A stretch of DNA of 64,000 bases from a virus. How positions within the stretch are numbered: the stretch's first letter is position 1; each line of letters begins with the position of its first letter. Below the pieces are notes generated by a model, which made no database searches, was not told where the DNA came from, and worked only from the letters and a program-made list of their open reading frames with translations. This document shows positions 1-64,000 of the stretch, piece by piece. The stretch lies in the IMG/VR virus record IMGVR_UViG_3300033388_005634; one strand, given 5' to 3'. A program made the translations under genes and the position numbers.

Positions 1-3000
1 TTGATAATGGCGTTTCTCTCGCTGGAGGCCTGAACGATGATCTCATGAGCTGCGATACACTGAAGAGATGACCACGGGGAATCAGACTTTAAATGAGGGA
101 TCATATCTTTCCGCTTCCATGTTAGAATACCTTGCCACCATCCGTCTTTATCGTCTTCTTTGTAAACACGCTGGAGGCCGTATTCCTTTGCCAGCTCACG
201 GACAGCAATGAGGTTCTCTTCATTTTCCGCTGGGTATTCGAGGGCCTTGTTATAACCTTTTACTATCCCACCGAGGCTCCCAAACATGGTGTTTGTATCG
301 AGCACATACTCGTAATAGTTATCTGCATCGGGTACTGGCTTTCCGCCTATCCCTTCTTTTTCAAATGTAAATCCTTTCCCACCGTAAGTATCTATCGTGA
401 ATTCATCATCTGTATCCCACAACATACCCCATGCGCCTATTCGATTAGGGAGTACCCATCCGACGATCCCCCAGCGATTACCAGTGTCGCCAGATACCCA
501 GTTCTCATTTCGGATACGCTTACCGATGAGGGCTGCGGTAAAAGCTACTCCGCCTGTTTTGATCAGGATTCTGGAACTGTTCCCACCGGTATGTACACCT
601 GTATCAGCCTCGAAGCTTGCATTGGCATTAGCATAAAATCTAAACGTTATCTTTGCGATATCACGAATGTCTGGCGTGGAGATCCAGATTGAGAATTCAT
701 CGGTTGGTGTCCCTGACACCTCTACCCAGTCGATACCCATCCAGTTTCCAGTTTTATTCTCCTGCTTGGGAAAGAGGAACCCATCGAGATTAAAGTTGAA
801 GTCATTGTATTCAGTAAGGTCGTCGTTCTGGTTGAAGGTAACTGTCATCGCACCACCAGCATCAACTTGGAGCTGCATGGATGCGAGAGAGTAGTCACCT
901 ATCTTGTATCGGCCATGCGTGTATTCCGGGAAGATTAGCTGGCCTTGGCCGGTTGCCTGACGGGTGAAGTTGGCATAGGCTTGGAAGAGCCAGTCAGAGA
1001 CCGTATCTACTATCCCTCCTTCTTCAAAATAATGGTCGATACCCCGGTTGAAAGCATCGGCAACGATCAGGTCGAGTGGCATAAACTTGTTGATGAGTTT
1101 GGAGGCGGATGCTGGTTGAAACCGGATGTGGTCAATATATAAGATACCAAAAGTATTAAGGTTCAACGGAATACCTACATTGCCAACAAGCATGTAGTCT
1201 ACCGATGTCCAGTCGAAATCTCTGACTGTACCTTCAATAACTGTACTGCTAGTCTCAAATTCCTGCTTATGGATATGACGCTGCTGAACGTTCTTCAGAT
1301 CACCGAATACTGTGAATGTACCCTCTGCGGTCTCCCCAGCAGTATCATAAAATTTTATCACCGTTACTACGGTTCCAAGAGCAGAAATATCTCCACAAAC
1401 ATCGAATACACAGATATCAGATCCGTCTACATCCGTCCCTTCACCGTATACTGATAAGTCCTTTGTTCCGGCCCAATCATACTTTGCGGTAACACCAGAT
1501 GGGATTACCTTACAAGAGACTCCTTCTGTTGCATAGACATAGTTGTTTTCGATTGCCGCTCCACCTATATTTCTTACCCACGACTCGATTGCATCACAGG
1601 TAGCTACTTGAAGAGAGAGCTCAGATGGGAGTGGTGGGGTTTTGAGCAGGCGGATGTTGTCAACTGTGATACGAGCTGGGTTAGATCCTGTTGTCTCGGC
1701 ATTGGACTGGATATGGATCTTGATATAGTTGATAGTTGCCCAGTCATCGAGATTATCTGGATCTATGTCGATAAACCATGCTTTCCTAAACCGACCAAAG
1801 AAGAGCTTGTTACTATATGGGTTCATTGCCCACTCAGCCAGCATGGTTCGTTGGATCATGTCAAAATGGTCCATATCGGAGTCAGTGTAGATTGTGACGT
1901 GAAAACCTTTTGAGAAATCACCGGATGCATCAGGAGCAACGGATGAGAGTTCAAACGCTACCTCATCAATATCTATCTTGGTAAAGCGGAAGATGTCTAT
2001 TGCGATATAGTCATTGAGAGTTGAGCGGGATCCCATTGTGTAGGCATCGGGAACAACATCCTGCCAGTCGTTATCAGTCCCACCAGTGAGCTCAGATGTA
2101 ATCACTTGAGTCGTACTATTGACCTGAAGGATAACGGCTGTAGATCCGTCTGTTACGTTTTCTATCTGAAGGCCGATGTGAGCTGTTGTAAATGTGGCAG
2201 CTGAATCATTAAGCGTAACCCCATCTGTCGTCCCTGTTGTGACTGTTCCTCCCCCAGCGTCTATCTGGTAGAACCATTCGAGGTTGAGAGTAGCTGGGAG
2301 ATGGTAGACACCTATAAGTGTCTTGCCAGCTGAGAAATCAGACTGTTCGAGGGTGAGCCCGAAGTCCCCTTCTGTGTGCCGCTCAAATCCACCGTCTAGG
2401 AAGTGACGGACCATATTGGTCTCCCCATCTGTATAAAACGTCCATTCATCAGCTCCCGGTGGATGGTCAGCCTCAGTTTTGGTTTCCATATAGGCTATTT
2501 CGAGTTCAGGATCAGCATCTGGGATCCCAGCTTCATAGACCTGAGAGTCCTCCTTCTTGATCATAAGGACTGGTTCTTTCTGGTTCGTGTAATACGTCCG
2601 ATCCTTGAGCTGCTCGAAGTTCCCCTGAACGCCTGCTGTGAGTGTAATCCCGGGTGGAAGGGGAAGGGTATTCCATTGGGTCCCGCTCCATTTTCGTAAG
2701 GTTGCGTTTGAGGCTCCATCTACAGCTGCGTAGAATTCCTTGAGCTCAGCTTCCAATGCAGTGAGGCCATAGTACCGGTGGAGTGCTAAGATCCGGTAGC
2801 CTACATCATCCTCTACTTGAAGAGAGGTGATATTAGTCCCATCAAGAGTAGACAGCTCATTTGTTATCCCCTCCCTCACCTCAAGATTGCCGTTATGGAT
2901 AAGGTAATTCTCCAGTTCATATAAGATCCCGGGTGATCGCTTGACAATGGCAGAGTCTCTTCTGTCCACGCCAAACGGCCCGGTTATGTGGTATAAGTCT

Positions 3001-3011
3001 TGTTTAGGCAT
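1..3011 (-). CDS. large fibre/baseplate-like virion protein, C-terminus beyond left window edge (>1003 codons)
   Basis: Own translation. The ATG at 3011-3009 shares its A with the TAA of the upstream gene (TAATG). The frame stays open to nt 1 (MPKQDLYHITGPFGVDRRDSAIVKRSPGILYELENYL...). It is absent from the ORF track because no stop lies in the window. Listed + ORFs 132-2699 are its antisense shadows. Function assigned only from size and position in the late operon. Confidence 0.6.
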   Translation of the reverse strand, partial: MPKQDLYHITGPFGVDRRDSAIVKRSPGILYELENYLIHNGNLEVREGITNELSTLDGTNITSLQVEDDVGYRILALHRYYGLTALEAELKEFYAAVDGASNATLRKWSGTQWNTLPLPPGITLTAGVQGNFEQLKDRTYYTNQKEPVLMIKKEDSQVYEAGIPDADPELEIAYMETKTEADHPPGADEWTFYTDGETNMVRHFLDGGFERHTEGDFGLTLEQSDFSAGKTLIGVYHLPATLNLEWFYQIDAGGGTVTTGTTDGVTLNDSAATFTTAHIGLQIENVTDGSTAVILQVNSTTQVITSELTGGTDNDWQDVVPDAYTMGSRSTLNDYIAIDIFRFTKIDIDEVAFELSSVAPDASGDFSKGFHVTIYTDSDMDHFDMIQRTMLAEWAMNPYSNKLFFGRFRKAWFIDIDPDNLDDWATINYIKIHIQSNAETTGSNPARITVDNIRLLKTPPLPSELSLQVATCDAIESWVRNIGGAAIENNYVYATEGVSCKVIPSGVTAKYDWAGTKDLSVYGEGTDVDGSDICVFDVCGDISALGTVVTVIKFYDTAGETAEGTFTVFGDLKNVQQRHIHKQEFETSSTVIEGTVRDFDWTSVDYMLVGNVGIPLNLNTFGILYIDHIRFQPASASKLINKFMPLDLIVADAFNRGIDHYFEEGGIVDTVSDWLFQAYANFTRQATGQGQLIFPEYTHGRYKIGDYSLASMQLQVDAGGAMTVTFNQNDDLTEYNDFNFNLDGFLFPKQENKTGNWMGIDWVEVSGTPTDEFSIWISTPDIRDIAKITFRFYANANASFEADTGVHTGGNSSRILIKTGGVAFTAALIGKRIRNENWVSGDTGNRWGIVGWVLPNRIGAWGMLWDTDDEFTIDTYGGKGFTFEKEGIGGKPVPDADNYYEYVLDTNTMFGSLGGIVKGYNKALEYPAENEENLIAVRELAKEYGLQRVYKEDDKDGWWQGILTWKRKDMIPHLKSDSPWSSLQCIAAHEIIVQASSERNAII

Positions 3012-3901
3012 TAGCTTCTCACCCTATGATGTTGTGAGTAAGTTGAAGGAGATATTGTCCTCCCCATGTATCCACGGACTAATTGACCAACCTGCTTCTT
3101 CGCACGAGCAAGCTCATTGATATAGAGAGTATCATAACGGTCAGACTTTGTTTTGGTTAGAGCAGCGCTATCAGCTTGATTGGCTTTGAGGTATGCTATG
3201 ATCGCAACTCGATAGATAATGAGATATGGGAATTCAGCAGCGATTACACTTTCGGTAGTGGGAGCAGCCATAGCAGTTTCTTTGTAGACATATGGGATTG
3301 TTCCAGCCCGATTGATCGCATAGGTATCATCAGCTGAAAAGACATCCCCTGTTCCACCAGCAAGAGTAACTGTGAGTTCTGTTGCACTTGTGATGGCGGT
3401 TATCAGGCCATTACTCCCATCTGTGATATTCCGGATTGAGTAGCCCACGTAATCACTTATGAAAGCAGCGGAACTGTCGATAAGAGTGGTGAGACCGGAT
3501 CCAGCTGTTGCGGTACCGGATGCCTGAACTTTTGGTGGTGGATAGAGTGAGAGCTTATCACGAAACCGGATGTAATAATGCTCGGGCTGATCGATACCAT
3601 CGGCAGTCAGGAAGTCGGGGTATTGAGTTTCTAACCATTTTATCCCACGTTTCTTGAGCTCTTTATTATTGAAGAATGGGAGGAGGAGAGGATGGAGTTT
3701 TATGAAATCGCTATCATAGGAATAGTCAGCCTGTTCTTCTACCCCGTGGAGGATCTGCTCCTGCCATGGGTAATTGAGATCTTTTGTTGCCTCGAACGAT
3801 GCGTCATTTGCCCAGTCTGTGAGCTCATCATCCTTGACAAAGTTTTCTCGTGGCTCTCTGATAATTGACCTGACTCTTTTTCTTATCTCGCTTAGTACCA
3901 T
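3011..3901 (-). CDS. virion structural protein, function unknown (296 aa)
   Basis: ORF track. TAATG stop/start overlap with the downstream fibre ORF. Shares a ~60-aa module (L-x-DS-x-A-x-F ... N-[IV]-TDGS ... L-x-GG) with that ORF. Confidence 0.55.
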   Translation of the reverse strand: MVLSEIRKRVRSIIREPRENFVKDDELTDWANDASFEATKDLNYPWQEQILHGVEEQADYSYDSDFIKLHPLLLPFFNNKELKKRGIKWLETQYPDFLTADGIDQPEHYYIRFRDKLSLYPPPKVQASGTATAGSGLTTLIDSSAAFISDYVGYSIRNITDGSNGLITAITSATELTVTLAGGTGDVFSADDTYAINRAGTIPYVYKETAMAAPTTESVIAAEFPYLIIYRVAIIAYLKANQADSAALTKTKSDRYDTLYINELARAKKQVGQLVRGYMGRTISPSTYSQHHRVRS

Positions 3902-3920
3902 TTTGCGCCTCCAAGAAGAA

Positions 3921-3969
3921 AAGAGGATAGAGAAAGCCTGTTTGAAGGTGAACTTGTCCCTATCCTCTT
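3921..3969 (-). terminator. long-loop hairpin with T-rich tail between late genes
   Basis: 10-bp inverted repeat AAGAGGATAG (3921-3930) / CTATCCTCTT (3960-3969) with a 29-nt loop. On the minus strand it is followed by TTCTTCTT. Not a canonical intrinsic terminator because the loop is large. Confidence 0.3.
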
Positions 3970-4015
3970 CGTTGTTAGTGGCTTTCGTTTAAGTTTGTTG
4001 TATAGGCTCTACTCC

Positions 4016-4981
4016 TTACGACATTGCAGGTGCGTCAATCTGAGCTGTACCGTTCTCACTAATCCAGTTATTAAGAACTCTTCCTGTTGATGCCTGGGCA
4101 ATAGCAGAAGCGGTATCTGCACAGATTCGGTTATCTATAACCATAACCCTTGCAGAATTTTCAACTTCGATACCTTCTCCTGTTACTCCAGTTGCAGCTT
4201 GTGCACTATCGATAACATTTCCTCTGATAATGGTATGGACAGCAGTATCGACGGCAACATTAAGGGTGATACCACTTAACTCTGCAAAGATGTCATTATA
4301 CTCGATTTTTGTGCCGATACAGAAATGATGACCATCACCAGTCGTCCCAGCTAAAGTACCGAGTTTAATCCCATACTGAAACTCACTAGCAGCTCCGTTC
4401 CATGTGCCAATATGGTTTCTCCTGATGATGCTATAATCCATGTGAGCATCCGTAGCTACGTCCGTTTCAGGACCAATTTGAAGCCCAGTGATACAGGCAG
4501 CAGCTTGCCCTGAAAAGTGACAGTCTTCGATGATGCTGTATCGCATATTGCCTAAATGAACAGCAGGCAAGGTTGGAGCACCAGAAGCCGCACTCATAAA
4601 GGTAATATTCTTGAACATAGCACCCGACATATCGCCTGTATAAGCAGTGGTGGTTCCAGGGTAGACCATAACCGCCTGCCACGGATGACCGGTATTGCAA
4701 CCAATCAACGATACGTTTGTCAAATTCCCCGTGAGGATTTCTGTATAATTACCGGGAGCAATGTAGATGATATCACCAAGGCCGCTTGTGTTGGCAATCT
4801 GGGTAGTAATAGCTTTTTGGATAGTTTTGAAGGCTTGAGTTGGAAGCAATCCACTATTCCCATCGCTTCCATTCGTTGTATCCACAAACCATATCGTGCC
4901 CAAAATTACACTATCTGCTGCTCCACCTGTTACTGGAACACCGAAACTCGTTATCCCGTTAGGGAAGTGGGTATAGCTCAT
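4016..4981 (-). CDS. right-handed parallel beta-helix (pectate-lyase-fold) protein, tailspike/depolymerase-like
   Basis: ORF track 4016-5011. I prefer the ATG at 4981 (MSYTHFPNG...) because AGGAGAAAG lies 7 nt upstream. Periodic beta-helix rungs: IIEDCHFSG, IIRRNHIG, IEYNDIF, IIRGNVID, VIDNRICAD. Confidence 0.55.
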   Translation of the reverse strand: MSYTHFPNGITSFGVPVTGGAADSVILGTIWFVDTTNGSDGNSGLLPTQAFKTIQKAITTQIANTSGLGDIIYIAPGNYTEILTGNLTNVSLIGCNTGHPWQAVMVYPGTTTAYTGDMSGAMFKNITFMSAASGAPTLPAVHLGNMRYSIIEDCHFSGQAAACITGLQIGPETDVATDAHMDYSIIRRNHIGTWNGAASEFQYGIKLGTLAGTTGDGHHFCIGTKIEYNDIFAELSGITLNVAVDTAVHTIIRGNVIDSAQAATGVTGEGIEVENSARVMVIDNRICADTASAIAQASTGRVLNNWISENGTAQIDAPAMS

Positions 4982-5077
4982 AATCTTTCTCCTAGCAATA
5001 GGAACACCCAAGTATAATGCTTGGCTGCCCGGGAGAATAAGTGGTGACTAGACCACCGCACTCCCGCTTACCCGTTG

Positions 5078-5293
5078 TTATTTGGCGTAATCGCCCCTTC
5101 TGTGCTCATCTTCCCCGTAAGGACGATCAAAGCATAAATGACAGTAATACTTTTCCTCATCACCTACTCTTACCATCTCATCGATCCACCACTGTTGCCC
5201 GCATCTTGCGCATGTCCTAGTCCGCTTACCTTGTGGATAAGGGATTGGGACGGATTCTGCATCTAACTTTTCTTTAGTATAATCAGTTCCCAT
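5078..5293 (-). CDS. small zinc-ribbon protein (71 aa)
   Basis: ORF track. CARCGQ...CHLCF gives two CxxC pairs. Overlaps the end of the upstream glycosyltransferase gene. Confidence 0.45.
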   Translation of the reverse strand: MGTDYTKEKLDAESVPIPYPQGKRTRTCARCGQQWWIDEMVRVGDEEKYYCHLCFDRPYGEDEHRRGDYAK

Positions 5294-6581
5294 GTGGTTG
5301 ACTTCCTATTGCAACAAGCAAAGGAGAACCTCCTCCTCCACCTATTAACCGTGGCGTTTGCTTTACTGTTACGTCAGAGAAAACCTTTTTCATAACTCCC
5401 TTAAGCGAACTGGCATCATAAACCCGCTGATGTTCAAGCTTTGACATATGCCCTATGTTCTCACTGGGAACACCAACAATCACCTTTCCCTTTTTTGTCT
5501 TCAGTAAAGATGCCAGCTTCTCAATAAAAGCAACATCATCTATCATGTGCTCCAGAAGATGCGAAGAGATAACGTGATCAAACATTTTCCCATCTACCTG
5601 ATGTGTCCTAAAGTCTGCTACCTCTCCATCAAACCCCCTCCTCTTAACCTCTTTGATAGCTGTTTGAGAAAAATCAAAGCCATAGCACGAGCAGTTCCTT
5701 TCCTTTTTCAACATAGTCATTAAAAAGCCGGGACCACATCCCACTTCAGCTACCGACGAACCCTTTGGTATTTGAGCGCAGATATATTCCCACTCACCGG
5801 GATAAACTCTCTTTAGCCCCTGCACTTTATTTGCAAAATGCCGCTCTTCCCAATACCCTGACTCACGAGTATCTTCCTTAGCTATCTTATAAGATACACC
5901 ATCTACATCTGCCGCATAGTACGATCTAACCCACAAATCGTTAACATGAACCGATCCGACATGATCGCACTGGACAAGAGTATCAACGTAGACTTTATAG
6001 CCAGCCTTCTTTGCATCTTCACAAAAAAGGATATCATGACCTTTTTGCCTCTCCCCCAGCTCCCGGTCCCACTTATCATAAAAGCAGGGGAACCTCATCT
6101 TTTCAAACACGTCCATGTCTACCATAAGGCACCCTATCCCACACCAGTCAACTTCAACGAGATGATCTTGATTGTCGGGAAAAGGTGAGTATTCTTCCTT
6201 CCATCCCTCTCCGGTACTACCAACATATTTAAACCTCTTTTTCTTCTTGACTTTCCAACCAGCTACCGGACTATAAGGAGGTTTCTTCAGATAATACGTA
6301 CCAGACACGATAGGAAGATCCCGATCAAGCAGTTTAGGGATCGTATCAAACGGGAACTCCATATCGATGTCAAGAAACAGTATCTTCTCACACTTCCACT
6401 TCCACGCTTCTTTAACTATAGTATTCAAGGAAGCAGACTTCACCGAAGCCTGCCCCCTGATTACTATATGCTGGTTAGGTTTTGCAAGCCCGATAAAGTT
6501 CCAGAAAAACGAGCTGTCTACTTTATCTTGGTTGTTACAAAGCCCAATACATATTTTACAGTCCTGCCATGCTTTCTTCAA
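5283..6581 (-). CDS. fusion protein: GT-A (family 2-like) glycosyltransferase + class I SAM-dependent methyltransferase
   Basis: N-terminal half has a DxD-type LFLDIDMEF motif and CGIGCLMVDMDVFEKMRFPCF, typical of GT2. C-terminal half has methyltransferase motif I VAEVGCGPGF and FDHVISSHLLEHM. Confidence 0.65.
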   Translation of the reverse strand: MKKAWQDCKICIGLCNNQDKVDSSFFWNFIGLAKPNQHIVIRGQASVKSASLNTIVKEAWKWKCEKILFLDIDMEFPFDTIPKLLDRDLPIVSGTYYLKKPPYSPVAGWKVKKKKRFKYVGSTGEGWKEEYSPFPDNQDHLVEVDWCGIGCLMVDMDVFEKMRFPCFYDKWDRELGERQKGHDILFCEDAKKAGYKVYVDTLVQCDHVGSVHVNDLWVRSYYAADVDGVSYKIAKEDTRESGYWEERHFANKVQGLKRVYPGEWEYICAQIPKGSSVAEVGCGPGFLMTMLKKERNCSCYGFDFSQTAIKEVKRRGFDGEVADFRTHQVDGKMFDHVISSHLLEHMIDDVAFIEKLASLLKTKKGKVIVGVPSENIGHMSKLEHQRVYDASSLKGVMKKVFSDVTVKQTPRLIGGGGGSPLLVAIGSQPHGN

Positions 6582-6593
6582 AGTGCCCCCTTA

Positions 6594-7133
6594 TTAGATG
6601 GCTTTGCGCTTCTCAGAAAGGTGTTTGTTAAGCACCACTAGATAGCGAGCATGAGCTAGGGTCATATCGTTACCCACTAGATTATAGTACCCTACAATCT
6701 TAAGCGGGTCAGCAGTACCGGTTGAAATAGCGTCGTAATCAATTTCAGCCGATGACTGCCCACTAGCCGTAGTTCCTGCTTCTGGATTAGCAGCAAAAGG
6801 ACAGGTTGCACCTATTTTTGCTTGAGCCGTGGTTGATCCCGGATCTGTAGTTCCATCTGACTGTGCCTCAAATACAGTATCAGGATCATCATAAACCCCA
6901 ATATCCGCCGCCGGGTCAGTGCCGGCAGCTACGTAACTAGCAGCGATACCGATAACATTATCAGCACCACCAGTAGTTTTAAGAGCAGCAACATTCCCAG
7001 CGGTCCGAAGGACTACCGGCCCTCCTCGAAAAATAGCAGAAGTAATTGTTGCTTTGTATTGAGTCATGCGAGGAGTATCGTGAAACCTCGACATAACCGG
7101 AGTTAATCCATGAGCGTGATCTACATTAGCCAT
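6594..7133 (-). CDS. head decoration-like protein (179 aa)
   Basis: ORF track. Gly/Ala/Thr-rich beta-type sequence (GGPVVLRTAGNVAAL...VIGIAASYVAAG...VFEAQSDG) resembling DUF2190/decoration proteins. Lies next to the capsid gene apart from the inserted homing endonuclease. Confidence 0.4.
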   Translation of the reverse strand: MANVDHAHGLTPVMSRFHDTPRMTQYKATITSAIFRGGPVVLRTAGNVAALKTTGGADNVIGIAASYVAAGTDPAADIGVYDDPDTVFEAQSDGTTDPGSTTAQAKIGATCPFAANPEAGTTASGQSSAEIDYDAISTGTADPLKIVGYYNLVGNDMTLAHARYLVVLNKHLSEKRKAI

Positions 7134-7259
7134 GTTAGTACCTCTTGAAACGTATCCTGAACTTGACAGGGTTATTATTCTTGGGCCACCTGCCAGACCG
7201 AGGGTACTAGGTTTAACTACTAATTTGCTACTAATCTGTGAGAATTAGTATTTACTAGA

Positions 7260-7952
7260 TTAAATCGTAGGGAGATAAGTAACCTTCCCACGAAAGTTTA
7301 AAAGCTTTGCCCTATTATAAAGAAAAGTTAGTCGCTCTAACAGTGGTGGAGTGTAGTTCCTGTAATTATTGTCTTTAATAATCTTTAGGTATTCCAACAA
7401 CACCAAAGCGTGTTCTTTTTTTATAATAAGGTACTCCTTAATTTGAGGCAAAACATGCCGTACTTGGTTGGGAGTTAATTTAAGACGATAAAGAGTTTTG
7501 TGTTTATTATTTTCCCTCTTTTCCTTCCCAATTCGTCCGTTTCCAAGCATATCTCTTACTTTGTTTATTACTTCAATATTTGTGTTACTCACTTCAAACC
7601 TCGAATGATAACTCATACCACCAGCATACGGAGATGTATAATTTTTGCCTATTCCAATAGTACCTTCTCCATCCCAAAATCCAGCGACATAAGCACATTC
7701 CACATCAGACATTATTCTATCTGTTTTTAGGTTATTCCCTTTTAAAGAACGAAAATATTTAGCTCTTTCAAGGTACTTTTCCCGATTGGCCTCATAGCGT
7801 TCTTGCTTCTTTTGAAGAATGAGTTCTCGTTTAAGATTATAATCATTCTTCCTTCTACATTCTCTTGAACAATAAAGCCGGTTCCAGTTTTCACCTTTTA
7901 CCTCAAATTCCTTTCCACATTTTTGATACTTGCACTTTCTTATTTCTTTCAT
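7260..7952 (-). CDS. free-standing LAGLIDADG homing endonuclease with N-terminal Cys4 zinc module
   Basis: Single LAGLIDADG motif YVAGFWDGEGTIGI followed by an I-CreI-like core (FEVSNTNIEVINKVRDMLGNG...YRLKLT). N-terminal CKYQKCG...YCSRECRRKN. Visibly more AT-rich than the flanking capsid genes (not computed). Confidence 0.75.
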   Translation of the reverse strand: MKEIRKCKYQKCGKEFEVKGENWNRLYCSRECRRKNDYNLKRELILQKKQERYEANREKYLERAKYFRSLKGNNLKTDRIMSDVECAYVAGFWDGEGTIGIGKNYTSPYAGGMSYHSRFEVSNTNIEVINKVRDMLGNGRIGKEKRENNKHKTLYRLKLTPNQVRHVLPQIKEYLIIKKEHALVLLEYLKIIKDNNYRNYTPPLLERLTFLYNRAKLLNFRGKVTYLPTI

Positions 7953-7987
7953 CTGACACCTCCTATGTTGGGTTAATAATTATATCC

Positions 7988-8016
7988 ATTATACCAACAA
8001 TTTTTAGAGATGTCAA
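7988..8016 (-). promoter_or_regulatory. consensus sigma70-type promoter driving the homing endonuclease
   Basis: Minus strand reads TTGACA (8016-8011), a 17-nt spacer, then TATAAT (7993-7988). AGGAGGTG Shine-Dalgarno lies before the ATG at 7952. Confidence 0.6.
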
Positions 8017-8049
8017 ATGTACTGTAACCACAGGCGTCTACAAGATTAA

Positions 8050-8979
8050 CTATCCACCGGAGGTTCCGTAAGTCCCCTTGTAGTCTGCCCATCCACATGA
8101 GTATCTCATATAGATGTAGTAGAGAAGGTTATCAGTCAGGTCTTCTGTTGTCATCTTCGTTCGGGGTTTCTCCCTCCAAACAAACTTCACCTGATGATCG
8201 CTATTGGCAGCCAAGAGGAACCAAGCGTCTGCATCAACACTACCCAACCAGTAAGGCCAGACAACCATGTTGATTTCAGTTGCCTTGCGAAGTGCGTTGA
8301 TAGCGTTGTTTGCATCTTCAGGGTACTTCTCAGACTGGAGCAGCTCGATAGCTTTCTGCTGGAGCTGATGAGGGATCAGGAGAGTCTTTGGAGACTTAAC
8401 CCACGGAAGACCGGATTCATTTGTCACTTCATAGAAGGCGTTTACTGCTGCCCACAGAGAAGTGGCGGTGAGGTCTGCATCAGTTGATGGCCTGTTTGCC
8501 TGAGTTCCACCGGTTTTGAGATCATGAGTGGTATCAAACAGGTACTCAGCAGACGAACGGTTAGAAGATTGATAAGTGGGAACTGCTGCAAACCCGTTAG
8601 TGAATATACGGGATGCGTGGTAATTGATGGTAGCTTCAGCTGACTCTCTCATTGAGCCCGGGAATTGACGAATTACACCATATCTCTCATCGGCCTGAGC
8701 CTCATGAGTGATTGTGGAGTACATCCCATACGCAATGTGTTCCAGCTCGGTCCACCATGCCTCACCAGCATCAACGCTGGTATAAGCAGCACCCTCATTC
8801 TTTTGGGTTAACAATGGATATCCTTTGATGGTCATATATTTCTTGAACTGACTATCGTGGGACTCCATGTTAAAAACCTGTGAGATTACGCTGTCTGGCT
8901 GAGCAAATTCCCATGGAGTGAATAAGACTTCATCCAGTCCAGCTTTCATCAGGTTTTCGTTATTGGCACGAATAATCAT
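8050..8979 (-). CDS. major capsid protein (HK97-fold type, Mu gpT-like by eye)
   Basis: 309 aa. Lies directly downstream of two scaffold-like ORFs and the portal. Size and sequence character are typical of major head proteins. No search run. Confidence 0.6.
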   Translation of the reverse strand: MIIRANNENLMKAGLDEVLFTPWEFAQPDSVISQVFNMESHDSQFKKYMTIKGYPLLTQKNEGAAYTSVDAGEAWWTELEHIAYGMYSTITHEAQADERYGVIRQFPGSMRESAEATINYHASRIFTNGFAAVPTYQSSNRSSAEYLFDTTHDLKTGGTQANRPSTDADLTATSLWAAVNAFYEVTNESGLPWVKSPKTLLIPHQLQQKAIELLQSEKYPEDANNAINALRKATEINMVVWPYWLGSVDADAWFLLAANSDHQVKFVWREKPRTKMTTEDLTDNLLYYIYMRYSCGWADYKGTYGTSGG

Positions 8980-8982
8980 CGT

Positions 8983-9549
8983 CTACCTCCTGTCTTTGAC
9001 GCTATCGAACAAATCCTTAAACGCTTTTATCCCGCCTTTTCCACTCCGTTGCATTGCTGCGTTAAGCTCACGGACATCCGACTCAATCTTATCTGCCATC
9101 ATGCGAGATTTGGCATCACGGCCTTCCATAATCTTCTTACGGTTCTCCATAGATGTCCTCATCATAATATGACCCGGAATATTGGTAAGTGTATCAACAG
9201 GCTGAGATTCCATGCGGTTAAGGAGCTCTTTAGCCATCTGTGCGTTTTCTTTGGTTGTATTTGGGTCGTACATAGTCTTCTTAAGGAATTCCCGTTGGTT
9301 GCCAACTCGCTTGGCTGCTTCAGAACTGCTGGCAGCCGGATCGATTTCATAACCTTTCCTTTTGAGTTCCTGAACCCGACGAGGTTTATTCTCCGCCCAA
9401 TGATAATGCATGTTTGGATCCTTCCCTTCGTACCGGAAAAAGTCTTCAGTCTCAGGAGGTGGGTTATTACCAGCTTTTATCTCTGGCGTATCGGCTGGCT
9501 TAGTGAACTTTCCTTTGTCAGACCTAACACTGTGTTTTTCCATTTTCAC
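8983..9549 (-). CDS. head assembly/scaffold-like protein (188 aa)
   Basis: ORF track. Charged, helical-looking sequence immediately upstream of the capsid gene. Overlaps the preceding ORF by 4 nt. Confidence 0.35.
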   Translation of the reverse strand: MKMEKHSVRSDKGKFTKPADTPEIKAGNNPPPETEDFFRYEGKDPNMHYHWAENKPRRVQELKRKGYEIDPAASSSEAAKRVGNQREFLKKTMYDPNTTKENAQMAKELLNRMESQPVDTLTNIPGHIMMRTSMENRKKIMEGRDAKSRMMADKIESDVRELNAAMQRSGKGGIKAFKDLFDSVKDRR

Positions 9550-10496
9550 TTACCTCCAGTTTCAGATTGCAATCGGTTTGCCACATTAGTAAACCTCTCC
9601 TCTTTTATCCCCAGTCTACGCATAAAAGACTTCTGACCATCATCAAGTTCTGGCTGATCCCCTGTTGGTGACGGAATGTAGCCAGCTCCTTCAGATGTAA
9701 GCCCCTGCTGGTTCTTCAGCTTCAAAAGAGCCAAACGCTCACCTTCGGCAATATACTGTTGCTTTAACTCTTCCATTGTCTTAGGTGGATTATTTGGATC
9801 TGAGATAGGTTGAGTTGGCTGAACACCTTGAGCGGTTGGAAGGGCTGGAAGGGTTGGAGCTGGTAGTCCCATTGCTGCATTACTATTCCTAGCAATCAGG
9901 TACCGGATGATCTCAGGGTTCCCCTGAGCTTGCTGAACAACGTCGTCCGGAATATTGTAGTAGCTGGACTCAACTTGCTGGAATCCCGGCATACCACGGA
10001 CCTGCGCCTCTTGTCTCTTCTGATCGAGCACAACCTGCTTGGCCAGCTCGATGATGATAGGGGCAAAAGTAGCGTAAGGTTTATTATACATATCATCCCT
10101 TATCCGTTGCTCTATTTCTTCCGGTGTGGCAATAGGTGCTTGCTGGACCTGCTGCGGGGCTCCCTGTGGTTGTGTAGGTGGGGAAGCAAAGCCGAGAGTA
10201 GACCAATCGATAGGAGCTTGAGCCGGAGGTGTTTCAGGAGCAGCTGGTGATTCTAGTGGTTCTGGTGGTCCTGCTGCCACATCAATTCTAGCCTGCAACT
10301 CCTTGTTCTTGTCAATCTCCTCTTTCAGACGTTCATAGGGAACTGTATCCTCGTGAGGTTTTACTGGAGGTGGTGTAGGTTCAGCTGGCGAGGCTGGTGG
10401 AGTAACGCCATCGGCAGGAGGCGAACCTGCTATTACGCCCGGATCGGCTGACGGGACCGGATCTATGTTAACGTCTGGGGTTGTTACTGGATCCAT
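9546..10496 (-). CDS. Pro/Ala/Gln-rich scaffold-like protein (316 aa)
   Basis: ORF track. N-terminal P/A-rich low complexity followed by coiled-coil-like segments. Position between portal and capsid. AAGGAG Shine-Dalgarno. Confidence 0.4.
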   Translation of the reverse strand: MDPVTTPDVNIDPVPSADPGVIAGSPPADGVTPPASPAEPTPPPVKPHEDTVPYERLKEEIDKNKELQARIDVAAGPPEPLESPAAPETPPAQAPIDWSTLGFASPPTQPQGAPQQVQQAPIATPEEIEQRIRDDMYNKPYATFAPIIIELAKQVVLDQKRQEAQVRGMPGFQQVESSYYNIPDDVVQQAQGNPEIIRYLIARNSNAAMGLPAPTLPALPTAQGVQPTQPISDPNNPPKTMEELKQQYIAEGERLALLKLKNQQGLTSEGAGYIPSPTGDQPELDDGQKSFMRRLGIKEERFTNVANRLQSETGGK

Positions 10497-10520
10497 AACT
10501 GGCTCCTTGATGAATGGTTA

Positions 10521-10573
10521 ATAAAAAAACGCCTGAAAGCAAGGGGTACAAGACTCCTCACGATCAGGCGTGG
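10521..10573 (-). terminator. hairpin plus T7 run inside the late operon (minus strand)
   Basis: Minus strand: ACGCCTG, a 29-nt loop, CAGGCGT, then TTTTTTT (plus-strand A-run 10523-10529; stem arms at 10529-10535 and 10565-10571). Confidence 0.4.
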
Positions 10574-10595
10574 CTTAGGCAATACTAAGGTGGAC

Positions 10596-10811
10596 CTACA
10601 TTTTACATGAATCATTGGGGCCGTGCGACTTGCCACAGCTCCCACAAATTAGGGTTATATTGCTTAATCCATCTTTTTTCTCCTTTGGCTTGGTGACAGA
10701 ACTGATCCCACCGTCTTTAAACCTAACGTTGACACTACCGGTGTATCGTCCCTTAACAAGCGCTTTAAGTAATCCTATTATCCATTCTAGCACTATTTCC
10801 CCTCTTGTCAA
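10596..10811 (-). CDS. hypothetical small protein (71 aa, C-terminal CGSCGK...C)
   Basis: ORF track. 4-nt overlap with the upstream ORF. Confidence 0.4.
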   Translation of the reverse strand: MTRGEIVLEWIIGLLKALVKGRYTGSVNVRFKDGGISSVTKPKEKKDGLSNITLICGSCGKSHGPNDSCKM

Positions 10812-11128
10812 GTTTTTGACTCTGCTTTCCCTTTTTCAACCCTGTCTCTCTCTATCCTCTTTGCCTCACTTATGCGAGACTTGAAAAAGTCAACAACCCA
10901 TTGAATTCCCAGAGCAAACCCACGCTCTTGACAAAATTGAGCGAGTGTCTGGCAACTGAACTCCCCCTTCTTATCACCTTTCTGGATTTTTCCCAATCCC
11001 ATCTCCGAGAGGGTAATAGCTATTTGCTGATCCAGCACCTGCATAACATAAGCACCAGATTGAGTTCGGATAAAATCCTGAAGGTCAAATCCTATCTTTG
11101 CTTTTACTTCTAACTTTTCATCAGGCAT
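10808..11128 (-). CDS. hypothetical protein (106 aa)
   Basis: ORF track. AAGGAG 6 nt upstream of the ATG. Confidence 0.45.
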   Translation of the reverse strand: MPDEKLEVKAKIGFDLQDFIRTQSGAYVMQVLDQQIAITLSEMGLGKIQKGDKKGEFSCQTLAQFCQERGFALGIQWVVDFFKSRISEAKRIERDRVEKGKAESKT

Positions 11129-11237
11129 AAAGCTCCTTTATCCACCAAAGAAATCTCTTGAATGTATTTATCCTTACCTTCCGTATAGTCTTCGTCTTCT
11201 TACTATAAACCAGCTTACTCCCACCGGGCTTTCTCAC
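11121..11237 (-). CDS. possible 38-aa very basic peptide
   Basis: GTG at 11237 preceded by AAAGGAGG (11244-11251). Sequence MRKPGGSKLVYSKKTKTIRKVRINTFKRFLWWIKELYA. This is the only part of track ORF 11121-11453 that does not overlap the portal gene. Confidence 0.3.
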   Translation of the reverse strand: MRKPGGSKLVYSKKTKTIRKVRINTFKRFLWWIKELYA

Positions 11238-11250
11238 ACTATTCCTCCTT

Positions 11251-13053
11251 TTACCCCATCCCTCCTCCGAGGGCTTGTGGGGCATTTTCTGTTGGTTGTG
11301 GGAGAGCTTTCGTCCCCCCAGTCTGTTCTTCTTGTAATTGGGCCAAGATCTGCTGAGCAATCCCTTGTACCTCTTCTGGAAGAGCGGAGATTGGGATGGA
11401 TTCTGATGGATGGAGAAATCTCTCCGGGTTGTTAAAGTTGAAAAGCTCTCCAACTACTTTTACGATCTCATCAGCATTTAATCTCCCCCCTGCGATCTGC
11501 TGGAATATCTGTAACATCTGTGGGAATGTCTGTTGTTTGGAATATTTACTATGTTCGGATTCAACCGTTGTGGTGGCAAACTGGATATCCATATCGGCAA
11601 GCAGGCTATCCTTGTCAATGGTTATGTTCTCCCCATCGACTAGGAAGTCTCTGCCTGCATACACTTCAAATGTCTCACGGAGAAGAGCGTAGATCAGTTG
11701 GGAAACAGGACGAAGGGTAACACGATCTGCCATCTGGATGAACAGCTGGAAGCGATCGGATGCTTCTGATAACATGGATCTGACTTCTCCAAACGTCTCT
11801 CGCTTGGTTCTGCCTACCCCAAGGTTATATGCGGTGACAGACGAGGCTTTTTCTATTTCTCTGTCTAGGAGCTCGTGGATCTGTTTATAGGCTAAGAGAT
11901 TAACTTCCTGTGTGACTTCCACATCTACATCTTCAAAATTATCCAGATACCACATAGCGCCGGGTGTTTGAGGAAGATCATCACGAGTGAGATCCGCACG
12001 ATTTAAAACTTTGGTAATCCCGTTCACGAGCCTCTTGTGATTGTCCATATAGATATTGTGGAGGTCGGTCTGCTCGTTTATAAGGGATTCGACTGATGCG
12101 ATTGCTGATTTCCCATAGAACTCTCCCGGATTGACAGAGTAGATATTAGCAACGAATGGTTTGAGGTAGACATCCTCATCTGAATACTTATCTTTTACTT
12201 TAAACGTTGATGGCTCACAGCGGATGATAACATCTGTCTTGTCATCTGCTTTGTTCTTGAGAGTACCTGTTATGATATACTCACCAAACTTTCCATTCTC
12301 ATACTCAAAGTCCCCATGGTACTCAACTATGTCGAATATAGGAGACACGTTATCCGTGACAGATGTGTCTGTCCCTGACATCTGAACGGCCTCTTTTTTC
12401 TTCTCTTCTTTCTGGGCCTCAAGCTTATCCATGTTTATGTAGATAGGATTACCCAAGGGAGAGACAAATTTCTTTAGCTGTTGGAGATCCCGATTAAACT
12501 GATGCATACAGTATCGCATGGACTGGATATCACCGGGCTTCCTAGCCATCGGGTCGGGGAGGAAACTCTCAAGGTCCAAATATTCGATACAGGGCCAGAA
12601 ATTCCGCATGTATACTTTGCAGATGGACGTACCTTTGACAGGAGAGGATTTAAAAAGCTCGATTGCCGTAAGGTAGAAATTGACACGGCGATCCATCACC
12701 CACATGAAGAACTTTTGCTGGTCAGCTAACACTTGAGGCTGGACTTTTGGATGTTTCATAGTCAGCCATGTTGCGACTGAGAATATGGAATTGATCACTT
12801 TTGATGAGATAACCTCTGCGATATAGTCAGCTTTCGGGAGGACTAGGTTAGACTCACCTGTAATGCGGGATGAGAGCTGCTCGTTCTTATACATCTTCTG
12901 CCATGTATCCCATTTACCTTTTTTGGCATTCACGATTTTCTTACTTGCCTTTAGTCTTTCGTCCAGCGTTTCTTTTGCCCTATCAAGCATTGTCTTTGAA
13001 GGAACTATTGAGACTGGACTTTGGTCAGTTTTCTTTTTTCTAGCCATGGTCAC
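11251..13053 (-). CDS. portal protein (by size and position)
   Basis: 600-aa ORF just downstream of the large terminase. No motif recognised by eye. Confidence 0.55.
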   Translation of the reverse strand: MTMARKKKTDQSPVSIVPSKTMLDRAKETLDERLKASKKIVNAKKGKWDTWQKMYKNEQLSSRITGESNLVLPKADYIAEVISSKVINSIFSVATWLTMKHPKVQPQVLADQQKFFMWVMDRRVNFYLTAIELFKSSPVKGTSICKVYMRNFWPCIEYLDLESFLPDPMARKPGDIQSMRYCMHQFNRDLQQLKKFVSPLGNPIYINMDKLEAQKEEKKKEAVQMSGTDTSVTDNVSPIFDIVEYHGDFEYENGKFGEYIITGTLKNKADDKTDVIIRCEPSTFKVKDKYSDEDVYLKPFVANIYSVNPGEFYGKSAIASVESLINEQTDLHNIYMDNHKRLVNGITKVLNRADLTRDDLPQTPGAMWYLDNFEDVDVEVTQEVNLLAYKQIHELLDREIEKASSVTAYNLGVGRTKRETFGEVRSMLSEASDRFQLFIQMADRVTLRPVSQLIYALLRETFEVYAGRDFLVDGENITIDKDSLLADMDIQFATTTVESEHSKYSKQQTFPQMLQIFQQIAGGRLNADEIVKVVGELFNFNNPERFLHPSESIPISALPEEVQGIAQQILAQLQEEQTGGTKALPQPTENAPQALGGGMG

Positions 13054-13261
13054 TTTCTCCCTTGTTTAAATTTGCTCCACACATTTCCTCCGCCCCTATT
13101 ATCTCCCCAGTTATCTTCCCATTCTCTATCTTAATGTTGCGAACTATTTGGGTATAGCTTACGCCACAGATGCAGTCCTGTAAGGTGAACAGCAGATCAC
13201 GATCGCCTAGTTTAAAGCCTGATTTCTTCCCGCATGTTGGGCATTCTATTTCCACTTTCAT
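13040..13261 (-). CDS. small zinc-ribbon protein (73 aa)
   Basis: ORF track. CPTCGK...CICG. Overlaps both terL and the portal gene. Confidence 0.4.
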   Translation of the reverse strand: MKVEIECPTCGKKSGFKLGDRDLLFTLQDCICGVSYTQIVRNIKIENGKITGEIIGAEEMCGANLNKGESDHG

Positions 13262-14790
13262 CTCCCTGTAAATTTATTCATGCCTACTACCTGCCGTTGC
13301 GGCCGTCTCCTCTTGTGATGCTCTCTGGCCTCCTGCTCTCTTAGTGACCACATTGCCCAGTTGAGTGAGTATACCGCATCATCATGATACTTTGTCCCGG
13401 GCTTATGCCCAAACTTGGGAACGGCCCCATCCATCTGATGTTCAAACTCTTTCATCTGCTTAACGATATATGGGAGTCTCCCACCATTCTTACCGTTCTT
13501 CTGATCGTATGTGCTGGGGAGTCCTTCCGGAAGAGCAAGCTGTTCCTGATCGACTATCTGATGGAAGCGGGTAAAAGAACTCACTTGGTTCTTATCGACT
13601 GGATGGACGATCTCTGCCGGGATCCCTTTTTCAACTGTCCACTGGAAGAGGTCAGCCGCTTGATATACCTCAAGGACGACATTCTGGAGCCTGTACCTGT
13701 TGTGATCTGCAAGGATCGCTTCTTTGATTAATTTCTCACTGGAGTTCTCCATGATCTCCTGATTAAGGAGCACCCAGTATTCTTCCCCTCGTGTCTTTCC
13801 TTTTGCCACTGTTGACCAGAAAGTATCGTCCCCATGTTTGGAATATGGAAGCGCACGATCAAGCCCACCTCCAATCGCAAACTTTGTCCCAAGCCTTAAT
13901 TCCCAGTCCATCAGCTCTTCACGACGAACAGGGGCTGTATAGTTCTCTCCATTTACAACTGCCGCCCCTATTTTCTTAGGATCAAATAACTTGCGAGTTG
14001 AGAATATCCAATCGTTATCATGATAGAGAGCGTATTGAGCTGGGGTAAGCTGGGCTTTGCGGGAGTCGAGCCAGCGTTTTGTGACTAGAGGTGAGGGGTT
14101 ATACCCTCTGATATAGAGGAAGTAGAGAGACGGATCGAGTTTCTGTTCGTGAACTTGATAGAGATGGTAGAGGATGTTAAGTTGAGAAGATACTTGGGAA
14201 GGAAGGATAATCTGGCCATCACGAGGGCCTGCTTGAGAAGCAAGGATATTGTAGATCCCCTCGTCATCTGGCGCTGCGTGGATCTCATCTACTACTGCTA
14301 GATCAATCCCATATCCCCACGCTGCTGCTTTTGATGATGAGAGGACAGTTACGATACTATTTGTCTTTGGGAGTCTTATCTCTTTATCTAGGATGTTTTC
14401 AGATCCTACTTTCTTTAAGAGTTCTGGTGAGTAGCGTATCATGGACTTGAACGTATCGAACACTACTGATGACGCTTGATCCTTGGAATTGGCAGCAACG
14501 ACCCCCTGCACGTTAAAATGAGTAATAAACCGCCACGTCACAATGAGGGATGCAGTAAACGTCTTGCCGTTCTGCTTCGGGATGCATATAGCAGCTGTCC
14601 CATACTTAAACTTCCCGGATGGCAGCTTTCTCGTAATTTCCCGAATGATTTCAGCTTGATATGACCATTCACCTTCCAACTTGACCTTAATTACCTCCTG
14701 AGCGGATGATGACGGGATCCAAACGAGATCATTGACGAAAGATACGATATCCTCTTTGTAGTGTGCCCATTTTGCGTCTGATATAGCCAT
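13258..14790 (-). CDS. terL: terminase large subunit
   Basis: 510 aa. Walker A-like IPKQNGKT, Walker B DLAVVDEIH, and a C-terminal RNaseH-type nuclease signature YHDDAVYSL. Confidence 0.85.
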   Translation of the reverse strand: MAISDAKWAHYKEDIVSFVNDLVWIPSSSAQEVIKVKLEGEWSYQAEIIREITRKLPSGKFKYGTAAICIPKQNGKTFTASLIVTWRFITHFNVQGVVAANSKDQASSVVFDTFKSMIRYSPELLKKVGSENILDKEIRLPKTNSIVTVLSSSKAAAWGYGIDLAVVDEIHAAPDDEGIYNILASQAGPRDGQIILPSQVSSQLNILYHLYQVHEQKLDPSLYFLYIRGYNPSPLVTKRWLDSRKAQLTPAQYALYHDNDWIFSTRKLFDPKKIGAAVVNGENYTAPVRREELMDWELRLGTKFAIGGGLDRALPYSKHGDDTFWSTVAKGKTRGEEYWVLLNQEIMENSSEKLIKEAILADHNRYRLQNVVLEVYQAADLFQWTVEKGIPAEIVHPVDKNQVSSFTRFHQIVDQEQLALPEGLPSTYDQKNGKNGGRLPYIVKQMKEFEHQMDGAVPKFGHKPGTKYHDDAVYSLNWAMWSLREQEAREHHKRRRPQRQVVGMNKFTGR

Positions 14791-14797
14791 TTGACCT

Positions 14798-14983
14798 CTA
14801 TTTTAACAACTTCTTGAGCTTCTTCTGCTTTCTTAACATTTCCTGCTGACTGCGGTATAGGCTCGTTCCCTTTCTCGCCGCTGGGATTGGTTTCCCTGCT
14901 CTTTTTCGTTCTGCCAGCATTCCATGTACGCTCCTTTTGAGTTCTTCAGTCTCTCTTCGTGCTTTTCTCACTGATTTTGCCAT
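14798..14983 (-). CDS. small basic protein (61 aa)
   Basis: Track ORF 14798-15067 trimmed to the ATG at 14983 (MAKSVRKARRE...). That ATG has AAGGAGAG upstream. The longer version overlaps the next micro-ORF. Confidence 0.4.
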   Translation of the reverse strand: MAKSVRKARRETEELKRSVHGMLAERKRAGKPIPAARKGTSLYRSQQEMLRKQKKLKKLLK

Positions 14984-14993
14984 GACTCTCTCC

Positions 14994-15149
14994 TTATTTC
15001 TTCTCAAAAGCCAAATCTCTTTTACCTGAGCAAAAGTTGTACCCACTTGCCCAGCGGGTAAAGCCAAACTGTTTCAAAATGTTCTCTATGGCAACGTCTA
15101 ACTCTACATTTACCTTCTCACCATCATAAACAACTCTTAAATCTTTCAT
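14994..15149 (-). CDS. hypothetical 51-aa protein
   Basis: Own translation MKDLRVVYDGEKVNVELDVAIENILKQFGFTRWASGYNFCSGKRDLAFEKK. GGGGGAG Shine-Dalgarno. ATGA overlap with the upstream micro-ORF. Below the track length cutoff. Confidence 0.4.
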   Translation of the reverse strand: MKDLRVVYDGEKVNVELDVAIENILKQFGFTRWASGYNFCSGKRDLAFEKK

Positions 15150-15280
15150 GACTCCCCCTTTTCTTCCTGCCAAATACGAAGCGCAACCCCAAAAACATGC
15201 GCTTCCAGCTTAATCTCCACTGCTCCTCGTTCTAAAAGGTCCCATACTACTCTCATCACGTCTTTCTGATGCTGTGTCAT
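15146..15280 (-). CDS. hypothetical 44-aa protein
   Basis: Own translation MTQHQKDVMRVVWDLLERGAVEIKLEAHVFGVALRIWQEEKGES. GGAGGAG Shine-Dalgarno 6 nt upstream of the ATG at 15280. Confidence 0.4.
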   Translation of the reverse strand: MTQHQKDVMRVVWDLLERGAVEIKLEAHVFGVALRIWQEEKGES

Positions 15281-15293
15281 TCTAGTTCTCCTC

Positions 15294-15788
15294 CTATCTC
15301 CCTGTTTTCACTTTTCCCGTATGCTTAACTTTCCCCATAACTGCCCTCATATACCCAGCTTCCTCCTCATCTTCCTTTTCGACATCTATCAACTCCCTGA
15401 ATTGCTTAAGTTTCTTATCAAGGAGCGTTTGGAGCCCCACAAATCCTTTTGTTGTGATCTCAGACAGATATTTCGTCCCAAACTTGTTCGTCATGATCAC
15501 ATTGGCCCCTATATCCTCGCTGATATAGGTAGTTATATACTTACTTAAGATCAGGGTCTCACAGATCCCATCGAGTACTATCATCTGGGTCTGCGTGATA
15601 TCTCCTCCTGCCTCTACTATCAAGCTTTCCCGTACTCCTTTTACATACTGATCAATCTTCCTATAGTTCGCTGGCAGGCTACCAGTCCCCATATACGAAG
15701 AAAGAACTTCGGGCACCTTGCTTGCCACCAGTTCTTTTTGATAATGTGCTACTGCCTGCTCTTTAATATCCTTTCCATTCCCTGACAT
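15294..15788 (-). CDS. terminase small subunit candidate (164 aa)
   Basis: First gene of the late operon, upstream of terL. Track ORF 15294-15911 trimmed to the ATG at 15788 (MSGNGKDIKEQ...), which has GGGAGGCAAGAAT upstream. The N-terminal extension looks non-coding. Confidence 0.4.
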   Translation of the reverse strand: MSGNGKDIKEQAVAHYQKELVASKVPEVLSSYMGTGSLPANYRKIDQYVKGVRESLIVEAGGDITQTQMIVLDGICETLILSKYITTYISEDIGANVIMTNKFGTKYLSEITTKGFVGLQTLLDKKLKQFRELIDVEKEDEEEAGYMRAVMGKVKHTGKVKTGR

Positions 15789-15921
15789 ATTCTTGCCTCC
15801 CTTTTGCCCGCTCCTCCCATTCCGCCTATAAAGAGGGTGGGAGAGAGGCTGGGATCGGCAACCCCCCTCCCGGGCGCAAGAAACGAGAAATGAGAGAATA
15901 GCGGAGCTCATTCCACTTCCT

Positions 15922-15949
15922 ACTATACCACAAGATATTGCCTTGTCAA
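15922..15949 (-). promoter_or_regulatory. sigma70-type promoter of the late (minus-strand) operon
   Basis: Minus strand reads TTGACA (15949-15944), a 16-nt spacer, then TATAGT (15927-15922). Confidence 0.5.
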
Positions 15950-15975
15950 ATTTTTAACGCACGAAATGTGGGAAA

Positions 15976-16220
15976 GTGTCAAAAAAGAGGCAGATGGGGA
16001 CAAAAAAGCGCCTAACCTTATTAAGTGGAAAATAGGATCCCAAAATACAACCAGCAGGGGCAAAAAAGTTCTGGCTGGGGACAAAAAAGTGCCATATTGC
16101 CCGTTTTCGGCCTAAAATGTCCCAGATATACGCTAAATGCCCGTTTTTAGGCCACTTTTAGCCTAAGTTGGGACAAAAAGCCTCGAAAAGGGCCCTAATT
16201 AGCCTAAAATGTCCCAGATA
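15976..16220. repeat. interleaved short direct repeats next to the small-terminase-like gene
   Basis: Five copies of G(G/T)G(G/T)(A)CAAAAA(A)G start at 15976, 15996, 16057, 16077 and 16168. Two exact 19-mers GCCTAAAATGTCCCAGATA lie at 16110-16128 and 16202-16220. Two TGCCCGTTTT(T)NGGCC lie at 16098 and 16138. Confidence 0.7.
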
Positions 16221-17152
16221 AGCAAAAAGCTAGGGAAAACAGGTGGTTAGACAACTCGATTGGTGAAAAATGGCGTGTGTTTTGAAAGAGACCCTATGCT
16301 ATAGGGCCAAGGGGGGTCGTGGGGGGCTTCGGTCTCTGGCCTCCGGGTCATATAATCTTATACGCTGTGGGATCGCTGCCTGCGCTGGCTGGTGATGGTG
16401 GGTGATGGCCTGATCTCTGGTGGGGTGGGGTGGAGTAGTGGGGAACTCTGATCTGGGGTGGGTGAGGTGATGAGGTGGTAGGTGAGTGAGGTGGTGGAAA
16501 CTCTGGCCTCTGGCTGGCCTGGTGGCTGGTAGCTCCTGCGCTCCTGATCCTGCCTGCTGGTGGCGCTGGCTGGCTACCTATATATATTATGCTTGATCTG
16601 ACCTCTGTTACCGGACAGAACCGCAAGCGCAGACCTCCCAGACTTTCCATAAGGTGGGGTATGGAAACGAAACAAGGCTATACTTCCCTTAAAACTCCTT
16701 ATATATCAACATAGTTTACATAATACTTATTATCAGACACGTATAATAGCGCAGGCAGGCTGCTGGTGGTGGCGCTGGCTGGCTTGACCTTTCCTCTGAC
16801 TGCTGGCCTGATCGGTCAAATCTGGCTGCGGAGGTTGGCTCAGGTTGGACGATCTTAGGCGGTTAGGTGGGTTAGCTAAGGGGAGAAAGCGTCGATCATC
16901 CTATACGCTAATCTGTGCCATATTGACACACTTTTAAACTCTCAACCTAACCTGTTTTTCAAATCTCCTGATATATCAACCACTTGCAGACCTCTCAACT
17001 ATATCTCTAAGTAGTTGAATTCATTAGAGTTTTTAGCTTTTCAATGGGTGATGAGCTGGCTCTGGAGATGGTGAGATAAGTGAGTTGATCTGAATACTTG
17101 GGAGCTTGCCCGGTGGTGTAAATGATAGGTGGTGGCTGGCTTGAGAGGTGAG

Positions 17153-17249
17153 GATCAGGGATCAGGGGAGGGATGATCAGGATGAGGGATCAGGAGTTGA
17201 TCAGGGGAGCAGGATCAGGGGAGCAGGCAGGGGAGATCAGGAGTTGATC
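17153..17249. repeat. cluster of eight GATCAGG repeats
   Basis: GATC occurs at 17153, 17160, 17175, 17188, 17199, 17213, 17235 and 17246, each time as GATCAGG(G/A). Roughly 0.4 GATC would be expected by chance in 100 nt. Confidence 0.75.
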
Positions 17250-17290
17250 AGGGGAGAGCTGGCCGGGAGCTGATATCAATATGTCTATGT

Positions 17291-17303
17291 ACATGTATAT
17301 AGG
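17291..17303 (+). promoter_or_regulatory. copy 1 (core only) of the ACATGTATATAGG motif
   Basis: Exact 13-mer shared with 30784-30796 and 37965-37977. Confidence 0.4.
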
Positions 17304-17385
17304 AACTCCGCTCAAGTGTTTCAAGAGGGGAGAGGTGGCTGATCAAATGTAAGGATTTTTCCTTAAGAAATATATATTTTATGCT

Positions 17386-17414
17386 TGACAAGTTCTGGCT
17401 GGTTTGATAGAATG
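17386..17414 (+). promoter_or_regulatory. sigma70-type early promoter
   Basis: TTGACA (17386-17391), a 17-nt spacer, then TAGAAT (17409-17414). An AT-rich TATATATTTTATGC stretch lies just upstream. Confidence 0.5.
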
Positions 17415-17453
17415 AGAGATGGTCAGGTGAAGCGGCCGGGGGAGGTGATAGGC

Positions 17454-17657
17454 GTGAAGGAAATAAAACTAAAATCGGGAACTGGGTTCTGGTGTTTAGA
17501 CTACTATCCTTGGGGCGGAGATTTTGGACGGTTACAACAAGATGTAACCATAACAGACTATGAATTACTACACTCATATAATGATGGAACACCAAGCCAA
17601 ATAATAGCCACCATTCAATATGGCAGCCTAACTAAAAAGTGCGGCTTTCAGTTATAA
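17454..17657 (+). CDS. first early ORF, hypothetical (67 aa)
   Basis: In-frame GTG at 17454 lies 8 nt after GGGGGAGG and downstream of the promoter. The residue composition looks like real protein (KEIKLKSGTGFWCLDYYPWGGDFGRLQQDV...). Confidence 0.35.
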   Translation: MKEIKLKSGTGFWCLDYYPWGGDFGRLQQDVTITDYELLHSYNDGTPSQIIATIQYGSLTKKCGFQL

Positions 17658-17834
17658 TAAAACAGCTTAACAGTTGCTTGCAGGGTTGCCGGGATCATCC
17701 GGGAAGGTGCCCGGCTTCTCTGCTGGGAGTAGTTTTCAAGCTGGTGACTGGTGGCTGGTGTTGGCTGCGGAGCTTGCCCCTCTGTGGCAGGCTGGCCGCT
17801 GGTTGCCTCTTGTATTCCGGGGGGAGGTGATAAG

Positions 17835-17915
17835 ATGAAAGGAAGCTGGCTTGACTTTATTTACTATGGTGTATTGTTTGCGGTGATTTATTTGATCTCA
17901 AGGCAACTGTTTTGA
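17835..17915 (+). CDS. 26-aa hydrophobic micropeptide, paralog A
   Basis: MKGSWLDFIYYGVLFAVIYLISRQLF. GGGGGGAGGTGA Shine-Dalgarno. 11/26 residues identical, plus conservative changes, to the ORF at 19161-19241, which has the same length. Confidence 0.45.
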   Translation: MKGSWLDFIYYGVLFAVIYLISRQLF

Positions 17916-17929
17916 AAGGAGATGAAAAG

Positions 17930-18193
17930 ATGAAAGGTTTTAAAGTTATCTATGGAGAGGATTATATTTGCATAGAGTATAAAGGAAAAGAAGTCTTATA
18001 CTGGATAGAGGACGAATGGTTAGAAGATGGGAACGTGGTATTTAGTATATGTCATGCTGTTGAGCTAGCTGTAAGCAATCCAAAAGAGTTGTTAAAGAAA
18101 TTGAAGTCGATGCCTAATTACTTGGAAAGCAGGGGAGTGAAACAAGGAGGAGGTGATAAGAGTTATGAGCAGGACAGGGAGAGATCAGTTTGA
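17930..18193 (+). CDS. hypothetical protein (87 aa)
   Basis: Track ORF trimmed to the ATG at 17930. AAAGGAG lies 8 nt upstream. Confidence 0.5.
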   Translation: MKGFKVIYGEDYICIEYKGKEVLYWIEDEWLEDGNVVFSICHAVELAVSNPKELLKKLKSMPNYLESRGVKQGGGDKSYEQDRERSV

Positions 18194-18407
18194 TAAGGCC
18201 GGGCAGTTAGTTAATGGGTTTGATTATGATCTACAGTGCTGGGTTAAAGGTGGGAGAGTGCTGGACTGTGGCCATCCGCTGGGGAGTGATTGCGATTGCA
18301 GCGGCCGGAGGCACGCAGGAAGAAGGATTGCATTAGTAAGAAGGCTGGAAAGGCTGGAAGTGGTGAGCGGTGTATTTTTAGGGATGAAAGCGGAGGGCAG
18401 GTTATAA
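18165..18407 (+). CDS. hypothetical Cys/His-rich protein (80 aa)
   Basis: Track ORF trimmed to the ATG at 18165, after GGAGGAGGTGA. Contains DCGHPLGSDCDCSGRRH. Confidence 0.4.
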   Translation: MSRTGRDQFDKAGQLVNGFDYDLQCWVKGGRVLDCGHPLGSDCDCSGRRHAGRRIALVRRLERLEVVSGVFLGMKAEGRL

Positions 18408-18515
18408 TCAGGGCGGCGCTGGGTTACGATCCGGCGCACGCTCTTTTTTTCCGGCAGGTGGCCGGGCTGGGCAGATGATCCAGCTTATACCGATTTGAAA
18501 AGGGAGGGTTTAAAC

Positions 18516-18710
18516 ATGACTAAAGAAGAGAGAATGCTTGTTATTGACTGGATCATAAGAGATATCTTAAACAACCATGAACAAGAACCAGAAGAGCTTG
18601 AAGATATCTTAAAACACGGCGCTGAGGGTTACATTAACTTCACCGACAAGGAGTTGAGAGAAGAGTATTTAAACCGAGCAGAACATAACCCGCTAAGGAT
18701 TAATTTATAA
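18516..18710 (+). CDS. hypothetical acidic protein (64 aa)
   Basis: ATG at 18516 after AAAAGGGAGGG. Confidence 0.5.
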   Translation: MTKEERMLVIDWIIRDILNNHEQEPEELEDILKHGAEGYINFTDKELREEYLNRAEHNPLRINL

Positions 18711-18724
18711 GAAGAGGTGAGCAC

Positions 18725-19156
18725 ATGACTAAAGAAGAATACAAGGGATATCAGGAGAGAGTAAGCAAGTTCTTTGAACGTGAGGGGATCAACAACCTAT
18801 CACTTGCCGGGGGAGTAGAAGAGAGCTTTTTTTCTTCCCGGTCTTGTGACTGTTGCGGGTCGCTGCTGGGCGGGGATCGCTGGCCGGTTAGCGGATGGAA
18901 TGCTCATTCAAAAGAAATATATTGTTATGATATTTGCCCGGACTGCCGTTATTATGCGGAGTATGGCCAGCTTGATGATATGCAAATGCTGGAGATGGAA
19001 GAGCAGGAAGCCGCACGGCTGGAGGGAGAGATTGAGCACTTGAGAAATAAAGCATTTAAAGAGGGAAGCACTATTGAGATTGAAAGCCGGATCGATGATC
19101 TGTGCTGCGAGCATTTAGCAATATTTGAGAAGCAGGCAAAAAGAGAGGAGGGCTGA
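18725..19156 (+). CDS. hypothetical Cys-motif protein (143 aa)
   Basis: ORF track. SCDCCGS...CYDICPDC motifs, then an acidic coiled-coil tail. Confidence 0.55.
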   Translation: MTKEEYKGYQERVSKFFEREGINNLSLAGGVEESFFSSRSCDCCGSLLGGDRWPVSGWNAHSKEIYCYDICPDCRYYAEYGQLDDMQMLEMEEQEAARLEGEIEHLRNKAFKEGSTIEIESRIDDLCCEHLAIFEKQAKREEG

Positions 19157-19160
19157 ATAT

Positions 19161-19241
19161 ATGCGGGGGAACTGGAAAGATGTTTTATACTTTACTGTGG
19201 TGCTTGTGGTGTTATGGATAATTGAAAGGCTGCTGTTTTAG
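19161..19241 (+). CDS. 26-aa hydrophobic micropeptide, paralog B
   Basis: MRGNWKDVLYFTVVLVVLWIIERLLF. GGAGGG lies 8 nt upstream. Paralog of 17835-17915. Confidence 0.45.
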   Translation: MRGNWKDVLYFTVVLVVLWIIERLLF

Positions 19242-19265
19242 TGGCTATAAAAAGGAGGTGAGGAC

Positions 19266-19463
19266 ATGAAAGAGAAAAAAGTTTATGTAATTGATTGTGA
19301 TGATAACGAGGATTTTGGGCAGCGGGAAATGAGGGAAGAGGAGAAAGAAAAGATAAAAGAGAGAGCTAAAAAACTCGATGCGGTTTACTCCTTGCAAGCG
19401 TTTCAAGAGGCTATTAATGATGAAAGTCTTTGGCTAGAGAATAGCTTTATATTAATTGATTAA
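19266..19463 (+). CDS. hypothetical acidic protein (65 aa)
   Basis: ORF track. AAAAGGAGGTGAGGAC precedes the ATG. Confidence 0.5.
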   Translation: MKEKKVYVIDCDDNEDFGQREMREEEKEKIKERAKKLDAVYSLQAFQEAINDESLWLENSFILID

Positions 19464-19475
19464 GAGGGCTGGAAC

Positions 19476-19652
19476 ATGAAACCAAAAAGCATTAGGCAGT
19501 TTATAAGAGAGAACAAGCAGGAGATCGACAGACACATAAAGGAGAAAGTCCCAAACTACCCGGAGCCGCTAAACAACGGGGAGCGGGAAGCGTGGATCAT
19601 GAACGATGAGGGGTTGTATAGCTGGGCGCAGGTGGAAGGTGTAAAAATCTAA
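19476..19652 (+). CDS. hypothetical protein (58 aa)
   Basis: Own translation MKPKSIRQFIRENKQEIDRHIKEKVPNYPEPLNNGEREAWIMNDEGLYSWAQVEGVKI. GAGGGCTGGAAC junction. Below the track cutoff. Confidence 0.45.
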   Translation: MKPKSIRQFIRENKQEIDRHIKEKVPNYPEPLNNGEREAWIMNDEGLYSWAQVEGVKI

Positions 19653-19666
19653 AGGAGGGCTAGACC

Positions 19667-19885
19667 GTGGGGACTGGTGAACTTATCAGAGAGAACAAAG
19701 AAAAGATCGGGCGGGCAATCTGGGAGCAGGAACTTGCCACGATACCGATTGACGAGGACGGGAACATTGACCGGCCTTTCTTCCACTTTAAAAAGGGAGA
19801 GGATAAGAAGGCGGTCTGGGACTGGTTTGAAAAAACCTTTAACGTTAGAGTGTTTGACTTAATAAACAGGAGGGCTAGGACGTGA
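19667..19885 (+). CDS. hypothetical protein (72 aa), GTG start
   Basis: ORF track. AAAGGAGGGCTAGACC junction precedes the GTG. Confidence 0.45.
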   Translation: MGTGELIRENKEKIGRAIWEQELATIPIDEDGNIDRPFFHFKKGEDKKAVWDWFEKTFNVRVFDLINRRART

Positions 19886-20286
19886 GAGAAGATAAGACAA
19901 CGTGTGCATATTGCGGGAAGAGTAAAGAGGGCTTGAGCTTTGTAATCGGTGCGAGCAATAAGCCTGATTGGTGCATGGTAGAAGGGACGGGAAAAATGAC
20001 CTGCCCAGAGTGTTACAACGTGGCGATGGAAGAAGGACAGGAACGGATCAGGAAACATATAGAGGGGCATAATAAGAGGGTTGAGGCAAGCAAGGACTTA
20101 AAAGTTGAGATATTCCATGATGGAGAAGAAATAAGAGTGCGGAACGTTGCGGCATTATGGGAAGGAAAGTTGGGGAAAGTGTTGCGCTGGGTACATGATG
20201 GGCTTTACGTGGTGGAGGTGGATAACATCACCAAGAAAATAGAGATTTTCCTTGACAGTAGCAAGGGAGAGCTTGAAAAACTTTAA
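19882..20286 (+). CDS. zinc-ribbon protein (134 aa), GTG start
   Basis: CAYCGKS...CPECY. GGAGGGCTAGGAC junction. Confidence 0.5.
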   Translation: MREDKTTCAYCGKSKEGLSFVIGASNKPDWCMVEGTGKMTCPECYNVAMEEGQERIRKHIEGHNKRVEASKDLKVEIFHDGEEIRVRNVAALWEGKLGKVLRWVHDGLYVVEVDNITKKIEIFLDSSKGELEKL

Positions 20287-20303
20287 AACGGGAGGGCTAG
20301 GAC

Positions 20304-20606
20304 ATGGAGAGAGAAATATTAAAGTTTAAATGGACGGTATCACGGGCACGGGACACATACGGGTATAATATTTGCAGCTTATATGTCAACGGCAAGAAGG
20401 TGTCAGGCTGTAACGGTGGCGGGTATGACATGAAAGGGACGGCGCTCGGAGCATGGGTTGAGATGAGGTTCAAGGATGAGCTGCTAAAGTTAAAAGAAGA
20501 GTTTTATGGCTTGACGTTTCACGATCCTAATTTTGATCCGGGGCTGAAAGAGATTGAAGGGGAAACGATCCGGGAGAGAGAAGACCGGGAAGAGTCTGGG
20601 GCTTGA
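20304..20606 (+). CDS. hypothetical protein, upstream segment of an apparently split gene
   Basis: ORF track. GGGAGGGCTAGGAC junction. The reading frame ends inside an overlap with a start-less ORF in the +1 frame. Confidence 0.5.
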   Translation: MEREILKFKWTVSRARDTYGYNICSLYVNGKKVSGCNGGGYDMKGTALGAWVEMRFKDELLKLKEEFYGLTFHDPNFDPGLKEIEGETIREREDREESGA

Positions 20607-20811
20607 AAGATATCAGGCGTGTTACTCGGCAAGCTCCAAAGTGCCGACTGATAAGCACGTGATCCCTTCAATGGATGGGGCTTGCGGGTTTGGAAGTATG
20701 GAGAAGATACTTAATGCCATTGGTTACGTCCTTGAGTTTATAGACGATGGAAGAAAAAACAGCATATACCTTTTACGAGAGATGAATGAAGAGAGAGCAG
20801 GAAACTTATAG
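20554..20811 (+). pseudogene. downstream (+1 frame) segment of the split gene
   Basis: The frame opens at 20548. It has no ATG/GTG and no Shine-Dalgarno; the track M is a TTG. The sequence looks coding (LGLERYQACYSASSKVPTDKHVIPSMDGACGFGSMEKILNAIGYVLEFI). Confidence 0.4.
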
Positions 20812-21076
20812 ACATATCCCATGCGTGGGCTGCGGGTACTGCTGCATGAAAGCGCCATGTGCCACAATTCAACAAATACGCTTTGAAGCGATGGGCTATT
20901 ATTTCTATTGTGAGCTTGAAGAAAAAATGCGCTGCCCGGCGCTATACTGGAATGGGAAGAGGTACTGCTGCGCTTTGGCTGATATATCAAAAGCGGCTAG
21001 GCGATCACTACAAATCGGGGCGGGCTGTACCTCTTCCCTGAACAGTTGGAGGGAGGACGTGAAGGAGAGGGAGTAG
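20786..21076 (+). CDS. CxxCxxCC (YkgJ/UPF0153-like) Cys-rich metal-binding protein
   Basis: CVGCGYCC motif plus further Cys residues (CELEEKMRCP, YCC, GAGC). Confidence 0.45.
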   Translation: MKREQETYRHIPCVGCGYCCMKAPCATIQQIRFEAMGYYFYCELEEKMRCPALYWNGKRYCCALADISKAARRSLQIGAGCTSSLNSWREDVKERE

Positions 21077-21121
21077 AAGAGAGGATGATAAGACATGAAC
21101 ATAGTAAAAGGGAGGTGAGCA

Positions 21122-21319
21122 ATGAGGACATTTCAGAACTTTCCACAAGATGGAGTTAAGTGTATCATCTGTAATACTAACATCAATAAACAAGTTGTGC
21201 TTATTCCTATTGCTGGCACAGGAGAGGGGTTTAATTATGAAGCTATCCCAGTACATCTAGCTTGCATAGAACTGTTCTACAACTCGGAGCTAAAGATATT
21301 AATACAAAAACTAGACTAA
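21122..21319 (+). CDS. hypothetical protein (65 aa)
   Basis: ORF track. AAAGGGAGGTGAGCA junction. Confidence 0.5.
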   Translation: MRTFQNFPQDGVKCIICNTNINKQVVLIPIAGTGEGFNYEAIPVHLACIELFYNSELKILIQKLD

Positions 21320-21334
21320 AAGGGAGGTGAGAGC

Positions 21335-21565
21335 ATGAGCATAAAAGTTAAGACAGAGGGCTGGATCATGGGGAGGAATGGGCTGGCAAACTTAACGGTG
21401 GTTGAGGTGTCAGCTCCTTACGATAGCGGAGGGAGAGAGGTTATAAAGATTGACGGAGTAGGCAAGCGAGGAGTGATCAATGGCGGGCTGGAGATAGAAG
21501 CTAAAGTAATGACAGAGCTTGCGGTTGAGTGGTTGACTAAACATACGATATGGCAGGTATCATAA
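21335..21565 (+). CDS. hypothetical protein (76 aa)
   Basis: ORF track. AAAGGGAGGTGAGAGC junction. Confidence 0.5.
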   Translation: MSIKVKTEGWIMGRNGLANLTVVEVSAPYDSGGREVIKIDGVGKRGVINGGLEIEAKVMTELAVEWLTKHTIWQVS

Positions 21566-21582
21566 AAAGGGAGGGCTAAGAC

Positions 21583-22251
21583 ATGAGTGAGATAGTTGAC
21601 ACGATTGAGTATAAGGGATACACGATTAACATTAAGCATGATTGCGATGCAGCTGATCCTAGAGAGTGGGATAATTTAGGGAAGATGGTTTGCTTCCACC
21701 GGAACTATCAGCTGGGAGATGAAAGTTGTTACAGGTTGGAAGAGTTTGACGGATGGCAAGAGTTAGCTGATTGGCTAGTTAAGGAAGAGGGAGCGCTTGT
21801 TATCCTCCCGCTTTACCTTTATGATCATTCAGGTATAACCATGAGTACAGGATCATTCAGCTGCCCGTGGGATAGTAGACAGGTGGGGTTTATCTACGCT
21901 GACAAGAAGATGATCTTGGACTGTTACGGTGGAAAGAAAGTCACTAAGGCGAAGCTGGAAAAAGTGGAGAAAGGGTTAATATCAGAAGTTAAGGTCTATG
22001 CCAGCTGGATAGAGGGCAGCTGCTACGGCTGGACAGTTGACGATCCTGAAGGTAACGAGATTTATGATAGCTGCTGGGGCTACTACGGTTATAAGTGGGA
22101 TAAGAACGGGCTTAAAGAGGCGGCGGAGAATGCTATTGATTGTGAGATAGTAGATAGGGCGGAGAAGGCGGAGGAGGGTAGATTGTATAAGGTAAAGAAA
22201 GCTAAGGCACTGGTGAGAAATAGAGTGCCGTTAGAGAGGAGGTGGGCTTGA
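21583..22251 (+). CDS. conserved phage protein of unknown function (222 aa)
   Basis: ORF track. AAAAGGGAGGGCTAAGAC junction. DPREWDNLG...LYLYDHSG pattern recalls a widespread phage/plasmid family whose function I do not know. Confidence 0.6.
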   Translation: MSEIVDTIEYKGYTINIKHDCDAADPREWDNLGKMVCFHRNYQLGDESCYRLEEFDGWQELADWLVKEEGALVILPLYLYDHSGITMSTGSFSCPWDSRQVGFIYADKKMILDCYGGKKVTKAKLEKVEKGLISEVKVYASWIEGSCYGWTVDDPEGNEIYDSCWGYYGYKWDKNGLKEAAENAIDCEIVDRAEKAEEGRLYKVKKAKALVRNRVPLERRWA

Positions 22252-22451
22252 TGAGTGAGCTAAGCATGGATGAATACGAAACATTGTTTAACAAGCAGTA
22301 TGGAGATTTGCCAGTAGGAGGATTTCTTAACCCAAAGATAGTTGAGAGAACTAGCAGCACAATAATCTTCCGTTGTCACTACAACAATTTTGAGATGGAA
22401 GATGATAGCTGGCACTATTATTTTGACATAGGAACTAAAACGTTTTGCTAA
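22251..22451 (+). CDS. hypothetical protein (66 aa)
   Basis: Track ORF trimmed to the ATG at 22251 (TGATG overlap with the previous stop). GGAGGTGGGCTTG junction. Confidence 0.5.
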   Translation: MSELSMDEYETLFNKQYGDLPVGGFLNPKIVERTSSTIIFRCHYNNFEMEDDSWHYYFDIGTKTFC

Positions 22452-22467
22452 AAGGGAGGTGGGCTTG

Positions 22468-22668
22468 ATGGCAGAAGAAACAAAAGAGGTAGAAGAGCAA
22501 AAAGGGAAATGCCCGGAGTGTGAAAGTGAGCTGGTATATAAGGACAAGGATTTTACAGGTGACTTAGATGGCATTGGCCGGGAATGCTATTGCTGTAATA
22601 TTAGGTGTGGCTGGGAAGGGGTCGAATGGTATCGTTTGTTCTTTACCGGCTTTACTAAAACAAACTAA
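22468..22668 (+). CDS. zinc-ribbon protein (66 aa)
   Basis: Trimmed to the ATG at 22468 after AAAAGGGAGGTGGGCTTG. CPECES...CYCCNIRC. Confidence 0.5.
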   Translation: MAEETKEVEEQKGKCPECESELVYKDKDFTGDLDGIGRECYCCNIRCGWEGVEWYRLFFTGFTKTN

Positions 22669-22684
22669 AAGGGAGGTGGGCTTA

Positions 22685-22849
22685 ATGGATCAAGCAGTAG
22701 TAATTGAGGTGATCGGCGGATGTGCTGATTGCACGAACAAACCAAAGGGGATTAAGGTTGCGATTGTTGATTATGATCATGAGAAAGAAGACGATAACTA
22801 TAAGCCGCAGGTGTATGAAGCGGATGAAGAGATAATCGGAGAGGAGTAA
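22685..22849 (+). CDS. hypothetical protein (54 aa)
   Basis: ATG at 22685 after TAAAAGGGAGGTGGGCTTA. The upstream part of track ORF 22568 overlaps the previous gene. Confidence 0.45.
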   Translation: MDQAVVIEVIGGCADCTNKPKGIKVAIVDYDHEKEDDNYKPQVYEADEEIIGEE

Positions 22850-22865
22850 AAGGGAGGTGGGCTTG

Positions 22866-23015
22866 ATGGCATACAGATTAGATATTTATAGCTTGGAGTC
22901 AAGCGAGGTATTCGCAAACGAAGAGGCGGCAGATGAAGAGATGGATTATCAGTCAAGAGTGATGGAAAGATTGTGCCGGGTAAGACAGGTCGATGATGGC
23001 GAGTTAGATGATTAA
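22866..23015 (+). CDS. hypothetical acidic protein (49 aa)
   Basis: Own translation MAYRLDIYSLESSEVFANEEAADEEMDYQSRVMERLCRVRQVDDGELDD. TAAAAGGGAGGTGGGCTTG junction. Confidence 0.4.
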   Translation: MAYRLDIYSLESSEVFANEEAADEEMDYQSRVMERLCRVRQVDDGELDD

Positions 23016-23038
23016 CTTTCAAAAGGGAGGGCTAGACA

Positions 23039-23284
23039 ATGAACATAAAAGAGGCGATTGAACATTTAGAGAGTTATGATCTAAAAACAGACTGCGCCTT
23101 TCATCTATGGCTGCCAGACGATGTAAAAGGGATCGCAGAGGATGAGGAGATAAAGCTAAACAATGAAGAGGTGGGAATGATACTTGATAACATTCACCAG
23201 CATACTGATAGTGAACTAGGGATCACGTGGGAAACTATCAGATGCGGCGTTTGTGACTTTGATCAAGAGAGAGGAGGTGAATGA
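23039..23284 (+). CDS. hypothetical protein (81 aa)
   Basis: ORF track. AAAAGGGAGGGCTAGACA junction. Confidence 0.5.
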   Translation: MNIKEAIEHLESYDLKTDCAFHLWLPDDVKGIAEDEEIKLNNEEVGMILDNIHQHTDSELGITWETIRCGVCDFDQERGGE

Positions 23285-23448
23285 TGGTACAGAAAGTTAA
23301 GTGCAATATGTGCGGCTGGAAGGGTGATGAAGATGATCTGGAGCATATCCCGGACGGGTTTAGTAAGGCCGGTGATCGTATGTGGCAGGATGCGTGCCCT
23401 ACGTGTAAGACTGATGAATACTTGATGGACGTGGAAGGAGGTGATTAG
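23281..23448 (+). CDS. zinc-ribbon protein (55 aa)
   Basis: Own translation MMVQKVKCNMCGWKGDEDDLEHIPDGFSKAGDRMWQDACPTCKTDEYLMDVEGGD. ATGA overlap with the previous gene. Confidence 0.45.
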   Translation: MMVQKVKCNMCGWKGDEDDLEHIPDGFSKAGDRMWQDACPTCKTDEYLMDVEGGD

Positions 23449-23586
23449 ATGGCAACAGAAAGGGGCTGGTGGAAGCTAACAACAACAATCTGGATGAACG
23501 ATCTAACCGATGCTGATCTGGAGCATATCGCAAAGATGATTGTTGAGGGGTACACAGAGGGAGAGATTATAAAGGACAAGGAGTAA
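23449..23586 (+). CDS. hypothetical protein (45 aa)
   Basis: Own translation MATERGWWKLTTTIWMNDLTDADLEHIAKMIVEGYTEGEIIKDKE. GGAGGTGATTAG precedes the ATG. Confidence 0.4.
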   Translation: MATERGWWKLTTTIWMNDLTDADLEHIAKMIVEGYTEGEIIKDKE

Positions 23587-23613
23587 GCATATTCCAAAAG
23601 GGAGGCGTGAGAT

Positions 23614-24117
23614 ATGAAGATACTACCAGAGAGGTTAAAGGAGCTTAACAAAGTTTTAGCTGCAATAGGTAAGTATGGCAGGGATATATCGAACAAGGAG
23701 ATTATTGAGAGAGAGAAGTTTGGTATGTCTGCATTCTATACGGCACGGAAGAAGTTGCAGTTGCTGGGGCGTATCAGTAAAAGAGATAACAAGGAGGTGA
23801 TTGATCCATCAGATGTTACGATGGATAAGTATAAGATGGTTGGTGATCCTTACAATAAGAAGAGTCAGCGGAGAGCCAAGTCACTGGCAGGAAAAGGGAC
23901 GGTTGGCAAGAAGGCAGCTAGGAAGGCGGTTAAGAAGATCAAGGCCAATCCGGGTATTTATATGGAAAGGGGAGAGGGCAAGGTGCATGAAACACTCACC
24001 AATCCGATTGAGCTTCCTCTATATGAGCATAAGAGCGGAGCGGAGATATCAATCAGCGGGACAGCAGATGGAGTTATCAGATTTATCAGGCTACTTAAGG
24101 ACGGGGTATTAGGTTAG
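23614..24117 (+). CDS. putative DNA-binding protein (167 aa)
   Basis: ORF track. N-terminal helix-turn-helix-like region (ISNKEIIEREKFGMSAFYTARKKLQLLGRI) and a Lys/Arg-rich centre. Confidence 0.4.
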   Translation: MKILPERLKELNKVLAAIGKYGRDISNKEIIEREKFGMSAFYTARKKLQLLGRISKRDNKEVIDPSDVTMDKYKMVGDPYNKKSQRRAKSLAGKGTVGKKAARKAVKKIKANPGIYMERGEGKVHETLTNPIELPLYEHKSGAEISISGTADGVIRFIRLLKDGVLG

Positions 24118-24151
24118 CAATTAGAAACTCAAACAAAAGGGAGGACTGGAA

Positions 24152-24484
24152 ATGGACAAGATTAGGATCGTACAGATTTTTCAGGGCATGGATTTGAGAG
24201 CGGGGGAGGGCAAATTAACATGGTGGCTATATACCGCAACGAAGTACAAGAAGAACCAGATGGAGCCGGGAGAGGTATTCATGTTCATCAACCGGAAGAG
24301 AAATATTGTGAAAGTGATGGCTGCTCGGGGTATACTGACAGAGAGGCTCCCGGACAATCAAACGTGGGACTTCAAGTTGAGAAGAGATCAGCTGCTTAAG
24401 CTGGTTGGTCAGGCGTTCGGTATTAACTGGAACATGAGTAGTAAGGTATATACTGATGGACGCAAACAAACCTTAAAGGAGTGA
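24152..24484 (+). CDS. IS66 Orf2 (TnpB)-like protein, orphan
   Basis: By-eye alignment to IS66-family Orf2: GMDLRAGEGKL, GEVFMFINRKRNIVKVM, ERLPDNQTWDF and RRDQLLKLVGQAFGINW match DMRK.F.gL, G.lFiFrgrrgd.vKiL, KRLE.g.F.WP and it..QL..Ll.gldW. Confidence 0.5.
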   Translation: MDKIRIVQIFQGMDLRAGEGKLTWWLYTATKYKKNQMEPGEVFMFINRKRNIVKVMAARGILTERLPDNQTWDFKLRRDQLLKLVGQAFGINWNMSSKVYTDGRKQTLKE

Positions 24485-24487
24485 GCT

Positions 24488-24709
24488 ATGGGAGTAGAGA
24501 AAGAAGCACTAAAGAAACACTTATCTGATGCAGAGTGGAACGATCTCAAGCGGTGTTTAGAGGGGAATCTTGATCTTTACATGGACTGCGAGAAGCTTTT
24601 CGTTAACCTGTGCGACTACTATGCGGACGAGATGCCGTATGGGACAGCTAAGGCGAGGACAGGTGATCCGGATGTTTGGATATTAGAGAGGATTGGACAG
24701 TTTATGTAA
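24488..24709 (+). CDS. hypothetical protein (73 aa)
   Basis: ORF track. AAGGAG Shine-Dalgarno. Confidence 0.5.
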   Translation: MGVEKEALKKHLSDAEWNDLKRCLEGNLDLYMDCEKLFVNLCDYYADEMPYGTAKARTGDPDVWILERIGQFM

Positions 24710-24753
24710 AAGGGAGTCTTTAGAGTCAATCGGAATGCAGAGGAGAGTTAAAG

Positions 24754-24981
24754 ATGAGCAAAGAGATTAGTTCAGAGAAATATGAGGTTGCGCTGGATAA
24801 GGAGAGAGAGGAGTTTTTTGGTAGTATGGAAGAGATCAGGTTAGATGCTGAGCAAGCTGTTGTTAAGTACGGTATCCCGCTTGAAAAGTTTGATGAAAAA
24901 TGGAATAAGTTTATTACTGAACTTGATAGTAGCTTGGTGGAGAACTTCTCGCTTGACCGTGATCCGGAGGACATGCCATGA
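24754..24981 (+). CDS. hypothetical acidic protein (75 aa)
   Basis: ORF track. 4-nt overlap with the next gene. Confidence 0.5.
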   Translation: MSKEISSEKYEVALDKEREEFFGSMEEIRLDAEQAVVKYGIPLEKFDEKWNKFITELDSSLVENFSLDRDPEDMP

Positions 24982-25430
24982 GAAAAGGACAGAAACATTC
25001 AGAGAAGACCAAGGAAAAACTTAGAGCTAAGCTAAAAGGGAAGATTCTGGATCCTGCAATAGTAGAGAGAAGGAATGCAGTTCGGAGAAGGAACCATCCC
25101 TTTTGGCATTCAGAGGAGACCATTGAGAAGATAAGGGCAGCTTCTACTGGAGTGGTACCGTCTGAAGAGACTCGGAGAAGGATATCGTTTAGCTTGAAAA
25201 ATAGAGAAATGAGTCTTGAGGAGAGAGCAGGGAGAGCTTGGGGTTTAAGGGGCAAGCCACGCAGCGAAGAAACCAGAGAGAAGATTAAGTATGGCATGAA
25301 ACGCTACTGGGAAAGGAAAAAGTTAGCAGAAGTTAAGGTTGATCAAGAGATCGCTGATAATCTCTCAGAGGTGAGGGGAGCTATTAAACACAAGAAGGAG
25401 AGAAGGAAAATAGAAGGAGGTGATGTATAA
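24978..25430 (+). CDS. NUMOD3-repeat DNA-binding protein without recognisable nuclease domain
   Basis: Four repeats of the NUMOD3 pattern: GQKHSEKTKEKLRAKLKG, HPFWHSEETIEKIRAASTG, VPSEETRRRISFSLK, GKPRSEETREKIKYGMKRYW. Confidence 0.55.
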   Translation: MRKGQKHSEKTKEKLRAKLKGKILDPAIVERRNAVRRRNHPFWHSEETIEKIRAASTGVVPSEETRRRISFSLKNREMSLEERAGRAWGLRGKPRSEETREKIKYGMKRYWERKKLAEVKVDQEIADNLSEVRGAIKHKKERRKIEGGDV

Positions 25431-25723
25431 TGCCAAAACCAAGCATTCCTGATAGAGAAGAGGTTTTGGAAATATTAAAAGGGATGGGCTATGAGCCATC
25501 TAGGAAAGGCTTCAAACAGTGTATCAAAGAGAGTCTTAAGATTATGTCAATGAGTACGCTGGCCAAACAGCTGGATATTTCTAAGGTTGGCTTACGAGAT
25601 TGGATGATCAGATTCAAGCTGAAGAACCCTAATAAGCCGGGAGGGAACAATAATCCGGGTGGTTGCTATGGCAAGACGGGTATGAGAAGAAACATGAAAG
25701 ATGGTTGTATGTGGAGGAATTGA
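25430..25723 (+). CDS. helix-turn-helix protein (97 aa)
   Basis: MSTLAKQLDISKVGLRDWM looks like an HTH. TAATG overlap with the NUMOD3 gene. Confidence 0.45.
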   Translation: MPKPSIPDREEVLEILKGMGYEPSRKGFKQCIKESLKIMSMSTLAKQLDISKVGLRDWMIRFKLKNPNKPGGNNNPGGCYGKTGMRRNMKDGCMWRN

Positions 25724-25873
25724 TGGGAAGAGCCGTAAAGGGTCCTGAGAGGTATTATCTTGATCTATAAAGGTATGGGGATTAATAAAGGGGAGATCTC
25801 TTCTCTCGGGGCAACCTTGTGAGGACTAGGCTATAATATGGAAGGGGTCTCAGGTGTAAAAGGGAGGTGCCGG

Positions 25874-26071
25874 ATGGAAGAAGATGGGAAACATATGGGG
25901 ATGGAGAATATTCTGGACAAACTGGACGATCTCACTTTGGAGCAAGTTGAGATTTTCAAGGCAAATATGGAAAAGAATATCCAGAGAAAAGTTGAGGAGA
26001 AAGTAAAAAGGGAGAAATTTGAGGATCCACGGAATGAGAAAATGATGGGTGAAATCTATCCAAATGGCTAA
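25874..26071 (+). CDS. hypothetical acidic protein (65 aa)
   Basis: Trimmed to the ATG at 25874 after TAAAAGGGAGGTGCCGG. Confidence 0.45.
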   Translation: MEEDGKHMGMENILDKLDDLTLEQVEIFKANMEKNIQRKVEEKVKREKFEDPRNEKMMGEIYPNG

Positions 26072-26079
26072 GCGTTACT

Positions 26080-26480
26080 TAAGTACTACGTACAGTATAC
26101 TTTTTGTAACGAAAGCATTACGGTATACTAATAAAATTTGTAAGGATTTTTGAAGGCGATGTTAGTACTCTCGTCGACTATTATCCAACTCAATTTTTTG
26201 AGGTGCATATTTTTTTTAAGCGTATACCAGTATACCGTATTACGATATACTTTTGCTCGTAAGTAGTGAAAGTCCTTAGACTATTTGCCAATGAGCGAGA
26301 TAATTAGCTTAACTATAAAGTAAAATAAAGTAAGTTTTTTTGTAATTTTACGATTTCACTAAAAACAGTTTTTTCAGGGTCATATTTTTTGGCATCGTAG
26401 TACGGTATACTGGTATATTGTAGTACGGTATATTGGTATATCGTAGTACGGTATACGGTATATTTAATACTGGTATACCC
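26080..26480. repeat. iteron-like field built on the core TACGGTATAC
   Basis: Three tandem 22-23-nt units at 26396-26418, 26419-26441 and 26442-26463 ((C/T)GTAGTACGGTATA(C/T)(T)GGTATAT), plus a partial unit to 26480. One inverted unit lies at 26221-26250. Degenerate cores lie at 26082-26100 and 26117-26132. Two T-rich boxes TTTTTTNAGGKNCATATTTTTT lie at 26194-26217 and 26369-26390. The AT-rich spacer between them shows no convincing ORF. Confidence 0.75.
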
Positions 26481-26481
26481 T

Positions 26482-26970
26482 TTAATCCTCCACCTGCTTC
26501 TTCAGTTTTGCTATTATTTCCTTAAACTCAACAGAAATTGCTGATGGCCGTTCACTCACTTTTGCCGCCTCAATAAATACCTCATCTTTCCTTATTCTTT
26601 TGTTTATTTGGTTGATCAAAGCGAGGAGCTCAAACTCTTCATGAAGATCCTCTATCGTCTCAGATTTTTCAAGAATCTTGGACATGACAAATGCTCCCAA
26701 CGAGATTACCGATCTGAGTTGCTGACTCTGGCTTTTCCAGTAACCTTTTGGGGCTTTCTCCCTTATCCCTTCTAAAATATCTCCTAGCACTGGTGTAGCT
26801 TTGGTCTGTAAAACAATACTGTGTCCGTATTTGGAATCGCTGGCTTTGACCCCATGTTTCACATAATCCAACATCCTTTTCTGACACTTTGCTCCGTTAA
26901 GATCCACTAACTCGCCAACTTCTGTTTCTTTCTTGTCTTTTGTGTGAATACTCTCCTTTTTAACTTTCAT
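26482..26970 (-). CDS. hypothetical protein (162 aa), second gene of the inverted cassette
   Basis: ORF track. GAGGAGG Shine-Dalgarno. No motif recognised. Confidence 0.55.
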   Translation of the reverse strand: MKVKKESIHTKDKKETEVGELVDLNGAKCQKRMLDYVKHGVKASDSKYGHSIVLQTKATPVLGDILEGIREKAPKGYWKSQSQQLRSVISLGAFVMSKILEKSETIEDLHEEFELLALINQINKRIRKDEVFIEAAKVSERPSAISVEFKEIIAKLKKQVED

Positions 26971-26998
26971 CTTGCGCCTCCTCTCTTTACAAGGTTAT

Positions 26999-27193
26999 TT
27001 AGTTCATTGCAATAACCTTAACCATCTCCCCTTTGGATATAACTGCCACCTCTTCACCCGGTTCCAATCCTAGACGTTGGATAAATTCATAAGGTATGGA
27101 CACATAATAGCTGTTCCCTGTTTTCATGATCTTTCTTCTTTTTACAACTATCCGATCTTCCGTTAGTTTTTTAGCTGCTTCCATATTTTTCAC
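26999..27193 (-). CDS. AbrB/SpoVT/MazE-type swapped-hairpin DNA-binding protein (64 aa)
   Basis: KIMKTGNSYYVSIPYEFIQRLGLEPGEEVAV fits the SpoVT-AbrB domain pattern. TAGGAGGTG Shine-Dalgarno. Confidence 0.6.
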   Translation of the reverse strand: MKNMEAAKKLTEDRIVVKRRKIMKTGNSYYVSIPYEFIQRLGLEPGEEVAVISKGEMVKVIAMN

Positions 27194-27212
27194 CTCCTAA
27201 CTATTTTTTTCC

Positions 27213-27241
27213 TTGACATAGTTCCATTTTTATCATATAAA
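27213..27241 (+). promoter_or_regulatory. sigma70-type promoter for the replication/recombination block
   Basis: TTGACA (27213-27218), a 17-nt spacer, then TATAAA (27236-27241), upstream of the nuclease gene at 27286. Confidence 0.5.
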
Positions 27242-27255
27242 TAATTACAAGTCAA
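27227..27255 (-). promoter_or_regulatory. weaker divergent promoter for the AbrB cassette
   Basis: Minus strand reads TTGACT (27255-27250), a 17-nt spacer, then TAAAAA (27232-27227). It overlaps the spacer and -10 region of the plus-strand promoter. Confidence 0.3.
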
Positions 27256-27285
27256 GGGAAAATACTTACAAGAGAGAGGGAACAA

Positions 27286-28212
27286 ATGGGCTGCAACTTT
27301 CGTGAACGGATCGGTAAGAAAGGATGTAAACATTTTGGTAAACATTTTGGCTCCGGCTATTGCAATCATGAGAAGTCTCCATACTATCGCTGCATAGATT
27401 ATATTGCAAGCGGAAATTTTAATCTATCTCACTCCCAGAAGGAAACATGGGAGAGATGCCCGTATAAGTGGTACTTAGAGAAGATCAAGGGGATCCGGGT
27501 AAAAAGAGAGAGGCAGAGTGTGGCGATGAGAATGGGATCGGAGTTTGGAAGATTACTCTCAGGTAAAGGTGAGCCTGAGTTTTTTAGTGTGGATGAACAG
27601 TATAATAAGCAGCTCGTGGATCTGATGGTTAAGATTATAAGGGAGTACGAGATGCTGCCAGACGATGCCGAGTGGGAGGTGGAGTGTGAGAGAGATGGGT
27701 ATACAGGCAAGATTGACTTTGTGCAAAAGAAGAAGCACCAGTTTGGTGAACTGAAATTTACTACAGATCCTTCCAGATATACAAGCAAACCGAGTGCAGC
27801 GCTCCAGCTACAATCATATTTCTACCAACGACCAGACCTAAAAGATGCCATTATGCTACCGGTTCAGGTAAGCAAACTCAAAGATCAGAAAGATAAGGAT
27901 CAGGACTTAAAGATTAAGAGGATAGAGAAGGATGTCAGGAAGAGGATGAAATTCTACTTCCCGGGCTATGATCCTGATCGAGAGCCACCCAAGTGGGGGC
28001 AGAGGTACTCACAGACTGAGTTTGATCTGGAGGTGTTTGCCAAAGAGCTTGCATGGGCTAAGGGAGAGATTAGGAGAGCGTGCAAGGCTGAGTGGTTTAC
28101 CCAGAGGACAGCTAACTGTGATAAGCCGTTTAAGTGTGACTTCCTGCCGGTATTTTTGACGGGGGGAGTGAACTGGAGGATCTTTGAGATGAAGAAGAGG
28201 GGGGAGCGATGA
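27286..28212 (+). CDS. PD-(D/E)XK nuclease, Cas4/RecB-exonuclease-like with Cys clusters
   Basis: SHSQKETWERCPYKWY near the N-terminus. GKIDFV...FGELKFT gives D...ExK. C-terminal CDKPFKCDF together with an N-terminal Cys-rich segment suggests an Fe-S or Zn site. Confidence 0.6.
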   Translation: MGCNFRERIGKKGCKHFGKHFGSGYCNHEKSPYYRCIDYIASGNFNLSHSQKETWERCPYKWYLEKIKGIRVKRERQSVAMRMGSEFGRLLSGKGEPEFFSVDEQYNKQLVDLMVKIIREYEMLPDDAEWEVECERDGYTGKIDFVQKKKHQFGELKFTTDPSRYTSKPSAALQLQSYFYQRPDLKDAIMLPVQVSKLKDQKDKDQDLKIKRIEKDVRKRMKFYFPGYDPDREPPKWGQRYSQTEFDLEVFAKELAWAKGEIRRACKAEWFTQRTANCDKPFKCDFLPVFLTGGVNWRIFEMKKRGER

Positions 28213-28391
28213 TAATAGAAATAGATTGTGACAAGTTTGAGGGTAACAATGATAAGGTAGATTCAAAAGCAGAGCTTTCTATTGAGGCCAACGATCTCCA
28301 AATTGCAATAGAGATAGACGATAATGCATATTTCTTTGATAGGGGAGAATTCTTAAAAGCAGTAAGAGCTCTGTGTGAGGATAGTAAATGA
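28209..28391 (+). CDS. hypothetical acidic protein (60 aa)
   Basis: ORF track. ATGA overlaps on both sides. Confidence 0.45.
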   Translation: MIIEIDCDKFEGNNDKVDSKAELSIEANDLQIAIEIDDNAYFFDRGEFLKAVRALCEDSK

Positions 28392-28585
28392 ACGTTTGCG
28401 ATCTGTGCCGGGAAGCTTCATTAGAAAAAGAGAAAGTAAAGGTTAGCTTTTATGTAACTACAAAAGTAGGTATACACTTCATAAGTCCTCCTTATGGGCA
28501 TAGACTTTTAGAGTTCTCAGGTACTAAGGAGATATGCCCCGATTGCTGCAAGAAACTACTAACACTATTTGAGGAGGAGAAATGA
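28388..28585 (+). CDS. zinc-ribbon protein, tandem paralog 1 (65 aa)
   Basis: MNVCDLCREASLEKEKVKV...CPDCCKKLLTLFEEEK. Confidence 0.5.
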   Translation: MNVCDLCREASLEKEKVKVSFYVTTKVGIHFISPPYGHRLLEFSGTKEICPDCCKKLLTLFEEEK

Positions 28586-28791
28586 GAGTTTGTGACCTTT
28601 GCAGAGAAACTTCCCTAGAGAAAGAAAAGGCAGAGATTAAGCTTCGCATTGTATTTAAACAGGGCAATCTCTGGCTACCGGGTTTGCCCGAAGACGACGA
28701 ATTGCAAAAGCAACTGTGCGATAGAGAGGTATGCCTAGTGTGCTTCAAGAAACTAATGACATTATTTAAGGGAGGAGGTGATAAGGAATGA
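28582..28791 (+). CDS. zinc-ribbon protein, tandem paralog 2 (69 aa)
   Basis: MRVCDLCRETSLEKEKAEI...CLVCFKKLMTLFKGG. Clear paralog of the preceding ORF. Confidence 0.5.
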   Translation: MRVCDLCRETSLEKEKAEIKLRIVFKQGNLWLPGLPEDDELQKQLCDREVCLVCFKKLMTLFKGGGDKE

Positions 28792-29552
28792 GGTACAGAG
28801 AACTATCAGAAGAGACTACTGGAGTATTTGCCCTAATCTATGGGCCAACGGGGGTAGGGAAGACGGTATCAACGCTTAAGTCGTTACCTAAGCCGTGTTG
28901 GTATTTTGAATGTGATCCTAAAGGTGTAGACCGGACACTAAAGGGGAATGTCGATTTCAAGGGAATCAAAAGAGGGCATCCAGAAAGCTACGAAGATCTA
29001 AGGAGTGAGATAGTTCAAAAGAAGGATGAGATTACAAAAGATTACCGCTCAATGTTTGTCGATGGTCTTAGCTTCTTTATGAACATTAAACTACTTGGTG
29101 AGATTCAGGAGGAGACAGGGGAGGCAAAAGTTTTCGATAGTAAAGACAGACCATTGGTTAATCAAGCGAGAACAGACAAGACAGGGTATGGAGCACTAGC
29201 TGCCCTGATGAACAGGTTTAGTGGAATATGTGGCGGAGTAGCAGCTCAAGGAGTGGTGGTTGTGATTGCTGCTCTTCAGGCTGATGATCCAAAATGGAAT
29301 AGAGAGTTGTCTGCTGGACCATCACTGGCTGGCAAAGAGTTTCCTAAAAACATGCCGGGGTTCTTTGATCTGATTGGTAGAGTGGAAAAGATGGGAAAAA
29401 ATAAGGACAATAAGCAAATCTGGCCACCGAAAGTTTATTTTGAAAGTGATGAAGAGGACTCATTTATGGCTCGTTGGAGTGGGCCAGCATTAACAAAACC
29501 TTATTTGCCGTTAGACTGGGGTCGTATCTTGGCTTATGGCGAAACTAAATAA
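28788..29552 (+). CDS. Sak4-like (AAA_24) RecA-fold ATPase
   Basis: Walker A IYGPTGVGKT, Walker B-like SMFVDGLS. Size and gene context are typical of phage Sak4. Confidence 0.6.
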   Translation: MRYRELSEETTGVFALIYGPTGVGKTVSTLKSLPKPCWYFECDPKGVDRTLKGNVDFKGIKRGHPESYEDLRSEIVQKKDEITKDYRSMFVDGLSFFMNIKLLGEIQEETGEAKVFDSKDRPLVNQARTDKTGYGALAALMNRFSGICGGVAAQGVVVVIAALQADDPKWNRELSAGPSLAGKEFPKNMPGFFDLIGRVEKMGKNKDNKQIWPPKVYFESDEEDSFMARWSGPALTKPYLPLDWGRILAYGETK

Positions 29553-29577
29553 TAATATTTATGAAAGGAGTTGAGCG

Positions 29578-30189
29578 ATGAAAGGTGAAAGCGATAGTTT
29601 AGGTGGTGGGTTTGATAATCCTTCAAATGGCTGGCACGCATTTGAGGTTGAAGATGGGATTGAGTTTACCAAAGATAAGGATGGAGCTGCTACTTCTACT
29701 CTTGTCTGTTCTATGTCTGTAATTGATGATGATGCAGAAGAGGGGAGAAGGGTTTTTCCGAGGTTTGATCTTACCGATAAGAGAGGACTGAAAGCTCTTG
29801 CTACTTTGGTTTACTGGACGAAGCTACATGCAGCGATTGAGAAGCATTTCAAGATTACTGATGGAGCAGGTCTCAAGGAAGAAGCATGGGGAGCAAAATA
29901 CCTGTGTGTGGAAGATAGTGAGCAGGCAAGTAAAATAGTCGATTCTATTATCTCCAAGATGCCCGGGAAAAGTGTATTTGCTAAGACGCAGAAGAGAGAG
30001 GTTATGGTAAAGGACAGGGATGATCCTACCAAGAAAGTACCCATGACATTCTGCAATGTTGTAAAGCTCAGGCATTATGGAGATAAAGAGGTAATGGCGG
30101 AGATAAAAGGAAAGAAGACTGAAGGTGGGGGAACACCAGCAAAAGAAGTTACCGGGGATGCTCCTGATGGAGACTGGCCAGAAGGTTAA
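29578..30189 (+). CDS. hypothetical protein in the position of the Sak4 partner/ssDNA-binding protein (203 aa)
   Basis: ORF track. AAAGGAG Shine-Dalgarno. Function suggested only by position. Confidence 0.3.
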   Translation: MKGESDSLGGGFDNPSNGWHAFEVEDGIEFTKDKDGAATSTLVCSMSVIDDDAEEGRRVFPRFDLTDKRGLKALATLVYWTKLHAAIEKHFKITDGAGLKEEAWGAKYLCVEDSEQASKIVDSIISKMPGKSVFAKTQKREVMVKDRDDPTKKVPMTFCNVVKLRHYGDKEVMAEIKGKKTEGGGTPAKEVTGDAPDGDWPEG

Positions 30190-30320
30190 ACACTCTCTTG
30201 GATTTAGCCCTCCATAAGAGTGTAGGGGGTTGCCGGTGTCTTTGGGCAGGTATGGTATATCTACTACTCTATACTTTCACCTCGCCCTTTGGCTCCGGTG
30301 ATCCCTGCATTGATAGGTGT

Positions 30321-30388
30321 TGGGGGCCGCCGGGGAGCTTTATTACTCATAGAGGGGTAAGATGTTCATCCATACCCGGTGGCCCCCA
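30321..30388 (+). other. GC-rich 14-bp inverted repeat (possible structured RNA element)
   Basis: TGGGGGCCGCCGGG (30321-30334) pairs with CCCGGTGGCCCCCA (30375-30388). 13 Watson-Crick pairs plus one G-U, with a 40-nt loop. Confidence 0.35.
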
Positions 30389-30411
30389 CATATTTAAACG
30401 TTGGAGAGAAG

Positions 30412-30609
30412 ATGAAAGACGGATGTTCTGGCTATAAAAACGGCAAGTGTGTGCATGGGTTTAATGTATCTTTTGCTTGTTACTGTAATAAAAAACTTGC
30501 AGCTTTTTGCGTTCCAGAATGTTGCCAAATTGAACACTGCGGTAAGTTGTATAACGAAACTGGTGGTAAGCCACTACTACTGAGGGAAGAAGTGAAACAT
30601 GATAGATAG
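30412..30609 (+). CDS. Cys-rich small protein (65 aa)
   Basis: Trimmed to the ATG at 30412 after GGAGAGAAG. MKDGCSGYKNGKCVHGFNVSFACYCNKKLAAFCVPECCQIEHCGK. Confidence 0.4.
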   Translation: MKDGCSGYKNGKCVHGFNVSFACYCNKKLAAFCVPECCQIEHCGKLYNETGGKPLLLREEVKHDR

Positions 30610-30766
30610 ACTGTTAATTATTTTAGCGTGTACAATACTGGTGAGTTGTGTTTATTTTTCACTTAGAGATGAACTTGAATTTATAAACCTAGAAAGAGAA
30701 TGCAAGGAATTGAGATTAGAACTGGAAGAATGCAATGAGTTACGTAGAGTTTTACAAAGGAGATAG
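30599..30766 (+). CDS. 55-aa membrane-anchored coiled-coil peptide
   Basis: Own translation MIDRLLIILACTILVSCVYFSLRDELEFINLERECKELRLELEECNELRRVLQRR. Confidence 0.35.
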   Translation: MIDRLLIILACTILVSCVYFSLRDELEFINLERECKELRLELEECNELRRVLQRR

Positions 30767-30780
30767 TGAAAGTACTGTAA

Positions 30781-30811
30781 TATACATGTATATAGGTGGT
30801 TTGATGAGAAT
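30781..30811 (+). promoter_or_regulatory. copy 2 of the 31-nt palindrome-containing motif
   Basis: TATACATGTATATAGGTGGTTTGATGAGAAT. 28/31 identical to 37962-37992. Lies in an intergenic gap 62 nt upstream of the ERCC4 nuclease gene. Confidence 0.45.
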
Positions 30812-30872
30812 TAACCTGCCGCATTTTTTGAAAGGAGTGATGTTGCTCCATGTCTGACATCAAAGGGTTGGG

Positions 30873-31364
30873 ATGAAACCGACATTAGAGTACGATAGGG
30901 AGAGGCCGAAGATCACGATCCCGAAAGATATGGTTATCATTCAGGACACAAGGGAACAGGTACCTATCTTTACGCCATCGGATGTGATTATAGAAAGAGG
31001 GCTTAAGACAGGGGACTATTCTATTGTGGGGTTTGAGGATAAGGTTACGATCGAGAGGAAGAGCATACCTGATCTGTATGGATCGGTAAAGAGGGAGAGG
31101 TTTGAGAAGGTGATAGCCCGGATGAAGAAGATGGAGTGGGCTGGGCTGATGATCGAGGGGAAAGAAGATGACGTGATGAAGCAACAGATGTTCGGGAAGA
31201 TCGTACCGAGACAGGTATATGGGGCTCTTACTTCTTATGAGATTCAGGGGATCCACATATATTATGCGGGGAGTAAGTTGGATGCACAGGACTGGATCTT
31301 GAGTAGACTGGTAAAGTTTTGGGATCATTATAGGAGGGGGAAGGATGGGATGAGGAAGAAATGA
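30873..31364 (+). CDS. ERCC4 (XPF/Mus81/Hef)-type structure-specific nuclease
   Basis: IQDTREQ...LKTGDYSIVG...VTIERKSIPDLYGSV reproduces the ERCC4 signature D.RE...GDY...ERK..DL..S. Confidence 0.7.
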   Translation: MKPTLEYDRERPKITIPKDMVIIQDTREQVPIFTPSDVIIERGLKTGDYSIVGFEDKVTIERKSIPDLYGSVKRERFEKVIARMKKMEWAGLMIEGKEDDVMKQQMFGKIVPRQVYGALTSYEIQGIHIYYAGSKLDAQDWILSRLVKFWDHYRRGKDGMRKK

Positions 31365-31389
31365 AACTTAAGGAGACATATAGCCCGTC

Positions 31390-32919
31390 ATGACAAACGC
31401 AAGGCTAGGCAAACTTAAAGGACTTCCATTCAGACCGACGCAGGAACAAGCGATCGACTTTATCAACCAGTCAAGCAAACAGTATATTGCTGTGAGAGCA
31501 CCAACAGGAGTAGGTAAGACATGTCTGGGCTTTGAATCAATCAAGCAACCGTTCTTTTATGTCTGTAGCTCTATCCCGCTCCAGCAGCAGGCAGAAGATG
31601 ATTATCCTGAATCGATCTTGTTAAAGGGCAGGGGAAACTATTATTGTCCGGATCTTGGTACCGCTGATCTTTGTATCCAAGCAAGTCCCTGTGATGATTG
31701 TGAGTATGATAGGGCAAAGTGTGCCGCTCTTTCTAATCCGATAACTATATTAAACTTCCACTACTTTCTCCACGCAGCTAACTTCACCCAAAAGTTCCCG
31801 TTACGGAATATCATTATTGACGAGGCAGATAGTATAGAGAGTGTGCTTGTAGGGTTCATCTCTTTTGAGTTTACCGAAGCTCAATTAAAGTGGCTTGGGA
31901 TTATGGCAGAGATGCCTGACAAGAAGACAAAGATAAGTGTGATGCCAAGATGGTTGGAGTTAAGACATGTGGAAGTGGAGGGTGTGATAGAGGATATTGA
32001 ACCGGACGTAAAGGATATAATCCGCAGGGCTAAGGGACAGAGGATATCGAAACCTGACACCATAATACTTAAAAGGTGGAAAGCCTTACAGTCTGTTGAA
32101 TGGAAGCTGAGGTTCTTAATGGGACAGGACCTGTCAAAGAACTGGATATATAAATATGAAGACTGGAAGAAGAAAATCAACTTAAAGCCGATATGGTTGT
32201 CAAGGGATCTGGTTGACAGGTTTCTGTTGTCTCATGGGGACAAGTTCCTGTTCATGAGTGCAACGTTGCCGTCTAAAGAGGTGTTCTGTGGGATGTATGG
32301 ATTTAAATCAGAAGAGGTAGATTACATTGACCTGCCTAACGTGTGGGATAGTGAGAAGAGACATGTGATCTACAGGCCTGAGTATAATTTGAGCTTTAAG
32401 AATAAGAATGAGGAGACGTATGGGAAGGTAAGAGAGGCGGTTGTTAAGATAATGGATGAGCAGAAGGGGAGAGGGATTATCCATACGGTATCTTATCAGC
32501 TGGCCGAGATAATCGGAAAGCTTAACTCCGGGAGATTGGTCTTGCATTCTGCTGGGAACAAGAAGGATATGTTTGAATACTTTAAGAAGAAAGATGGAGC
32601 TATATGGGTGAGTCCGTCGAGTACGAGGGGATTAGATCTGCCCTATGATATGTGTGAGTGGGTAGTATGGCTTAAGGCACCGTTCCTGCATATTCAGGAT
32701 CCTCAAGTCAATGCAAGGTTGTATGGAAGTGGAAAGTTTGGGAAGGTGTGGTATGCGAGTGATGCAGTCCAGAGTATCATACAGGGATGCGGAAGAGGAT
32801 TTAGAAGTGAGGATGATTACTGTACGGTGTATATGTTAGATGAGCAGATAGGGAGATTGTTAAAAGAACAGGCCAAGCTATTCCCCATGTGGTTTAGAGA
32901 TCTGGTGGCGTATGAGTGA
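31390..32919 (+). CDS. XPD/Rad3/DinG-family SF2 helicase with Fe-S Cys cluster
   Basis: Walker A RAPTGVGKT. DEAD-type box IIIDEADS. Four Cys in YYCPDLGTADLCIQASPCDDCEYDRAKC. Motif VI QGCGRGFRSEDDYCTVYMLD. Confidence 0.7.
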   Translation: MTNARLGKLKGLPFRPTQEQAIDFINQSSKQYIAVRAPTGVGKTCLGFESIKQPFFYVCSSIPLQQQAEDDYPESILLKGRGNYYCPDLGTADLCIQASPCDDCEYDRAKCAALSNPITILNFHYFLHAANFTQKFPLRNIIIDEADSIESVLVGFISFEFTEAQLKWLGIMAEMPDKKTKISVMPRWLELRHVEVEGVIEDIEPDVKDIIRRAKGQRISKPDTIILKRWKALQSVEWKLRFLMGQDLSKNWIYKYEDWKKKINLKPIWLSRDLVDRFLLSHGDKFLFMSATLPSKEVFCGMYGFKSEEVDYIDLPNVWDSEKRHVIYRPEYNLSFKNKNEETYGKVREAVVKIMDEQKGRGIIHTVSYQLAEIIGKLNSGRLVLHSAGNKKDMFEYFKKKDGAIWVSPSSTRGLDLPYDMCEWVVWLKAPFLHIQDPQVNARLYGSGKFGKVWYASDAVQSIIQGCGRGFRSEDDYCTVYMLDEQIGRLLKEQAKLFPMWFRDLVAYE

Positions 32920-32928
32920 GGAGGAAGT

Positions 32929-33108
32929 ATGAAAATAACTGAAGAGCTTAGTACGGAAGAGTTAGAGGCGATTGATGAGGCTGCTGGTATGATAAGAAAT
33001 GGGCTGAAACCAGCGCTTGCTATCTGGAAGGCCAGTAAGAGTAGTGGGGTGGATACGGGAGTGATTGCAAAGGAACTGGGTAAGAGAGGGGGGAAGAAGA
33101 AATCGTAA
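32929..33108 (+). CDS. hypothetical protein (59 aa)
   Basis: Own translation MKITEELSTEELEAIDEAAGMIRNGLKPALAIWKASKSSGVDTGVIAKELGKRGGKKKS. GAGGAGGAAGT precedes the ATG. Confidence 0.4.
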   Translation: MKITEELSTEELEAIDEAAGMIRNGLKPALAIWKASKSSGVDTGVIAKELGKRGGKKKS

Positions 33109-33132
33109 ACTTTATAAAAAGGGGAGGTGGTT

Positions 33133-41102: not shown

Positions 41103-41439
41103 ACTTGAGCTAATATTGGTAGGGTTATTTGTGATACTGATAATGATTCTCCTGTTCTACACTATTCCAGCTATGAGCTGGGAAGAGATCACGGTATGGG
41201 ACAATGACTGGAGTTCAAGTAGCGAGGTGAGGGTTATACCATACTCTAGGTGGGATAGTCAGCGAGGGAGCAGCTATGGGTATGTGTATAGCTATGGCCA
41301 GCCTTATTATAACTGGATCCCGCCAGCAGAAAGGGAGCTGGAGAGACAGGAGATCAGGAGAGAGGACTGGTGGGGAGGTGAGTATAAAGAGTGGCTAGGA
41401 GAGCAGGGAGTGAGTAAGGGGGAGATGATAGGATGGTAG
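41086..41439 (+). CDS. membrane protein (117 aa)
   Basis: ATG at 41086 after GAGGAGGTGAGTG. One N-terminal TM helix, then a Trp/Tyr/Glu-rich domain. Confidence 0.5.
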   Translation: MEKKDKLELILVGLFVILIMILLFYTIPAMSWEEITVWDNDWSSSSEVRVIPYSRWDSQRGSSYGYVYSYGQPYYNWIPPAERELERQEIRREDWWGGEYKEWLGEQGVSKGEMIGW

Positions 41440-41615
41440 GAAGACTGTGGGGCTGGTTCTTGTGTCATGTCATGGGAGATCACGACTGGACGTGTGCAGC
41501 AGAACAGGGGATCAAACCTACGCCTCTTCAGGTTAAGAACGGGATGGAAGGGTTCAAGGACTATGCTACGATGTACTGTAAGCAATGTGGAAAGATTAGC
41601 ATGTTACAACTTTAG
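41433..41615 (+). CDS. hypothetical protein (60 aa)
   Basis: ORF track. C-terminal CKQCGK. Confidence 0.4.
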   Translation: MVGRLWGWFLCHVMGDHDWTCAAEQGIKPTPLQVKNGMEGFKDYATMYCKQCGKISMLQL

Positions 41616-41627
41616 AAAGGAGGGCGC

Positions 41628-42560
41628 ATGAAAGTTTATCATCACAATGATCACGACGGTAGGTGTGCGGCAGCGATCGTGGAGATATATTTTAGCCGGA
41701 AGGATGAAGAGCCATCGTTAGAGGCCAGAGCTTCAGCTGAGATATTTAAAGAGATGGATGCGGACAGGGAGTATATCGAGGTAGACTATAAGGACGAGAT
41801 AGATGTGGAGGCCATCAAACTAAACGAGCTGATCTACATCGTAGACTTCTCGTTTAAGCCTGACGTGATGGAAGAGGTGTTGAAGAAGACTGGTTTTATT
41901 GTCTGGATCGATCATCACAAGACAGCGTTTGAGTATCAGTATTCCAGAAACCTAGATGGGATTAGGAATGCAGACGATGCAGCGTGTGAGTTGACGTGGA
42001 AGTTCCTGTTCCCGCTGGCTCCAATACCACGGGCTGTTGAACTGATAGGTGACTATGATAAGTGGGCACTCCAGTTTAAGCCAGTGTGCTTTCAGTTTTA
42101 TGAAGGATTAAAGCTTGAGGACACCAGCCCTACTTCTGCTATCTGGAACTGGATGTTCAATAGTGTGGAGCTGGTAGAGGAGATTACGGCGAAGGGCAAG
42201 GATCTAATCATTTACCGGGATAACTATTGTGGGGACATGCGAGACACCAACGGGTATACAACTAAGTTTAGCGGGTGTAATTGCTATGCCCTAAACGTGT
42301 ATGGATTTGGATCGCAGGCGTTTGGGAACGTGTGCATGAATATCTACGATGCGTGTATAGCCTACATCTACGATGGCAAGCAGTATACGGTAAGCTTGTA
42401 TTCCACGAGGGTAGATGTGTCAAAGATAGCGCAGGCGTTTGGAGGTGGTGGACATAAAAGAGCAGCTGGGTTTACCTGTAGGGAGCTGCCGTTTAAAAAA
42501 ACTAGAACCGAGAAGAAGGGAGAGAGTTGTGAAACTAGAGGGTGCGTTATTGCACGTTAA
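41628..42560 (+). CDS. DHH/DHHA1 phosphoesterase (NrnA/RecJ-core-like)
   Basis: Motifs HHNDHDG, VDFS, WIDHHKT (DHH) and GGGGHKRAAGF (DHHA1). Confidence 0.7.
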   Translation: MKVYHHNDHDGRCAAAIVEIYFSRKDEEPSLEARASAEIFKEMDADREYIEVDYKDEIDVEAIKLNELIYIVDFSFKPDVMEEVLKKTGFIVWIDHHKTAFEYQYSRNLDGIRNADDAACELTWKFLFPLAPIPRAVELIGDYDKWALQFKPVCFQFYEGLKLEDTSPTSAIWNWMFNSVELVEEITAKGKDLIIYRDNYCGDMRDTNGYTTKFSGCNCYALNVYGFGSQAFGNVCMNIYDACIAYIYDGKQYTVSLYSTRVDVSKIAQAFGGGGHKRAAGFTCRELPFKKTRTEKKGESCETRGCVIAR

Positions 42561-42762
42561 CTGTAGAAAGGCAAGTAGGTACATTAAGTTGTGGTGTCCG
42601 TACTGTGATGAGATTGTTCTCTTTGGTCAACAGGAATGGTACGATGATGTGTGGTGTACCAAGTGTAGGAGGGTGTTTTCTCCAGATCCTCGGCATCACC
42701 AGTGGCCAAAGGGGTTGGATATTAAAACAGGAGAACTAATAACCTTAAAAGAGGAGGAGTGA
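42529..42762 (+). CDS. zinc-ribbon protein (77 aa), GTG start
   Basis: GTG at 42529 after AAGGGAGAGAG. CPYCDE...CTKCRR. The upstream part of track ORF 42439 overlaps the DHH gene. Confidence 0.4.
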   Translation: MKLEGALLHVNCRKASRYIKLWCPYCDEIVLFGQQEWYDDVWCTKCRRVFSPDPRHHQWPKGLDIKTGELITLKEEE

Positions 42763-42763
42763 G

Positions 42764-43030
42764 ATGGGAGACTTAAAGGTATACGGGAAAGGGATGATAA
42801 GCAAGCTGGATGAAGAAGGAGACAGTAGGATCGAGTGGGATCCAGAGAACGAGGAAGAGATAAAAGCCGCAGAGGAGATGTTTAAAACTAACATGAAAAT
42901 CGATGGGATGAAAGCTTATGAGATTGGCAAAGACGGTAACAAGGTGGATAAGGAGCTTAAGAGATTTAATCCGAACGCTGCCAAAATCATACTCGTTCCT
43001 CAGATCGCTGGGGGGAGGACTGGGGGGTAG
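42764..43030 (+). CDS. hypothetical protein (88 aa)
   Basis: ORF track. GAGGAGGAGTGAG precedes the ATG. Confidence 0.5.
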   Translation: MGDLKVYGKGMISKLDEEGDSRIEWDPENEEEIKAAEEMFKTNMKIDGMKAYEIGKDGNKVDKELKRFNPNAAKIILVPQIAGGRTGG

Positions 43031-43034
43031 ACAG

Positions 43035-44177
43035 ATGGCTATACCACCAGACAGATATGCTTGGTTGAGGAATGAAGATGCCTACACGTCTAGCACGTCC
43101 AGCGCTGCAACTTCAGGAACGGATGGCACAGTATCAGGAACGTTCTACGATGAGGGATCAACAGACTCAAACTCTTGGTACCTCCTGAATAACTCTATTG
43201 CCTGTATTGCTCCCGGAACAATGGTGCAGATGGCTGGGCCCGGGCAGATTATACCGGTGCGCTCGATGGATGATCTGGCACATGATCCGAGGGTGATAGA
43301 AGAGCAGGATCGAAGAATGAGACAAGAGATAGCAAACCTTCAGGCTCAGATGGAACGGGAGGTGTCGGCAAATATCGGAGGTAGTTATCAGCGTGGAGCA
43401 CAGCCACGGAATGCCACAGAAATGATGCTACTAACTCAGCAGGAACAGCAGCAAGCTCAACAGCAGGCAGTCCCCCCTTATGAAGCCAATAGGTTTCATG
43501 AATTAGGTGAAACTATGCGGCGGATTGAGAGGGAAATCGAAAGATCAACGGGAATGTATCCATTACCAGAAGCACCACCTCCCATAGCTATAGCAGAAGG
43601 TGAGGAAGGGGAGGTACGGACACATATCCCGCAGTCTCACTATGAGAGGATGGTGGGAGAGCGGGAGCAGGCACATGAGTACCTCGCAGAGCAGCAGAGA
43701 AGGTTTGCAGTGCAGCGGGCTATGATGGGGCCGGGGTCTATTGATAACAACGCCAACTACCACTATGGTGTTACCTTCCACGACGATCCTTGTGATGCTC
43801 CTCCACCTATTATATCTAACGAGCATATGAAGAGGAGAGAGAAGGCTGAGGAGAGGGCACAGGAGTTACTCGGTATGATCATAGGAGAGGAAGATCTTGG
43901 TGTGTATAAGAAGACTGGTAATCTCTACGTGAAGGGGAAGAAGTATGAGTATATTATCCAGAAAGACGGGTTCATACTCCAGCTTAAGAAGGATCGGGTA
44001 GTTAACCTGTGTTGTCATCTTGAGAAGAAGAATGCCATGCCTCTTACCGATAACGTGATTGCCATGAAGCTCAGGATTGAGAACGAGGAGAAGGATGTGC
44101 TGCAACTAGCTAACGAATGGGGGTCTCAGAGCAGAAGGACATACAAGCTCCCGGAATGTGCGGGGATGGTGGCATGA
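43035..44177 (+). CDS. hypothetical protein (380 aa)
   Basis: Track ORF trimmed to the ATG at 43035 (MAIPPDRYAWL...). Q/E-rich central coiled coil. Confidence 0.5.
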   Translation: MAIPPDRYAWLRNEDAYTSSTSSAATSGTDGTVSGTFYDEGSTDSNSWYLLNNSIACIAPGTMVQMAGPGQIIPVRSMDDLAHDPRVIEEQDRRMRQEIANLQAQMEREVSANIGGSYQRGAQPRNATEMMLLTQQEQQQAQQQAVPPYEANRFHELGETMRRIEREIERSTGMYPLPEAPPPIAIAEGEEGEVRTHIPQSHYERMVGEREQAHEYLAEQQRRFAVQRAMMGPGSIDNNANYHYGVTFHDDPCDAPPPIISNEHMKRREKAEERAQELLGMIIGEEDLGVYKKTGNLYVKGKKYEYIIQKDGFILQLKKDRVVNLCCHLEKKNAMPLTDNVIAMKLRIENEEKDVLQLANEWGSQSRRTYKLPECAGMVA

Positions 44178-45058
44178 AGGATCGAAAGGTATCAATCAAG
44201 GACTTTGGCAAGGTATATAGAAAGGGAATGAGCCACTCGGAGTTTCTAGGGATCCTCCCAGATACTCTAGCTGCTAGAGATCTAAAAGAGATAGCCTACC
44301 GAATAGTAGATGCCCGCAAGAACAAGAGGCCTGTGATCCTTGGAATGGGAGCTCATGTAATCAAGGTGGGCCTGAGTCCCCTGATCATCAACATGATGGA
44401 AAGAGGTTTCATCTCCTGTATAGCTATGAATGGAGCAGGAGCTATCCATGACGTAGAGATAGCTGAGTGGGGAAAGACATCTGAGGATGTCGAGATCGGG
44501 CTACAAAATGGAACGTTTGGTATGGAAAGAGATGCTGCGGAGATAATTAACAGTGCCGTGAAAGCAGCAGCCCCTGATCTTGGTATGGGAGCGGCGATTG
44601 GAACTGCTCTTTTACAAAGAGATCCTATCTATAAAAAGATGAGTTTGCTGACTATGGCACAAATATTTATGGTACCTGTAACGGTTCACGTAAGTATAGG
44701 GACGGATACTATCCACATGCACCCGAGCTTTTGTGGTGCGGCAACCGGAAAGGCCAGTCATAATGACTTTAAGCGACTTGCTCGTTTTGTTGCACACCTT
44801 GAAGGTGGAGTGTTCTTGAATGTAGGGTCAGCTGTTATCCTGCCAGAGATATTTCTTAAGGCGTTAAATCTAGCCAGAAACTCAGGAGCTAAAGTAGAGA
44901 ACCTGACTACAGTGAACATGGATTTCATCCGTCACTACAGGCCATCGGTTAACGTGGTAGAGCGGCCTACCGCATTAGGGGGAAAAGGTTTTCACCTGAT
45001 CGGACACCATGAGATCATGCTGCCTCTTTTGGCAGCAGCTATTATAGAGGATATGTGA
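44174..45058 (+). CDS. conserved enzyme-like protein, possibly DHS-like (deoxyhypusine-synthase-type) NAD-binding fold
   Basis: ATG at 44174 (ATGA overlap). PVILGMGAHVIKVGLSPLII...IAMNGAGAIHDVEIAEWGKTSEDV...HVSIGTD. The fold assignment is a weak by-eye impression. Confidence 0.25.
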   Translation: MKDRKVSIKDFGKVYRKGMSHSEFLGILPDTLAARDLKEIAYRIVDARKNKRPVILGMGAHVIKVGLSPLIINMMERGFISCIAMNGAGAIHDVEIAEWGKTSEDVEIGLQNGTFGMERDAAEIINSAVKAAAPDLGMGAAIGTALLQRDPIYKKMSLLTMAQIFMVPVTVHVSIGTDTIHMHPSFCGAATGKASHNDFKRLARFVAHLEGGVFLNVGSAVILPEIFLKALNLARNSGAKVENLTTVNMDFIRHYRPSVNVVERPTALGGKGFHLIGHHEIMLPLLAAAIIEDM

Positions 45059-45059
45059 G

Positions 45060-45239
45060 ATGAAAGGGAAGCAGACAACTAGAGAGCAGCACCTGTTAGA
45101 CTTTATCGATCCAGATGAGCTGAACGACTGGGAGCAAGAGTTCTACTACTCGGTGAAGGAACAGTTTGAAAGAAGCGGGAGGTTGAGTGAGAAACAGATG
45201 GTTGTGTTAGAGAGAATTTATGAGAAAGGAGGAGGGTAA
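45060..45239 (+). CDS. hypothetical protein (59 aa)
   Basis: Own translation MKGKQTTREQHLLDFIDPDELNDWEQEFYYSVKEQFERSGRLSEKQMVVLERIYEKGGG. Confidence 0.4.
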   Translation: MKGKQTTREQHLLDFIDPDELNDWEQEFYYSVKEQFERSGRLSEKQMVVLERIYEKGGG

Positions 45240-45240
45240 C

Positions 45241-45696
45241 ATGGGCGTGTGGAGAGATATATATGGGCCACAGAACGAAGACTTTATAGCTGGCGTGAAG
45301 GCCGGGGTAAGGATGTTTGCAGTATGGAAGGATGGAGAGCAGCTGGTAGGTGTGGCAAAAACCCCACTCGAACGAGAGTTTAAAGAGATTGAAGATGATC
45401 TAAGCAAGAAGAAGCCGAACTGCTATGAGTGTGTATATAGAGGGACTCTGCCGGGTGACACTCACTCTAAATGCCTCCATCCGGATGTTAGAGCTATAGC
45501 CGAGGATCCCTTAGCCACCATAGCGGGGATGTTTGCAAGCGTAGGTAGAGAACCACCGATGCCTTATCCATCGATAGGCAAGAAACTTAATATTAAGGGG
45601 AATGAACACGGGATCAAAAAAGGCTGGTTTAACTGGCCGGTCAACTTTGATCCGTGCTGGTTAATATCATGTGATGGGTTTGAGGAGAAAAAATAA
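45241..45696 (+). CDS. hypothetical protein (151 aa)
   Basis: ATG at 45241 after AAAGGAGGAGGGTAAC. Confidence 0.5.
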   Translation: MGVWRDIYGPQNEDFIAGVKAGVRMFAVWKDGEQLVGVAKTPLEREFKEIEDDLSKKKPNCYECVYRGTLPGDTHSKCLHPDVRAIAEDPLATIAGMFASVGREPPMPYPSIGKKLNIKGNEHGIKKGWFNWPVNFDPCWLISCDGFEEKK

Positions 45697-45717
45697 GAGG
45701 GGAAAGGAGGTGAGAAC

Positions 45718-45969
45718 GTGGCAACAACGATAGTAGGAATTAGGATCAACAGTGTGAGTATTAGCGAAGACAGTGACAACAAAGGAACGCTGAAGACAAC
45801 GGGTAGCTATTCTCTTATATCAGATAAGGGGAAAGTTCTGGCTACTCAAGGGTTTAACGGGTACGGTGATATCAAGGTGGCTGTTTCACCTGAAGCAATA
45901 AGGCAGCTGTTTGAGTCGGTAGAGAAGACAGTTGCATTAACCATTGGATTAGAGGAGGACGAGAAATGA
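45718..45969 (+). CDS. hypothetical protein (83 aa), GTG start
   Basis: ORF track. GAAAGGAGGTGAGAAC precedes the GTG. Confidence 0.45.
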   Translation: MATTIVGIRINSVSISEDSDNKGTLKTTGSYSLISDKGKVLATQGFNGYGDIKVAVSPEAIRQLFESVEKTVALTIGLEEDEK

Positions 45970-46166
45970 AAGAGGTGAGACCAGTAGCAGAGCTTATAGC
46001 AGAAGAACAGGACGCAATGGTAGAAAGAGAAGAGCAGCGTATTAAGAACAGACTTAGATCTATCCTAGAAAGTATCTCCTTATCGCAGAGAGAGATCAGG
46101 GACGATCAGAAGAGGCTTGCCGGGTTCCAGAAACAGCTTGCGGAGTTTACCTGTGAAAACATGTAA
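45966..46166 (+). CDS. coiled-coil protein (66 aa)
   Basis: ORF track. ATGA overlap. Confidence 0.45.
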   Translation: MKEVRPVAELIAEEQDAMVEREEQRIKNRLRSILESISLSQREIRDDQKRLAGFQKQLAEFTCENM

Positions 46167-46188
46167 GTATTACGATAAGCAGAGAGGG

Positions 46189-46335
46189 ATGTGTTTGGGA
46201 TACCACGCTCACGATCGACCGGGAGGGTGGGTAGAAAAGATGCCCGGTGAGTGTGTGTTTGATGGGAGACCACCGCAGGATAAGAGACAGGATAAGTGGT
46301 GTTTAGGATATGAACCTAGTGAGAAAGGAGAGTAA
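46189..46335 (+). CDS. hypothetical protein (48 aa), start uncertain
   Basis: In-frame ATG at 46189 after AGAGAGGG. The track start at 46117 is a TTG overlapping the previous gene. Ends ...GYEPSEKGE. Confidence 0.3.
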   Translation: MCLGYHAHDRPGGWVEKMPGECVFDGRPPQDKRQDKWCLGYEPSEKGE

Positions 46336-46337
46336 AC

Positions 46338-46478
46338 ATGTTTGTGTTGGTCATCTGCCCTAAATGTGGGAATGAGCAATTAGAAGACGATGACAATACC
46401 ACCTGTCTCTGTGATGAGTGTGACCACGAGATTGAATATGAACCTAGTGAGAAAGGAGAGAGTAATGACAACGATTGA
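46338..46478 (+). CDS. zinc-ribbon peptide (46 aa)
   Basis: Own translation MFVLVICPKCGNEQLEDDDNTTCLCDECDHEIEYEPSEKGESNDND. Shares YEPSEKGE and a 25-nt repeat with the previous ORF. Confidence 0.4.
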   Translation: MFVLVICPKCGNEQLEDDDNTTCLCDECDHEIEYEPSEKGESNDND

Positions 46479-46737
46479 TATGTTTAAGTTTCAGATAGGA
46501 GATGTCGTACAGTTTATATCGGCATCTAATCACAAAATGCTGATCATCGAGCAGCACCTTCAGATTTGTGTCGGTGGACAGCAGCTCAAGTATCTGACCA
46601 GACCGTTCGGAAGAGCAAGACATGAGGGAATAGCTAAAGATTATACCTTCTACAACGAGATGGAGCTGGAGCTGGAGCCGGTAAAAGATGAAGATACCCC
46701 AAAGGTAGATCCGAGAGTGACTAACAAGGTAGACTAA
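46465..46737 (+). CDS. hypothetical protein (90 aa), last gene of the plus-strand block
   Basis: ATG at 46465 after AAAGGAGAGAGTA. Confidence 0.5.
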   Translation: MTTIDMFKFQIGDVVQFISASNHKMLIIEQHLQICVGGQQLKYLTRPFGRARHEGIAKDYTFYNEMELELEPVKDEDTPKVDPRVTNKVD

Positions 46738-46762
46738 CTTAGCAAGGAAGAGAAACCTAAGA

Positions 46763-46815
46763 AGGCGCAATAGACAGCTGGGAAGTGACTTTAGGAGCTT
46801 CCCGAGCTGGCGCCT
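46763..46815. terminator. bidirectional terminator candidate between convergent blocks
   Basis: Imperfect long hairpin AGGCGC...AGCTGGGAAG-loop-CTTCCC(G)AGCT-GGCGCCT. T-rich sequence lies on both sides (T8 run at 46843-46850). Confidence 0.4.
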
Positions 46816-46912
46816 GAAGCTTTCTTCTGTTTCTTCTTCCGCTTTTTTTTCTTCTTCTCTACAATAGTAAGTCCTTTCCTCATGAGATGCGGGATGTTCG
46901 CTCTTATAATGG

Positions 46913-47107
46913 TCATTTTTTCTTATGAGTCCTCTTGTAAGTCCTTTTGGCTTTGGCCAGCTTACCCGTACCTCCCCTTCCCTCTAACTTGGAAGTCCCG
47001 GGCTTACCTTTGACGATAGAAGCATAGTAGACATCCTCACCCTTCTTGGCACCATACTGCTTCTTCATCGCTCTCATTGTTTTCTCACCCGCTTTTGTCC
47101 TTGGCAT
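46913..47107 (-). CDS. small very basic protein (64 aa)
   Basis: ORF track. Lys/Arg/Gly-rich. Last gene of the right-hand late block. Confidence 0.45.
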   Translation of the reverse strand: MPRTKAGEKTMRAMKKQYGAKKGEDVYYASIVKGKPGTSKLEGRGGTGKLAKAKRTYKRTHKKK

Positions 47108-47116
47108 AATTCCCCC

Positions 47117-50100
47117 TTATGGTGGCATGTAGAGCTCCAGCTGCCATGGTAACGTTGACCCGTCCATCTTGCGCTTAAACATAAGCTCTCTTTCCATCTT
47201 TGGCTGCCGTCTCAATCCTAAGAAGATCCTTGCCTGTCTTTGCTTCTCATACTCCTCTCTTATCTGCTTTCTCTCCTCATCTGTCTTTGCTCTCTCAATC
47301 ATTACTTCCAGCCGGTTCTGTTGTGTCCCGGGATCAATCAGCATGTTGACAAGGCGCTCACCATAGAGTTGAGACATAATCCCGGCCTTTGCTTTCTTAT
47401 CAAGCTCAGGTTTGAATAGTTTGGGATCTATCTGGCCCATCATGTCATACATCTCAACAAGCGTATTGGTAAACTTATCTGACTGGACAAACTCCTGATT
47501 TGTCCCACGAAAACCAATGTAGGTTCGTTCAATATCATTGAAATACTGGAGAGCTTGGTTGGATACCCATTTGATCCGGGCTGTGTCATCCATCGTGTAG
47601 ACCTTGCCATTCCCAAGCCTGATCTCTCCTTTAGGTGTCATATCAAATATCCCTATTGCCTCTTTCCCTATAAAGTTATCAAGGAATCTTCTGAATGCAA
47701 TGTCAATAGGCTGTTTCTTTTGCTGAGTCTTGATAATGTTGGCTCCCAAGAATGGTACCATTGTCTTGACAAAGAACTGAGCTCCTTCCCATTTCCTCTG
47801 CATGGGATTGAGGCTGTTATACTCAGCTGAGTATATGGGGACTTTATCATATGGATCTCTCCGATCCTTCAGGCCGATATAGAACCTGATAAGAGGAGCC
47901 ATGAGATACGCTACTCCACGGTACTCCTGAACTCCCCATTCCTTTATCGTCCGAAGAGCTGCATCTCTGGGAGTCCATGGTTTACCGTTTGCAGGATTGA
48001 TCTCCCCTCTGTACACCCGTGAGGCCATCTCTGTAGCAATAGTGAAGATCTTAGTACCGATCAGAACATCCTGTGGGAGCTGAAGTGCCCAAGTTCTTGC
48101 ATCTCCAGCAGGAGTCTCTTCTATGTCAAAGTGGATCTTGTTCCTTAACCAGTCTGGTCGTCGAAGCTCCCGTTGTCTGGCCTCCTCATTCCTGTTATTC
48201 CATGCCTGAGCAGCAAGAGGAGCGGCAAACATACCGACAAGAGCCTTCCCTTTATTCTTCCACATCCACCTGTGAACCAGTCGGGAGTTATGGAAGTACC
48301 ATGTGTTGCCGGTAATGAATATATTATTGTTCCTTCTGGCCAGCCAGTAACCAGTACCAGTTTTGGGACACCAAACAGTACCTTTATAATCACTCTCTTT
48401 CACCAGCCTTATGTTACTTCTCTTGATAGCTCTGGCAGTATTGTGCTGGAGAAATACCCCTTTGGTACTTGTTCTACTTGCTATCCCTGCTGTTGTGCAA
48501 AGCATCTGGAACAGGTCCTGCTGTTCCTTGTTTTGTCTGACAAATATCTTCCATCTTCCATTACTCTTATCCTTACTCCCATCTCCTCTTAACATGTGTT
48601 CGATAAGTATTCTTTTCTGGTGTGAAGATAGCATTACAATAAGCTCAGGCGTAAGTTTTCTCACCGGTTGGATCCTAGTGATAATCTTAGCATCCTCTTT
48701 AGCTATCCTAAACCTGTACTTCTTAAGCTTTCCATAACTACTTGCTTGAGGTTTCCCAATGGACTCAGCAAAGTTGATGTCGAGCCCTTTTAACAAACGC
48801 CTGATTTCTTTTACATATCCGGGCTTAGACTGATAGATAACGACAGCTCCCCCCTTCTGCAACGTTGCATCGGTAAGGTACCATCCTAAAAGCTTAATCA
48901 GATTATCTTCGGCTAACAGTCCTATTTGTTCCTGTGGATTAGCTACAATAGGGATCTTACTGTCCAGAGGAAGGGTGAGAAGCTCTTCTGCCTCTACCAC
49001 CTTATACTTTCCATCCCGATTTTGTATCACAGTCGAGTGACAGGGAGTAGTAAACGCATTGCACGATCTGTTTGTTACCTCTATCATCGTATCGTCATAA
49101 CCATGACTCGTGAATACTCCTTCTAACGTTGACCATTGGCAGATACCTTTCTCTAAGTTGAAACTCCAGATCCTATCCTTCTTAGCTTTCAGCTCATCAT
49201 ACCTCTTCCAGCCTCTATCAGTAAGGCATTCTGTCTTGTCATCAACACAGCCGAATGGAGTAAGCATCCCTCGACCTATTCTTCGGAACCCTTTGGATAC
49301 GGCAGCGTAATCAACGAGGACCTCACGAGCAATCTTACCAAGTGCTGCTTTCTGATCCAGCCCTTTTGTGTCAATCCATGAGTGGGCTTTGATCATTTCA
49401 GAAGCTGTCCCCTCTTTCATGGATTTCAGAAGAGTTGATGCATAAGCTGTACGATTGATCCCTTCTCTCATCTGGGATACGGTCATAGATTTATCAAGGA
49501 TCATCCGGAGCGGGTTTTTGGATCCTTTTATTTGTTTGGGTAGCTCTGTCATAAAGAACGATGCACCAAGGATATCTTCACTCAGGATGAACTCATGGAG
49601 TTCTTTAAGATGACCGGTATGAGGTTTGGCCCGTGCCTCATTCATAAGGTATTTGAGTGATGTCTCCATCTCGATAAGGAGTCTGGTCGGCTGTGGGTGC
49701 TGGATAGCCACCATGAACGTGTCACCGATCAGATTGTTCATGTTGAATGACGGGTAGTGAGAGAGGATTGCCATGTTCTTCCAGTAGCCGGTAATGAGGT
49801 TCATACGGTGGACAAGAGGGCTGCCACTCTCTGAAAATGACTTGAAGGATCGGAAGATGTCAGCTGGGATCAGGCTAACATTCTTGTACCTGCCTAGTGC
49901 CATCTGCCCCTCATTTGTCATGTAGATCGTCCGGCTGAACGGCTGGTCTGGTGTGTATGACCAGTGATCTCCTTTACCTTTGAATGATGGATCCACTTTG
50001 GCAAGCTCTTCCTCTGTCCAGAGCCTGCCGGGCTTGGGGGTGTTGACAACTTCTATCTCTTTCATGATTCCTTCAGGGTAAGCTTTGCTCTTCACTAATC

Positions 50101-53100
50101 TCTCATGTGTTCTGGATCCGAAGAGAGCTATTTTTTGCTTCTTGCTCATTGTTGGGATGATGTCGTACTTGGCTGTCTCCCTTATGATAAAGTCCTCGAC
50201 CATGTTAGTGTGTTCTACCTTGAGTAGATGGCCAAGAAGAGTATCTGCATCCTTTACAATCTCCTTAACGGTACCTTTAGCTTTCTGTTTGAATGATCTG
50301 AAGGGAGTGCGGAGACGGGTGGGGATGCCAACAGTATAAGCCCATTCAGGAGTATAGACACCTACCGCATGAGGAGCGTAATCTTCGATAAACTGGCCTT
50401 CATACCCTGTCTTGGGATCGGGGCCCCTAAGCACTCCACGTCTCACGAGATCTGCCTGAACCTCATTTGTCACCGCTCTCCATTCATCAGCTGCACGGAG
50501 GGTTTCTGCTGATGCTGATGTTTCCAGCGTATCCCTTATTTTTGTTGCTTCGGGAAGTACAAGTTCAGGATTCCCCCTACCTGCCTTTTGTCTGCCTACC
50601 TCATCCCTTGCATAGATCAGCTCAACTACATTGTAGACGTTATCCTTTTTCATATCCTTGAAGATCCTGCCGGCATATCCCTCTTTACTATAGACTTTAT
50701 GGCGAGCTCTATCTAATGCCGCTACCATATGAACCCGGACATCGTTCACATAGTCTTTGGGAAGATGAGGATAGAATCGGAGGGGATCTACGATCTCATC
50801 AATAACAAACTCTTTTGCTCCTTTTGCTTTGAGGTAGGTGGACTCGAAGAACTTGGGAGATTTGATAACATCTCTTATCCCTTCATACATGGTTTGGAAT
50901 CCACCGGCTTCAAGGGTAGGACCGGGGAAGCCCTTGGGGAAGCGAGAAGCGAGAACGTTGTGAGGAGTATAGCCACCTTTCATCTTGGTGAAGGTTGGAT
51001 CAAATGGCATCAAGTATCCTTGAAGCTTGCCATCAACAGAGAACGTAATGGGCAGACCTTCTCCGGGCAGACCTTCTCCGGGTTTTGGTATCTCCCACTG
51101 AACCTTTGGGCCATATTTCTGACGGATGTAATCAAAGTAGTTATGGGAGACGAAGAAGCCGTTCTCCTTGTTCATGATAGCCACACCATGTTCTGTGTCA
51201 AACACAGCCTTGGCAGGCTTGTGCGTATCTTTCCCTTTCCATCCATCTACAATCTCGGCTATATCTTTTGTTGCTTCTTCAAACACCAGCCTTTTAATCT
51301 TTGGAATAGGAGCGCCTTCCCTGAACTCTACTATATGCCCGTCGCTGAAAAAGGTTCGCTTGCCAACTTTCCCTCTTAAGAGATAGGGGTTCCCTCCCTC
51401 TTTGATTGTCTGTGTCTTCGGTTGCCACACTTCCTTTTCTGGAGGAGTCTTAAACTTGGTATCCTTGTCGAAGATCCTGATGAACGTATCACCAGCATCT
51501 ACATCAACTTTAGGTCTGGTACCTGATGCTTCAACGATCGGACGTTCCTTTCTTGGTGGTTCTGGTGGCCCTATCTTACCTTCCTTAAGCCTTCCAATCT
51601 TTTTCGCAAACGTCTCAAGCGCATAGTTCGTGTTTGGTATGGTAAATGTTGTGCCTTCATGCTCTACCTTGATCCATGTTGGCTGATCTTTTGGGACATC
51701 TGAGAGAGTATCTGGAGCTCGTTTGGAGAGTGTTATGAACTCTTTAGCTACGTCCTTCTTGTCGCCTGATTTGACTATGTGGAACTCTTCCTTCGGGATC
51801 TCTACTAACTTAGCCGGTGGTTTGGTAGGCTCAGGAGCAGCTGGCTTCACTCCCTCTACTGTTTGTTGGGCAAATGCCTCCTCTCCCTCTTTCCAGAGCT
51901 TGACAATCTCCCCGCCAGCTTTCTTTGTCCCGATATAGTTCTCAAGCATCTTGGCCTTGACAGCTTCTGTGGTAAAGAGTTCTTCTTTAAGCATGAGCGT
52001 AGACTTGGTATAGGGGGAGTTAAATGACCAGCGGTTCTTTCCTTTAACAACAGTAGGTGTGGTGACAGCTACTTCCTTTCCTTCCTTTATTGTGATCCCT
52101 CCCCACATTGCTCCAGCCTCTTCAGTTGCTGCTTTCATCTCGGCCTTAGTCCGGGGTTTAGGGATTTCAGCTACTCTATATGCCTCAACTTTCTTAGCTA
52201 ACTCTGCCCTTATCCTCTCTGGAGTAACTTCAGATAGTGGGATCTCGATCGTGGTGCCAGTAGTCTTCTCATTAAAGGTAATGTAATCTGGGATAACACC
52301 CTCTTTGCCCTTCCGTATTCCGATATACTGCCCGCCTGCTTCCTCGACAACATCCTTGGCAAGCTGCTTTCCCTTAACAGGTATTTTCCTCTCGAGGGCA
52401 GGTTTCTTTACTTCCTCAGCTGGTACTGGGGGCTTCTTTACAGCTGGTGCTTTTCTCTCGAGAGGAATTTGTTCCCTCGTCTTGAGATTCTCTGTTACCT
52501 CTTCCTTGATATTCTTCAGGAAGGTAGTTGTCTTATCCTTGATCTTCTTCGGTAGCTTATCCTGCGCACTCTTGATATCTGCTTCTATATTCTTAACCGT
52601 TATTCTCTCTTCTGGTAGCCCTCTATATTTAGAAACTCCTCTCTTGAACGTTTGTGTTCCTATCCTCGCTGTTTTGTGAGCAACGATATACGTTCCAAGG
52701 TGAATGACATCCTCTACTATCTTACGCAAGAATGGTTGAGTTTCCGGAACGATGTTTGAGGATGACCATGTAGCAAACTGCTGGACTTTCTCAAACGGCC
52801 ACGAGAGGGTTTCTGTCGCCTCCATTCCAAGCTTTGTCCTTGGCATATAGGAGAGTTCGGCTGCTATGGTGTCTTGAACTTCTGTAACAGCCTCTGCCTT
52901 CTCCTTTGATGTCAGGGGTTCACGAGGAGCTGGCTGTGGGGGAACTCCAACTTGAGGGAAGGCTGTGGGGATCGTCCCTTCGAGATATCCACCGAGCATA
53001 GATGGGAGGAACGCAGCCATCCCTGTTCCGAATGCTCCTGCTACATCTCCAAGAGCTGCTAACTGTTCATGAGCTGGTTGCATTAGGGGGAGTTGCTCTG

Positions 53101-53557
53101 ATAGAAGAGGAGCAGGTTCAGTAGGAGCAGCTTCAGGAGCAGGCTGTAAAGCTCCCGGTTGTGGAAATGCTGTTTGCTGGAGATCGGGAGGTACAGATTG
53201 CTGGTAAAGCTGTTCTAATCCAGAAGGAGGGGTAATGGTACCTGTTTCAGGAGAAAGTGGTTCAGGAGCCATTGTCGGGTCTCCCAGCTGTGCTCCCGCA
53301 CCCAAACCAGCTCCTTCTTGCTGCTGCTGCTTGATAATGTCCTGCTCTGCCTTCTCCGCCTCCTTATTGATCCGTTCCAGCTCCTTATTCATCATACCCT
53401 GATACTGGAAATAGCTCTCTGCGAAGGCTGACCGTTTATATTCCTGTGGCTTAAACGTGTCAACTTTTTGACTATCTACCGGAGGAGGCTTGCCACCCTT
53501 TTGACTACGGAAGGCCCTGTAACCTTTTAGAAACTCATTTCGGTCTGCCATTGTCAT
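47117..53557 (-). CDS. giant virion-associated protein (2146 aa including a 315-aa intein)
   Basis: Single uninterrupted ORF. N-terminal Q/P/A-rich region and a Lys/Glu-rich middle. No catalytic motif recognised by eye. ATGA overlap with the upstream gene. Confidence 0.7.
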   Translation of the reverse strand: MTMADRNEFLKGYRAFRSQKGGKPPPVDSQKVDTFKPQEYKRSAFAESYFQYQGMMNKELERINKEAEKAEQDIIKQQQQEGAGLGAGAQLGDPTMAPEPLSPETGTITPPSGLEQLYQQSVPPDLQQTAFPQPGALQPAPEAAPTEPAPLLSEQLPLMQPAHEQLAALGDVAGAFGTGMAAFLPSMLGGYLEGTIPTAFPQVGVPPQPAPREPLTSKEKAEAVTEVQDTIAAELSYMPRTKLGMEATETLSWPFEKVQQFATWSSSNIVPETQPFLRKIVEDVIHLGTYIVAHKTARIGTQTFKRGVSKYRGLPEERITVKNIEADIKSAQDKLPKKIKDKTTTFLKNIKEEVTENLKTREQIPLERKAPAVKKPPVPAEEVKKPALERKIPVKGKQLAKDVVEEAGGQYIGIRKGKEGVIPDYITFNEKTTGTTIEIPLSEVTPERIRAELAKKVEAYRVAEIPKPRTKAEMKAATEEAGAMWGGITIKEGKEVAVTTPTVVKGKNRWSFNSPYTKSTLMLKEELFTTEAVKAKMLENYIGTKKAGGEIVKLWKEGEEAFAQQTVEGVKPAAPEPTKPPAKLVEIPKEEFHIVKSGDKKDVAKEFITLSKRAPDTLSDVPKDQPTWIKVEHEGTTFTIPNTNYALETFAKKIGRLKEGKIGPPEPPRKERPIVEASGTRPKVDVDAGDTFIRIFDKDTKFKTPPEKEVWQPKTQTIKEGGNPYLLRGKVGKRTFFSDGHIVEFREGAPIPKIKRLVFEEATKDIAEIVDGWKGKDTHKPAKAVFDTEHGVAIMNKENGFFVSHNYFDYIRQKYGPKVQWEIPKPGEGLPGEGLPITFSVDGKLQGYLMPFDPTFTKMKGGYTPHNVLASRFPKGFPGPTLEAGGFQTMYEGIRDVIKSPKFFESTYLKAKGAKEFVIDEIVDPLRFYPHLPKDYVNDVRVHMVAALDRARHKVYSKEGYAGRIFKDMKKDNVYNVVELIYARDEVGRQKAGRGNPELVLPEATKIRDTLETSASAETLRAADEWRAVTNEVQADLVRRGVLRGPDPKTGYEGQFIEDYAPHAVGVYTPEWAYTVGIPTRLRTPFRSFKQKAKGTVKEIVKDADTLLGHLLKVEHTNMVEDFIIRETAKYDIIPTMSKKQKIALFGSRTHERLVKSKAYPEGIMKEIEVVNTPKPGRLWTEEELAKVDPSFKGKGDHWSYTPDQPFSRTIYMTNEGQMALGRYKNVSLIPADIFRSFKSFSESGSPLVHRMNLITGYWKNMAILSHYPSFNMNNLIGDTFMVAIQHPQPTRLLIEMETSLKYLMNEARAKPHTGHLKELHEFILSEDILGASFFMTELPKQIKGSKNPLRMILDKSMTVSQMREGINRTAYASTLLKSMKEGTASEMIKAHSWIDTKGLDQKAALGKIAREVLVDYAAVSKGFRRIGRGMLTPFGCVDDKTECLTDRGWKRYDELKAKKDRIWSFNLEKGICQWSTLEGVFTSHGYDDTMIEVTNRSCNAFTTPCHSTVIQNRDGKYKVVEAEELLTLPLDSKIPIVANPQEQIGLLAEDNLIKLLGWYLTDATLQKGGAVVIYQSKPGYVKEIRRLLKGLDINFAESIGKPQASSYGKLKKYRFRIAKEDAKIITRIQPVRKLTPELIVMLSSHQKRILIEHMLRGDGSKDKSNGRWKIFVRQNKEQQDLFQMLCTTAGIASRTSTKGVFLQHNTARAIKRSNIRLVKESDYKGTVWCPKTGTGYWLARRNNNIFITGNTWYFHNSRLVHRWMWKNKGKALVGMFAAPLAAQAWNNRNEEARQRELRRPDWLRNKIHFDIEETPAGDARTWALQLPQDVLIGTKIFTIATEMASRVYRGEINPANGKPWTPRDAALRTIKEWGVQEYRGVAYLMAPLIRFYIGLKDRRDPYDKVPIYSAEYNSLNPMQRKWEGAQFFVKTMVPFLGANIIKTQQKKQPIDIAFRRFLDNFIGKEAIGIFDMTPKGEIRLGNGKVYTMDDTARIKWVSNQALQYFNDIERTYIGFRGTNQEFVQSDKFTNTLVEMYDMMGQIDPKLFKPELDKKAKAGIMSQLYGERLVNMLIDPGTQQNRLEVMIERAKTDEERKQIREEYEKQRQARIFLGLRRQPKMERELMFKRKMDGSTLPWQLELYMPP
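48305..49249 (-). mobile_element. intein with LAGLIDADG homing-endonuclease domain inside the giant protein
   Basis: Block A CVDDKTECLTDRG (Cys1 codon at 49249-49247). Block B TTPCHSTV (TxxH). Endonuclease blocks LLGWYLTDATL and LIEHMLRGDGS. Block F GTVWCPKTGTGYWLA. Block G NNIFITGN followed by +1 Thr (Asn codon at 48307-48305). The penultimate His is replaced by Gly. The length is exactly 945 nt. Confidence 0.8.
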
Positions 53558-54747
53558 TTCCTCGCTGGTGCCACTGGTGGTGCCGATTGAGGCCCTGTCC
53601 TTACCCTGTTCTGCTGTTTCAGATAGTTCATCATCATCTGGATGGCCTGTGTGCGAGAAGCTCCTGTTGCTTTCATATCATCAGCAATGTCCTTCTCGGT
53701 AATCCCCTGAGCCATGAGCTCGTCTGGGATCGGGATATCTTTTCCTGCCAATCCTCTACCTGTTCTGGCTAACATATCCTGATCAATCTTATCAGCTACT
53801 TTACTCATGTTATCTGCCATCTGATAGATAACCTGCCAATGCTGATCTATTGGAGTGGAGAATGCAGCAAATGGATTAGCATAAAACATCTTGGTAGCTG
53901 CCTCGATCGGATTCCATTTCGCACGGTTCATAAGAGCTGTCCACTGTTCAAACGTACCAGAAAAATGACCGGCAGCAATAGCCGCATCGTATATCTGGAG
54001 AGCTGCTGTCTTATTTGCCTTGGCTGCATTTACCTTTCTTATAATGTCTGTAAACGATTCGCCAGTCTTCTCCATTTCATCCTTGATCAGTGACCATTCT
54101 GTCGGTGGGAGACCTCTTGCCGTCCTCTTTTGGATCTCAGCTGTCTGGGCTCTTGATTGCTCTGTTGCCTGTCTGGTTTGTTCAATCTGAGCTTCAGCCA
54201 TCTGCCTTTCCTGATCGGTCTGGTAGGTTTGCATGATAAGATCCCATACCTGCTCCTGCTGTCTTCTCTCTGCTTCTCTCTCAACGTTAGTCTTGAGTCT
54301 CGGCTTTCCAACAACTTCAGAAGGGACGCTGGGAACAGTTGTCGGTTCTTGCTGAGGAGTAAGTCCCATCTGCTGAGCAATACCTTCCAGAGCCTCCCGC
54401 ATTTCAGGTGGTGTTCCTTCTGGGAGAGGAGGGTATGTGGGAGCGGCCTGTTGCTGGATCTGACCTATATCAAATGGTTGAGGAGCTCCAACTTGCTGCA
54501 TGGATTCTATGCCAAAGAGCTTACCTAATCCTCTAATAGGAGCACCAATCAAGCTCTCCCCTACAGTAGGAGTATATCCCATTGGTTGGAGTGCCGCAGC
54601 CTGTAGTTCGGGAGTATACTGACCAAGTTTCTCGGCCATAGCAGAAGCATAAGCAGCTTCCTGACTTATCTGTTGCCTGCCTTTCTCCTTCTCTGCAAAG
54701 TAAGGAGCGGAGTAATCTACATAACCTCTATTTGCCATTGGAATCAC
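53554..54747 (-). CDS. Gln-rich coiled-coil virion protein (397 aa)
   Basis: ORF track. ATGA overlap with the giant gene. Confidence 0.5.
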   Translation of the reverse strand: MIPMANRGYVDYSAPYFAEKEKGRQQISQEAAYASAMAEKLGQYTPELQAAALQPMGYTPTVGESLIGAPIRGLGKLFGIESMQQVGAPQPFDIGQIQQQAAPTYPPLPEGTPPEMREALEGIAQQMGLTPQQEPTTVPSVPSEVVGKPRLKTNVEREAERRQQEQVWDLIMQTYQTDQERQMAEAQIEQTRQATEQSRAQTAEIQKRTARGLPPTEWSLIKDEMEKTGESFTDIIRKVNAAKANKTAALQIYDAAIAAGHFSGTFEQWTALMNRAKWNPIEAATKMFYANPFAAFSTPIDQHWQVIYQMADNMSKVADKIDQDMLARTGRGLAGKDIPIPDELMAQGITEKDIADDMKATGASRTQAIQMMMNYLKQQNRVRTGPQSAPPVAPARK

Positions 54748-54760
54748 CTCGCTTTATGAG

Positions 54761-55045
54761 TTATCTTAACCAGACTTCAACCGTACCGGAATTGATAGTG
54801 GTAACTACGAAAGTACTAACGTCAATATCAGTATCAAGTACAACAGAGTCCATACCACCAACAGCTTTTCTGGTAACTGCCACTCCATCAAGAGTAAGTG
54901 TTAATGTATGTCCATCAGTAGTGGGATTTCTCCAGACAATACGTTTGATGAGTAACCTATTCCCATGAGTGATTGGGAATGCAGTGAAGTTAATCGTTCC
55001 TGTTTCATCTAAGATCATTGGGTTTTTAGTCGTCTCGTTTGCCAT
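54761..55045 (-). CDS. small beta-rich protein (94 aa)
   Basis: ORF track. Confidence 0.5.
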   Translation of the reverse strand: MANETTKNPMILDETGTINFTAFPITHGNRLLIKRIVWRNPTTDGHTLTLTLDGVAVTRKAVGGMDSVVLDTDIDVSTFVVTTINSGTVEVWLR

Positions 55046-55055
55046 CTTTACCTCC

Positions 55056-57449
55056 TTATAAAAAAAGTCTCAACCGATTTAGAAGTTTCTTAAACCAAGT
55101 TTCTCTATATGTCTCAATAGCTCCTATATCAAAAGCTCCTCCAATCGGAATAGTCTTACCTGTATAGTCCTCTGTAAGGCTTACATCTACTCCTGCATTT
55201 ATACAAGGAGAGGGCCAACGTAACTTGAAATTCCCACCACTAGCATCTGTAAATAGTGGGTCTGCTGCTAAGTTACCAGAAATAGTGTTGCCATCATTCC
55301 CGTTCTCAAGATTAAACTCAGCAACGGTTTTGTCTGCTCCCCTGTAATCAACATAATCAGTTATCCCAGAACCATACATTAAGTTAGTTCTATAAGTATT
55401 CCCATCTATTGTCGCATCTATTGACAAAACTATGCCAGCAGTAAATCCACCGAGTGAATTTGTAGAACCATTCATCAGTATATTGTTTGTAATATCGTTA
55501 GTTTCAACCGTCACAACAAGATCAGCGTCACTAACAAAAATACATGGTTCTTCTGTATTATAAATAACATTATTATAAATCTTATTGTTGTCACAGTCGG
55601 TATTAGCAGGTCTTATAACGATACCATACGCTTTTCCTGATGCTGACCAACTTGGGTTGGTAACGGTATCTATAATGTTGTAATAGAACTCATTGTACGT
55701 TCCCCCTAAATTCACAAAAAGCCCACTATCTTTGATATAGTTATTATAAAACTTATTGGTAGTACATGAACCTCCAAAAGCCAAAGCTCTCCCAAGTGCT
55801 ACATTTGTAAATGATATTGTGTTGTTATAAACCTCATTAAGAACGGTGTTCCTATCTACATCAGTTTCTTCTATTAACACAGCAGAGTGCGTCCAATCAT
55901 TTATTATGTTATTATAAACATCCCAATTCTGGCTTCCGTTCTTTAGTCCAATACCATATGAAGGGTAGTCTTTAGCTGCCGCCACAATATCCCAATCATA
56001 GACAAGTGTACAGTTACTACTTATAGTACAATTACTAATAGTCCCATGAGTATTATCATAGGAGTCATTAAGGGATAGAATATCAATTCCAAATCGACCC
56101 GCATTCTTGCCAATAGTACAATTATTAAATATTAGCTTTGTAGTGTTGTCTGCATTTGCCAAAACGTAAACAGACGTTCTTCCACCCTCAAACTGGATAC
56201 CATCTATAGTTATATAAGACTTATCTAAAATATAAAGAGCGTGTGCATCATCATAGAAAGAACCTTCAATGTCAGCATAAGCAGTTGCTGGATTTTCTAC
56301 CGCATATACATACAGATAATCATTAGGGTCATCCCACCACCATCTATGGGTTGAGTCTATATTGACAAATCCTGTTTCAGCTTGCATATATTCTGTAGTC
56401 TCTAACCATACTCTATAAGGATTTTTAGAGATGCTTTGAATATACCACGCACCATTATGAGCACCCCCTAGCCAGCCTGTAGTATCTATGTCTAACGCAT
56501 CAAGATATATGGTAGTCGCCTGGCTTGAGTTTAAAAGACCAAACCATATCTTGCTTACTTCTGTTACATGAGTATCGGTTAAAGCCCCTTCTGACTCAAC
56601 AGGGTCTGTGGCATCTTGGTCGTTTGGCTGTGCTACCCCGTCTAACTTCCAAGCCCACAGATTGTTTGTAGCATCCCACTTTACTTCAACACTATAGTTT
56701 GTATTTAGGGATAGTGTTGTTAGAGAGTTGTATATGTGGCTATTCCCATCATGGTAACTATACATCTTTAATCTCAGAATGTCACCTGAGTTACTCACCT
56801 GAACCCTAAAAGCATGACCAAATCCAACATTGGTTGTTTCTAGTATGTAGTTTAGGTTGTCTGTACCAAGTACCGTGAGAACAAACTCAAATCTGTAATA
56901 TGTTATGGCTTCCGCACCAATACCATCATCCCTGACAAACGCACTATTGTTAACTCCAGCAGTAATAGCTTTAAAACACTTATCCCCCCACCCAAATCCA
57001 GCACTTACGTCAGCAGGGTCGGCGTTGGGGTCAAGGGAATTACCATCACCAATGGTTTCTCCATCAGACCATGTTTCATCATACCCAGTTGCCTCGAAAT
57101 ATTCGCTAAAAGTATCACCAGTTTTCCCAGTGGTTGTCCAGTTGCCACCAGTTGCCCACCCGGGAATGTCACCTTTTGAACTTATAATGGGGTCAACACC
57201 AGTTCCGTGTGAAGTGTATAAAATGACACTACTTGACGAACTACCAGATGCAGGAACAATTATCATTTCCTTAAACGTCTCACCTTTTCTAAATGATACT
57301 ATATCACCATCAGCTTCTGGCACATCCAACTGCAAATTAGCCCACGTCGTATAGTCATCAGAAACATCAGACCCTATCTGGTATGTAGTACAATATCCAG
57401 TCGAGGCTATAGATAAAATTAGTATGGTCAATAAAGCTTTAAGTTTCAT
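55056..57449 (-). CDS. signal-peptide beta-helix protein with ConA/LamG-like module (depolymerase/tailspike-like)
   Basis: Trimmed to the ATG at 57449 (AGGAGAGGACA upstream). Signal peptide MKLKALLTILILSIASTGYC. Beta-helix rungs: FNNCTIGKN, ISNCTISSN, VYNNIINDW, VYNNTISF, FYNNYIKDS, IYNNVIYNT, ITNNILMNG. Confidence 0.6.
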   Translation of the reverse strand: MKLKALLTILILSIASTGYCTTYQIGSDVSDDYTTWANLQLDVPEADGDIVSFRKGETFKEMIIVPASGSSSSSVILYTSHGTGVDPIISSKGDIPGWATGGNWTTTGKTGDTFSEYFEATGYDETWSDGETIGDGNSLDPNADPADVSAGFGWGDKCFKAITAGVNNSAFVRDDGIGAEAITYYRFEFVLTVLGTDNLNYILETTNVGFGHAFRVQVSNSGDILRLKMYSYHDGNSHIYNSLTTLSLNTNYSVEVKWDATNNLWAWKLDGVAQPNDQDATDPVESEGALTDTHVTEVSKIWFGLLNSSQATTIYLDALDIDTTGWLGGAHNGAWYIQSISKNPYRVWLETTEYMQAETGFVNIDSTHRWWWDDPNDYLYVYAVENPATAYADIEGSFYDDAHALYILDKSYITIDGIQFEGGRTSVYVLANADNTTKLIFNNCTIGKNAGRFGIDILSLNDSYDNTHGTISNCTISSNCTLVYDWDIVAAAKDYPSYGIGLKNGSQNWDVYNNIINDWTHSAVLIEETDVDRNTVLNEVYNNTISFTNVALGRALAFGGSCTTNKFYNNYIKDSGLFVNLGGTYNEFYYNIIDTVTNPSWSASGKAYGIVIRPANTDCDNNKIYNNVIYNTEEPCIFVSDADLVVTVETNDITNNILMNGSTNSLGGFTAGIVLSIDATIDGNTYRTNLMYGSGITDYVDYRGADKTVAEFNLENGNDGNTISGNLAADPLFTDASGGNFKLRWPSPCINAGVDVSLTEDYTGKTIPIGGAFDIGAIETYRETWFKKLLNRLRLFL

Positions 57450-57462
57450 TGTCCTCTCCTCT

Positions 57463-57861
57463 TTACGGTTGGACCACAACTTCTATTGTGAGGTTGATCG
57501 GGGTAGTCGGAGGAGTTGTGTCTGTAAGCGTATACGATACTTCATTGGAACAATCTGACTTATTGCCAGTAGCATCTTTAGCCAGAATCCTAAAGTAGAA
57601 CGTGTCCCCTGCCTGCCCCGTAAGCTGATATTCTGTAGTGTATTCTGTTTGCCCGGTATACTCTACGTCAACAATCATTACTCCTTCTGTCTGGCAAGCA
57701 GGGCCCTCACCCATTACTGCGGCATGTTGATAAAGTTCCCACCCGGCAAAATCAGCTGATATTTCCTGATCCCATATAAACTTAATGCTGCTTGTCTCCT
57801 GTGCCATAGCTGGGAAACAAAGGCTCAAAGACAGGATGATAAATAACAGTAACTTTTTCAT
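57463..57861 (-). CDS. signal-peptide FN3-like protein (132 aa)
   Basis: MKKLLLFIILSLSLCFPAMAQE signal peptide. FYFRILAKDATGNKSDCSNEVSYTL is typical of a fibronectin type III C-terminal strand. Confidence 0.5.
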   Translation of the reverse strand: MKKLLLFIILSLSLCFPAMAQETSSIKFIWDQEISADFAGWELYQHAAVMGEGPACQTEGVMIVDVEYTGQTEYTTEYQLTGQAGDTFYFRILAKDATGNKSDCSNEVSYTLTDTTPPTTPINLTIEVVVQP

Positions 57862-58253
57862 TTGCTCTCCTCCTCAAGTTTAAAGGTTGCGATTGTTGTT
57901 AACTTCTTCATCTTATTATAATACTTCTTACCAGCTTTGCTAGTAACTATCCTATAGTAGATATTTGCTCTTGCTCTACGTCTTCGTACAAGCCATCCCC
58001 ACTGAAGTCCTTTACTAATTAGATAGTACATATTTTGTTTGAATGTCTTATCAGCCTTCTCCTTACCCCTACCCATATCTTCACGATACTCCCAATCATG
58101 GATATTACAAGCCTCTGTTATCTTAAGCCCCCATATCCTATCAGGTATCAAGTACCCGAAGCCTTTAGGACCTCACCCATTGGTCTTATCCTTTACTTCT
58201 TGTAAAGTTGCTTGCAAATACGACTTTGGGGCTTTCAGGGTTGTCTTTGGCAT
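57858..58253 (-). CDS. DUF1353-like protein interrupted by an in-frame TGA
   Basis: The ATG at 58253 has AAGGAG 7 nt upstream. After 26 codons there is a TGA at 58175-58173. The same frame then continues GPKGFGYLIPDRIWGL...NIHDWEY...ADKTFKQNM, and the track calls a TTG start at 58151. The P.GF...IP...W motif lies upstream of that TTG. Confidence 0.4.
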
Positions 58254-58275
58254 CCTTCTTCTCCTTGCTTAAGGT

Positions 58276-58437
58276 TCATTTCTTCCATCCAAATAAAGTA
58301 GGTATAGACGCACCACCTAATGCACATATTGCCCCAATACACAATGTCATAACCTTACCGTTAATCCCTTTATATATAGCTGCTAGTTCAATTATAAACA
58401 CACATACAATCGCTACAATTACTACAACCGCATTCAT
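58276..58437 (-). CDS. holin-like two-TM peptide (53 aa)
   Basis: Trimmed to the ATG at 58437. MNAVVVIVAIVCVFIIELAAIYKGINGKVMTLCIGAICALGGASIPTLFGWKK. Directly downstream of the amidase gene. Confidence 0.5.
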   Translation of the reverse strand: MNAVVVIVAIVCVFIIELAAIYKGINGKVMTLCIGAICALGGASIPTLFGWKK

Positions 58438-58459
58438 TTTTTGATTCCTATTAAGCACG

Positions 58460-59014
58460 TCAACCTCCTTGTGTCTTACTCCATTCAAAAACAGATTCAG
58501 CAATCGCCTTCCCTATCATTGTAAGCCCTTCTTCGTGGAGCATGAATTTTAAGTGAGTATCGTTCTTAAGAAATAAAGGCTCCAGAATGATCGATGGGCT
58601 GCCCGGGTTCAGGCAGATAAATCTCTTGTCATCTGCCTTAATCGACCATACGTCCACTTTTGATATCTTGGAACCTAACCATTTTTTAAGTTGATGAGAC
58701 ATGATCTCTGTGTAAGCGATACAGCTATCCCCAGCATCATCACTATGGAGGAGTAAAGCATATCTTCCATCCGGTGAGTTAACATGACATTGGATGTGAA
58801 GATCCACTTTCACGCTGTTACAGAAAGCATGTCGAGCGACGTAGTTATCATGGGCAAGGAGAAAAGTCTGGTGGCCAGCGGCTTCTAAAAGCTTGCGAGC
58901 GATTACAGCGTATTCAAGGGCAAAGTCTGCCTCGATATAGCTGTTGTATACAGCTCCTCTGTCATCTGGCCGGCTTTTCTTACCCATGTGTCCTATGTCA
59001 AGTGCTATCTTCAT
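58460..59014 (-). CDS. N-acetylmuramoyl-L-alanine amidase (Amidase_3-type endolysin)
   Basis: KIALDIGHMG...E...DLHIQCHVNS follows the Amidase_3 zinc-ligand pattern (GHG..., E, H.N). Confidence 0.6.
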   Translation of the reverse strand: MKIALDIGHMGKKSRPDDRGAVYNSYIEADFALEYAVIARKLLEAAGHQTFLLAHDNYVARHAFCNSVKVDLHIQCHVNSPDGRYALLLHSDDAGDSCIAYTEIMSHQLKKWLGSKISKVDVWSIKADDKRFICLNPGSPSIILEPLFLKNDTHLKFMLHEEGLTMIGKAIAESVFEWSKTQGG

Positions 59015-59688
59015 CCTAACCCTCCCATTCCGCCAGCCCCCCCTAAGAGCTGTTTAAGCATCGCTGGATTAAACCGTTGGCCACCACCAAGGGTAGTATT
59101 CTGCGCAAGCGGTGCCTGTTGTGGAGCAGCTTGTACGTTTGGCGCTCTACCAGCTAACTGTTGCTTAGGTCTTGCTGGAGCTCCCATCCCTCTACCAAAT
59201 CCCTGAAGAGCTCCGGCTGCTGCTGCCCTCCCTACCGATGGTTGTTTAGTCCTCAACATCTTTTGTGGTGTCATTGCTGACCACTGTTGCATTGCCCCCA
59301 TTGCTTTTCCCATGATATCACCACGGGTCTGTGTAAGGCCCTGAGCTAATGCCGGGATAGCAGAAGAATAGATATTGGAAAGGCCAGCTTGTGCAGAAGG
59401 CCCGAAATCCATCCCTCTCATACCCATCTGACGGAGATAGTCTTGAGCTCCTTGACCCATCTGCTGTTGTAAGGCCCCTTGAGTTTGCATCAGGTATCTC
59501 CTGAGAAAATCAGGCATCCCTCCAGTCATTGTTTGGAGATAAAGAGGGATCTGGGCTTGAGCTGCCCGCATGAATGGTTTCTGTTCTGGCGCATACTCAA
59601 GGGTCTCTTTTGATTTGTCCCTGCCAAGCTGACCACCAGCTCCTGATAGTGCTGCGCCTGCTCCTGCTGCTAATAATCCAAGTGCCAT
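59011..59688 (-). CDS. Gly/Gln/Ala/Met-rich low-complexity protein (225 aa)
   Basis: ORF track. ATGA overlap with the amidase gene. Confidence 0.45.
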   Translation of the reverse strand: MALGLLAAGAGAALSGAGGQLGRDKSKETLEYAPEQKPFMRAAQAQIPLYLQTMTGGMPDFLRRYLMQTQGALQQQMGQGAQDYLRQMGMRGMDFGPSAQAGLSNIYSSAIPALAQGLTQTRGDIMGKAMGAMQQWSAMTPQKMLRTKQPSVGRAAAAGALQGFGRGMGAPARPKQQLAGRAPNVQAAPQQAPLAQNTTLGGGQRFNPAMLKQLLGGAGGMGGLG

Positions 59689-59776
59689 AGCTCTACCTCC
59701 TTATACTACATATACATACGTTTACTTTCTTCCCACATTATATAGTGTCAACTCCCCCATGTCAAATTATTGGCTC

Positions 59777-62758
59777 CTAAACTGAAGCCACATTTGCCCA
59801 TCCCGCTGGTGTAAGTATCCAGACTTTATAGGTTAGTGAGAGCGAGAACGAGCTCGACAAAGATGAAGATGATGACGACGAGGATATTGACGAAGACGAG
59901 ATTGATGACGATGACAGCGACGACGATGATATTGACGAACTGCTACTACTGATCGAGCTTGATGATATCGAGCTGGACGACGATGATATGGATGACGATG
60001 AGCTCGAAATACTACTGCTTGAAGAGCTAACACTTGACGATATACTGCTGGACGAGGAGCTTGTTGACGACGAACTACTCACTGATGAAATAGACGATGA
60101 AGATGATGAGATACTGGAAGAGCTTGAACTGGAAGAAACAGAGCTGGATTCTGAGCTGCTGCTACTTGAGCTCGATAGAGATGAGGAGGATGACGATGAA
60201 TAATCATAGTCTGATCGAGTAAGCACCACATTATCGATATAGAAGGTTGCTGTTGCTCCGTAGGTTGATGTTGTTCCAACCCCTACCCGGATCTTCCTGA
60301 TTTTCCTCGTGTCTGCCGGGAGAAATAAACTTCCAGAGTCCTGTAACTTACCGTTTACCTTTAGTCCCCATGTGTTAGCTGCTTCATCCCACTCCACTTC
60401 CACCACATACCGGGTGTCTACGGAGATAGGGGAGAAAGCATAAGCACTTTCTGCCCCGTCATAATAGATAGAGTTTTTAAGACGAAGGACACTGGCTTGC
60501 TGATCGATGCTACTTGCCCATATTGTGTTTCCGTCCGTATCAAAGCACTTAAAGATGTTGATCGTCTCACCATCAGATAAGGTTTCTGCCTCAAGTATAA
60601 CGTCAAACCGGAGGTGAGAGGTACTGATTGGCCGGTCAAAGATATGCTCAACGTAAGCATAACGGGTAGCATTTCCATCTGTATAGACTTTAAGGCATTG
60701 AACCTGCCAGTCAGCAGGAGATCCAGCTACACCAACTGACACCTGATCTTCATCGAGTGTGCAGCCAGCATTAACTGTCTCCCCTTCACTCCATGTTTCG
60801 TCATATCCCGGATCTGCTTCAAAGTGCTCGTCGAATGCAACGTCAGCTAGGCTAATTGAGCTGGAGCTTATTGACGAGGAAGATATTGAGGATGAGGATA
60901 TGGATGAAGATGAGCTTGAGATCGAGCTACTGGACGAACTGCTACTTGACAAGCTGGAAATTGACGAGCTGGATGAGGAAGAGCTTGACGAGGATGAGTC
61001 GTATCCTATTTCCCGGAAGAGCATGTCCTTGAGTCCCGGGCCGCTCCACAGGGTTCCTGAGCTCGCACTATAGCAGTTTTTGCCGTCTGCATATCCACCA
61101 GCCAGATCAACTCTCCATCGGAAGAAGTCTTTAGGCCCACCATCAGGAGCTCGAACTACGATTGCATATAGAGTTGAGGCGTAGAGATACGTGCCTGCTC
61201 CAAAGTCAAAGTTGTACCAGTCACCCGCACCTGCTGTAGTCAGGTTGTTTCCGTTAAGAGTACCAGAGCAGAGGTCACTTCCTGTTGGCAGTCCATCCGC
61301 ATCTGTCGCTCTTATGCTAACAGTAATTGTCCCGGGACTTCCTGTTCTGTAGAGTTTGAGCTTAACCCGGTTAATAACATGAGTGGCAGAAGGTGTGAAG
61401 GTCTGGGCTCTCCATGTATGCTCACTTGTCTCCCATCCCTCATCATCATCGGTTGTGAACTCTTCGTATACCGCACCGGGGTAGCTTGAGGATGAGGAGC
61501 TGATGCTGGATGAGGATGAACTGATGCTTGATGAAGAAGAGCTACTACTACTGCTTGAGGATAGTGATGAGGAGCTTGAGGATGATGAAGAGCTTGACGA
61601 AATCGAACTGGAACTACTGCTTGAAGAGGATGATATGGAGCTTGAGGAGGAAGATATTGAGCTGGAAGATGAGGATGATGAGGATGAAATCGAGCTACTG
61701 CTGCTGGAGCTGGACAAAGATATACTTGAACTGGAACTGCTGCTTGAAATAGAAGACGAAGAAGACGATGAGGATGAGCTGATACTTGATGAACTGGAGC
61801 TCGATGATATAGAAGAAGAGCTGCTGGACAAAGAAATAGAACTGGAGGAGCTGGAAGATGAAGAGCTACTGCTGATGCTGGAGGAAGAGATACTTGAGCT
61901 ACTACTCAAGGAACTGCTGCTGACACTACTACTACTCGATGAGGATATGGAGCTTGAAGAAGAAGATGAACTACTTGAGGAAGAGATACTGGAACTTGAA
62001 ATTGAGCTACTACTACTTGATAAGGATAAGCTGGATCCGGCAGAATATGTACCGGCAATGATATCATCAATATCATCACCACTGATCTTTCTTCTGAACA
62101 TAACCAGTTCATCTACTTTACCATCATAGCATCTATCATTATTATTAGCAAATCGACCTAACTCTAAGTCAGTAGTTGTTGCGCTGTTTGATTCTCCACC
62201 CGGGAGCGTGTTTGTTGCGTTTATACCCAACCAGTCACTTGCATCAGCATCCCAGATCTTGAGCGTTCCTGTCTTTGTATTCTTATCATACAATCCGGAA
62301 ACGTGATACCATTTAGCTGTACTAAGAGCTGTACCAAAATTAACGTCGATACTGCTGGCTCCATTATTATATCCTATCTGTAGTCTTATAATGCCGGTGG
62401 ATAATAGGTTAAGAGAAAAGGATCTGTCACCATTAACTCCTATCCACTTAGAAAGTATACCTGCATTTGGGGCTGTAAAGCTTTGAGGTTCTAACCAGCC
62501 ACAGATAGTCCAGCTCATCTCTGGCTGACCATCCTTACACGGGAAGTCTGCATCTAAACCGGCATCGGCAAGCTGACCATATTGAGCAGAACTCTCCTCA
62601 AGAACGGCTGAATAGGCTCCTTCCTTCTTATCCGCTCCATCGTAGGTAGGAGTATTAACTTCAGTCAGGTCATTCCCACCTCGACTATCATCCATGTTCT
62701 GCCCGTTAAACGTCCAGACGGCAACACATTGTGGATCGGTACTGAAATCATTTGCCAT
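59777..62758 (-). CDS. fibre-like protein: LamG/ConA-like domains separated by three poly-Ser tracts (993 aa)
   Basis: N-terminal Laminin_G_3-like pattern (FTICGW..., KWYHVSGLYD, GKVDELVMFRRKISGDDI). Ser(+Ile/Leu) tracts at 61484-62035, 60851-60997 and 59837-60199. Confidence 0.65.
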   Translation of the reverse strand: MANDFSTDPQCVAVWTFNGQNMDDSRGGNDLTEVNTPTYDGADKKEGAYSAVLEESSAQYGQLADAGLDADFPCKDGQPEMSWTICGWLEPQSFTAPNAGILSKWIGVNGDRSFSLNLLSTGIIRLQIGYNNGASSIDVNFGTALSTAKWYHVSGLYDKNTKTGTLKIWDADASDWLGINATNTLPGGESNSATTTDLELGRFANNNDRCYDGKVDELVMFRRKISGDDIDDIIAGTYSAGSSLSLSSSSSSISSSSISSSSSSSSSSSSISSSSSSSVSSSSLSSSSSISSSSISSSSSSSSSSSSISLSSSSSSISSSSSSSSISSSSSSSSSSISSSSSSSSISLSSSSSSSSISSSSSSSSSSISSSSSSISSSSSSSSSSISSSSSSSSSSSSLSSSSSSSSSSSSISSSSSSISSSSSSYPGAVYEEFTTDDDEGWETSEHTWRAQTFTPSATHVINRVKLKLYRTGSPGTITVSIRATDADGLPTGSDLCSGTLNGNNLTTAGAGDWYNFDFGAGTYLYASTLYAIVVRAPDGGPKDFFRWRVDLAGGYADGKNCYSASSGTLWSGPGLKDMLFREIGYDSSSSSSSSSSSSISSLSSSSSSSSSISSSSSSISSSSISSSSISSSSISLADVAFDEHFEADPGYDETWSEGETVNAGCTLDEDQVSVGVAGSPADWQVQCLKVYTDGNATRYAYVEHIFDRPISTSHLRFDVILEAETLSDGETINIFKCFDTDGNTIWASSIDQQASVLRLKNSIYYDGAESAYAFSPISVDTRYVVEVEWDEAANTWGLKVNGKLQDSGSLFLPADTRKIRKIRVGVGTTSTYGATATFYIDNVVLTRSDYDYSSSSSSSLSSSSSSSSESSSVSSSSSSSSISSSSSSISSVSSSSSTSSSSSSISSSVSSSSSSISSSSSSISSSSSSISSSSISSSSSSISSSSLSSSSISSSSISSSSSSSSLSSSFSLSLTYKVWILTPAGWANVASV
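61484..62035 (-). repeat. 184-codon poly-serine tract (largest of three in this gene)
   Basis: Translation is almost only S, with I/L/V about every 5-10 residues. The nucleotide sequence is not a simple repeat. Confidence 0.8.
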
Positions 62759-62767
62759 GATATCACC

Positions 62768-63064
62768 TTAGTATAAGTAAAGGGCTCTTTCATCGTGATT
62801 GATGGAAGTATATCCATTATGAACAACAGTGATCTTAGTCTCATACTTCCCGACAACCATTGTGGCTAGGGACTTCCACCTGTAATAGTATTTGCCTACT
62901 TCCTCACCTAACTGAGGCATGGTGGTAGCAGCCAGAACACTTGTCCCATCTTTCTCAACAGATACTTTAATGGATGTGTCCGGAGTCATGAGAGTATCGT
63001 CATAGTCGGTAATTTCTGCTGAGATCCTGATTGTTGTACCTTTTGCAAATCTTGGACTGGCCAT
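62768..63064 (-). CDS. small beta-sandwich-like protein (98 aa)
   Basis: ORF track. GAGGTG Shine-Dalgarno. Confidence 0.5.
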   Translation of the reverse strand: MASPRFAKGTTIRISAEITDYDDTLMTPDTSIKVSVEKDGTSVLAATTMPQLGEEVGKYYYRWKSLATMVVGKYETKITVVHNGYTSINHDERALYLY

Positions 63065-63075
63065 AATACACCTCG

Positions 63076-64000
63076 CTAACTATCATAATATTCTGGTTTG
63101 ATGTTTATCTCTTCTTCGTAATCTACTGTTATCTTGAGTTCTTCTTCATACTCAGGCTGTACGTTTACGTCCTCTCCGTGATCCACTTCTATATTGAGAT
63201 CTTCCTCGTAAGTGGGAGTGATATTAACTTCTTCCTGATGCTCTACATGGATGATATAAAGAGGTTCTCCGAGGGAGATTGATGAGCTGCTACTTGACGA
63301 TGAGATCGAGCTGGAGCTTGATGACGAGGATGAGCTGATACTGCTGGACGACGATGATGAGCTCGAGCTTATCGAACTGGACGAGGATGAGCTCGATATC
63401 GAAGACGAGGAGGAGGACGAGCTGATACTGCTGGAACTACTGGAGCTTATTGACGAGGAAGAACTGGACGAAGAGGAGCTTATTGAACTGGAGCTACTGG
63501 ACGATGACGACGAGATGGAACTGGAGGATGATGAGCTACTGATACTTGATGACGACGATGAGCTACTTGATGATATGCTACTACTGCTTGACGACGAGGA
63601 TATTGAGCTACTGGAGCTTGAGCTGCTCGACGATATACTGCTCGATGAAGAAGAGCTACTGCTGCTGATACTAGATGACGAGGAAGAAGATGATATGAAA
63701 CTGGAGCTACTACTAGAGCTACTACTAATCGATGAAGACGATGAGGAGGAACTTGACGATATACTACTCGACGAGGAGCTACTTGAGATTGAGCTGCTGG
63801 AGCTGGATGAAGAGATACTACTGGAAGAAGAGCTACTGCTAATCGAACTGGACGATGAGGACGACGAGGAGCTAATACTGCTGGAGCTGGATGAGGATGA
63901 TATCGATGAGCTGGAGCTGGAGGACGAGGAACTTATGCTCGATGACGACGAGCTTGAAATACTGGACGAGGAAGAAGAGGAGCTAGACGATATTGAGCTT
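63076..64000 (-). CDS. serine-tract fibre-like protein, N-terminus beyond right window edge
   Basis: Own translation. TAG stop at 63078-63076. The frame is open to nt 64000. The C-terminus reads ...SSSISLGEPLYIIHVEHQEEVNITPTYEEDLNIEVDHGEDVNVQPEYEEELKITVDYEEEINIKPEYYDS. Upstream of 63274 the sequence is only Ser/Ile (one Phe). Not in the ORF track because there is no start in the window. Confidence 0.6.
   Translation of the reverse strand, partial: SSISSSSSSSSSSISSSSSSSISSSSSSSSSSISSSSSSSSISSSSSSSSSSISSSSSSSSISSSSSSSSISSSSSSSSISSSSSSSSSSISSSSSSSSSFISSSSSSSSISSSSSSSSSSISSSSSSSSSSISSSSSSSSISSSSSSSSSSISSSSSSSSISSSSSSSSSSISSSSSSSSSSISSSSSSSISSSSSSSSISSSSSSSSISSSSSSSSSSISSSSSSSSSSISSSSSSSSISLGEPLYIIHVEHQEEVNITPTYEEDLNIEVDHGEDVNVQPEYEEELKITVDYEEEINIKPEYYDS
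63091..63240 (-). repeat. five tandem 30-nt units encoding an acidic decapeptide repeat
   Basis: Units lie at 63091-63120, 63121-63150, 63151-63180, 63181-63210 and 63211-63240. They encode YEEEINIKPE, YEEELKITVD, HGEDVNVQPE, YEEDLNIEVD and HQEEVNITPT. Confidence 0.75.

Follow-up and report, generated by a model that had tools for sequence, protein, structure and literature searches.

The gene examined here lies on the minus strand of the window, by which we mean the whole 64,000-nt stretch of viral DNA that was analysed, and encodes a giant protein. It is the last gene of a virion/lysis block that also contains a beta-helix tailspike-like gene and an Amidase_3 gene, and the genes for TerL, an SU10-type portal, the capsid and an adaptor are located elsewhere on the same strand. 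The start codon of the giant gene overlaps the stop codon of the upstream gene (ATGA), and a giant gene occupies the same end-of-block position in L001, L002 and L012. No tRNA genes were found in the window. The features of the locus are listed in Table 1.

Table 1. Features of the giant gene, its intein and the adjoining gene (window positions; a slash marks the point of insertion)
Feature	Position	Strand	Remarks
Upstream 397-aa gene, translationally coupled	53554..54747	minus	Syntenic, 70% identical in intein-less L012
Precursor ORF, 2146 aa (243 kDa), stop codon included	47117..53557	minus	Spliced product 1831 aa (207 kDa)
N-extein, precursor residues 1-1436	49250..53557	minus	
Extein motif ALGKIAREVLVDYAAVSKGFRRIGRGMLTPFG just upstream of insertion	49250..49345	minus	R, D-Y, P-F 95-100% conserved; homing-site region, best-conserved part of module
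Native extein residues directly before intein			...RRIGRGMLTPFG/intein/TWYFHNSR...
Intein, 315 aa (36 kDa, pI 9.6)	48305..49249	minus	HINT splicing domain split by LAGLIDADG homing-endonuclease domain
Cys1 (block A:1), predicted first nucleophile	49247..49249	minus	Cys in 80/81 unique family inteins
Block B, T68-P-C-H71 (TxxH, TTPCH)	49037..49048	minus	T68 and H71 invariant in A1/A3 alignments; His 81/81
LAGLIDADG homing-endonuclease domain, ~residues 101-276	48422..48949	minus	
LAGLIDADG motif 1, LLGWYLTDATL (D127)	48860-48901	minus	
LAGLIDADG motif 2, LIEHMLRGDGS (D223)	48572-48610	minus	
Block F (TVWCPKTGTGYWLARR)	48332..48379	minus	Cys294 at F:4 = 48368-48370, invariant in family (81/81)
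Block G, NIFITGN	48305..48325	minus	Thr313 (G:5), Gly314 (G:6, penultimate), Asn315 (G:7)
+1 Thr, first C-extein residue	48302-48304	minus	
C-extein, 395 aa, C-terminal part of conserved module	47120..48304	minus	Starts with +1 Thr
Spliced-junction tryptic peptide (predicted)			GMLTPFGTWYFHNSR
Empty site of L012			GGGATGCTCACTCCGTTTGGCACGTGGTATTTCCATAACTCC

Translation of positions 48305-49249 on the minus strand gave 315 codons without a stop (945 nt), beginning with CVDDKTECLT, ending with NIFITGN and in frame within the precursor ORF. Excision of the 315 aa leaves an extein of 1831 aa with the junction ...RGMLTPFG/TWYFHNSRL..., and the GC content of the segment is 42.4%, as compared with 47.4% for the host gene. 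When the segment alone was used as the query, nine proteins were matched (E 4e-32 to 1e-13, 100% query coverage each); these are unrelated host proteins, including DNA methylases, NrdD, a P22-type portal and a C1 peptidase, and the homology begins exactly at residue 1 and ends exactly at Asn315. Similarly, in a tblastn search of 50,697 phage records with the whole 2146-aa protein, only residues ~1435-1752 gave matches, which fell in methylase, portal, PolI, RecD-like and RNR-beta genes. A six-frame scan of the window with the family HMM found this element and no further intein, and an exact-sequence look-up showed that the protein of the window is absent from the protein collection. At the level of sequence, a 315-aa intein interrupting a 2146-aa phage protein is confirmed. 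The original prediction of a full-size LAGLIDADG intein inside a giant virion-block protein was thus supported by every test run; its length of exactly 945 nt was correct, the strand being minus, and its 1831-aa extein with the junction given above was reproduced by removing the 315 aa.

The residues expected of an intein, namely Cys1, TxxH, a C-terminal Asn and a Cys, Ser or Thr at +1, are all present, and every splicing block that had been read beforehand (Cys1, TTPCH, block F, the terminal Asn and the +1 Thr) was found. Residue conservation was counted over 81 unique family inteins: Cys1 is kept in 80, His B:10 and Cys F:4 in all 81, and the terminal Asn in 80. The +1 residue is Thr, Ser or Cys in every family intein where it was read (Ser/Thr in 57/62), Thr occupies G:5 in 75 of the 81, and 29 of them have Trp at B:12, which there completes the WCT triplet. 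The corresponding residues of the present intein are Thr73 at B:12, Cys294 at F:4 and Thr313 at G:5, as positioned by spacing. The assignment of F:4 is by motif spacing to published class 3 prototypes, and a block F/G profile (38 columns) matched no intein among the PDB sequences. The distance from Cys294 to the terminal Asn is 21 residues, the same as in MP-Be DnaB (Cys320/Asn341) and Msm DnaB-1 (Cys118/Asn139). The original prediction had made no mention of this invariant block F Cys.

The usual penultimate His (G:6) is missing from the present intein. The Gly that takes its place had been pointed out as a departure from the norm, but it proved to be a fixed trait across the family (80/81). 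A penultimate Gly has already been described for phage inteins, in which the penultimate His is dispensable (PMC5050341). The class 1 intein in the RDF of phage Bethlehem (gp51) likewise has a penultimate Gly, and splices completely, the G316H variant being slower (PMC5050341), so that a penultimate Gly is compatible with splicing. The host of that intein is a metallophosphoesterase-type RDF, unlike the giant protein examined here.

Scans with the single intein sequence were weak. NCBIfam gave no match, Pfam gave a sub-threshold match to LAGLIDADG_3 (20.8 bits against a cut-off of 22.5), and a search of the PDB sequences gave nothing relevant, only a spurious match to RelB; the case for the intein therefore rests on homologues, profiles and predicted structure. 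The family profile matched the solved AceL NrdHF, RecA, DnaB and DnaX inteins by sequence and, in the LAGLIDADG region, PI-PkoII and I-Tsp061I. The AF2 model of the intein (pLDDT 88.6, pTM 0.88) was confident across both domains, and its top Foldseek matches were the TliVMA, PhoVMA, PI-PfuI and PI-SceI inteins (E 1e-16 to 1e-9), with I-DmoI and I-SceI also matched (E ~1e-5 to 1e-6). The predicted fold is that of a HINT domain. The solved endonuclease-containing inteins TliVMA (7qsu), PhoVMA (7qst), PI-PfuI (1dq3) and PI-SceI (1vde) share the same HINT plus LAGLIDADG architecture, with TM-scores of 0.6-0.66 (normalised to query length), although the sequence identity is only 8-15%; they are larger (360-540 aa, as compared with 315 aa) and reside in archaeal or yeast ATPase, polymerase or RNR genes. 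Both predicted metal-binding acids of the endonuclease, D127 and D223, are present (family conservation 76/81 and 79/81), and motif 1 has D-A where E/D-G is usual. The window also contains a free-standing LAGLIDADG ORF (7260-7952), which is unrelated to the intein endonuclease.

Intein-less homologues were aligned, as had been proposed as a check, and a clean empty site was found; the 315 aa are not a conserved integral domain of the family, which would have told against an intein. Seven homologues without the segment read PF[GA]/[TS]W in the alignment, and at least 35 further proteins have the contiguous motif PF[GASC][TSC]W. The closest relative found, L012, is 81% identical over the module, syntenic and uninterrupted (...GMLTPFG/TWYFHNSR...); 12 and 20 identical residues flank the junction, and the codons align without gaps. 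In a divergent relative (P0039), a 314-aa intein occupies the identical PFG/TWYF site; the two inteins are 51% identical, the exteins 36-42%, and by region the endonuclease is 50% and the N-terminal splicing region 47% identical. Signs of recent mobility are modest, namely the GC contents given above and a small excess of intein over extein identity. Insertions of other kinds occur in P0035, P0055 and further members of the family; none of these is an intein, and the insert of P0035 has an HExxH motif. The sequences compared here show a precise insertion with a complete set of catalytic residues and a predicted intein fold, a site that is empty in relatives, and a sporadic distribution, and we consider it very likely that the segment is a genuine, bifunctional intein that is probably still mobile.

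As an intein the element is unexceptional: its family is widespread in phages, has been catalogued before in methylase and portal genes of actinobacteriophages, and has the signature Cys1, Cys F:4, Thr G:5, Gly G:6 and Ser/Thr at +1. The clade comprises 81 sequences in the present set and 169 in IMG/VR. It takes in the DNMT-2 inteins of mycobacteriophage DNA methylases (Bobi gp73, RedBird gp75 and Akhila gp67; Kelley et al. 2016, mBio, PMC5050341, with Bobi gp73 listed as a DNMT-2 intein in Table S2) and the insertions of this family in Gordonia phage portals (Woes gp8 and Belphegor gp9), the GenBank record of the Woes portal carrying the remark 'contains intein'. These were matched by tblastn over the whole intein (E 1e-12 to 1e-22) and by HMM (E 1e-51 to 1e-61), and share with the present intein the series Cys1...TxxH...VWC...TGN/S or T and the LAGLIDADG endonuclease domain. 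However, the present intein is only 26-27% identical to them, resides in another host gene at another insertion site, and belongs to a phage of a different, uncultured lineage, the portal of which had no tblastn match among the 50,697 phage records. The original prediction had assumed that inteins normally sit in replication or packaging enzymes, a premise that fails for this family: portal proteins are the most frequent host type (17/52 sampled host proteins). Tape-measure, minor-capsid and baseplate-like intein hosts have already been reported (bioRxiv 10.1101/2025.01.02.630785). Inteins of the same family were also found in other giant proteins of polyvalent type, L090 (ART-PolyVal) and L035 (GNAT).

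The host protein itself is variable and of low complexity from residue 1 to ~917, and a conserved module starts at residue 918 (window position 50806). This ~860-aa C-terminal module had 626 cluster representatives at E <= 1e-3, a large metagenome-only family, and in every case lies at the C-terminal end of the protein (1000-3967 aa). In an alignment of 111 family sequences, the intein lies 2 residues past a Pro (100%) and Phe (97%) and 20 past R..DY (95-100%), adjoining the best-conserved 21-aa window of the module. This conservation supports the earlier suggestion that the insertion site is functionally critical. A further suggestion, that the giant protein may be an enzyme, found no support here: no catalytic domain was detectable and no solved fold was matched. 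Pfam had no family for the giant protein and no LPD or effector domain in it, PHROGs gave nothing for the whole protein, three sub-segments or two homologues even at E <= 1, and the extein profile had no match among the PDB sequences. The AF2 model of the extein was of low confidence (pLDDT 65, pTM 0.41) and found no PDB match with Foldseek at E <= 0.001. Its top BFVD matches were proteins annotated as 'Large polyvalent protein associated domain' (E 3e-12); since their TM-scores were only ~0.1-0.2 despite the significant E, we used them as a hint only. When the extein family was compared with the spliced protein of L060 by hhalign, the junction motif alone was aligned (E 0.047, probability 1%). 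The C-terminal extension of P0014 was considered by eye to be lysozyme/SLT-like, which was dropped because Pfam gave no confirmation.

Giant size and a position beside virion late genes are features of the phage polyvalent proteins (Iyer et al. 2017, PMC5512222), and the present gene likewise lies among late/virion genes. Unlike those proteins, it has no Pfam LPD or effector domain, and its ~860-aa module does not correspond to any domain described so far. Only among larger relatives sharing the module were several effector domains per polypeptide seen, the domains being ART-PolyVal, Strawberry-notch-type helicase, Zeta-toxin, cpYpsA and ResIII. We regard the giant protein as more likely than not to be a virion-associated protein of polyvalent type, which may enter the host cell together with the DNA.

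In the scheme that we propose, the giant gene would be translated into the 243-kDa precursor, from which the HINT domain would excise itself. Cys1 would undergo an N-S acyl shift, Asn315 would cyclise, and an O-N shift would re-form the Gly1436-Thr peptide bond, yielding the 207-kDa mature protein and a free 36-kDa intein. The predicted target of the LAGLIDADG endonuclease (D127/D223) in a co-infection is the intein-less allele, cut at ...ACTCCGTTTGGC/ACGTGGTAT..., and repair of the cut allele would copy the element in (homing). We infer from the sequence features both that the intein splices, by the class 1 pathway, and that its endonuclease cleaves DNA. As judged from these residues, the lack of a penultimate His and the Cys in place of the usual Asp at F:4 mean that the chemistry may not be textbook class 1.

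One alternative is a class 3-like or hybrid route, in which Cys294 attacks the N-terminal scissile bond, or relays the N-extein from Cys1, and Thr+1 follows, Cys1 being dispensable or auxiliary. Class 3 inteins (MP-Be DnaB, Msm DnaB-1 and Mch DnaB1; PMC2807308) also have Cys F:4, Thr G:5, Ser/Thr at +1, the equal 21-residue Cys-Asn spacing and an association with phages. In the present family, Cys F:4 is as strict as the catalytic His B:10, and Thr G:5, the +1 Ser/Thr and, in 29/81, Trp B:12 occur at the frequencies given above. One member (P0008), with Tyr1, the full WCT triplet and Ser+1, has the complete class 3 signature. Even so, this Tyr1 is the sole exception in the family to a nucleophilic residue 1, where class 3 inteins have a non-nucleophilic one; the retention of Cys1 in 80/81 suggests that Cys1 is needed. 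The present intein further differs from class 3 inteins in its penultimate Gly instead of His and in its Thr at B:12, a position at which those class 3 inteins that have been tested need Trp. [quoted passage not shown] An N-terminal Ser or Cys occurs in 3/37 WCT inteins (Tori et al. 2010, PMC2807308), which fits the route; on the other hand, a Cys at F:4 has been described before in class 1 inteins, and those that have it are polyphyletic (PMC3196547), and F:4 was assigned by motif spacing, with a block F/G profile that matched no solved intein. On balance, we consider the class 3-like route unlikely.

The missing penultimate His would also suit a HINT/BIL-type autoprocessing domain, which would cleave the protein into ~160-kDa N-terminal and ~45-kDa C-terminal fragments at virion maturation, with no religation; proteolytic processing is frequent among polyvalent and other giant proteins of phages (PMC5512222). 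Unlike BIL domains, however, the segment has both the terminal Asn and the +1 Thr nucleophile; in >40 intein-less relatives the site is uninterrupted and strongly conserved, from which it follows that the mature protein needs that peptide bond; and the intact homing endonuclease and sporadic distribution indicate a selfish insertion and not a family domain. This explanation is highly improbable. The degenerate LAGLIDADG motifs of some family members (e.g. LR756508, PTm1 and a Vibrio phage) and the D-A of the present motif 1 would be consistent with a decaying or inactive relic, or with a fixed, immobile intein with a dead endonuclease, the precursor being non-functional or functioning unspliced. 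Against this, all 315 codons are open, all family-invariant residues are kept, both metal-binding acids included, the endonuclease region and the N-terminal splicing region are conserved to the same degree with respect to the P0039 allele, and the AF2 model is confident for both domains. We thus judge a relic to be quite improbable, and prefer the active, mobile intein described above.

A bolder hypothesis, which we regard as doubtful, is that the inteins of this clade, with their Cys1, Cys F:4, Thr G:5 and Gly G:6, form a bridge in function from class 1 to class 3, and that the motif marked by the intein, R-x4-D-Y-x16-P-F-x-[T/S]-W, is the functional core of the ~860-aa module. Such a bridge could, for example, take the form of a thioester relay from Cys1 to Cys F:4 to Thr+1, or of interchangeable nucleophiles. 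It has been argued that a stepwise evolution from class 1 to class 3 is impossible (PMC7664689), an argument that the bridge, if true, would contradict. The combination of these four residues makes the family a natural test bed for the origin of class 3 splicing.

The intein is chiefly useful as a marker: it points to the motif that is best conserved in a family of uncharacterised giant proteins. In this metagenome-only phage family, for which Pfam, PHROGs and the PDB gave no match, no feature had been recognisable before it. Since inteins survive at sites where an imprecise deletion would be lethal, ALGKIAREvlvDY-x16-PF/TW is flagged as a starting point for mutagenesis. The small, predicted well-folded 315-aa intein with Thr+1 could also be of practical interest in protein engineering. 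Its value is increased by the recurrence of such inteins in the polyvalent-type giants L090 and L035, as the founding paper on polyvalent proteins is silent on inteins (0 occurrences; Iyer et al. 2017, PMC5512222).

Translation of the reverse complement showed that the element consists of 315 sense codons, exactly 945 nt, lying in frame within a giant ORF, and that it contains, in this order, CVDDKTECLT, TTPCH, LLGWYLTDATL, MLRGDGS and GTVWCPKTGTGYWLARRNNNIFITGN. All the sequence elements named in the original prediction of a LAGLIDADG intein were found, its length included. Removal of the element leaves an extein of 1831 aa with the junction RGMLTPFG/TWYFHNSRL (slash, insertion point). When the 315 aa were used alone as a query, nine proteins were retrieved (E 4e-32 to 1e-13), each with 100% query cover; their hosts are N6/N4 DNA methylases, NrdD, a P22-type portal and a C1 peptidase, and the similarity begins exactly at Cys1 and ends exactly at Asn315, after which comes a Ser or a Thr. 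With the whole giant protein as tblastn query, 165 records among 50,697 phage genomes matched, through residues ~1435-1752 only; the genes hit include methylases of mycobacteriophages, portals of Gordonia phages, a PolI, a RecD-like gene and an RNR beta gene. For one of these, gp8 of Gordonia phage Woes, the annotation reads 'contains intein', and Bobi gp73 is listed as a DNMT-2 intein by Kelley et al. 2016 (PMC5050341). As a single sequence, the intein matched LAGLIDADG_3 alone in Pfam (20.8 bits vs. a cut-off of 22.5), with no match in NCBIfam and no relevant match in a PDB sequence search, while the profile of the intein family did find, at the sequence level, inteins of solved structure as well as LAGLIDADG enzymes. 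An AlphaFold model built from the family alignment (pLDDT 88.6, pTM 0.88) gave as its best PDB matches TliVMA (1e-16), then PhoVMA, PI-PfuI and PI-SceI, all endonuclease-containing inteins, and its central domain also matched I-DmoI and I-SceI. Homology search, rather than single-sequence library scans, is decisive for the identity of the element. The GC content of the intein is slightly lower than that of its host gene (42.4% vs. 47.4%). Exact boundaries in homologues, profile, predicted fold and an empty site support the intein reading and confirm the observation; the element is a further member of an already known clade of phage inteins, within an extein family that is new and uncharacterised.

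The original prediction would have failed if homologues carried the 315 aa as an integral domain. We found that seven homologues retrieved with the spliced C-terminal 951 aa (34-43% identity) all lack them, reading RGxxxPF(G or A)/(T or S)WY. A much closer orthologue of 1982 aa, from an IMG/VR scan (L012; 81% identity over 914 aa, upstream gene 70% identical), is likewise uninterrupted, RRIGRGMLTPFGTWYFHNSRLVHRWMWKNKGK, and at the DNA level its codons pair one by one with those of the window through the junction, the identity being 83-86% in the 30-60 nt to either side. Since all of these read through the junction, the 315 aa are an insertion and not a domain of the family. A profile of the conserved C-terminal module of the extein, searched against 1.84 billion representative proteins, matched 626 at E <= 1e-3 and 198 at E <= 1e-30; among the 150 best matches, 35 have the contiguous junction motif and only one, P0039 (1888 aa), has an intein. 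This intein occupies the identical site (PFG/CVDEKTECLT...FLTGN/TWYF) and belongs to the same family (HMM E 5e-90). It is 51% identical to that of the window, as compared with 36-42% for the flanking exteins, and its endonuclease and N-terminal splicing regions are equally conserved (50% vs. 47%). Such a sporadic occurrence, at a single site among divergent hosts and with the endonuclease intact, is the pattern expected of a homing element. A third occurrence may be provided by L060 (IMGVR_UViG_3300025009_000151), in which a same-family intein lies at KTYLFDYSELTPFEQKVMRNVIPFY/.../TWLRKN. Its site, LFDY-x16-IPFY/TWL, repeats the D-Y-x16-P-F-x/T-W spacing of the window; the host protein otherwise has no match to the extein HMM, and profile comparison aligned the junction motif alone (E 0.047). 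The protein is perhaps a remote member of the extein superfamily. Downstream of its giant gene, the contig of P0039 (L106) has genes for a Transposase_20 and a ParB_N protein, suggesting a temperate or plasmid-like phage.

It had further been proposed that the site is functionally critical and that the giant protein may be an enzyme. Importance of the site is supported by 111 sequences of the family aligned to the profile of the module, in which the junction falls two residues past Pro (100%) and Phe (97%) and 20 residues past R (95%)-x4-D (97%)-Y (100%). Immediately upstream lies GLDQKAALGKIAREVLVDYAA, which of all 21-aa windows in the module is the best conserved; the junction-containing window ranks fifth among non-overlapping windows, and Thr+1 is the native residue of the extein family (69%). 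As for an enzyme, the presence of the intein says little. A Pfam scan of 52 distinct intein-precursor proteins from IMG/VR identified 17 portal proteins (P22, SPP1, SU10, Mu and P23-45 types), eight N6/N4 methylases, two Family A polymerases, and one match each to NrdD, Prim-Pol, ResIII helicase, C5 methylase, Metallophos, siphovirus Gp37-like tail protein and ART-PolyVal. The ART-PolyVal case is a giant protein (L090, TQGLYH/../SGNKPN), and another giant protein, with a GNAT domain (L035, ETQFGY/../TKADSM), is likewise interrupted by a family intein; both are cut by the locus edge at ~2000 aa or more, and their insertion sites differ from that of the window. A 2025 survey of actinobacteriophage intein hosts also lists tape-measure, minor-capsid and baseplate-like proteins (bioRxiv 10.1101/2025.01.02.630785). 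Given such hosts, a non-enzymatic virion protein with an intein is unexceptional.

The penultimate Gly, noted originally as unusual, is present, and for this clade it is ordinary: of 81 unique inteins (database hits, eight GenBank phage examples and 79 IMG/VR examples), 80 have Gly at G:6, a fixed character of the clade. Phage class 1 inteins have been reported with Gly, Lys or Ser as the penultimate residue, and a Gly-penultimate intein splices completely, a change from Gly to His slowing the reaction (PMC5050341). Also conserved are Cys A:1 (80/81), Thr B:7 (78/81), His B:10 (81/81), Asn G:7 (80/81), the acids of LAGLIDADG motifs 1 (Glu/Asp, 76/81) and 2 (Asp, 79/81), and Thr or Ser at +1 (57/62).

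The chemically more interesting feature is an invariant Cys in 'VWCP', missed originally, combined with the retained Cys1. This Cys precedes the terminal Asn by 21 residues, the same spacing as in the class 3 inteins MP-Be DnaB (Cys320/Asn341) and Msm DnaB-1 (Cys118/Asn139), which places it at F:4, the class 3 nucleophile position (Cys, 81/81), and hence the Thr before Gly-Asn at G:5 (Thr, 75/81). The window intein therefore carries the 'CT' of the class 3 WCT signature and Thr+1, with Cys1 retained and Thr73 at B:12, where 29 of the 81 have Trp. Such an F:4 Cys also occurs in known class 1 inteins, a set described as polyphyletic (PMC3196547), and N-terminal Ser or Cys was noted in 2010 in 3/37 WCT inteins (PMC2807308). 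Since Cys1 is almost never lost in the family, the class 1 pathway is most likely on these residue patterns, and we regard a class 3-like or relay mechanism as a less probable alternative. P0008 (545 aa, a C1-peptidase-domain protein, intein residues 96-418) has Tyr in place of Cys at position 1 and bears the complete class 3 signature, with the WCT triplet (Trp B:12, Cys F:4, Thr G:5) followed by Ser+1; being one metagenomic sequence, in which Tyr1 could be a sequencing error, it is either a class 3-type derivative within the Cys1 clade or a single-base error (TGT to TAT).

Outside the intein, searches of the giant protein against Pfam, NCBIfam, PHROG and PDB sequences gave no match, and no effector domain is recognisable in it. 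What is conserved in it is a module of ~860 aa, which in every case forms the C-terminus of a protein of 1000-3967 aa whose N-terminal part varies. Pooled over sixteen of the largest relatives, the domains are ART-PolyVal, a Strawberry-notch-type helicase (AAA_34 + Helicase_C_4), Zeta toxin, cpYpsA and ResIII/DEAD, a set that is the repertoire of polyvalent proteins, whose genes adjoin virion genes and for which packaging and injection have been proposed (Iyer et al. 2017, PMC5512222). HExxH segments, inserted in the module of P0035 (LAHEIGHQLDF, residues ~973-1164) and upstream of it in the N-terminal region of P0010 (TLHEIGHNVAD), are reminiscent of the processing metallopeptidases found in polyvalent proteins; these zincin-like segments were not confirmed by Pfam. 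An AF2 model of the module was poor (pLDDT 65) and matched no solved structure; the BFVD entries that it matches best bear the name 'Large polyvalent protein associated domain-containing' (E 3e-12, TM only ~0.2). The extein is probably a virion-associated giant protein of polyvalent type.

Coordinates of the intein, its host gene and other features in the window and in related loci
Feature	Sequence	Coordinates	Strand	Remarks
Intein	window	48305-49249	-	
Giant protein ORF, 2146 aa	window	47117..53557	-	
First virion gene group	window	3-16 kb	-	
Second virion gene group	window	47-63 kb	-	
Methyltransferase-domain protein, 432 aa	window	5283-6581	-	C-terminal class I SAM-methyltransferase domain (Methyltransf_11/23/25, E ~1e-11)
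Free-standing LAGLIDADG homing-endonuclease ORF, 230 aa	window	7260-7952	-	Pfam LAGLIDADG_1 2e-7, LAGLIDADG_3 1.6e-6
Major capsid gene	window	8050-8979	-	
Dockerin-like ORF	window	34814-35650	+	weak dockerin type I, E 7e-3, below Pfam cut-off
Dockerin-like ORF	window	36047-37447	+	weak dockerin type I, E 3e-4, below Pfam cut-off
Transposase_20 and ParB_N proteins	L106	14154-15002 and 15700-15988		
Intein-containing protein	L060	1397-5605	+	host protein ~1100 aa
ART-PolyVal giant protein	L090	5-5950	+	
GNAT giant protein	L035	53-5803	+	

The window appears to hold the greater part of the genome of a phage of an uncultured lineage, with no close cultured relative; its portal matched none of 50,697 phage records by tblastn. 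Replication genes lie on the plus strand, and the virion genes on the minus strand fall into two groups, the first with TerL, an SU10-type portal, the capsid protein and an SU10-type adaptor, the second with a 993-aa protein, Amidase_3, a beta-helix tailspike-like protein and the giant protein, a split that would be consistent with an assembly that is circularly permuted or wrapped. The giant gene closes the tail/lysis block of the minus strand, and its translation is coupled to that of a conserved 397-aa gene; this end-of-block position is kept in homologue contigs (L001, L002 and L012). The free-standing endonuclease ORF, directly downstream of the major capsid gene within the head-gene block, is unrelated to the intein endonuclease (BLASTP E 0.25) and is a second, independent selfish element of the same genome. 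The methyltransferase-domain protein lies inside the head/adaptor gene block, an unusual place for such an enzyme. No tRNA genes were found in the window. The two dockerin-like ORFs are neighbours, the second also with a faint Peptidase_M64 match, and together they may point to a host that bears cellulosome-type machinery at its surface.
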